Source: Cetorhinus maximus
Lineage: Eukaryota
Direction of reading: 5' to 3'
Length of the DNA stretch: 64,000 nucleotides
Assembly: GCF_964194155.1 (NCBI RefSeq)
Contig: NC_135909.1
Span: forward strand, 19,840,001 to 19,904,000
The translations under genes were made by a program, and so were the position numbers. Shown piece by piece: positions 1-64,000 of the stretch (positions are counted from its first letter, which is position 1; every line of letters begins with the position of its first letter). The notes under the pieces are model-generated. The model was not told where the DNA came from. It saw nothing but the letters and a program-made list of their open reading frames with translations, and searched no databases.

Positions 1-260
1 GTTCTGTATATGTCCATCACAGATAGTGTTTGTGAGTGTAGGATTCATTCTGCATCTCTGTCTCTGGAACAGTTTGTGAGAGTAGGATTTCTTCTTATGG
101 GTCAATGCCTGGTACTATATGTGAGGGTGAGATTAATTCTGTTTCAGGCAGTGTTACTGAATGTCAATGTTGGAATCATTCTGTGTCTATCGGACCCCAT
201 TACTGCCAGGGGAAGTGGGGTTAATTCTGTATCTGAATGTCTCCATTATTCTTATTATTA
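1..260. repeat. Degenerate ~46-nt tandem repeat array
   Basis: Recurring variants of GATTCATTCTGTATCTGTCAGTCTCTGGTACTGTGTGTGAGTGT; same family as the arrays at 10.8, 14, 22.8, 26, 28 and 56.6 kb. Confidence 0.6.
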
Positions 261-867
261 TTCAGACCTTCGGGATAGAGGATGATTTGCTTCCACTCTC
301 TCTCTCTCTCTTCCACTCTGAACAGAGTCAGTGTCTGATTCCACGACTGTCCTGCAGCACCCGGCTACTGCAGACCAAGGATTTGGATTATTTTACAACA
401 ATTTCCTGCCATCCATAAACAATCCACTGCTCCATGAATGGGACTGAGTGACAGAGCAGGGAGTTCTGCACAGGTCAAATTACTACTTCCCACTCTCAGG
501 ATCTACTTATATTTTTATTTGTTCACGGGATGTAGGAGTCGCTGACAAGGCCAGAATCTGTTGCCTATCCCGAATTGCCCTTCAGACCAGACCCTGCTTG
601 TGTCGCTGCTTTTAATTTTCTGTTTTTTTGCAATGACTATTAATTGAAACAAATGCGTTGGTCTATTTTGTATTTGCTACCTCCTCTCTCTTTGGATTAT
701 TATAAATACCTTTTTCTTCCGACAGGCAAATATTTGAAAGCAGCAGAATCAAAGTAGTGATTCGGTGACAAAAGGAGAAGTGCAGCCAGCTCCTTCTCAC
801 ACAGTAAGTACAGTATCACTCACAGAGAGCAGAGACACCAGTTCCACAAGCACCAACAACACAGTAA

Positions 868-1072
868 GATAAGAGCAAAATAGTGCAGATGCTGGCAATC
901 TGAAAGAAAAATAGAAAATGCTGAAAAAACTCAGCAGGTCTAACCGCATCTATGGAGAGAAAGACAGAGTTAACGTTTAAGAGTCATATAGACATGAAAC
1001 GTAAACTCTGTCTTTCTCTCCACAGATGCTGTTAGACCTCCTGAGTTATTCCAGCATTTTCTGTTTTTGTTT
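868..1072. mobile_element. Penelope-derived short fold-back element
   Basis: GATGCTGG...CTCAGCAGGTCT...GAGTTAACGTTT followed by its inverted copy; family repeated throughout the window. Confidence 0.7.
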
Positions 1073-1251
1073 GCACTAAGTTATTCCGGCAGTGAGCCCA
1101 AGTCTCAGGAATGTCTATTCGTTCAAACGGAGGAGGAGAGTGCGTGAGCCAGATGGGTTTTTATCAATGTGACTTTCAAGATTTTTTAAAATTATATGTC
1201 ACCGGCAGCGGTGGTGGGATTTGATCCCGCGCCTCCATAACATTATCTTAA

Positions 1252-1628
1252 GGGGGTCCTGATGTGTCTTGTCACGGCAAATGTGGACAGGATGTTTCCT
1301 CTTGGAGGAAAATCTAGAACTCACGGTCACAGTTTAAAAATAACGGGTCGTCCATTTAAGACAGAGATGAGGAGACTTTTTATTCTTGCTGAGGTTCTTG
1401 AGTCTTTGGAACTCTCTTCCTCAAAAGAGGGTGGAAGCGGAGTCTCTGAATACTTTTAAAGCAGGGGTAGACTCTTGAAAGCAAATGGGTGAGAGGTTAC
1501 CGAGGGGAGGCAGGAACGTGGAGTTGAGGTTACAATCAGATCAACCATGACCTTACTGAATGGTGGAGCAAATTCGATGGGCCGAGTGGCCTATTCCTGC
1601 TCTTTATTCCTTCTGTTCTTATGTTCAT
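1252..1628 (+). mobile_element. CR1-like LINE 3' end fragment
   Basis: Decayed ORF2 C-terminus (DRMFPLGGKSRTHGHSLKI) and 3' tail GGGCCGAGTGGCCTATTCCTGCTC. Confidence 0.75.
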
Positions 1629-1959
1629 TAACCTGGAACTCTAGATTCCTGCTACGACGCCATCTCCACTAATAAAACTGTCACCGAAACCAAACAGCCA
1701 CTGTTTAAAACGTGCCTGTTTTCACACCTTGTGCCTACAATAGCTGCTCTTTGTCTGACTCCCCACATCCTGACTGTCCGGCTCTGTTCCCACTCTTCAC
1801 TGTCCAATATCAACAAACCAGGGGAGTGTGAACTCAACCAGGAATATTCACTGTTGCTTTGCGGAGAGAAAGCAGCAGTGATTTTCAATAACAGCTTCTT
1901 GCCATTCTGTCTCCCTCCTCCCAGGAGGCTGCTGTTTGTTCCATTCCCCCAGGACCGGA

Positions 1960-2085
1960 GTCATTCCATTGGTGGCTCATCCTGTCCCAGATAAAGCTGG
2001 GGGAGAGCCGCGTGCATGCGCTCTTCTGCTCCCACCCATTGAGCTCTGGTGGGTCGGAATGACGCATGCGCAGAATTCTATAACA
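1960..2085. promoter_or_regulatory. CpG-rich promoter-like segment with NRF1-like motifs
   Basis: GTGCATGCGC (~2012) and CGCATGCGCA (2063-2072), plus an ATTGG box; adjacent 1650-1950 is an inverted homologue of ~21800-22030. Confidence 0.45.
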
Positions 2086-2484
2086 TTCCATGAAACCATT
2101 TTGCAGTGAAACGTTTTCCAATTCACTTTTATCCGAGATCAGCAAATGATCTGGAGCTCATGGGAAAGGGGACGGTGAAAACTGGGACTCGCCCCATTAA
2201 GAGACACAACCTGGGATTTTTCTGTTCAGCTTGTTTGATGTTCAGGGACCTGTCTTCACAAAGCAATCCTACAGAAACACTGGAGGAACCCGGGAGTCGG
2301 GGTGTTTGCTGGGACCGGGCAGGAGTTAATATCAGACAGGAACTCTCCAGATTAATTCAATCTGAGTGAAACACTCACTCACTGAGAGTGAAACCTAACA
2401 GCCCTGAGCTGCAGGGTGTACAACAGGGAACTGAGGTTTAAACATGGGCCACTGTTTCTCACTCACTGAGACTGTCAAAGAGAC

Positions 2485-3190
2485 ATACAGTCATAGAGTC
2501 ATGGAGACATTGCTGCTCAGAAGGAAGCCATTCGGCCCATCCAGTCCATACTGCCTGCCTGTAGAATAATCCAGTCAGTCCCATTCTCCTGCTCTATGCC
2601 TGCAACTTTTTTTCCCACAGGCGCCCACCCAATTTCCATTTGAAATCATTCACCATCTCCGTTTCCACGATGCCCATCGGGATCAAGATCCAGGTGATAA
2701 CCCAGAAAGTAACAATGTTCTTCCAGACTTCCCCCCTGCACATCTTGTCTTAAATTTTAAATCCGTGTCTCCTAATCCTTCTACTCTCAGCTAATGGGAA
2801 CTGCCTTCCTTTGTCTACCTGATCTAAACAATCTTGTACACCTCTCTCAGACCTCCCCTCAATCTCGGCTGCTTCAAGGAGAGCAGCTCTGGATTCCGCA
2901 AACAAACTTTGCAGCTATAACCCCTCATGCCTGGAGCTATTCTAGTAAATCTCCTTTGCACCGTCTCAACGACTCTCACATTCTTCCAAAAGTGTGGTGA
3001 CCAGAAATGGACACAATATTCTAGTTGCTGCCTAACCAGAGCTTTATAGATGTTAAACATAACGTTCCAGCTTGTATGCTCAGTACCTCTGTTGATTAAA
3101 CCAATGATCCCATCTGCTTTCCAAACTACTCCCTCAAAATCTCGTGTCACCTACAAAGATCTAAAGGTCCCTCTGACCTTTGCACAATTT
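2485..3190 (-). mobile_element. CR1-like LINE ORF2 3' fragment
   Basis: ORF 2824-3150 reads YKALVRQQLEYCVHFWSPH...VQRRFTR, typical of the CR1 RT C-terminal region. Confidence 0.85.
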
Positions 3191-3656
3191 TTAGAACTGG
3201 ACCTTATAGTTTATACTGCCTCTCTTCTGTTAAAATACAGCATTTTTCCTGAGTGTGGGATTAATAATATGTCTCTGTTACAATATCATTGCAATCTGAG
3301 ACTGCAGCTTCTGCCTCTCCACGAGAATCTTTCTGTGTAAAACCAGAGCTTACAAGGATTTCTGCAACTGATGCATTGTCTGTGTCTCACCGCCCTCACT
3401 CACTCTGTCTCTATCAATCCCTCCACCCCCTCTCTTTTGAACTCCACATGAAGGCGGGATAGTGTTGTTTAGTGGCTGAGTGCACACAATCTGTGTCTTC
3501 AAATGATCAAAAAATAAATCTGCTTCTGAACAAGACCATAATTTAAACCAGTTACGGGTTAACCCAGGCACAGCTGTGATTGGCTGCAGCCTCCTGAATC
3601 TGGGGAACAGACACTGTGAGCAGCTCCGGTCTCAGAGGGTTGAACAGTTACTGAGC

Positions 3657-3690
3657 TGGGAAACTACAACTAATCCCCGTGAATCCACAG
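3657..3690 (+). promoter_or_regulatory. ZNF143/Staf-like motif upstream of H1
   Basis: GGGAAACTACAACTAATCCCCGTGAATCC resembles the ACTACA-TCCCA composite motif, with altered spacing. Confidence 0.3.
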
Positions 3691-4330
3691 CACAGGCCGA
3701 GAGGAGAGGAAAGCCAGTCCTGGGAGCTGTAAATCTGAGCCACAGTTTGTCCTGTCAATGTGCAGATGTGAACATTGTATCTGCGAGAGTGTGTTAAAGG
3801 GGCGGGCGGGTTAGACTAATGTCTCTGTGTTTGTGTGTTCGGCCTCAGCGACAAATTTCCGAGTCCTTCTTGTGTAAAATCACAAGATTTCCCTGTAATT
3901 GGATCGCGATGCTCCCCTGCTCAGCCCTGAAGAGAGAATTTAAGGCAAAGTTTTCGTTAATTTCAAGATTTCAGTGGAAACACAGCGAAGAAGTCAGCGC
4001 TCGGCTGAGAGGGCGCGATCAAAGCAGCAAAGAAACGGGTTTAAATCGAAATTTCTGCCTTTAATTCGGATGGAACTTTCTCGACAACAAAGATTCGGAT
4101 TTTGTTAACAGAAGGAAGCGAGTGTGGGAATCTGAAATGTCCAATTTGAAGTGGAATTGGGGAGTTTATGAGGAGAGAGAAACACAGAGAGGCTGGAGGA
4201 GCCGGGAGCTGACAGCAGGTTGTCTCTGCCCCGTCCGCTCTCTGTCTTTAAGTTGCTCTGAGCCGCCACCACTGGTTTCATTTCTGATCCAGTTCTGACT
4301 GTCAGACAGATTTTCCACACAGTCTCGGAT

Positions 4331-5002
4331 ATGACTGATACTGCAGCCGCCGAAACGGCTCCTCCAGCCGCTGCCGCTCAAGTCAAATCTCCCAAGAAGA
4401 AGAAGGCGGCTTCCCGATCGAAGGCAGCCGGTCCCAAGTTAGGCGAACAGATCCTCAAGATTGTGGCGGGTTGCAGCGATCGCAAGGGGATGTCCCTGGC
4501 CGCGATAAAGAAAGCTTTGTCTGGCAGCAGTGTCGATGTGGGGAAGCTCGGCTCCCAGATCAGGCTAAGTATCAGGAGGAAGGTGGAGAGCGGCTCCCTG
4601 GTGCAGGTAAAGGGACAGGGCGCCTCCGGCTCCTTCAAAATCCCTAAGAAGGAATCCCAGGGGAAAGTGGGAAAGAAGGAGAAGAAACCAACAGCCAAGA
4701 AATCTTTAGTGAAGAAACCAGCGGCCAAGAAGGTGAAAACAAAAAAACCAGCAGCTAAGAAATCTCCAGCCAAGAAAGTAACAGCCAAGAAATCCCCAGC
4801 GAAGAAAGCAACAGTCAAGAAAACAAGCAGCAAGAAGGCGGCAACTCCAAAAAAGGCGGTGAAGAAAGCAGCGCTGAAGAAAAAATCTCCCGTCAAGAAG
4901 GTGACGGGCGGAAAGGTTTTAAAAAAAGTGGATAAATCGTCGAAGGCCAAGCCCAAAGTGAAAGCAGCAAAGGCTAAGAAAGCAGCGCCAGGAAAGAAAT
5001 GA
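4331..5002 (+). CDS. H1: Histone H1 (replication-dependent linker histone), 223 aa
   Basis: Globular domain (GMSLAAIKKAL...LVQVKGQGASGSFK), Lys/Ala/Pro-rich tail with S/TPxK motifs, upstream AAACACA (AC box) ~4180, 3' stem-loop. Confidence 0.97.
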   Translation: MTDTAAAETAPPAAAAQVKSPKKKKAASRSKAAGPKLGEQILKIVAGCSDRKGMSLAAIKKALSGSSVDVGKLGSQIRLSIRRKVESGSLVQVKGQGASGSFKIPKKESQGKVGKKEKKPTAKKSLVKKPAAKKVKTKKPAAKKSPAKKVTAKKSPAKKATVKKTSSKKAATPKKAVKKAALKKKSPVKKVTGGKVLKKVDKSSKAKPKVKAAKAKKAAPGKK

Positions 5003-5038
5003 AACCAGCCGAGCAAATTGTAAACCTCTGAACACAAA

Positions 5039-5079
5039 GGCTCTTCTCAGAGCCGCCCACGTCTCTCAGGAAAGAGCTG
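5039..5079 (+). terminator. Histone stem-loop and histone downstream element (H1)
   Basis: GGCTCT-TCTC-AGAGCC followed by GGAAAGAGCTG. Confidence 0.9.
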
Positions 5080-5749
5080 ATCCCCGAATCAAATGTCCCT
5101 GTCCCGGCGCTGGGAGCAGGTTTCACACTGAAGTGATTTATATTCAATTGAAAATTCCCGGTATCTCACTGACATGCACTATATCCAGCCCCTCCCCCAA
5201 TCTGCAATAAAACAGCGGGGTCCGTGCACCATTGTAACTGGGGATTTGTTCAGCTGCTCTGTCAGTTTCTGCACGTTCCCTTTTCACAGATTCAAGGTGA
5301 GAGTGTGTAAGACAGTTACCCGGGCGGAGTAACCCCGCGTTACAACTCAAAGCCCAACACATGAGTTTGTCTAATTCAGCTTGAGTGAGGTGTCGGTAAA
5401 CTGCTCAACCCTCCTGGAGGGGAGGTGTGTGGGGATAGAACAGAAGCTGGGAGTGAAGTGGAAACAGGCGGATTTGACGGGGTATAGTGTATGTACTTGG
5501 GCTGGAATATTACAGAATTTTATTTGTAAAGGTCTGCAATTAAAAGCTGCGGGTTTCTAGAACAGTTGAACATGAAGCTCCAATCGATAAGTTTTGTGCC
5601 GAGCGCTGTGTTAACTTCCATTGTCGACAATTAAATAAAATGTCGTTTCGACAGGCAGGGGGTGGAGCTGGATTATCATAGACATTCCTCTGTTCTGTCT
5701 GTCATTTAGTCTCCTCCCCGTCCCGCCTCTCACTCTATGCTCCTTTCTC

Positions 5750-5776
5750 AGTCAGGTCGGGGCGGGCTGTATAAAG
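5750..5776 (+). promoter_or_regulatory. H4 promoter (GGTC site II-like element, GC box, TATA)
   Basis: TCAGGTCGGGGCGGGCTGTATAAA ~60 nt upstream of the ATG; mirrored in copy 2 (GGTCCG...TATAAA, 20848-20870). Confidence 0.7.
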
Positions 5777-5824
5777 GAGGAACCGAAACAGCTCATCTCT
5801 CATATTCAGCAGCGATCTGAGTGA

Positions 5825-6145
<321 letters not shown>

Positions 6146-6180
6146 ACAACTCGACTCTCTCTACCAAACACAACAACAAA

Positions 6181-6221
6181 GGCTCTTTTAAGAGCCACCC
6201 ACCGCCTCACAGAGAGAGCAG
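6181..6221 (+). terminator. Histone stem-loop and downstream element (H4)
   Basis: GGCTCTTTTAAGAGCC-ACCCA followed by AGAGAGAGCAG. Confidence 0.93.
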
Positions 6222-7034
6222 AAACCTGGGAACGGGAGCTGGGATGCGCTTTGATCTGGAATGTTAGTGCCTGATTTGTTCTGGACGGGAATGTACTGAG
6301 AATCTTTTTAATGGTTTATTTACCCGGATGGCCCATTCTGCACTGACGCTGAAAGGCCTCTCCACTGCCTCATATTTTCGATAGGTTCTGTTTTAAATGA
6401 ATAATTAGTCAGGTAGTAATGACAGGATCTGGCGGTTCCTCTGACACCAGCCGTTCAATCCGTCAGTGGATTTGAGGTTACAATCATATCAGGATCAGGC
6501 GAGGCAGGCTTGATGGGCTGAGTGGCCTCCTCCTGCTCCTAATCCAAATATTCGCACGTATGTTCGTGTAGACTTAGACTGGGAATAACGGAAATTCGAG
6601 CCGCTCTTTATCGGCATGAACAGCCCAGAATGAGGGCAATGGGAAGGGGTCTGATGCCCCCAGCACCGTTTCTATTTTATTTCCCATTCCATTCCTCGAA
6701 GTGAGCGGCGATTTCGAGGGTTTTTTTTTTATTTTTTATTTTTTTGATTTCGAGGGTTAGTTGTGCTGTAGGGAGCAATGGACAGTCCTTCAATTTTTGC
6801 CTCGGAAATTCAGCACTGTCTTTACACAGTTCAAACAACAGACTGGTGTTTCTGTCTAAAAATGAGCAGATTCACCAGGATGATACCTGGTTTAAAAATT
6901 GCCGGGACAGATCACATGAACTGGAATTTCATTGGGGTTAGGAAATAGCGAGTGAGAGTGAAAAATTGTATTTTAATTTACAAAAAAGGGAAGAACGAAG
7001 CATATTCTCGAGACGGGAATCGGCTGCAAACAAT

Positions 7035-7668
<634 letters not shown>

Positions 7669-7697
7669 AACCCGGCTTCAGCACCAAGTACAACAAA

Positions 7698-7738
7698 GGC
7701 TCTTTTAAGAGCCACTAAATCGACAAATGAAAGAGCTG
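7698..7738 (+). terminator. Histone stem-loop and downstream element (H3)
   Basis: GGCTCTTTTAAGAGCC followed by TGAAAGAGCTG. Confidence 0.93.
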
Positions 7739-8049
7739 CGATCTCCTGTTAAACACTCCAGCACTTAAACAACTCGAAGATAAAATTTATTCTCCCTTGC
7801 ACCGGTTTATTTGTCTTGTCGACATAGCGGTTGTAGAATTGAGAGAATACAGATGATGCAGTTATCAATTGCAGCTCAGGTTATGTCTGCGAATATTTTA
7901 GGCCAAGGATTTTTTTCCAACGAATTGCGGCACAGGGTGAGGTACGGTTTGTAAGTCAATACTCATTGTTATTATAAGGTTACACTATGAACATGAAGCG
8001 ATTGTCCGAGAGTAACCCTCCAGTGCGCAGATATTTTTGATGGTTGTTT

Positions 8050-8570
8050 TTAGTCAGTTATACAGCAAATAAACAGGCCGCTCGTGTCCGTGCCGGACTG
8101 ACTATCCTTGATTAATCCTTGCCTCTCCAAGTGGAAATTAATTGTGTCCCTCAGAATCTTTTTCATAAGTTTCCCTACCACTGATGTTAAGAGTGACTGG
8201 CCTATAGTTCTTTGGTTTATCCCTAGCCCCCTTTTTGAATAATGGAAACCATTAGCTGTCCTCCAGTCCTTTCACCTCTCCTGTGGTCAAAGATTTGAAA
8301 ATTAATAACAGGGTGCCTGCAATCTCCTCCCTTGCCTTCCACAGCAGCCTGGGAAAATCTCATCTGCCCGTATAGGAAGGATGTTGTTGCACTAGAGAGG
8401 TCATAGCGTTATACAGCACAGAAACAGGCCCATCGTAACCGTGCCGATCATCAAGCACCTATCTATTCTAATTCTATTCTCCAGCACTTAGCCCGTAGTA
8501 CTTTTAGTTATGTCGTTTCGAGGGCTCAACTAAATACTTCTCAAACGTTGTGCGAGTTCTTCCTTCGCCA
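8050..8570 (-). mobile_element. Patchwork of CR1-like fragments between the H3 and H2A 3' ends
   Basis: CR1 tails (TACAGCACAGAAACAGGCC) and an ORF2 piece (TTCCCTACCACTGATGTTAAG). Confidence 0.55.
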
Positions 8571-8621
8571 TTATTGGTCCAGAATCACTTACAAATTTGG
8601 TCCGGCCGCGGACAGACAATA

Positions 8622-8664
8622 GTTCACCCTTTCACAGACTCTGTGAGTGGCTCTGAAAAGAGCC
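8622..8664 (-). terminator. Histone stem-loop and downstream element (H2A)
   Basis: Reverse strand GGCTCTTTTCAGAGCC (8649-8664) followed by GAAAGGGTG. Confidence 0.92.
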
Positions 8665-8694
8665 TTTGGGTTATTAGATTAAAGAATGGCCGCT

Positions 8695-9168
<474 letters not shown>

Positions 9169-9867
9169 TCATTGGTCTCTGTTCAATCCACTTATTTGCC
9201 TATATTCTTCACCAATCAGATAAATGGAAGCAGAAAAGGGCGGGATTTGCAAATAACCGTCAGAACCAGAAAAATGTCCATTTTAAAAAGCCCGCCAATT
9301 TCACTGCGGGAAAGAAGCGGATTAAAGTAAATGTCGTCTTTGGTCTGAGATTTCAAATCCCTTCTCTTTATTTGGTTTTATTCAACTCGTGTCATCACCA
9401 ATCGCAGGCGCGGGTTTTATCATTTTGTTTAAATGTGGTTCATTCTCCTGTCGCTTTCTAACTGTCCCGGGAGGGAATCAATCCCGGGTCACCGCTTTCC
9501 CAGGAGTGAAACATTCCGTTCAGACTTCACTCTGAACCGAACACCCTTCGCTGTAAAGAGGGAGCTGATCGAGTCCTCAGACTGTTCTTATTCCGCTCTG
9601 TAATAATCCCACTCCGGCTGTTACCCTGCGGAAAATTAATAAAATGACTCAGTAACTGTTTCAGGAATTGGGGGAAGGGACAATTAAAGTTGAAAACAGC
9701 AGCTAATGAGGCCACTTAAAGGCTGTGATAACAGAATAACCGCTTTCAGCACAAAGCGAAGGCCGATGAGCTAATTAAAGGGTTAGTGTCTGGGTTACAG
9801 GACAGGAGACACTAACAGCAGTGGAAGTTATTTTATATTATAATAATCCAGTAGGAAGATGTCGGGT

Positions 9868-9909
9868 GCAGCTCCTTAGTAGAGATTGTGAGTGGCTCTT
9901 AAAAGAGCC
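9868..9909 (-). terminator. Histone stem-loop and downstream element (H2B)
   Basis: Reverse strand GGCTCTTTTAAGAGCC (9894-9909) followed by AAGGAGCTG. Confidence 0.92.
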
Positions 9910-9948
9910 TTTGTGTTGTGAATGTGTTTTTCAGTCCGTTCGGGGGTT

Positions 9949-10326
9949 TTACTTGGAGCTGGTGTACTTGGTCACCGCCTTTGTCCCTTCCGACACGGCG
10001 TGCTTGGCCAGTTCCCCGGGCAGCAGCAGGCGCACGGCGGTCTGGATCTCCCGGGAGCTGATGGTGCTGCGCTTGTTGTAATGGGCCAGGCGGGAAGCCT
10101 CACCCGCGATGCGCTCGAAAATATCGCTCACGAACGAGTTCATGATGCTCATGGCCTTAGAGGAGATGCCGGTGTCGGGATGAACCTGCTTCATCACTTT
10201 GTAGATGTAGATGGCGTAACTCTCCTTCCTCGACTTTCGCCGCTTCTTGCCGCCCTTTCCTGACGGCTTATTCACCGCTTTCTTGGCGCCCTTCTTAGCA
10301 ACTGGTTTCTTCTTCTCTTCAACCAT
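9949..10326 (-). CDS. H2B: Histone H2B (copy 1), 125 aa
   Basis: ATG at 10326, [12 protein letters not shown]...[20 protein letters not shown]...YTSSK. Confidence 0.98.
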
Positions 10327-10377
10327 CTTCAATCTCAATTTCAGACACAGAAATAAACCAAACCCCTTCCGTCCGCT

Positions 10378-10535
10378 CATTAAATAGACAGTCTGACAGA
10401 TATATGCTAATGAGGAATGAGAAAACAACAATTCTTATTGGACATTTTTAAAAGAAAACAAGTTCTTAATTTGTGATTTATTTGATTGGATAGAGAAATC
10501 GACCAATCATATTTAGCTTTCTCCACCAATCATAG
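10378..10535 (-). promoter_or_regulatory. H2B promoter: TATTTAA, variant octamer ATTAGCAT, CCAAT boxes
   Basis: ATGCTAAT at 10404-10411; several CCAAT/ATTGG between 10437 and 10530; mirrored at 15195-15350. Confidence 0.7.
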
Positions 10536-10779
10536 GCCTCCTTACTGCAATCAGGAAATACTTTTTACAAAGACCCTCTCCAGGCGGAATTTCTCAGTGT
10601 GTAAAGATACACCAGGAAATGTCGCCTGGCAGTCGGTGCGAGGGACTGTACGGTAATGTGGGGTTCCCTCAGGAATTGTGAGGCTTTGGTAAAGTCTGTG
10701 ATTGTGGGATTTATTCACTCCCTGATTCTGTGTGTGAGAGTGGGGTTCCTTCACTGTTTGGAAGGCCGTGGTACAGTGT

Positions 10780-11650
10780 GCGAGGGCTGGATTTCTTCTG
10801 TGTCTGTGACTTGATGGGACCATGTCTCAGTGTTGGATTCACTTGATATCCTGAGGCTCATTGTGCATCTGTCCGTTATTGGTGCATGTAAGTGAAATTA
10901 TTGGCTCCTTGGGACTATAAGACAGTGCGGAATTAAATCAGCATATGTTTCTCTCGGCCACGAAAAGTATTGGATTTATTCTGTACATGTCAATCTCTGT
11001 AACTGTATGTGAATGAGATTCTTTATTTGTCAGTCCATGTCATTGTAGGTCAGAGTTGTATTGATTCTATGTCTTTCAGCCTGTGGTACTATCTCTGAGT
11101 CTGAACTTCTCATTCACTGTCAATATCTGATACTGTGTGTGAATGTGAGATTAACTCTGTACCTGTCAACATCCTTTGCTGAATGGGAGTGTGAAATTCA
11201 GTCTGTATCGGTCAGTCTCTGGTACTGATTCAAAGTGTGTAATTCATTCTCAATAGGTCCATCTCTTGCAATTTTTGACAGAAGTAACCCCACTGTCACA
11301 TTCGGCACCAAAGACTGACAATGTAGAATTTGCCTCAATGGATAGTATTGGTATGAGTGGGATCAATTCTCTCTCAATCAGTGGTACTTTATGGAAGCTT
11401 GCAAATCATTTTGTTTCTGATGGACTCTGGTACCCTGTGTAAGCGTTGAAGCCATTTTCTAACTCAGTGCCTGATGCTTTGCAGAAATGAAGGATTCATT
11501 TTGTCCCTATCAGTTTTTGGCTGTAAGATTTTTCTGTGTTTCTTGGTCTGTGGTACTGTGTGAATGTCAGATTCATTCTGTATCTCTACATCTCTGGGAC
11601 CAGTGATTACTAACTCTCTAGATGTTTGCAGAATTGGGTCTACCTGAAAA
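10780..11650. repeat. Degenerate ~46-nt tandem repeat array
   Basis: Repeated ATTCATTCTGTATC..TCAGTCTCTGGTACTG..TGTGAATGTG variants. Confidence 0.65.
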
Positions 11651-12789
11651 TTTCTCCACTTCAGCGTTAAGTTCACATTTTCATATCAGATTGACAATCT
11701 TTTTTTAAAATATTTAGCAATCTTTATACACATAAATGTTTAAAAAGTCAGACTTGTCAACTGCTCGTTAGACCTGTAATTATCTCACCTTGTGTTGTGA
11801 GTGAGGAGATTCCCCACTGGGTCGTGCAAAACAGGAATCTGGCTGGAAATTAATTTCAATGCCTGGAAATCAGGTAGAATACAAGTCTGAATTTCTGATT
11901 TACATCCTTAGTAGATCAGGCTTCTCGCTGGGAGAGTGAATTTGAAAAGTGGTGTTTAAAACCAAACAAACCAAGGTAGATCCTTCCTCATTTGCTGAGG
12001 CAAATCCAATGAAAGCAGTTATACTGCAGTAGGAGAATTTTGGGATAGGTACCAGACACAGCTCAGGGCAACTAAACCTGCTATCAGGGAGTGTAAAGGG
12101 TAATGGAGAAGGGGATGGCAGATACATGAATCCCAATATAGAGTTATCCATGTTGCAGTTGAAACCTCATCAGTAATCAGCACTGGCTTAGAATAGCTGG
12201 GCCTATTAACCTCGGGAAAGGATGGATGTCGAATGGATATGACCGCTGTCCATAAATAGAATCAATTGTGTGCATGTGAATAGATAAGTTGAGCTCACTG
12301 CACAAAGAAAAATAGAAAAAGAACAAAAGGAAAATTAAACAGGCCTGCGGGGAAGAATATGTGAGCAGCTGAGCTGCTCTTGCAGAGAGCTGGCACAGAT
12401 ACGATGGGCTGAGTGGCCTCCCTCTGCTGTAACAATTGCGAGATTCTAATCTATGTAGCATGAGTGTAAGCCTGACTTATGTTTAATATAAAATGTGTTT
12501 CAACTGGAGTTAATAGCTGTGGGTATTAATCAGTTATTATGTCAGAGTTTTGGATTAAAATTCCATCTCTGTCAACACAACCCTGAATGTCTGTATATCA
12601 CACAATCTGATACATCATCTAGCTTGTAGACACTCTGAGGTTGGGGGAGTGGTATGTAATGCATAGTTCAGTCTGTAGTATGGGTACAATATTGGGATTC
12701 ATGCAAGATCTTACAAGTGGGTACTGTTTGTCTGATCTCTTTGTCATTTAATGTGTATTTAAGGTTCTCCTTTTGTTTTGGTAACACAG

Positions 12790-13935
12790 GGCCTTGCAAT
12801 CTGAGGGGGGTGTAATTTTGCTCAGCAATTTGCAAAGATCCCACACAGGAGTTTATTACACAAAATTAGAACATGTGATTGGGGATCAAACATTAGCATG
12901 GATCAAGGATTAGTAAATGGACAGAAAACAGTGTCGGAATAAACAGGAATTTTCGGATTGGCAGGCTCTAACTTACTCTTGATAAAACACAGCCATCAGT
13001 TACTTACAACATATATTGATGATTTAGTTGGGTACTGAATGGAACATATTCAAGTTTGTTGATGATACAAAATTGGTGGAAAATTAATCTGTGAGGACAC
13101 AAAAAACCTGCTAAGGCATTTAGACAGGTTGTCTGAGTTGTCAAGAACATGGCAGATAGAATACAATATGGTAGTGTGGGTGGGCCCAGTTTTGAAGGGG
13201 GAAAAAAGAACATGTTTGAATGTGAGACTGGAACACGTTTGCACTCAGAGGGAGCTGGGTGTCCTTGTACATGAATTACAGAAAGTAAAACTGCAAGTAC
13301 AGCAAGCAGATAGGAAGGGAAGTGTTATGTTCACATTTGTTCCAAAGGTTTGAATTACAGGAGTGAAAAATCTTCCATTTATCCAGGGCACAATTAAGGC
13401 TACACCTGGAGTACTGTGTGCAGTTTGGTCTCCTTACATAAGGAAGGGCATAGTTGCTTTAGAGGGAGGGCAATAATTGTTCACTAGCTTGGTTTCTGTG
13501 ACAAGTGGATTTCTTATGAGGGGAGATTGAGGAGACTAGGTCTATATTCCCTGGATTTTAGAAGAATACAGGTTATCTAAATGAAACAAATAAAACTCTT
13601 AAGCGGCTTGTCAGGGTAGATGCTAAGAAAATGGTTCTCCTGGCTCCGGAATCTACAACATGTGGTCACCATCTCAGATCACAGCATTGGCCATTTTGGA
13701 ATGATATGAGGAGAAATGTCTTCACTGAAAGTGTTGAGATTCTTTGGAATTCTCCACCCCAGAGAGATTTGGAAGCTCAGCCATTGAGTATGTTCCAGAC
13801 AGAGGTCAATTGATTTTGGATACTAGGGATATAAGGAGAGTGCGGCAAAGTGGAGTTGAGGTAGAACATCTGTCTGAATGAATGATGGAGGAGGTCGAAT
13901 GGCCAAATAGCCAAGTCCAGCTCCTATTTCTGAAG
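12790..13935 (+). mobile_element. CR1-like LINE ORF2 and 3' UTR relic
   Basis: Decayed (F)ADDTK RT motif (TTTGTTGATGATACAAAA ~13056), QRELGVLVHE, CTGGAGTACTGTGTGCAGTTTGG, 3' tail. Confidence 0.85.
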
Positions 13936-13949
13936 GTTTAATGCATCAG

Positions 13950-14660
13950 TCCATCTATTCTGCTCGATGTGAGATTCAGGTGTATTCTGCACCAGTCAGT
14001 CTCTGGTACTATATATAAAGCTGGGATCAATTGTATGTCTGTTGGCACCTGGCAAGCGATGTGAATGTGTGATTCAATCTTTATCTGTGATTCATGAACC
14101 TGAATGTGAGTATGTGATTCATTCTCAAATTTCCATTCTATTAGTATGACATTTGAATGTGAAATTTGCATGTCAGTCTTTGACACTGTACATGTGAGAG
14201 TTTCATTCCATATCTGTTGGACTTTGTGATGTGTGACTGTGGAATTGACTCCGTATTTACCACTTCGTGATACTGTGAGTGTTTTCTCCTTAAGTAACTG
14301 CCAGTCTTTGGTAATTGATGTCTGACAATGTAACTGTGAAGCTTTGGCCTGTTTGTAAGGCATTCTTTCTGTATCTATCAGGCTCTGGTACAGATTGAGC
14401 TTTTGGGACTCAACCTGAATTGTTCAGTGGTACTGGAAATTCATTTTCTATCTCTTAGTCTCTGGTAGAGTGTCTGTGTGGGGATGTTTTTGTCTTTATT
14501 TCTGTGTATATGTGTAATTAATCCTGTATTACTCAGCCTCTGGTACTGAGTTTACATGTAGGACTCTGGCTGTATTTGTCAGTCACTGGTAACACGTGTG
14601 GCTGTGGATGGAAGATTCTTTCTATACCTGTCAGGATATCATACATGGTTTGATTATGGG
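13950..14660. repeat. Degenerate ~46-nt tandem repeat array
   Basis: Same unit as at 10.8-11.6 kb. Confidence 0.6.
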
Positions 14661-14743
14661 ATTATTTTAATATAGTTCAATGGTCCTGAATGTAAATTTG
14701 GGAATCATTCTGAAACTCCCATTCTTTAATAATGTGTGTGCGT

Positions 14744-14902
14744 GAGTTGAAGAGTCATGACTCTGTTCTGTTGAAGGGTCATGAGGACTCGAAACGTCAA
14801 CTCTTTTCTTCTCCGCCGATGCTGCCAGACCTGCTGAGTTTTTGCAGGTAATTCTGTTTTTGTTTTGGATTTCCAGCATCCGCAGTAGTTTTTTGTTTTT
14901 AT
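14744..14902. mobile_element. Penelope-derived short element with hammerhead-like core
   Basis: GTT-CTGTTGA-A-GGGTC-ATGAG-GACTC-GAAACGTC-AAC followed by the family body GATGCTGCCAGACCTGCTGAG. Confidence 0.75.
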
Positions 14903-15393
14903 GACTGTGTGAGTGTTTGTTCCAGCGGACCACAGCCTCAAGAACAAATTTCACTCCCGATACTCCAACCCCCTACCACTCACACACACATACACAATAT
15001 CCCAGTGAGTAAGTCGCACAAGTTACAAGAGTTCCGGGAGGAATCCCGCATTTCCGTGCAGTCCCTCTGTGGAGAAAGGCCCCTCGCACCGACAGCCAGA
15101 CAACAATTCCCGGTGTATCTTCACAAACTGAGAAACTGGGACTAGAGAGAATCCTGATAGAATATATTTCCTGATTGTCGTAAAAGGGCTAATGATTGGT
15201 GGAGAAGTCGAAATTTGATTGGCCACTTTAAAAATGCAAACAGAGAAAAGTACAAAATAAGTGGCTGTTGTATTTTATGAAATGTCCAATCAGAATCATC
15301 GCTTCCCCATTCCTCATTAGCATTGGTCTGTCAGACTGTCTATTTAATCGGCGCTCGGAAGTGGTTCGTTTTATTCTGCGTCTGAAAGTGACG

Positions 15394-15768
15394 ATGGTTG
15401 ATGAGAAGAAACCAGCTCCCAAGAAGGGAGGCAAGAAAGCCTTAAAGAAACCGGTAGTGAAGGGCGGCAAGAAGCGGCGAAAGTCGCGGAAGGAGAGTTA
15501 CGCCATCTACATCTACAAAGTGATGAAGCAGGTTCACCCCGACACCGGCATCTCCTCCAAGGCCATGAGCATCATGAACTCGTTCGTGAGCGATATTTTC
15601 GAGCGCATCGCGGGTGAGGCTTCCCGCCTGGCCCATTACAACAAGCGCAGCACCATCAGCTCCCGGGAGATCCAGACCGCCGTGCGCCTGCTGCTGCCCG
15701 GGGAACTGGCCAAGCACGCCGTGTCGGAAGGGACAAAGGCGGTGACCAAGTACACCAGCTCCAAGTAA
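15394..15768 (+). CDS. H2B: Histone H2B (copy 2), 124 aa
   Basis: ATG at 15394, [11 protein letters not shown]...YTSSK. Confidence 0.98.
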
Positions 15769-15807
15769 GACCCCCGAACTGACTGAAAAACACATTCACA
15801 ACACAAC

Positions 15808-15848
15808 GGCTCTTTTAAGAGCCACCCACAATCTCTCTGAAAAAGCTA
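15808..15848 (+). terminator. Histone stem-loop and downstream element (H2B)
   Basis: GGCTCTTTTAAGAGCC-ACCCA followed by TGAAAAAGCT. Confidence 0.92.
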
Positions 15849-16664
15849 TATGATTTCTTTAGTTATAAGTTATGATTTTACTATGGAGAATTTCGAATTT
15901 TGAAATTATTATTTTGATCACGTTTCAATCAGATTCTCGGTAACGTAGATTTAACTCGTTCAATTGTTGGGCTTCGTTCATGATGTCCCATAAATTAATG
16001 ACTTGCCGCTCACGAAGCGATTGTTTTAAGACGCGTCATATTCGACCCCTGTCCCTGGTTTTGGAGAGAGAGCGAATATAACGCAAATGCCTCAGGTTCC
16101 AATTCGGTTCAAGTTTCGCCTCAATAATCGATCAGTTGATTTCCTATTAGCACCGGTTGTGCAGCAAGCTTCAGTCTCGACGCTGGCAAATTTACTCCAA
16201 GCATGTTCAATTTTGGCTGTCCCAAATATCTACAATTTCCCGTCTATCAGCAGAACGATGTAAATGGCACTTTCAGCCGGCTGCTTAGAAGGTTTCATGA
16301 CGGATCGAGATTATCTAGAATTGATGCCGGATTCTTAAAGCGAATCCGGAATTTAGGATAAAATGTGAAATAGTCCCATTAGGGACGGACATTTTTGAAA
16401 CTTTGTCGTCAGACCGTGTTCACTATTAACTGGATTTTCTATATGAAATGTATTTCTTGTTTTATAAATATATCGATGTAGAATTAAAAAAATACATTCC
16501 GTAAATTTGCGCCATTATTTTCGACTTGTTTTCAGATACACATAAACCCAGACAGAAAATCAGAAATTGAAATATACAAATAACTGTAATCCAGGGAAAG
16601 AGAGAGAGAGATGAAGAGAATGTAACATTCGAATACTAAATACTGAATAACCATTTCCAATTAG

Positions 16665-16762
16665 GACTCGAAACGTCAACTGTGTTCCTCTCCGTAGATG
16701 AATTTTTCCAGGTATTTTTGTTTTTGTTTCAGATTTCCAGCATCGTCTGTATTTTGCTTTTA
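16665..16762. mobile_element. Truncated Penelope-derived short element with 9-bp TSD
   Basis: GACTCGAAACGTCAAC...CCAGCATC flanked by TCCAATTAG at 16656-16664 and 16763-16771. Confidence 0.75.
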
Positions 16763-17066
16763 TCCAATTAGTACTATGTTCGATCCGTTCTTTTTTGGCT
16801 TTTTTTTTTACAAATTTGGCGGGCTTTTAAAATTTGAAAAAAAGATCGGTTGGAATCTCAAAATTTGGAGCCGGTCTTTTCCGCCCTCACTCCGTCAAGT
16901 CTCCGGACTGGTGAGTTCAGTAGATATCTGATTGGTGATATGAACAACATTATGAGACGCAGCACAAAGTGACCAATCAAGCAATGCCCGCAGCACCATT
17001 CCTCCCGAAGCTATAAGAGAAGCGAATGTGAGAGGATTTCCTCATTCTCTATTAAAGTGTTTGTGA

Positions 17067-17468
<402 letters not shown>

Positions 17469-17498
17469 AGCGGCCATTCTTTTATCTGATAAGCCAAA

Positions 17499-17540
17499 GG
17501 CTCTTTTCAGAGCCACTCACAGAGTCTGTGAAAGGGTGAC
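17499..17540 (+). terminator. Histone stem-loop and downstream element (H2A)
   Basis: GGCTCTTTTCAGAGCC followed by GTGAAAGGGTG. Confidence 0.93.
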
Positions 17541-17589
17541 CTATTATCTGTCTGCCGCGTGCCGAATTTCAGTAATGGTGAAGCGTTTC

Positions 17590-17862
17590 TAATGATCCGC
17601 AAGGACAACCAACTCGCATCAACAGAGAAATTACATTTCCACCCGCGTGGTTCGGGACTGGAATGCACTGTCTGGAAGTGTAGTGGAGGCAGGTTCAATA
17701 GAGGCATTCAAGAGGGTATTAGATGATTATTTGAATAGAAAAAATGTGCAGGAATGGGGGATGGGGGTAGCATTAGGTCATAACACTCATTTGGAGAGCA
17801 GATGCAGACATGCGCAAGGGCCGAATGGCCTCCCGTGCTGTGCAAATTCTTTGATTCTATGT
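17590..17862 (+). mobile_element. CR1-like 3' end fragment
   Basis: VRDWNALSGSVVEAGSIEAFKRVLDDYL and tail GGGCCGAATGGCCTCC. Confidence 0.75.
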
Positions 17863-18211
17863 CTGTGCACCGGAGTCATCACCTCTTGTTGCTTGAGGCA
17901 TTGCCTTTATTGACATCATGAGCACTGACTTGTAACCCGCAGCTCACCCTTTGCTTGGGATTGATGTCTGCTCGCAGTATTTAATACATTTTCACAGCCG
18001 CTTTTTATTGGAAGTGACCTACAGCACTAAGGTGACCGCAGTCCCAATTTTCTGCTGAAATTAATATACCATCTGCGCTACAATTTACAACTGCATCGTC
18101 TGTGATTATCAATCCCACAAAAGAGGTTTGTAGACAAGAAAAATAAACTGATGCAAGGGAGCAAATTGTATCTTCGCGATGTCTAAGTCCTGGAGTGGAC
18201 AACAGGAGATT

Positions 18212-18253
18212 GCAGCTCTTTCATTTGTCGATCTGTTGGCTCTTAAAAGAGCC
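18212..18253 (-). terminator. Histone stem-loop and downstream element (H3)
   Basis: Reverse strand GGCTCTTTTAAGAGCC (18238-18253) followed by TGAAAGAGCTG. Confidence 0.92.
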
Positions 18254-18282
18254 TTTGTTGTACTTGGTGCTGAAGCCGGGTT

Positions 18283-18888
<606 letters not shown>

Positions 18889-19208
18889 TTAATTGCCCAT
18901 TTCAAAAATTCGGCCTTTATTTCCAGCCGTTGACCGACTCGATATCAGAAGACTTTGTTCCTCAATTTTTAAAAATTAAAAATACCATTTCACTGCAATT
19001 CAATATTTCCTTACCCGAATGAAATTCCTGTTCAGTTAACCTCTTCCAACAATTTTTAAACCCGGCATCATCCTGATGAACCTGCTTATTTTTGGACAGA
19101 AACACCAGTCTGTTGTTTGAACTGTGGAAAGTCAGTGCTGGACTTCGCAGGCAAAAATTGACGGACTGTCCATTGCTCCCTACAGCACAACCAACCCTAA
19201 AATTCACC

Positions 19209-19401
19209 GAAACAAAAATAAAAATGCCTTGAAAAACTCAGCAGCTCTGGCAGCATCTGCGGAGAGGAACACAGTTAACATTTCGAGTCGCTATGACTCT
19301 TCAACAGATCCTCTCCGCAGATGCTGCCAGACTTGCTGAGTTCTTCCAGGTATTTTTATTTTTGTTTTGGATTTCCAGCATCCGCAGTTTTTTGTTTTTA
19401 T
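19209..19401. mobile_element. Penelope-derived fold-back element with imperfect TSD
   Basis: Inverted family halves; flanked by CCTAAAATTCACC and CCTAAAAATCGCC. Confidence 0.75.
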
Positions 19402-20205
19402 CCTAAAAATCGCCGCTCCCTTAGAGGTCTGGAGTGGGTAATAAAATGGAACCGGTGCTGGGGGCTTCAGATCCCTTCCCATTGCCCTCATTCTGGGCTG
19501 TTCATGACGATAATGAGCGGAGAAAGTGACCGGCTCGATTCTCCCGCTATTCCCGGCCTGACAGATCCCGGTTCCTGAAAGGAGATGACAAATTCTGAAA
19601 ATAGCTCCGAAAATAGCGCCAAGATCTTGTGACAGGGAGCGCAGTATAACAGATCATAAAGTGAGAGATTAAAAATTGTTGCCTGAAAATTAAGATTATC
19701 TTGCATTTTCCAACACTGGAATTGGCGGGCTTTTCGAATGCAAAAAAAAGTAAATCAATCATAATTTTCGATTTCTTCTCCCTGACTCAGCGATTGGTTA
19801 AGAATTAGACTAGGAAGAGGCTGACCAATCAGAGCTAGAGTCCGGCTGCAGTCGCTCAGACTGCGGGAATTCCAGGTCGCCGAGTGGCTGAGCTGAAACT
19901 GCTGTTTCCCAAACCCTGTCAGTAACTTCACGAACATCCGTCCGAACATTGGGTTTCGGAGCAGGAGGCCACTCAGCCACGAGCCTGAACCTATTCAGTG
20001 AAATCATGGCTGATCTGATTGTAACCTCATACACCACTGACGCATTGAACGGCTGGTGTTACCTAAAATAAAACATTTCGAAAATGTGTAGTGGAGCGGC
20101 TTTTCAGCGTCAGTGGAGAATGTGCCATCCAGGATAATAAATAACGATTAAATTGAGGGACTTAGTACATCCCCCCGAAACCCGGAACAAATCATGCACT
20201 AAAAT

Positions 20206-20353
20206 GAAAGAAAAATACTGCGGATGCTGGAAGTCTGAAATATAAACAGAAAATGCTGGAAACCTCAGTCGGTCTGACAGCATCTGTGTAGAGAAAAGAG
20301 TTAAACCCTTCTAGTCTGTATGACTCTTCTTCAGAGATCTTGTTTGTTTCAGA
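20206..20353. mobile_element. Penelope-derived short element with TSD, absent from the homologous site in arm 1
   Basis: CACTAAAAT / CACTAACAT flanks; empty site at ~6260-6270. Confidence 0.75.
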
Positions 20354-20399
20354 CACTAACATTCCCGATCACAGCCCATCCCAGCTCCCGTTCCCAGGT

Positions 20400-20442
20400 C
20401 TCTGCTCTCTCTGTGAGGTGGTGGGTGGCTCTGAAAAGAGCC
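20400..20442 (-). terminator. Histone stem-loop and downstream element (H4)
   Basis: Reverse strand GGCTCTTTTCAGAGCC-ACCCA (20427-20442) followed by AGAGAGAGCAG. Confidence 0.93.
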
Positions 20443-20476
20443 TTTGTTGCGTGTTTGGTAGAAAGGGTCGAGCTGT

Positions 20477-20797
<321 letters not shown>

Positions 20798-21429
20798 TCA
20801 CTCAGATCGCTGCTGAATATGAGAGACGAGCTGTGTCACTTTCCTCTTTTATACAGCTCGCCCGGACCTGAGTGAAAAAGGCGGTTTGAGAGCAGGGAGG
20901 GGAGGAGACAGAATGAAGATTAAACAGAGAGCGGGACGGGGGAGAGAGCCGGAGTGACAGACAGAGAGAGAACAGCCCCTGATCTTTCAGCTCCTCCTCC
21001 AGTTTCTGCAACCGCCAATTTCAACCCGTTTATTACCAATGGAACCGAGACACAAACCCGGACAGACCCGGGCTTCACAGTCAGGAGTTTCCGCAAACCC
21101 GGAGCTTTGAAATATGCTCTCGTTATAATTAACACTCAGTAATATTCCGACCTAAACACATTCTATTCTAAAACAGGAATCATCCTCAGTAACATCACCA
21201 TCCTCATACACACACGGTTCCAGCATTTTACAAGCTGTTTGGGGGAATCTCCTGTGTTAAAATTGATGTTGTAAAGCGGCCTTTTCCCACCAGTGTACCA
21301 CCGCCACACGTCCACTCGCACCCAACGCCCCTTGCCCCCCGCGCCGACACAGGTTCGGAGATTTTGTTTTCTCTATGATGAGAGTGAAATGGGGACAATT
21401 CCCATTGATTTTAGCAGCTGAATTGTCGC

Positions 21430-21540
21430 TGCGGACGATCTGCGCATGCTCTGTTTTAACACGTCCGCGGTTCCGTCACAATGTGGATAACAGCGCATGC
21501 GCAACCCCTCCCCCAACAATGGCCGAGACCGTCATTCACT
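21430..21540 (+). promoter_or_regulatory. CpG-rich promoter-like segment with NRF1- and YY1-like motifs
   Basis: TGCGCATGCT at 21441, GCGCATGCGCA at 21493-21503, CAATGGCC ~21517. Confidence 0.55.
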
Positions 21541-22799
21541 CAGTGAGCGGAATTGGGTTTAATTCAGCAGCGATCGGAGACATCACCGCCCCAGAGGGAA
21601 GTGAACAAACAGCATCTGCTTAAAGCAGCGCATCGGTTTGGAGCCGCGTCCGCAGATATGCTCAGAGATTGGCATTGAGTGTCCGGGCAGCTGAGGCGGA
21701 GGCGGCGGCTGTTTTTAATGGGCTCCCTGGAACACGAGCTGCTCCCGGAACATGGAGTGAGCGGGGGGAAGGGAGAGGCCATTCTCGAGCAGTGTCTGGA
21801 CAGAGTGAGAAGAACTCGCCATTGAAGATCATTGCTGCTTTCTCTCCCCAAACCCGAGTGAAGCTTCCTGGCTTAGTTCCGGCTCCCACTGTCCCTTGTT
21901 ATTGGACAGAGAATGGCGGGGAAATAGCCGCACAGTAACAATGTTTCCAGTTACACAAAGAAGATCAATTTCAGGCACCAGGTGAGAAGTGTGAAAGAGA
22001 CATTTTAAACTGTACCTGCTTGTTTCCGGGTGTACAGTTAGTTCGAATGGAGCAGCAAATAGGAATCTGACCCTTGCGAAAGTCACTCCTCCATTGGATA
22101 GTCTAATTCAAGGACCTGTGCACAGGACGGGTTGTTTCTGAATGTCATAACATTGTTGTAAAACCGCTCAAAATAGCAGATAAGCAGAAACAGATTGCTG
22201 CAGTACTGTGGTGGGTTCAGATACTGATATGCTGATAGTTTTGCTTTGTTTATTGTTCATTATAATAACACTTATTTTAAAAAATACCTTGATCACTTTT
22301 GTATCTTCTACTTCATCTATTCTTCAGGTGAAGGAGTTATGTTTTCTGCGTGCACGGAAAGAATTGAATGAACCAGATGGTTCTTCGAAACATGGAAAAG
22401 TGCAGCCTGATGGTTCCAGTAAGTACAATATCACTCACAAAGCATCGAGATACTGCCAGCTCTTTAGGCCAAAATGAAACATATAGAGACCGACACAGAT
22501 CCCAAGATTGAGAGTCGCCCTTTCAATATAAGAGTCAAACAGAGCATTGCTGGGAGAAGTTGTTTACCTTAAACCAGTACACCTGAGGACTAGATACATC
22601 AATCCCAGGGCAAAAGCACAGCCACTATTCGATTTAAATACACGGTGTCACCTCGGCCACAAATTAAATACTAATTATTAACTACGTCAGACAACATTTA
22701 CCCTATTGTAATATGCAGGATGAATTGCTACTAAGCACCTCAGAATGTAGAGTGAGCTACACATTAAATACCAGTTCCAAAATTTCACTAAGTGTTAGG

Positions 22800-24245
22800 C
22801 TAGAATATTAAAGTATGAATTCCATTTTCTTTCAAACTGCAGGAACTAAATAATGGACCAGGTATGAGATTGATGCATATGTTATCACTCCAATTTGTTC
22901 TCACAGATAAAAATTTAATACCAATACACAACTCGCACAGAACTACTGAATGTAGCCTGTCGATCATGCCTGAGATGCAGGTTATGTACCAATACAGAAA
23001 ACTCCCACAGTTGCATTCGATGGCAGAGACACATAGATCGAGAATGAACCCCAAACTCACATGAAAATCTAGAGACAGACATAAGAACAACAAATTCCAA
23101 ATACCACATTCAACCCAGGGACTGACTAATACAGAATTAAAGCTACTTTCATATCCATTGCCATTGACTGAAAGATGTAGAATGTAGCCCAGTGTCACAT
23201 ACCCTACCAGAGACTGGCAAAAGTATAATAAATTCCAGAGTCTCTTATTGTACCTGAGACTGACGGCCAAAAATAAACACATTTGCGTCGAGGAGTAGAG
23301 ATTGAAAAATACAGAATGAAGTTCATAATCCCATTCGTTATTGCACAGTGACAGGTACAAATAAACCCCTCACTCACACCCTTTACAAGGTAATGACACA
23401 GAATGAGCAGCACATTCACATACAATACCAGAAACTGACAGATATTGAATGATTCCCACCCTCAGGGTCTGCCAGATGCTGATGAAAACTGAATTAATGC
23501 ACACTCACATTCAGTTTGAGAGAATGACTAACACAGAAGTATGTCCACACTCACCAAAAACTGACATACACTGCATTAATCCCACTTTATACAGGGGACC
23601 AAACCCTGACATGCAGAAAAAAAAATCCACAGGCCTACACACAGAAAAAGACAATAAGGCATAGACCAAAAGCAGTCATTTAAAGTGCCACCGACTGACA
23701 GGCATAAGACAAATCTCATTCACAGACAGCAACAGATGAAGAAAAAAGTAAAATCAACTTCACTGACACAATTATTTCCAGATATGGACAGCTAAAGAAT
23801 GAATGCCACACTCACATATGTTTGGGTTAGAATTAATCTCATTCTCATGTAAATTACCTGGGAACCACTGATACAGAAAAAATAACACATCCACGTGTAA
23901 GACAAGAGATGGACACATACAGATTGAATGCAACAATATTGCATTTCACAGGTAACTGAAAGGAAGCACTGGTTTTTAATATTTCACAAGTGATATATTG
24001 AAGCAGACTGAATCCCACTGATATAGAATCAGAGAATGATATTCATATAGTTCATCCTGCATTCCTACACAATCCCACAACTGACAGATACAAACAAAAA
24101 TCAACATTTGGATACAGGACCAGAGACTGATACTTGCAGAATGAATGAAGTACACGTGTAGTCAAAGACTGATAACTGCAGAACTAAAGTCAAACTCACA
24201 CTCACTTCCAGATACTGTCAGCTTCAGAATGAGCCCCACATTCAC
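22800..24245. repeat. Degenerate ~46-nt tandem repeat array (reverse orientation)
   Basis: Repeated ACTGACAGATACAGAATGAATCCCACACTCAC variants. Confidence 0.7.
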
Positions 24246-24249
24246 TTGT

Positions 24250-25230
24250 AATTCTGGGGACTCTCAATCCCGGCCAAAGAGAACAGTATCATTCCCCTAA
24301 CTGTACTATCCCCGATTGCAACTACATTTCTCTTTTCTCCCCCCACTTGAATGGCCCCCTGTGCCATGTTGCTATGGTCAGTTTGCTCATCCTCCCTACA
24401 GTCCCCACTCTCATCCACACAGGGAGCAAGAATCTCAAACCTGTTGGTTAAGGACAAGGGTTGAGGCTCCTGCAGTGCTACTTCCTGGATCCCTCTACCT
24501 GCCTCACTCATAGTCACACCCTCCTGTCCCTGACTACTGGCCGAATTTATGGTAGTTAATCTAAGGGGTATGACTGTCTCCTGAAACAGAGCGTCCAGGT
24601 AACTCTCCCCCTCCCTGATGTGTCGCAGTTTCTGAGGCCCAGACTTTAGCTCATCAACTCTGAGCCGGAGTTTCTCGAGCAACCAACATTTGCTACAGAT
24701 GTGGTCATGAGGAACCACAATGGGGTCCAACAGCAACCACACCACACAGCTGCAACACATCGCCTGGCACTGCATCTCTATTTTATTTTATTTAATTAGT
24801 TTTTCAATTTGTTGTTAAATTTCCTACTGGTCTTTAACTTATCAATCTGTAAAATATTTCTGCTATTTACCTTTCACCTGAAAGCAAATTAGAATAGAGA
24901 ATCAAAATACACTTTTTAAATCAACTGGAACTCACTCTCTCTGCTGAGTTGAAGCTGAAGTGTTAGACCTCCGATCCTGGGCCCCAATAGTCACCTTTGA
25001 TCTGAAATCAACTTAGAATAGGTAGTTCAAACTAGCAGTTACTCACCAATCAATGAACTTATGATCTTCCTGTGATGTCACTCTTTGTGTTTTTTCACTC
25101 GACGACAGTGATTGCAGAGGACACTCTTCCCAGACTGCTTCCCGGCGATGGTGACTGCAGAGGATGCTCTTCCCAGACTGCTTCCCGGCCATTGGGACTG
25201 CAGAGGGCACTCTTCCCAGACTTCCCAGAT
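24250..25230 (-). mobile_element. CR1-like LINE 5' end (5' UTR and ORF1 N-terminus)
   Basis: ORF 24242-24775: CxxC...CSKC zinc motif, leucine-zipper-like stretch, LTNRFEIL and VAIGDS (start of the SGNH esterase domain). Confidence 0.85.
25111..25229. repeat. 43-nt tandem repeat (~2.7 copies) in the CR1 5' UTR
   Basis: A(C/T)TGCAGAGG..CTCTTCCCAGACT starting at 25111, 25154 and 25197. Confidence 0.9.
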
Positions 25231-25799
25231 CATTCATAATGATTATTAATAGAGAGATTAAACTAATAGAATCAGTATCTTCTACCTCACCTGTACATGA
25301 ATTCAAAAATATACTTTTTACCAACAGGCAAATAATTGAAGGAACCAGAATAAATGTGATGTTTCCTCCAGCCAAATTAGAATGAAGATTCCCACCAGCT
25401 CCTTCTCACACACAGTATGTACATTATCACTGACAGAGCACAGAGACACTGACAAGTCATCAGTTTCACAGTCTCAGACAGCATAAATAGTTCCAAAGTA
25501 ATTTTCCATCCATGAATCAAACAGAGCAGGAGAGATAGACATTGTATCCAAGTCACCCAAACTCAGTCCTGCAGATGGGAGTGTCCATAAATCCCAGTCC
25601 AAATTCTCACCCGCTATTAAATTCTCACTGAGTCAATCCTGCAGTCGTGCTGCCTTCGCTACAAATTAAACATCTGATAAAACTGACACATTTCCAGTTA
25701 CAAGCTTACAGGCTTAACCTTAATGATGTACACTGAGGTTCATGTTAATTGCCAGCCCAATATTCACACACATCATGGACTTATAAATTGCACCATTAA

Positions 25800-27500
25800 T
25801 TCCCATAGTGTGTCCTGACATATACCTGAGATACCAGTTCAAATCTCAAGTACATTATCAGTTTGAGATATCCTGAAAGCTAGTATAACCTGAGACAGAA
25901 GTTCAGATTATAGTTTGAAACTCACCCTTATTATGAAACTAAAAGATACAATATTAATTTGATGAATATGAACTCAGCTATAGATCACATACTAATCCTC
26001 CATCCTCACACAGTGTCAAGTGGAAATACTGTAACAATTCCAGACTGAGCTCCATTTTACATCCATGTCAAAGTTCTTACTCAGAATCAGACTGAATGTC
26101 ACAGATCAAATCAATTAGTACAACTTGAGTTATACTTGCACACCGATCCAGTATGAGATTAAAGGATTCATTATCTTTCCCAATTGTGTTCAAAGTGACA
26201 GATTTAATGTTGGGCCAAAACTCCCACATATCGTTTGCTTAAGCCGACCACATTAGCTGTGCTCGAAATTTATATACAATTAACCCAATCTTACAAACAG
26301 TCCCAGACACCGAAGGTTACACAATGAATCCTCTACTCACCAGAGTACCAGTGAGCAATTATCAAACACATGTTCAGTGCCAGATGCTGAGAGACACAGA
26401 CTGTTTACTGCACTCACTCACAATATTTCAGTGTGAGTGATACAAAATTATTCTGACACACCAATTATACCACTGAGAGATTGTAGAAAGGGTCTAAGAG
26501 CCAAATAGAATCACAGGTGCTGACAAAAACAAATGGAAGTCTACATGCACATACACAGACGAACACATGCATGCTTAGACACAGAATAAATCCAATTCCA
26601 CATACAATACCAGTGAATGAAATATACCAATTGAATCCCACAATTTCATACAGTAGCAGTCACTGACAGATACAGAATGAATCTCATGCTCACAAACAGC
26701 ATGAGGAACTGAAATATATATATATGATTCCCAACTTATGTAACAATACAACAGGCATAGAATGCCATCGACAGACCCTGAATTAAACCCAGACTCACAC
26801 ATTAGGAGAGCCTGACAGATATATATGATTGCCATGCTCATCAACAACACCAGGGACATTCAGATATAAAATCAGCCCCAATTCCTCTATAGTACCAGAG
26901 AATGAAATGTGCAATATGAATCCTACACTCACCTACTCCCCTAGTGACAGACCAGAATGCCTGCCAAACTCATACCCACCTCCAGAGAATAACAAATGCA
27001 GACTGAAACTACACTCCCACGGAATGCAAGAGATATTCAGATTCAGAATGGTTTCCACATTCACATACAGTAGCACTGACTGGCAAAGAGTGAAACACAT
27101 GCACACTCACAAACCACCATCACCATTAAGAAATTCAGATTGGGTCCTGTTCAATACCAGAAAGTGACTGATCGAACACATCCGTTGCATACGTCCCATT
27201 CCACTGTCAGGCTCAAGGCCTAACCCAACACTCATGCAGTCCCTGGAAATGTAAGATACAGGCTGACTATGACACAGATATATTGTACCAGATATCGACA
27301 AATGCAGAATGAATGAAACATTCACCTACAGTTCCACGGAGAATGTATCCACACTCACATACAGTAACCAAGACTGACAGGTCCAGCGTGCCTTTCACAC
27401 AGCACCTGTGAGTAACAGACACAGAATGAATCCCACATTCACAAGTTGGATCAGAGAAGGGCCGATAAGAATGTATCTCACATTCACACACAACATGTTG
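25800..27500. repeat. Degenerate ~46-nt tandem repeat array (reverse orientation)
   Basis: ACTGA.. units 46 nt apart, e.g. 26662 and 26708. Confidence 0.7.
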
Positions 27501-27667
27501 ACAGCTTTAGCACAACATTATAATTACTGCTTGTATAGCAAAATAGAATAAAAAGGTCATATCCACCGTTAGTAATTCTAAGACCTCCCCTTCCCCTCTT
27601 AATATAATGTGAACAATTCTTGCCTGTTGTGTCCATCTCTGATCTGTAAACTTCGACCTAGCAGAGT

Positions 27668-27702
27668 GTGCTGACATCTACTGGCCAGAGCCGAGAACTG
27701 CA
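27668..27702 (-). promoter_or_regulatory. CTCF-like site with upstream TGCAG motif
   Basis: Reverse strand TGCAGTTCTCGGCTCTGGCCAGTAGATGTCAGCAC. Confidence 0.5.
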
Positions 27703-28044
27703 ACAGAGCGGAGGGAATTAACATGAACTGTTGGTGTTGCAGATTCCGGTCAATGTGAGGAAGTAGTGATGGGATTTGACAGGGTCGGCATAGAGTTGTA
27801 ACTATTAAATCCAATAAAAAAATCAATATAACTTATTTCTCATGGAATCTGTAGAATGTGGAACTTGTTGTCATCTTTAGCAGTTAAATCAATGAGCACA
27901 GCTGTATTTAAGGGAAAGCTAGGTAGTACAGGAGGGAGAATGGATTTCATGGACCAGCAGATAATGGTACATGAAGTATTCTGGGTGGAGCACTTTGTGG
28001 AATAATATACCAATTAGACCAGATGGCCCAATGAAATATATTCT

Positions 28045-28255
28045 GGGTAGAATGAATACCAATTTCCAAAGTGTCTCAGAGACTGACAGATACATAATGA
28101 ATCTTACACTCATAGTGCACCACAGACAGCAACACAGAGTGAATCATACACTCACACACATCCCTAGAGACTGACAGATACATAATGAATCAGACACTCA
28201 AATTCTTTGCCAGAGGTATAGTGAGACAGAGTGAATCCTACACTTAAATACATAC
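28045..28255. repeat. ~46-nt repeat array
   Basis: GACTGACAGATACATAATGAAT at 28081 and 28169. Confidence 0.7.
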
Positions 28256-28259
28256 ACGC

Positions 28260-28775
28260 TTAGAATAGTTACAGCAAAACAACAGGCCATTCAGCCCTTC
28301 ATGTCCGTGGTCTTTCTGCACCAGAGCCACTCAGTTACTTTTGAACCCCAGCCCTCTCACCACAGCCTGGCAAACCTTTTCCCTTCAGGTGCTTATCCAA
28401 TTCCCTCTTAACAACCCCAAATTCTCCTGTCTTTAGCATACTCTCAGGCAGTGAATTGCAGATCCTAATGGTTTCCTACATTAAAAAAAAATCCTGATGC
28501 CTCCATTAGTACTTTTGCCAACCACCATAAATCGATGCCTACTGCCCACAGGATCATTTTATTGTTATCTACACTGTCTAGAACACTTACTATTTCGAAC
28601 ACTTCTACCAAATCTCCTCACAGCTTTCTCTTTTCGAAGGAGAGTAACCACAGCTTATTCAATCTATCCATGTAACTAAAGCCCTCATCATTACAAACAT
28701 TCTTGTAAACCCTTTCTGCACTCTTCATAAAACCTTCACGTATTTCCAAAGGTTTGGTGCAGAAAATTAGACTAA
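28260..28775 (-). mobile_element. CR1-like 3' fragment
   Basis: Tail ACAGGCCATTCAGCCC; decayed ORF2 GFSYMDRLNKLWLLSFEKRKL. Confidence 0.7.
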
Positions 28776-29863
28776 TGCTAGTGACTGTGTGACATCTTTC
28801 TGTATCTGTGCAAGGGAGCCTGTATCTGTCTGATCTCACTTGGTGTGGGAGGAGTTGTAAGGATCAGGGTATGAACTGTCTGCACAGGCAGCCCTTTTCC
28901 ATAGGCACACATGTATGTTAGAGACCGACATGTACACCTCATATCCGACACAGACACAGTGCAAGGGCCAGGCAGATATAAAATTTATCCCACAGTAACA
29001 ACCAATAATACAATGGAAATATAAAAGCAAAATATTCTGGATGCTGGAAATCTGAAATAAACACAGGAAATGCTGGAAATACATAGCAGATCTGGAAGTA
29101 CCAGTGGCTTCAGGTCATGACACTTTGTTGGAACTGGGAACGGTGAGAAATGTGACAGATTTATGTAGAAATTGTCACTTAGGAATACAGAACTTGAGTA
29201 TTCCTGAAAAAAAGAGACATGGTGTCGATTTCGTTTGTCTTTCCCTCTTCAGTGTTAACAGTATCCAAATCAGTTGGTGAAGCCGAAAGCAAGACACAGA
29301 GTTTGTATTTATCGAGAGATTTTATTTACTTGTTTAGTCTCACAGCTCTGCTGCTTCACAGCCCTATTTCCCAGCTATCCCCTATGTATATGTGCTTAAC
29401 CACAAATAATACTTTATTTTCTTAAGCTAAGTAATGTAATTGATATTATGTTAACAAACCTTAAATAACTCATTGAGAATACATTAACTTACAGAGCAGA
29501 TATAATTATACCAAATCTCAAAGGGAACAAAAACTTATACTGTATGAGAACGGGGTGCTGATTGGTTGACAAGTATTTGCTGATTGGTAGAGGGGTTGCC
29601 ATGGGAATGCAACAGGGAAGAGTTAACTGACAAGCTTTTGTCTTATTTCAAACAGCCAAGTCGACTCTGATTGCTCCAGGCATTTCCCTGGGAAGGAATC
29701 AGGGAATGATTGTCCACCAAGCTTTTCTTCAGTTGCACGAAGGGCAATGCGTGGACATGTCCATTTTGGTTGCCAAGGTAGTGGCCTGTGTGTGAAGAAA
29801 TGTATCCCCGAGCATGTGTAAGTGAGGCACACAGCGAGCTCGACAGATAATCTTCAATAGGTT

Positions 29864-30770
29864 ATTAGGAACTATGTACAATTTTTAATGAGTGTTTGCA
29901 TATGTATATATATATATTATATATATATATATATATATAATGTGTATAGATAGATACATGTGTGTGTATTTTTTGTGTCAGAAATGTAGAGTCGTTCCAG
30001 TTTCACAAGTTTTTTTTTCATTTCGCCTTGGGACTTCGAAGCCTGGGTGGATCCCTGGCTGACAGGCAAGTAAAGGGGTTAGATGTTTAGTGATTTTGGG
30101 GAAAAAAGAAACACACAATAGAAAAAAAAACTAGGCTGCTGCCTACCGACAGTGTTCAAGTGACACAGAGACAGAGAAAGACAGGGACGAGTTCAATGTG
30201 CATCAAAGAGTTAAGCAGGGATGTTTTAGGCTCTTGAGAAGAGAAAATTACAAGGCTAACGGGACAGTAGTTAACTGTAGAGTCAGTTATATGAATCATT
30301 GTTGTGATCAGTTCAGTGGTGTTGCTACTGAAACAGTGAGTATAAAGTGCAGTTATTTTGGGTGAGATAAGTCTTGGTTGATGAGGATCAAGTGAATGCT
30401 CAAGAATTCACCTCAAGAAAACAGTTTGCACGTGTGCCAGCCCCAAGAAAGAAGCCTTTGTGACAAGCCCGTGGTAACTCTTCACTGGTTTATCCATCTG
30501 TAAAGATATTGCTGGGCAAAGGAATATCGGGAAATTGAATCACCTTCTTTTGTTTGTATTGAGATCTTTCTGACTGTTTTGTCCGGTTAATGTAGTCTGT
30601 TTTTCTTGTTTTGATCAATATTTTATTCTTTGTGTTCAAAGTTCATGAGCAAATACCTGTGAATTTCTTCAGAATCTTTTCTCACATCCTACACATGTTG
30701 GGTTCTATCAAGCCAGGTTTCACTCTGGGAACTGACTTATCCAGTTTTACCATCAGCCGGGATCGTAACA
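29864..30770 (+). mobile_element. Probable solo LTR
   Basis: ~900-bp non-coding insert splitting the Penelope relic; ends GATCGTAACA; contains a (TA)n tract. Confidence 0.55.
29900..29950. repeat. (TA)n microsatellite
   Basis: Directly visible. Confidence 0.95.
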
Positions 30771-32289
30771 GTTGTTACTATAATTCTTAGCACAATCGGG
30801 ATTGATCAGTAAGTATTGTCCTTCTGTGAAATCACACCCAATGTTGGGTACTATGTTCTGAGCTTTTCAAGCAGGATCTTGGTGAGTATGCTCAGTACTT
30901 TGCCTGTTGTGAAGAGCTGAAGGCCTAAGCTGTTTGGTATGATCCAACAGTCATTGGGGCAAATGGCCACAGACCTCACATCACACTGACACTGAAATTC
31001 ATATACAACATTAGTTATTTGTGTTGTTGGAAGAACATATGTTTAGTCTTGACGGCAGCATCCTGTTAGTGGAGAATGTCACTCGTGTTGCTACTGCATA
31101 GTAGCATTGTGAAACGGGTAGCTTTATTAGTTGTTCACGTTTTTCAGATACCGTAACCATTCCAGGGTTATGTCAGGTAGACTGGCCACTCTTCAGAACA
31201 GACTTTTCAGAACGGGCTTAGACCCATTGATGAGTTTGTGTGATAGGCAGTGAGCAATCATTTGATCGATGGAGCCATTATTCTGCAAGATAGCTTTGAA
31301 GTGCCTGATTTTGGCATCATGTTTCATGATTAGCAAATGGCCTGGTCCCTACCTATCAGTTTGCCGACAAGACTTATCTTATACCGCATGGAACTGTGGG
31401 AATCCCAACAGTGGCGGTGGGCTAGCAGGAGACAGTAGTAGAGAACGCATTGGCAGATTTCTCAAGTAGTACATTGAGGAAAGGGGGCTCGTTTGACTGG
31501 TAAATTTCAATGAGAATAGAGCAGGTTAGAGCCCATTAAGGTGTCATAGGAATGTTTTACATGTAGCTGCAGATGCAGATATAGAAAACACGTAATTTGT
31601 GTATCAGAAAAAGGAAAGGGATAGGATTTTAGGGGTCATTTCATTGAAGATACGTTTCTCGTGGAAATGGGCAAAGATGTTTACAACAGCTGGGCCTAGA
31701 GGGTGTCCCATGGCAACATTATCTCTTTGGGCATACACGGTGTCATTAAAAGTGAAATGAACTTCATGAGTTACTGAGTTCATATGTTCATTGAATACAG
31801 ATTCAGACAATGGCAGTGAGACTTGATCATCATGAAATAATGACATGGTGCATGTGTGAAGGGCTTCCTTGAGTGGTACATTAATCAAGAGGCTAGCAAA
31901 GTCAAACAGGCAACAAGCGCATGCGCACGCCATTGCTATCGATATGCAAGTCCTGTATGGGCTTGACAAAGGAGAAGAATCCCTTCACCGTGTATGTGGA
32001 AAACTCGCTCAGAACTGTTTGTAGCAACTCACTCAGCCATTTGGCCAATTCATGTTGTGAAGAATCAGTCAGAGATGAGATAGGATGTAAAGGGACATCA
32101 CTTTTCTGAGTCTTTGGCAACCCATGTATACGTGCACACAGTGAACCATGAGGGCAAACCCTACCCTATACTCCACCAGGCAGTTCATTACTCCACACTA
32201 TCATTCCGCAATTGGACAACACTTAATAAACAATCCCAATTGTGCTAAGGATTACACTTGCAGTGTGAATTAGGGAACACAGTTTATTA

Positions 32290-32565
32290 AATAATGGGTC
32301 CCCTATTTACGATGGAGATGAGGAGTAATTTGTTTTCAGTGGATCATTGGCCTTTGAATTATCTTCCCCAGAGAGCAGTGCAGGCTCGATAATTGAACAT
32401 ATTCAAGGCTGAGTTGCACATATTCTACGAGGGAGTCAAGGGTTGTGGGAGACAGGCAGGAAAGTGGGGTTGAGGGCACAATCAGATCAGCCATGATCGT
32501 GTTTAATGGCAGAATAGGCTCGAAGGGCTGAATGACCTGCAGCTGCTCAAATCTCTAATGTTCTT
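32290..32565 (+). mobile_element. CR1-like 3' end fragment
   Basis: CCCAGAGAGCAGTG...ATCAGCCATGATC...GAAGGGCTGAATG tail. Confidence 0.7.
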
Positions 32566-34034
32566 CAGACTGTAACTTCTGTCCCCATTTTTACTCCTTT
32601 TTTTCACATTTGGTTTTAACCTCATTCTTCTGTTGCATTTGCTTTCGGGTGGCAGCTGCTCCTCATTTTTCCATTCGCACCTCTTTTTGACACATCTCAG
32701 TTTTTTGTTACTTGTTCCTTCACCTCTGCCTTTTGCCGTGCAGCACCAATTCTTTCGTCATTTAATCTCTCCTGCCATGTAGAGCTTCAGCCATCCCCTC
32801 TGTCTCCACAGCCTCCCTTTCAGTGACTGTCCATTTGTTGGTAATAGCCTTCAGTGTTACCTTGTGTTACCTGCTAATCTTTTCTCTGCTGTTCAAGTTT
32901 ACTTTTTGAGCTCTCCTCTGTACTTCCTGTTTTCTGCTTGGTTCCCTAATTTATTATGAATCTGACATCTATCATCAGCCTGTTTTTGGATTTCCAACAG
33001 AGCACAGGATGTGTAGTCAACAGCTCTCAGCTGTCCCAATATTACACTGAAATGAGCTGCCTGTTTAATTAAAGTTTTCGTTATTTAGAATGTTCTGCTC
33101 CTTCCTGATTGTATCTTTGCTGTTGTCTCTCGGTTTAATTTACACAGCAGCTCATTCCCCTCTGCACCTAATCTCCACTTTCAACAAATCCACATTATAA
33201 ACTCTTCACTCTGCAATTTTCTGTGTTTGAGCTCCCAGGTCAATTGAGTTCTTGGTTGTAATTTCATTGTCCCACTTAATTTACCTGAAAGCAACGTTTG
33301 TGTTTGAATTATCAACTTATTTGTACTGTAATTATAATTTATATGAATTCCATCTTGCAACAAACTGGAAGTTTTCAAATTAAAATCTAGAGATGACTGA
33401 CTTGTTGTGCAAAGACCTGTCTATTCCACTCAGTTGAATAAATCCTGTCCTGAACAGAATGCTTTATCCAGGCAATATCTCTACTTGATGAACTGATGGT
33501 GCACGGAACTCTCAGCTTTTACTCATTGATCTTCACAGGAGTTGATCCAGTTTTGTTGTCAACTTGTTTGCTGGTGTCGATATACTCGGATTCTTCGCCT
33601 GATTTCTCTCCTGTCCAAGGAAGCTCTCCGAGCGGAGTTCTCAATAATAACTTGACATTTCCTCACAGGATTTCAGTCTAAATGATTTTTGAACTATTTT
33701 ATGAAAGGATTTAGTTTTGTGCATGTCTCCCTAGCTCTCCTCATGGTTAGGCAGAAAGTGTTACTGCTGTGTTGGCAAGTAGACGACAGATTTATTTGAA
33801 AAGTCATTGTGACAGGATTTTGGGTTTGAATCAAATCACAAACCTGGTGGTGATGCATTGCGGCCCCACCTGTCACGTGACCTGCCAGGGGATGACCTCA
33901 TAATTGCCCCAGTCCTGTAGCTGTGGATTGGGCGATTTGTAAAAAAAACTTTCAGTGGGGCTGATGTGGTCGCATTTGGCTTTGAAAGATAAGTGTATGT
34001 CCCCAAAACCCGTGCCAGAATTTGTGTGTAACAA

Positions 34035-34270
34035 AGAAGGTTGACACTCCAGTACAGTACTGAGGGAGGGCTGCACTATTGTAGGTGCAGCCCTTAAATA
34101 ATGATGATAAACCAAGGCCCAACCTCTTATTTTATCATAAGTGATCCCATTGCGCTGTGCTGTAGACACACAAGCAGTGGAGTTATGCCCCCGAGCACTC
34201 AATCATCATCCCAAAGCATGTTCACATTGTTGTTTGTGGGTGTTTCCTGTGCAGAAATTGGCTGCCCCTT
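34035..34270 (+). mobile_element. Deu-domain SINE-like relic
   Basis: GACACTCCAGTACAGTACTGAGGGAG...CACATTGTTGTTTGTGGG...AAATTGGCTGCC; related copy at ~59920-60185. Confidence 0.55.
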
Positions 34271-34487
34271 TCTGACAGAAAGTGTCTGTTCATTTTTCCT
34301 GAATCAGTTTCAGTTTTGCTTCAGAAAACATGAAATCTGACTTCAAACTCAACTCAGGTGGGACTCAAAATGACATGAAATCCATCAGCAATAACGGGTA
34401 CAGGCGTTAATTGATCAGAGTGTGTGAAGGACTGTTATGACGTTGCAGAAGATATGGACCAAATCCAAGAGGGATAGTTGGTCGTGT

Positions 34488-35324
34488 TGTCACAAGGGTT
34501 TTACATTTGTATTTATTACGAGATGTGTGCACTGAATTCAGAAGCAACATGCCTGCCAGGACATTTAGAAATTAAAAAAAAAAATTAATTAATATCTTAT
34601 TAAAAATAAACATGTCAAGCACATACATAAGACTACAAATAGCGCTATAATAACTCCTCAAGTTACTAATTAAACTGGCCCCCTCAGTTACACGCCCTTT
34701 AAGGTTCAAAATAGATTTTAGAATTAAAGCAGACTCAGCAAGTTAACACTGTACCCTGGACAATGGAATGCCTTATGGCTTTTCTCCAACTCCCGTTTAG
34801 TTACATAGCAGACTAACGCAAAAATGCTGGAGGCTTCATTGAGGCCATTTCACACACTCCTGTTAGATCTTACATGGCCTTTTTCAACATAACCTTTCAT
34901 TCTCCTTTATATATGTTCCTCTCTTCTTAATATGTAAATTCTATAGACCCAGCTCTCGATGAAATTGTATCATCTTCACAATATAAAAAACTCCCATGTC
35001 GCCACTATTTCCAGTAACCTTTGGGAAAAATCAACATGTTCCTTAGCCTTGCTTATCTGACTAGTTGTATACAGACTGAGATACCGTTGAAATCCAAATA
35101 TCCCTTCAATTATGTAAAATTGCAAATTCCCTTCACACTTTACATGCTAATCCAGGTTCCATGTTTACTCATTAGCATGTCAAGCACCCAGCTTCTTTTG
35201 ATAAGTTAAACATGACTCCAAATGTAATTACATTACACACAGACAGACCCAGCTATACTTACCCCATAAAATTACTTCGCAATAAACCAGAAAATTATTA
35301 TGAAACTGTTATACTTGCTTGACA
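34488..35324. mobile_element. Possible solo LTR
   Basis: TGTCA...TGACA termini around ~840 bp of non-coding sequence; no clear TSD. Confidence 0.4.
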
Positions 35325-36229
35325 GGAACTAATGCTTTCTGTGTAAAGCATTGATTTCAATAAGTAAATAAACTCAGTGTACCACTCCAGGCTAATCCTG
35401 AGCAATAACTAGTGGCAGGTTTTTAAAGCGATGAAAGATTTCCCAGCGCTATTAAAGGAGCACAGTGATTTCTCTTGCTGCCCTGACCAACATCCCTGAC
35501 TCAATAACACCACCAAAAAGAGCTGCACACGGAGAACTAACGGAAGGGTCAAAGTTTAATATAGAAAACCATACCCATTCCAGATTTCCAAAAGGACACA
35601 TTGATCTTCAGAAAACATTCTTCATCAACTCCAATATCTGATCAGTGAGAAACAGGTGTCTCCACCCGCTTGGCTTCATTATGTGCGGAAATTGGAATTG
35701 TCTTGTTTCACAAGCTCATGAAAGTACCTGGGAGCAGTTTACTGTATTTCAATGAGAAATTGTCATCTGATATTTAAAAAATTAACACAGAAAATGTTTG
35801 TAACATGGAGCAGGTTTGTTCATCACAGGATTAATACAAGCTCAATTCTCCTTCCAATGAATGAGGCATGTCGACATTGAGAGAATATTAACAGAGAGGA
35901 AAACAATTGCTTTCTAATTCTGCTCCCCTGCTGACTATTCCCAAAATCACCATGGAAATGGGGCAATAGACCGATTTCAATTTCCAAATGCTGATCAAAG
36001 GATTGGCAGCTGGTAAAATGTGGGAAATGCAGGTTGGAGAGGATAATTTTCTTCCTGCAGGATTTCTTGGGAGACGAGTTGTGTGTGGAACTGTAGCTCA
36101 GCACTAGAGATTGTCAATGTTGAGAGAATAATAGGACCAACAAGTGATGACACTTCATTTCAGTTCCTTCCAGATTTAGTTTTTCTTTATGAATTCGTGG
36201 TGGAGGAACAAAAGTAAAGTAATCTTCCC

Positions 36230-37000
36230 CCAAGTTTGTCCTACCATTTAATGAACTCATGACTGGTCTGTCTTTTTGTTCCATTTATCCCTCTTTGTTT
36301 CGTAATCCTTAAAACACTTAACAAACAAGAGCTATCGATTTCAGTTTGGAACTTTTCGGTTGACCCCCAGCGTTTACAGTTGTTTGGGGGAGGGAGTTTC
36401 TACCATCCTTTGTGTAAAGACGTACTTCCTGAAATTACCTTTGAAAGGCTTCATTCTAATTTAAAGGTTAAGCCCCCTTGTTGAGGGCACCACCCCCACA
36501 CCCGGCCCCCGCCTCCCGTCGCACCAGAGGTAACAGTTTCTTTCTATCTACCCTGTCAAATCATTCAAGCACCATAAACATCTCAGTTGGATCACCCCTT
36601 AGTCTCTGATATTCACGGCATTACAATACTAGTATTTACAATCTGTCCTCGTCATTTGAATCTGGTATCACTCTGATGAAATTCTGCTGCCCCCACTCCA
36701 AGGCCAATCTAACATCCCTCAGGTCAGTTGTCAGGAACAGAACGCATTGATCTAAACAGGGTTTTATACACCTGTAATATGATTCCCAATATTTCGTATT
36801 CTATTACTCTTAGATATTATTTTTATCTTCCAGTTCACGAGCTTTTAATGATGTCTGTTCATCTCTCTCGGCTCCTCCACAGTTTTGAGAATCTCACCAC
36901 AAAAATAAACAACCTTTTCTATATATTATAGGTTTAATTAGATGGCCCTTCACTTTAAAGCTCATTTGCTAAAACTTGCTCACTCACTGAACTTATCAAG
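36230..37000 (-). mobile_element. Degenerate CR1-like fragment
   Basis: TATCTACCCTGTCAA, CCACTCCAAGGCCAAT motifs typical of antisense CR1 ORF2. Confidence 0.55.
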
Positions 37001-37231
37001 AAAATGTCAAACTAAATGTGTTCCGCAAGGACAATGTTATTTTTTTCTGCTCCATCGCCATTAACTTTTCCAGCTGCTCTTTCAGCCACTGTAAATCTGA
37101 AGAATGAAAGGGAAGGAAAAGTCCTGCTCCCTTTCCTGAATCCTATTTGTTCATCAATCCAATAAAACCTAGATAAAGAACTGTAATAGCTCAATATCAA
37201 TTTTGATTAAGTCTGAAATATTCCATTAAAA

Positions 37232-37995
37232 AAAATCATTCTAGGTATTTGGACTTCGCTGGTTTGGACAACAATTATTGCCCATCCCTAATTGCCCTTG
37301 AGAACGTGGTGGTGACCTGCCTTCTTGAACCTCTGCAGTCCATGTGGTGTAGGTACGTCCACAGTGCTGTCAGGAAGGGAGTTCAAGGACTTTTACCAGC
37401 GACATTGAAGGAACAGCGATATATTTCCAATTCATGGCTTGAAGGGGAATTTCCAGGTGGTGGTGTTCCCATCTATCTGCTGACCTTGCCGTTCTATATT
37501 GTAGTGGTCCAGGGTCTGGATGGTGCCGTCGAAGGAGCCTTGGTGAGTTCCTGCAGTACACCTTGAACATGGTACACACTGCTGCTACTGTGCGTCGGCG
37601 GTGGAGGGAATGAATGTTTTTGGATGCGGTCTCCATCATGCGAGCTGCTTTGCCTTGGATGTTGTAAAGCTTCTTGGGTGGTGTCGGAGCTGCACTCATC
37701 CAGGCAAGCGGGGAGCATTCAATCACACTCCTGACTTGTGCCCTGTAGATGGTGGAAAGGCTTTGGGGAGCCTGGACGTGAGTTACTCATCGCACAATCC
37801 CTGGCCGCTGACCTGCTATTGTAGCCATAATGTTTATATGGGTATTCCAGTTCAGGTTCTTGTCAATGGTAACTCCCAGGATGTTGATAGTGGGGGATTC
37901 AGCGATGGTAATGCCATTGAACATCAAGGTAATAGTTGGATTCTTACTTCTTGGAGATGATTATTGCCTGACACTTGTGAGGTGCAAATGTTACT
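37232..37995 (-). mobile_element. CR1/L2-group LINE 3' fragment
   Basis: PLAWMSAAPT..IQGKAAR..HSLHRRRTVAAVCTMFK; tail TTGCCCATCCCTAATTGCCCTTGAGAA. Confidence 0.8.
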
Positions 37996-38107
37996 TGAAA
38001 CTTGTCACCTCCATTGTGACACTGATAACCATCCGATTCCAGGCCTTTTTTTATGCAAAACCTACTCAAACAGGAAGAAGCAATGGACTAAAAATATCCA
38101 ATAACTT

Positions 38108-38170
38108 GATTCGAACCCACGTGTGAAAAGCACAATGGTTTCATAATCCCTCATCTTAACATCCCCTCAG
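38108..38170 (-). pseudogene. Degenerate tRNA-Ser(GCT)-derived pseudogene
   Basis: GATTCGAACCCACGTGTGAAAAGCACAATGG...CTTAAC matches the reverse complement of Ser-GCT (GATTCGAACCCACGCGTGCAGAGCACAATGG...CTTAAC); anticodon arm and acceptor stem decayed. Confidence 0.6.
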
Positions 38171-39459
38171 AGCCGATCCTAGCTTTAAGTCATGATCTCG
38201 TATCCTTTTTTCCAGCCATGAAGAGTTGGCAAGAAGGTTCTGAAAGTGCAGCCAGGTGTGCAATGTTGGAAATGTGGCTCCAGTAAAAATAAAATCTATC
38301 ACGTCAAGTCAGGAACTGTTTGGAATGGAGCAGTGTGAAACATTTACCACGATTTATTTTTTATCTAATCATTGGTTTTCAAACATTCCATCAATGGGAA
38401 AAATATTGCTTAATGTGTATAAGAAATGAATACCTGGGCTGATACTAAATATATTGGCTAACCTTAAATATCTGTACTAAATCTCGCCTTAACATTCTCT
38501 CTGATAAGAGCATCTCCAGTTTGTATTTTTCAGTCCATCCACATACTGAATCCCTCACCACTGATCCCATTCCAGAAAATTTCCACTGCATGCTCTCCAA
38601 GGATTGGTGTTCTTCCTAAAGGTTTTTCCAAGCCCTCACCAAGATCTTATATTCCACATTACAACGTGATACCCATCCAATTCTTTGAATCCTATCTATC
38701 CGCGTTATTTTTATAAACTTAGCTAATGATTCCTTATAGATGGAGACAAGCTTCCTTCAACAATAATCTCCTTAAAGATTTGGAAAAATGACCTTCCAAT
38801 CTCCAATGAATAAATCCTAATGAAATTCTCCAGTCAGCCCATGAACAGCCCGCCCCCTTCATTCCACTTATTGTTGCTTTTATTTTCACTGATCCTACTT
38901 CTTCAGCACAAATGCTTCGCTCCTCTCCTTTAAATCCTCTTCAATAAGAGGGCACAAATCCTCCATCGACAATTTGCAATTGACTTCTTTAACATATAAC
39001 TCGTGATAAAGAAGAGATACGAGAAGGTCTGGCTGTGCTAAATGTTGATAAGTCAGTGGGAGATGGAATGCATCTGAAAATGCTGAGGGCTGTAATAGTG
39101 GAAACTGTGGAGGTATTGGACTGAATCTTCTGAATTTTATTTATTTTTTTTACAGCTACAAATCACTTTGTTACTCCAGGATGCAGAAGTGAATAAAAGT
39201 GAATCAGTGTTGAACAGATTCTGACATCCCACATCTCCATTTTATTTTACATGGAGCAACTTATCCTCAGTGTAAGTGTGTCACTCTAAGAATGAGATCA
39301 CCACGTCCTGGGAATATAGCAGCAATCCCGCCAAGGTCTGATCTGCAACCTTGAAACTCAGTGAAAGGTTGTCTCCCTCCCCTCCGAATCTCATTGCCAC
39401 CTCAAGCCCAACATTCAGCTTGGGTGGGCAAACAAAACAACCTGATTCCCCACGTCCTC

Positions 39460-39830
39460 CAACGCAAACTGAACTCCAGAGGTGAGGTGAAAGTGACTGC
39501 CCTTGACATCAAGGCTGCATTTGACTATGTGGCATTATTGATCCCCAGCAAAACTGGAGACAATGGGAATCGGGGGCGGGGGGTGGGGAGCTCTCTGCTG
39601 GTTGGAGTCATACCCAGCACAAAGAAAGATGATTGTGGTTGTGGAGATCAATCATCCCAGTTCCATGACATCACTGCAGGAGTTCCTCGGTATGGTGTCC
39701 TAGGCCCAACCATCTTCAGCTGCTTCACTATTGACCTTCCTTCCAGCAGAATTGGGAATGTTCGCTGATGATTGCTCAATGTTCGGCACGATTTTCAACA
39801 CCTCCGATACTGAAGCAGCCCATGACCAAA
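39460..39830 (+). mobile_element. CR1/L2-group RT fragment
   Basis: ALDIKAAFD, AGVPRYGVLGPTIFSCF and MFADD across frameshifts. Confidence 0.85.
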
Positions 39831-39849
39831 TCATCACCCACCCTCTGTC

Positions 39850-40370
39850 CAGAAGACTCGGGACTGCAAAGAACTCTAAGAAATCTCCTCTCAAATTTCT
39901 CGTCTCCAAGGTAAATAACCCCTACCGCTACAATGTATCGAGGTAATTTAAGTTCCCTCGCCGCGAAATATTCTCGTGAAACGTTACTGCTTCCTCTCCA
40001 ATGCCTTCACATCTTTCCTAAAGTGTGATGCCCGGAACTGGGCGCAATACTCCAGCTGTGGCCGAAATACTCTTTTCCAAGTTCAAAACAACCGCTTTGC
40101 TCTTGTAATCTATGCTCCCATTCATAAAGCCAAGGGTATTATATGATTCATAAACTATTCTTTCAACCTGCACTGCCTCCATCAATGATTTATGCAGGTG
40201 TACATCATTTCCCGCTGTTCCGGCACCGTCGTTGGAATTGTAAACTTTATTTTGTCTTTTCTCCCCGTGTTCTTCCGACCAAAATGAATCACTTCACCCT
40301 TCTCTGCAAAAAAATTCAGCCGCCCTATTTTCCAATGTGAATATGTCCTTTTGAAGGAAATTGCTCTTTC
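39850..40370 (-). mobile_element. CR1-like ORF2 fragment
   Basis: FFAEKGEVIHFGRKN. Confidence 0.7.
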
Positions 40371-40550
40371 ACTCGAATTTCTATCGCTCTTTTCACAACC
40401 ACAGGACGTCCAAAACACTTCACAGGCAATGAGTGCTCTTGAAATGTCGTCATTGTTCAAATGGAGGAAATTGCTGACCGTTTGAACGTTTTGTTCTTCA
40501 ATGTCAGAAATTCCCTTATCTGGAATAGGAAATTACCACATCATGTGTTG

Positions 40551-53120: not shown

Positions 53121-53631
53121 TGCCGATTAGGCAGACAATCCAAATGCTAAGAATTCATTACGAGAAAATCTTTTCCATACGCTATCTTTGGTTCCTTTTC
53201 GAATGAATTAAAATCTGCCCTGGTTGGTCACTGACCCTTGAGGCAGTGGGAACAGTTCATCTTTATTAACTTTCTCTAAACCCTCTTGAGAGTTCTGTCT
53301 GTGGAGTGATTAAAAATACCGAAAGCCAGACGTGGGATTTGAACAATGAGGGACTGTAGATCAATGATAAGGGAAGTGATACTTTGATAATCAGATTAGG
53401 AAATAGTTTGAAAATTATGAAATCCGTCCAAACCTGTGCATTGCTGGTTCAGGAGCACAATGCGTCTCTAGGGCGTGGGAAACTCGGATTAGATTCCCGA
53501 AGTTGCCGATTCTGTAACAGCGTCACAGTCCCTAAATTATTTTCTTTTCTTCAGGTTACTTTCAGTTTGCTTTCTGTTTTAGTGCAGTGATCTTGTACTT
53601 AGGGAAATAAATTGATTTCAGCATGATGGGC

Positions 53632-53701
53632 GGATTGGTGATTCAGGGGTAGAATTCTTATTTTTCATCAAAGAAACCTGGGTTCGATTACAGTGAATGC
53701 A
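53632..53701 (+). pseudogene. Degenerate tRNA-Gly-derived pseudogene
   Basis: ATTGGTGATTCAGGGGTAGAATTCT...CCTGGGTTCGATT...AATGCA resembles Gly-GCC; anticodon arm destroyed. Confidence 0.65.
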
Positions 53702-54374
53702 TAACTCAATGTCTTCAATAATGGTTCAAGGATCAAATTTCCGGGACAGATAAATACCCATTTTCTCGCTTATCCATCATATATTTGATGAATACAAGTC
53801 TATAAAACTGAGATTTAAAATTAAAGTGCTGTTTCCCGATGGGATCTCTGAAATTCCCCTTTGCTGAGAGAGATGTTTCCTAATTTCACACCAGAAACGA
53901 CTTGTTTTTTGACTGAGCCCCAAAGCCCCCAGACCCCTCCCCCTCCCCCAATTCCAAAATTCCCGCCATCGCTGAAGTTTCTCTCTCTGACACTATCGCC
54001 TTAACATGTCGCAAACCGCGATCAAATTGTTCATTAATTCGGGAAGAACGGCTTCCTTTGTTCGTGGTTTATATGAAGGGGCTGTTCTGTGGTTTATTTT
54101 CTGGAATTTAGCAGCGGTTGAGGGGAGGCCACGAGGCAGAGAGTGAGAGAGATTCAAAACACTACAGGAGAATGATGAGGAGAGGGTGCGGACAATAGGA
54201 ACTGAGTTCCCGATCTCCCAATCCTTATTTTCCAACGAAGGACACAGAGTCGAACTCAGACCCTGAGGCCATGGATCTGGGATTCAGCGGATCATCCAAA
54301 AATCGAACTGAAAAATATACAGCCACGATATTTATTTACATGGCACTAACATCAGTTCCAGTATTACATTACTT

Positions 54375-54464
54375 GACTGCGTGGCCTAATGGATAAGGCG
54401 TCTGACTTCGATGGTACTTGGTGAGGTTATCAGAAGATTGCAGGTTCGAGTCCTGCCGTGGTCG
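54375..54464 (+). tRNA. tRNA-Arg(TCG) with a 17-nt intron at 37/38
   Basis: GACTGCGTGGCCTAATGGATAAGGCGTCTGACT-TCG-A-[54412-54428]-ATCAGAAGATTGCAGGTTCGAGTCCTGCCGTGGTCG followed by TTTT; 73 nt after intron removal. Confidence 0.92.
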
Positions 54465-54739
54465 TTTTATGTAGAAATCTGTTTAATTTCCTGAAAACCG
54501 CGGTCTCACTCGTCAGCTGAAGTTTCTGCGTTTCCTTCCTAACATGGCAGGGCTCTTTCTCAAAATGTCTGCTCTTGTTAATTTGTGCATTCATTTCTAA
54601 CTGATTTTGTTTAACTGATCACGTTCGTTAAATTATTGATGTGTCCAACTGGAACAAAAGCTGTGCATCAATCGGTTTAATAAAATGCTTTGGGAGAATT
54701 CCAATCTTCTCATGAAGCGGCTCGATCATTAGCTGAATC

Positions 54740-55066
54740 TGCTGTCACTGGACTAACAATACAGAATCTCTGCGGGCACGGGTTTAAATCCCAACAGAGC
54801 AGATTTAAATTAAAATATTTCCTAAATTTGGAATTAAAATCTCGGCTCAGTAATGGCGGCTATGAAACTATCATCGATTGTAGCAAAAACCCAACCGGTT
54901 CACGAATGCCCTTTACGGAAAGAAATCATCCGCCCTTCCCTTACCTGTCCTACATGTGACTCCAGACCCACAGTAATTTGCTTCACTCGTAACTTCCAGG
55001 ATAATGTGAGATGATCAACAAATGCTGGGCTTGCAAAAGACGCCCATAGACTATGAAAAAATAAAC
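54740..55066 (+). mobile_element. tRNA-derived SINE with LINE-derived tail
   Basis: GTCACTGGACTA..GGGTTTAAATCCCA..CCTACATGTGACTCCAGACCCACAG..AAATGCTGGGCTTGC. Confidence 0.7.
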
Positions 55067-55269
55067 AAGTGGGAAACAGACACGACATGACTTTCAGGAT
55101 GTCTACCTTTTCCATTGAAGAATGAAGACTGGAGGCTGGTCTCATACAGGTTTTTAAAATTATGAAAGATTCTGGGAGGCTGAATTTAGGGAAAATGGAG
55201 CAGAGAAGAGTAGATAAGTATGTGTCTCACTCTCACAAACAAGACATAGGCTGACGGGTGGCATACAAC

Positions 55270-56110
55270 GTTATACTAATTAACTGCGCATCGGCAACTC
55301 ATAAGAGCGGTAGATAAATTCCATCCGCAATGTCTCCGCGGCACCCTCCAGATTCCGTGGGAGCACTGCCGAACAAACTGTAGTGTCGTTCTTGAAGGCA
55401 GCTCCACCAGCATTCAGGCCAAACTCCTGAAAAATTAAGATAAAAGCAAAATACTGCGGATGCTGGAAATCTAGAACAAAAACAAAAATACCTGGAATAA
55501 CTCAGCAGGTCTGACAGCATCTGCGGAGAGGAATACAGTTAACGTTTCGAGTCCGTATGACTGTTCAACTGATAAAGAGTCATTCGGACTGGAAACGTTA
55601 ACTGTATTCAGACCTGCTGAGCTTTTTCAGGTACTTTTGTTTTTGTTTCTGAAAAATTAACTTGGATGGACTGCGCACTGTGTCCGGATAATCGAAAAGC
55701 GTCGCATCCGCCAAGTCCTGTTTCCTCAACTCTCAAATGGACAACATGCCAGGGGAGGACAAAAAAATGCTCCAAAGACACTCTGAAACGTTAATTCAAA
55801 CGCTGCAGCATTTATATTAATGACTGCGAGGAACTTGCTTCTCACCATTCAAAATGACCAAAACCTGCCCCCCAAGCTGCAGCGCGCTGTGAGTCCCCAG
55901 GTCTTCATGATGAGGCAGAACGGCGGCTAAGAAGAAGTAACAGGAAGCAAATCTTGCACTCTGGATCTCACTACCTCGTGGGACATCCTGTCCCCATGTG
56001 TCCAAAGGTCTGTAGGCCGAGAATTGACCTGTTCACTCTCATGAAGACCCATGGCAGAAACTCACGGCCCTGAGTGGATGTCATCATCGTATCGAGGGAC
56101 AGACGATAAC
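55270..56110 (+). mobile_element. RTE-clade LINE 3' relic
   Basis: Decayed W-x-x-H-x-x-R...GGQKK...KDTLK segment at ~55660-55790. Confidence 0.55.
55439..55648. mobile_element. Penelope-derived fold-back element with 12-bp TSD
   Basis: CTGAAAAATTAA at 55427-55438 and 55649-55660; inverted halves. Confidence 0.85.
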
Positions 56111-56242
56111 CACTGCTTGTTACATAATACATATAAGAAGAGGTCATCTCCATCCATAGTATTTCTACAACTGTCCCTTCCCGAATAATATGAACAAGTC
56201 TCCTCTGTTGTCTCTGATCTGTCAACTTCACTGTATCAGAAT

Positions 56243-56261
56243 GTGCTGCCATCTACTGGCC
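56243..56261 (-). promoter_or_regulatory. CTCF-like core motif
   Basis: Reverse strand GGCCAGTAGATGGCAGCAC. Confidence 0.6.
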
Positions 56262-56619
56262 GCAACAGAGCGGTAGAAATTCACATTGTCAGTGTCGCGG
56301 AAACAGGTCAATGTGAGGAATTTGTGATGTGATGTGATGGGGCAGACATAGAAATGCAAATATGAAATACAATTTAGGAAACACGATTAATTAATTTATT
56401 CCCATTGAATCGGCAGCAGTTACAGGCCAACTATCGCATGGAACAACTGAGACGATTAGATAAACTGCATTTAAGGGAAGTCTAGATAAGTAAAGGAGGG
56501 AGAATGAATTTCAGGGATAAACAGAGAATGTTACATGAAGTATTCTAGGTGGAGGATCTTGTCGGGCAGTTTACCTGTTAGAACAAATGGCCCAGTTTCA
56601 GTGAGGTATATTCTGGGTT

Positions 56620-56990
56620 GAATGAATCCAGATTTGCAAAGTGTCTCAGGGACTGACAGACACGTAATGAGTCCCACACTCAAACTGTGAACAAAAGACA
56701 GAGAGATCCAGAATGAATCATTAACTCAGGCCTGGCATCAGTGACTGAATGATACACGTTGAATCGCACACTCTCACAGTATTCAATGGACAGAATGATA
56801 CAGAATGATTCATACACACAGGCACATCATCAGAAACTGACAGATCCACGATTAATCCCGAAAACAAATCCTGTCCCATGGACAAGGTGATAAAGAATGA
56901 ATCTACAGAGACCGACAGATGAACAATGAATTCCACACTCAAACCCTGTTCCAGAGACAAAGTGGTCCTGAATGAACCTCACACACATGC
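56620..56990. repeat. ~46-nt repeat array
   Basis: ACTGACAGA..AATGAAT/GT-CCCACACTCA units. Confidence 0.65.
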
Positions 56991-58699
56991 ACATAGAATA
57001 GCTACAACAGAGAAGGGGACTATTCGGCCCTCTGTCCCTCCTGAGATGCTTCAGCAGAAACTCAGCTATCCCAGTCCCCAGCCCTGCCTCCATAGCCATG
57101 TAAACTTTTATCTTCAGGTGGCTGTCCAGTTCCACTATGAAAGCCCCGATTTTATTTTGCCTCTACCACATATCTCAGACAGTGCATTCCAGACCCTCAC
57201 CACTCACCAGGGAAGATGAATCCTCATGTCCACATTGGTTCGTTTAAAACCGGTGCTTTGCACCAATAGAAACTGTTTCTCACTGTCTAATCTGTCTCAA
57301 TCTGTCGCTGCCTCGTCGTCCTGTATTCTCGATCGTCAAGCATTGTTTCTCAGTCTGACCCCATCCCTGCAACTTCGGAAAATCTCTTGGCCAACCCCTG
57401 CTCTTTGTTCGTATGTTCCATCAAATTACTCGATTAATCGGGATGAAGAACTTCCTTAAAGAAGCAGTCATTGGTTTAAATGAAGGGACCGAGCTGTGAT
57501 TTAATTTCTGGAACCAAGTAGGTCCTGGAGGGAGCTCAAGGGCCAACGAGAGTTATAGAGAGCAGAAACATTCAGGGGAATGGTGAGAAGAGAGAGAGCG
57601 AGCAATTGGGGCTGAGTTTCCGATCTCCATTTCTAAAAGACAAGAGGGCCTAACATAAAATTTGAGCTAAACCGATCGAGGGTGATATCAGGAAGGTTTC
57701 TTCACACAAAGGGCCGCGCAAATCTGCAACCCCTCTCCTGCTTTTGAACCTGGGGGTCAATTCGAACATTTAGGAACTGCATCTGTTAGTTTTTGTTTGT
57801 TTGTTTGTACAGTAAGTATTTTAAGGATTATAAAAACACGATAGATGGATGAAGTTCAAATACAGAACAGTCCTGAGCTGAACAGGATTGAGTGGAGAAC
57901 AGTCTCCGTCCGTTCCTATATTCACATCATCCTAATCCTGCACCAAACAAATCATCACCCATTCTATTTTTTCTTAACAGTCAAAGTTAATTTCTCCTCC
58001 CATCTTCATAACGAAAAACGAATTCTGGAGGGAACTGAAACTAGGTGCATTCCTTTGTTGAGAACATTTTCCTCTCACGATTAACGATTTCAGATTGAAT
58101 ACTAGAACCCCATCCACCGGTCAGTTACCAGTAACTGCTACTGACCCACAGAGAATCCTGTCACCCCTGCATTCTCTATATTTCCCCAGCTGCAAATTCT
58201 TCCATCAGCTTTGGGGAATATTTATCCTGAAAAATCAGTCAGATGATGATTTTGTTAAAAATAACCACATCCAATCAACCGGGCTTTTCCCTCTCTGTTA
58301 TCCTCTTTCTCGGTGGCTGCACATCTTACTGATTGGACACAGGAGTTGATCTTTCATCAGTCCAGTGGCGGACAGACCAGCCGAATATTAGAGCAATTTC
58401 TGATATGGTTTAATTTCAAATGCAGTTCATTTATCATTTTGCGAATATATCAAGAGATTCTAACTAGTTCTGTTAAAGCAGAATGACAGTGAGTTTAGTA
58501 AGAAAGGTTTACAAAGTACAGCAATTTCTTTCTGCTCACTGTGCAAACATATAGCGAATTGTTTCAAATTGCAGGAGTGGAAACTTCAGCCCGCAGTCTT
58601 CATGTTAGCAATGACCTGAATTTCACTTTTGTGGGTAGAGGGGTACAGGGAGCGCGGATGTTATTGTGAAAACTGAAGTCACTTTTCCTGTGAATGGAG

Positions 58700-59170
58700 C
58701 CGGTTAAAGAGTTCGGGCCGGCCTGAGGCCGGGGTCAGTGGGTAGCCTGGGGTTAAAACAGGCCCCAGAGACAGGAAATAAGATTTGAAAGAGAGAGGGG
58801 GTGCGGGCGGGGCGGAGCGGGACGGGGAGATGCAGGGAGGGGGAGGGAGAGCCGGGGAGAGAGTTAGGGTGGGAGACAGCGAGGGAGAGAGGGAGGGAGT
58901 TAGAGAAGGGCGGAGCTGCAGGAAGAGAGGCAGCGGGCGGGAGGGAGGGAGGAACTTGAATTTTTTCACCACATTCTGCAACCTCAGGAAGACCAAAAAC
59001 CTCACGGCCAATGGTGCGTGAGCGGAGGTGTGTCTTGGTAAGTGAGATTGCTGCTTGAATGTGCAGAGCAACATCTCACCGCAGCAACCTGATCAATGAC
59101 TGTATAATTTGGTTCAGAGACCCTGTTTGAGGGATTAATATTGATCCCAGGACTCCGGGTAAGTCTCCGC
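58700..59170 (+). promoter_or_regulatory. GC-rich promoter-like region with candidate first-exon donors
   Basis: GGGCGGGGCGG GC boxes ~58805, purine-rich tract, CCAAT ~59009, G|GTAAGT at ~59038 and ~59159. Confidence 0.4.
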
Positions 59171-62100
59171 TTGTCTTGTTGTAAATAGTCTGGTCGGATG
59201 TTCACATCCGTCCGAAAGGGGAAATGGGGCTTCGGTTTAAATTGTGATTTATGAGTGAAATAGTCATGTATCTTTATTGCCCCTCTGTGGGGCATTACAC
59301 AATTTGTGAAACTTATTTGCCTCTTCTAGAATTTCAAGCAGTTGGAAGCACTGAAGAAATCCTGGTTCTATCTTTACTAATTCACCTGAACTGTGATAAT
59401 GAAATATAACATCTTCCAGGCAGTGGAGATATAATATAGGCACCAAAAATACTCACACTCCACAGCGGATGTTGCCTTTTTTCCCTCAGGGAGACTCGGT
59501 TGAAGAGTTTCCCTTTTTTGTTACTCTGAGATTCTCAGTGTTGTAATGCTGTCTGCTTCATTCCTGGGAGACAAGTGGGACTCAGAAATGATCACTCCCT
59601 CCCTGTGTGACTCCGACTGATACAGTTGTTATCATTAAGGTCAGTCAGTCTCTGACCCCTTATCAGGTCCAATATTTGACCCAAAGTTAACTTTTTTTGT
59701 TATCCACACTGGGAATCGAAATTCCTGCTGCACTCTCTATCCCTGCCGTGATAAAAAATCCGGCTCTTTCAACTGTGGGTGTCTATCTCTCATTGTCTGT
59801 GACACCTCTTCAATTAACAATCTACTTCTGCTTCTCCTTACAGAGTGCAATCTCTTCTGTCTTTTTTTCCCTATGCAGTGAACTATGATTCAGTCAGCTG
59901 CTCCCTTGCTTTTTACAATGAGGAGGTTGTGAGTTCAAAACTCATTTCCGAATCCTGACCACAAATTCAGGCTCACGCTCTAGAAAATTCTTTGCTGTTG
60001 CTGGTGCCAGCTTTTAGACGATATGTTGAACTGAGCTGCCATCTGCCTTCTCACGTAAAATATACCAAGGCACAATTTCGGAGAGGGGCGGGGGAGTTAT
60101 TCCATGATGTCGGAGACATTCAAAACAGATCATATTGCCTTCATCACATTGCTGTTCCTGGAAGCTGACTGTGTGCAAATCCTTTGAAAAATTGTTCAAA
60201 AACATGATGACTGAATTCCTGTTAGGAAAACTCAAGTTATTATTGAAAATTCTGCTGAGTGAGCTTCACTGGACAGCAGAGAAAACAAGTGAGGAATTCG
60301 AGTAAATGGACACCAGAGAACAAGTCACCGTCAAAACTGGATCAACTCTTGCGAAGATCAATGAGTAAAAGCGGAGAGTTCCGCGCATCATCAGTTTATT
60401 AACCAGAGACACTCACAGAGTGTTTTGTACAATGTGTCTCTAATGCAAACCTGAAGGAACGAAGCCTTACCAGTTCATGGTGATATTGGGGATGGATATC
60501 CATATATTTAATAAATGAGTAAGAATGAATAAACATAGGACTCCAAATAATGGTTATCTGTGTCTTTGACGTGATGCTCTTCCCGTTATGCTGATAATCT
60601 TGTCCTTCTCGATGGTACATGTATCAGGGAGGACGCTGCTGTCCAAATACGCATAGGAATTAATGCAGGTGTCCTGTAGATCGGACATACTGCAGCTAAT
60701 ATGTATAATCTCCGCAACAATGTTTCCGCCTAAGAGATTTGTTTTGTTATTTTTTTCGATTCAGATCATCTTGGGGTGATTGAGAACAAGGAAAGGACAT
60801 TCGGAACATGGCCTGAAATGGGCTGAGAGAAAGTGGAAATACTCGGCTGGTGTATTTTTGTAGCATTTACTACTTCTGTCCGTGTGAGAATAAAAACGAT
60901 TTGAGAGGTTGGTTGCAGATTGAAGTGTTTACTGCAAGTAAGACGCTGATACAAATTCACTGTACAGAAAAAGCCAGGTATGTTTTTCGGTCGCGGACAG
61001 CTGGTTATTTTTAGTGTGAATAAGATCAAAAATAGCAGAAGATGGTTTGGATCCATCGGCCTCTGTGCTGTGGGCTTCGCTGCACCGCCCTGCGACGGAG
61101 CCGTAATTCCTTCCTGCCGCTGAATACTTTACGGTAGCCAAGCAAATATTGACTTCTTACTAATTTTTAATCAAGAGCACACGTGTTGGGAAGCTCACCC
61201 TGGCTGCGCAATTACACTTCACACCACTCCGAATGCAACAGACAAAGACAGACACACAGAAAAGCAGTAGAGACGATCAGGACACACACAGTGACAGACA
61301 GGAAAAGGTGCTCAAACCAGCAAGATCCCGCCCCCACCCCACAAACTCAACCCCCCACCCCCTCACAGCTGGATGAGGGAAAACAAGCCCAAGAGAGACA
61401 TGGGGACCACCCGCTTTCTCGGCCACTCACTTTAGCCATCACCATCCCAGCGGGACCAACGGAGAGGCGCCACTCCCTGTGGGATAGAAATGGCAGGAAT
61501 TCCCCCAGCTCCAGTAACTGGACCTCCTAATGGATCTGGAAGGGACACCAACTTCCGTCCATCTTAAGAGAGTCACAGCTCCCTGTATGTGAATGTGGAT
61601 TAACCCCTTATATTCCCTCACAGACTCTGTGATCCCCGGGCCCTTGTGAATTCCGAAAAAAAAAAAGCTAAGAAGACCTGAGAGCTGAGCAGGCGGGAGG
61701 GGGGATGGGAGTGGGGCGCGGGACTGGGGACAGAGAGGGAGGTGCGGAGGGTGGGGGTGGTGGATGGTGTGTGGTGGTGGGGGTTGAAAGCCATGGCGCA
61801 GAGTGATGAGTGTGAAAACAGCCGACTTTAAAGGCCACAGGAAAGCGGTGCCTGGAGCTGCCCCGAGAGACAAGCTTTGGGTTGTCAGTAAAAAGATCTC
61901 CTGTAATGAAGGCACAAAATCAGAAACAGGAAATGCGGGGAATATTCAGCAGATCCGAAAGCAGCTGTGGAGAGATATTCCTGTCGCCAGGATGTAACTC
62001 TCCAATTGGATACTTCACCTCGCTCAGATCTTACACTCTCAACACCTTCGTGTGAGGAACAGGTCGGGCGGGAATTGGGTCTTTGTTGATTTGAGCAAAC

Positions 62101-62270
62101 AGAGCAATGCAGCAATGAGAAGCTCCTCACCCCCCGGCGGCTTGGGGAAGGATGGGACTCAGATACAGGAACCTGACAGGTGCTGAAAAAAGGAAAATCA
62201 CATCGCGTGTTTTAAAGCAGTGACGATGAATGTGAAGTTCAAAATCATTTACGCAGAGGAGCGTAGCAGA

Positions 62271-62354
62271 GTCAGGATGGCCGAGCGGTCTAAGGCGCTG
62301 CGTTCAGGTCGCAGTCTCCTCTGGAGGCGTGGGTTCGAATCCCACTCCTAAACA
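62271..62354 (+). tRNA. tRNA-Leu(CAG), 3' acceptor strand altered
   Basis: GTCAGGATGGCCGAGCGGTCTAAGGCGCTGCGTT-CAG-GTCGCAG...GGTTCGAATCCCACTCCTAAACA (consensus TCCTGACA); T-run downstream. Confidence 0.9.
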
Positions 62355-62369
62355 TTATTTTTTCCTTCA

Positions 62370-62620
62370 GCACCTTCCAAACCCGAGACCTCCACCACTT
62401 GGAAGGAAAAAGGCAGCAAATGTATGAGAACAGCAGGAAGCTCCCCTCCGAGCTACACACCACCCTGACTTGGAACTGAATCGCCCTTTTAAATCCTGGA
62501 ACTCCCTTCCTAACAGCGCTGTGGACGGTCTTACACAATATGGGCTGCAGCAGTTCATGAAGGCAGCTCACTGCCAGTTTCTCAAGGGGAATTGCGGTCG
62601 GCCGAGCCAGACTCGAGGCA
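62370..62620 (+). mobile_element. CR1/L2-group LINE 3' end
   Basis: CACCTTCCAAACCCG..AATCCTGGAACTCCCTTCCTAACAGC..GGCAGCTCAC. Confidence 0.75.
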
Positions 62621-62656
62621 ACCGGATCCCCTGAAAACAGCTCATAAAGTAAACTG

Positions 62657-63575
62657 GATACAAAAGCAACATACTGCGAATGCTGAAAATCAGAAATAGT
62701 AACAATCAGAAAGTGCTGGGAATACACAACAATTATACAGCATCTGTGGAGAGAAATTTAGAACTAGCATTTCAGGCCGGTGAGATCATCATTTCCTTCT
62801 CTCTCAGTGTGAAATCCTTGACTCAGTCAATATCCCCTCCCCTTTTAATGACACCTTCCTATCCAAAGCCTCAAATACGCCTTCCAAGTGAAACAGTGAT
62901 GCACTTGTTCTTCTTTCAGTTTAATGTGCTGCATTTGCTGCCGCAATATGTTCTCATCTGCTTCAGGTGAGTGAGCGCTTTGAGGAATCTCCATTCAATC
63001 CGCAAGCCTGACTCTGAGCTTCCTGTCACTTGTCATTTCAATTCTCCACCTTGCTCCCACTCTGACCTTTCTGTCCTTGGTCTGCTGCAGTGTTCCAGTG
63101 AAGAATAACATAAGCTCGAGGAAGAACACCTCACCCTGCACATTTCTGGCCTCAACGTCGAGTTCAAAATTTTTAAATTATAAACTCAGCCTCCCTCTTG
63201 TTTCATGTGTTTCTTTCAGGATTATCATTTTATTTTCTGTTTCTTATTTAATTCCTTCACTTTGCAATTGGGCGGCTGATCTTTAGCCATTCTCACCTCA
63301 TCTGGACCCACATTTTGTTTTTTGCCTGTTCCAGTCCTTTGGCTTTGGCGCCGTGAAACCTTTTGTAATTGAATCTCTCCGGGCCCCCAAACCATTACAA
63401 ACCTGCGCTTTTGTTCAACCTCTTCCCAGAGCCCGGACTGGTCCCTTGCTCCAAGCCTATTACATTCCTATATTCCCTCAGTTCAGATGAAGGGCCACCA
63501 ACCTGAAACATTAATTCCTTTTCTCTCCACAGTTGCTGCTGAGTATTATCAGCATTTTCCGTTTTTATATTATAG
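62657..63575. mobile_element. Penelope-type repeat with inverted family termini
   Basis: Family terminus at 62657-62780 and inverted terminus with CAGATGA...GAAAC at ~63480-63570. Confidence 0.55.
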
Positions 63576-64000
63576 CCTGTTCATTGACTGATAACACATC
63601 CCTTTTAAGCAAAGCGTCAATTATCTGGAATTCGTAACAAGCCACTTTTAAACAGACAGAGTCATATTTACACAGTTTCGATTCCCTGACAAAATACAGA
63701 ATTTTACCGATTCCATTCTGTGCCTACGGGATCAATTCCCATGCCGGCTTCTCACACCCTTCCTGCTCTACAGAATGTAGGACTGATTTCTATCCATAAA
63801 TCATAGAATGCTAAAGGACAGAAGGAGCTCATTCCGCCTGCGTTGGTTCTTTGGTTGAGCGATATAATTACTCCGAGATCCGGGATCTGACCCCATTGCC
63901 CTGTATTACCTTCTTTCAAGTGTTTTTTTCCCTCCAACTCTCTTTTGAAAGTTAATCATTTATCTGCTTCCATCACTCCCCAGGTAGCTTCCATTTCACA

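Follow-up and report, generated by a model that had tools for sequence, protein, structure and literature searches.

In animals, tRNA introns hardly occur outside the families Tyr-GUA, Ile-UAU, Leu-CAA and Arg-UCU, a restriction that the earlier note on this locus had stated for human and mouse and that is backed by passages of two 2025 papers (van Hoof 2025, PMC12530127; PMC12168002). The second of these, Stuart 2025, surveyed 576 genomes by kingdom, and Arg-UCG receives no discussion in its section 12. According to portions of the literature on their structure and processing, tRNA introns range from about 6 to 133 nt, mostly 15-30 (PMC10485636, PMC4090602), and they are removed by TSEN, which measures from the tRNA body, needs a proximal pair and cuts on both intron sides, after which RTCB joins the exons (PMC10485636, PMC4090602, PMC10275265). 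The proximal pair follows a rule in which C32/U32 is matched with G/A at the third-last intron base (PMC10275265, in the section on this pair). The way in which tRNA genes acquire introns, and the reason why these persist in some families only, are presented as open questions in parts of PMC4090602 and PMC12168002, and a passage of the former regards it as unusual for one genome to hold genes with the same exons both with and without an intron.

The window, i.e., the whole stretch of 64,000 nt of DNA that was analysed (NC_135909.1, positions 19,840,001 to 19,904,000), lies on a 24-Mb contig (contig C32) of the 3.99-Gb genome of the shark Cetorhinus maximus. It was found to contain a tRNA-Arg(TCG) gene with an insert next to the anticodon. 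We regard this gene, with a probability of about 0.72, as a copy of a multi-copy shark Arg-TCG family with likely true TSEN-type introns. The position, the length and the helix geometry of the insert, its family-wide presence, and the conservation of the exons and of the loop-facing intron bases are the basis of this reading.

An Insert at the Canonical Intron Position of tRNA-Arg(TCG)

The elements of the gene are the following:

54375..54464, + strand: tRNA-Arg(TCG) gene with a 17-nt insert (Rfam tRNA, 58.2 bits, E 5.4e-10)
54375..54411, + strand: 5′ exon (tRNA positions 1-37), which holds the A box and the anticodon and has A at position 37
54412..54428, + strand: 17-nt insert between positions 37 and 38, the canonical intron site; bases -3 to -7 of it are able to pair with 32-36
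54429..54464, + strand: 3′ exon, tRNA positions 38-73, with B box
54465..54468, + strand: TTTT, a Pol III terminator-like run (putative function)

The insert (TGGTACTTGGTGAGGTT) starts one base 3′ of the anticodon. The first description of the locus as a gene with such an insert, A and B boxes and TTTT was confirmed, and ARAGORN, run with intron search, reported Arg(tcg) with an intron of 17 nt. Upon removal of the insert, the exons are colinear with those of an intronless Arg-TCG gene of the same genome, which places the insert at the canonical 37/38 position. All four stems (4/4) are paired, with two adjacent G-U pairs in the acceptor stem, despite which the body is intact for a ruler-type recognition. 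The insert is as short as TSEN-type introns are, with 17 nt in this copy and 13-17 nt across the Arg-TCG family, and it is also compatible with the cis requirements of tricRNAs.

The pairing between intron and anticodon loop, which had also been claimed from the first inspection, was found as described: the helix comprises three Watson-Crick and two G-U pairs, sets C32 on the third-last intron G and leaves a 3-nt bulge at the 3′ splice site. The cloverleaf reaches -26.8 kcal/mol with this helix versus -23.0 without it, and the probability of the C32:G pair in the window precursor is 0.47. In a chance control, an equally good helix was observed in 1.0% of 100,000 intron shuffles, and the C32:G pair alone in 41% of them, so that this pair means little in any one copy; it was present in 20 of 20 loop-intron variants. 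The whole window precursor folds no better than shuffles (z -1.04), and its folding energy is uninformative.

An intron in a gene reading TCG could also arise if an ordinary intron-bearing Arg-TCT gene mutated its anticodon to TCG, and such switches do occur in this genome, where three of 30 Arg-TCT-type loci (L039, L041 and L043) read TCG. However, a comparison of the window gene with five Arg-TCT bodies gave 23-25 differences in 73 exon positions, versus 4/73 with the intronless Arg-TCG gene, and its intron is, by eye, unlike the 71 Arg-TCT introns. The window gene was rejected as a switched gene because it has neither the exon body nor the intron of Arg-TCT, and this explanation is next to impossible. 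The three loci themselves, with Arg-TCT body, TCG anticodon and intron, would inflate automatic counts of Arg-TCG introns.

Processing of the Arg-TCG transcripts would be of a known kind. Pol III would use the A and B boxes of intact copies and transcribe up to the T-run; the tRNA body would be bound by TSEN, with C32 paired to the third-last intron G, and cut by it at the 37/intron and intron/38 junctions, and the RTCB ligase would join the exons. The ligation product would be a CGA-reading tRNA, which for 5 of the 59 copies compared should match that of the intronless gene, as the exons of those copies are identical to it. The exon variants A2, A37 and U68 are confined to intron genes.

A Multi-Copy Family in an Amplified Histone-tRNA Cluster

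A genome-wide search with a gapped anticodon-arm pattern revealed 53 matches, of which 51 have an insert of 17 nt, one has an insert of 16 nt and one is intronless, and its reversed-pattern control revealed none (0 matches). An insert unique to the window copy, named in the earlier note as part of what would refute its reading, is not what was found, as 52 of the 53 pattern matches carry one. A census based on a 3′-exon pattern gave 58 matches, among which one intact intronless gene, on contig C27, and no second one was found; these Arg-TCG counts are lower bounds, since divergent genes go unnoticed by exact patterns, as might an intronless isodecoder whose body is different. Three matches to the 3′ exon, on contigs C1, C14 and C21, were set aside, as the 5′ half of each is not Arg-TCG and Rfam detects no tRNA there. 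The sole intact intronless Arg-TCG gene found (L061, 4938-5010) is placed 3.5 kb from a Trp-CCA gene, outside the cluster of contig C32.

A DNA search, with 40 of 169 candidates scored, showed that at least six genes are identical, the window copy included. These genes reside in recent segmental duplications, and the window copy need not be the active gene of the family. Further members came to light when divergent copies served as queries: nine in which anticodon and B box are broken, and 17 that have a 13-nt insert and a damaged D arm. Altogether, 85 intron-bearing copies, in several diverged lineages, were found on contigs C32 and C1610, and the insert lengths define 17-, 16- and 13-nt lineages. 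An assembly error or a one-off insertion, for which no point speaks, is excluded by these 85 copies together with relics on three other contigs, and its probability is negligible.

The surroundings of the window gene comprise the following features:

4331..20788, strand unspecified: histone gene cluster (H1, H2A, H2B, H3, H4), in the same amplified histone-tRNA region
40551..40641, + strand: decayed intron-bearing tRNA-Arg(TCT) copy with anticodon TTT, first gene of the repeated module
46886..46975, + strand: tRNA-Pro(CGG) with a 19-nt insert at 37/38 (ARAGORN), a co-amplified neighbour with no T-run directly after it

The histone H1 of the window is most similar to that of lamniform sharks (96% for Cetorhinus maximus, 95% for Carcharodon carcharias), which assigns the genome to this group. 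There are nine histone ORFs in the window, and the 464-kb stretch around it (contig C32, 19.64-20.10 Mb) contains 33 ARAGORN tRNA calls and seven H4-like sites. Met-CAT makes up eleven of these 33 calls, which we take to be of the initiator type. The window gene is the last one of a repeated Arg-TCT / Pro-CGG / Arg-TCG module, whose spacing recurs elsewhere on contig C32 and of which a diverged form is found at 21.49 Mb. An annotator would call the Arg-TCT copy of the window module Lys, given its TTT anticodon. At 62271-62353 of the window there is a tRNA-Leu(CAG) of 41 bits in Rfam, whose acceptor stem is mismatched. The first 70-100 nt 3′ of the Arg-TCG gene (window 54465-54560 and paralogues) can be aligned across all lineages of contig C32, and the upstream flanks are of unrelated types, which indicates that the gene has been shuffled along with its 3′ flank into new upstream contexts.

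In 30 of 68 intron copies, all stems are paired, TTTT is present, and the loops are as in the intronless gene except for position 37; the other 38 fail this test of stems, loops and TTTT. Such figures bear on an improbable alternative, in which an old insert inactivated one Arg-TCG gene and was then multiplied with the histone block as a passenger, the single intronless gene making all the working tRNA. The copies do follow segmental duplications, more than half of the 68 are not intact, and the clades with broken anticodon and B box or damaged D arm were amplified as well as the others. Moreover, the existence of one intact intronless gene means that it could supply the tRNA alone, which counts against functional introns.

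Conservation of Exons and Loop-Facing Intron Bases

On a tree of the 68 copies, the number of parsimony changes per site was 0.56 in the exons, 1.06 in the first 100 nt of the 3′ flank and 1.65 in the intron. The difference between exon and flank held without the most divergent copy (0.53 versus 0.80, p 0.02) and without both this copy and the decayed clade (0.45 versus 0.78, p 0.005), with p-values that overstate the certainty, since the copies are recent duplicates and the 68 amount to a handful of independent lineages. Between the window copy and the divergent copy L066, 3/73 exon sites, 6/16 intron sites and 28/100 flank sites differ. A divergence of 3/73 in the exons, set against 28-33 of 100 in the flanks of the same lineages, is not expected of inactivated passengers. 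Exon conservation could also come from gene conversion.

Within the intron, the -3 base, which faces C32, shows no change in 68 copies (0 changes), and its G is present as well in the 13-nt lineage and in the relics on contigs C19, C3 and C36. The columns of the Watson-Crick loop partners (-3, -5 and -6), picked after the alignment had been seen, had one change, versus 27 in the remaining 14. Columns 1, 2 and 4 of the intron are also invariant, for which the loop-intron helix gives no explanation. The fixation of the loop-pairing bases in an intron whose remaining bases change faster than the flank argues against a mere passenger, as does the fact that retrocopy-like relics keep the intron.

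Decay is evident at the same time. Many exon changes of the Arg-TCG copies are CpG-type transitions, among them those behind both acceptor G-U pairs of the window copy, which suggests methylation and decay. Such changes, common as a passenger would have them, indicate together with the amplified decayed clades that most copies may be dispensable. On balance, the insert is considered real, family-wide and probably a functional canonical intron, in an isoacceptor deemed intronless in animals. Under this preferred reading, the intron would have entered one ancestral gene long ago and diverged into at least three lineages, and the family would have multiplied with the histone-tRNA block by segmental duplication, many copies now decaying.

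Position 37

The first inspection had pointed out A instead of the usual G at position 37. This holds for the window copy and for 16 of the 59 copies compared, the other 43 having G37. A37 was rejected as a mark of the intron because these 43 copies of the intron family have G37, and it is a subfamily variant only, which maps twice on the 68-copy tree and whose clade shows 97.8-99.6% identity over about 1.1 kb. The m1G37 modification counters frameshifting, and A37, as encoded, removes the usual m1G37 site. The odds that the window A37 copy is expressed are about even.

Dispersed Relics

Decayed intron-bearing Arg-TCG copies were also found on contigs C19, C3 and C36, with no upstream flank shared with the loci of contig C32. 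The C3 and C36 relics have about 75 nt of 3′ flank in common; against the lineages of contig C32, the 3′ flank of the C36 relic scores above background and that of C3 only at the shuffle maximum, and the flank comparison showed no shared 3′ flank for the C19 relic. These three copies look like retrocopies of an intron-bearing precursor RNA, and two of them, on C19 and C3, are closely strung together with other tRNA relics.

Tight chains of decayed tRNA copies were observed at L062 (4600-5000), L205 (877-1213) and L203 (950-1150), spaced by 3-25 nt in two cases, with some members keeping an intron or a short trailer. The members are presumably of different isotypes, and the chains look like joined precursor-tRNA retrocopies. 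One further relic, on contig C11 (L205), has no intron and contains an additional five bases where the exons meet; its trailer is CTTT as in the 13-nt lineage, unlike that of the intronless gene. It may be a spliced retrocopy, though it is too decayed to count and gives a weak hint.

Inserts in tRNA-Pro and Introns in Other Families

A wider repertoire of intron-bearing tRNAs had been inferred from the Arg-TCG gene, and the genome exceeds that claim, since inserts occur in all three Pro isoacceptors too. They were observed in 36 of 37 Pro-CGG matches and in 82 of 88 Pro-AGG/TGG matches, mostly with 12-19 nt at 37/38 for all three anticodons, on contigs C32, C12, C22, C7 and C4; the intronless matches were one CGG, three TGG and three AGG. 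Near-intact Pro-AGG genes with unrelated-looking introns and T-runs were found on contigs C12 and C22. In Pro-AGG/TGG, where base 32 is U, A prevailed at -3, with 74 of the 82 inserts, the others having G (5) or T (3) there (counted by eye), which fits the C32/U32 to G/A rule as given in the corresponding section of PMC10275265. In Pro-CGG, the -3 base was T in all 36 inserts (36/36), leaving no standard proximal pair and making Pro-CGG the weakest candidate for splicing.

Introns were present in all matches of Tyr-GTA (56/56), Arg-TCT (71/71) and Ile-TAT (36/36), and therefore the splicing pathway must be present. A tandem array of 20 Tyr-GTA genes was observed at 8.66-8.74 Mb of contig C5, and separate amplified Ile-TAT and Arg-TCT families on contig C24. 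The Arg-TCG intron would be part of a broader shark pattern, for which the enzymology is expected to be ordinary. More tentatively, and as a possibility that we hold below even odds, new introns that are spliced may have arisen in sharks in two or more unrelated kinds of tRNA (Arg-TCG and the three Pro isoacceptors), so that most of these tRNAs would be made via TSEN, and for each anticodon one to three genes without an intron would provide a supply independent of splicing and possibly tissue-specific.

Possible Origin of the Arg-TCG Intron

No donor of the Arg-TCG intron was recognisable by eye among the inserts of 56 Tyr-GTA, 71 Arg-TCT, 36 Ile-TAT and 118 Pro genes. One guess is that it arose by gene conversion inside the dense cluster; another is RNA-level insertion followed by retroposition, as proposed in a part of PMC4090602.

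The intron probably entered within the cartilaginous fishes, at odds of about 70 to 30 against ancestral retention. Under the latter, early vertebrates had intron-bearing Arg-TCG and Pro genes, which sharks kept and amplified and bony vertebrates lost, an account that differs from the preferred one in origin only and that we consider somewhat unlikely. It would suit introns that are old and diverged, such as the 17-, 16- and 13-nt lineages and the unrelated-looking Pro-AGG introns of contigs C12 and C22. In an all-eukaryote survey, UCG, AGG, CGG and UGG stand in the upper third for intron content, as far as the axis order of Fig. S7 of PMC12168002 tells, although this high eukaryote-wide rank may stem from fungi. 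A part of a preprint (10.1101/2025.06.08.657570) puts the age of the histone-tRNA cluster at more than 450 million years, but the preprint nevertheless speaks of shark expansion. Also against ancestral retention, GtRNAdb has essentially no introns in the remaining metazoan tRNAs, according to a passage of PMC12530127.

What Introns in Further Anticodons Would Mean

A vertebrate with introns in four more anticodons would correct the statement that only four carry them, and a gain of Arg-TCG and Pro introns would, if true, double the known intron-bearing anticodons in vertebrates. Such a gain would also offer an extant example of a tRNA acquiring an intron, one genome holding that tRNA in both forms, with the intron and without it. 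As some intron genes equal the intronless gene in their exons, the effect of an intron on modification, amount and tissue pattern becomes comparable, all else being equal. In the literature searched, no report naming Arg-TCG or Pro introns in a vertebrate was found, and automatic shark annotations may already list such genes; passages of a paper on zebrafish tRNAs (PMC11417395) and of the one on tRNAscan-SE 2.0 (PMC8450103) hold nothing on them.

Comparison with Known Systems

The four intron-bearing families of vertebrates (Tyr-GUA, Ile-UAU, Leu-CAA and Arg-UCU), as characterized in parts of PMC10275265, share with the shark genes the 37/38 site, a length of 13-19 nt, the base 32 pair, the 3-nt bulge and an intron sequence that varies. 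They differ in that the isoacceptors here are Arg-UCG and Pro-AGG, -UGG and -CGG, and in that splicing is here predicted.

The Squalomix preprint (10.1101/2025.06.08.657570) likewise deals with sharks, histone-tRNA clusters and expanded intron-containing tRNA loci. Its main text names no intron-bearing isotype ('arg' appears 0 times), and its Fig. 3A or supplements may hold the breakdown. Arg-TCG and Pro would thus name the isotypes behind the intron-rich tRNA sets reported for sharks.

Mammalian Arg-UCU, as treated in a section of PMC10485636, comprises four intron-bearing genes and one intronless, brain-specific gene. The shark Arg-TCG family resembles it in having many intron genes beside a single intronless gene on another chromosome, whereas the shark intronless gene shares its exons with some of the intron genes.

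The lineage-specific intron gains of yeasts, in Ala-UGC of Lachancea and Gly-UCC of Kluyveromyces (passages of PMC4090602), also placed an intron in an isoacceptor whose exons match the intronless genes of relatives. The shark case differs from these in being that of a vertebrate, with dozens of copies, and with intron-bearing and intronless genes of identical exons side by side in one genome.
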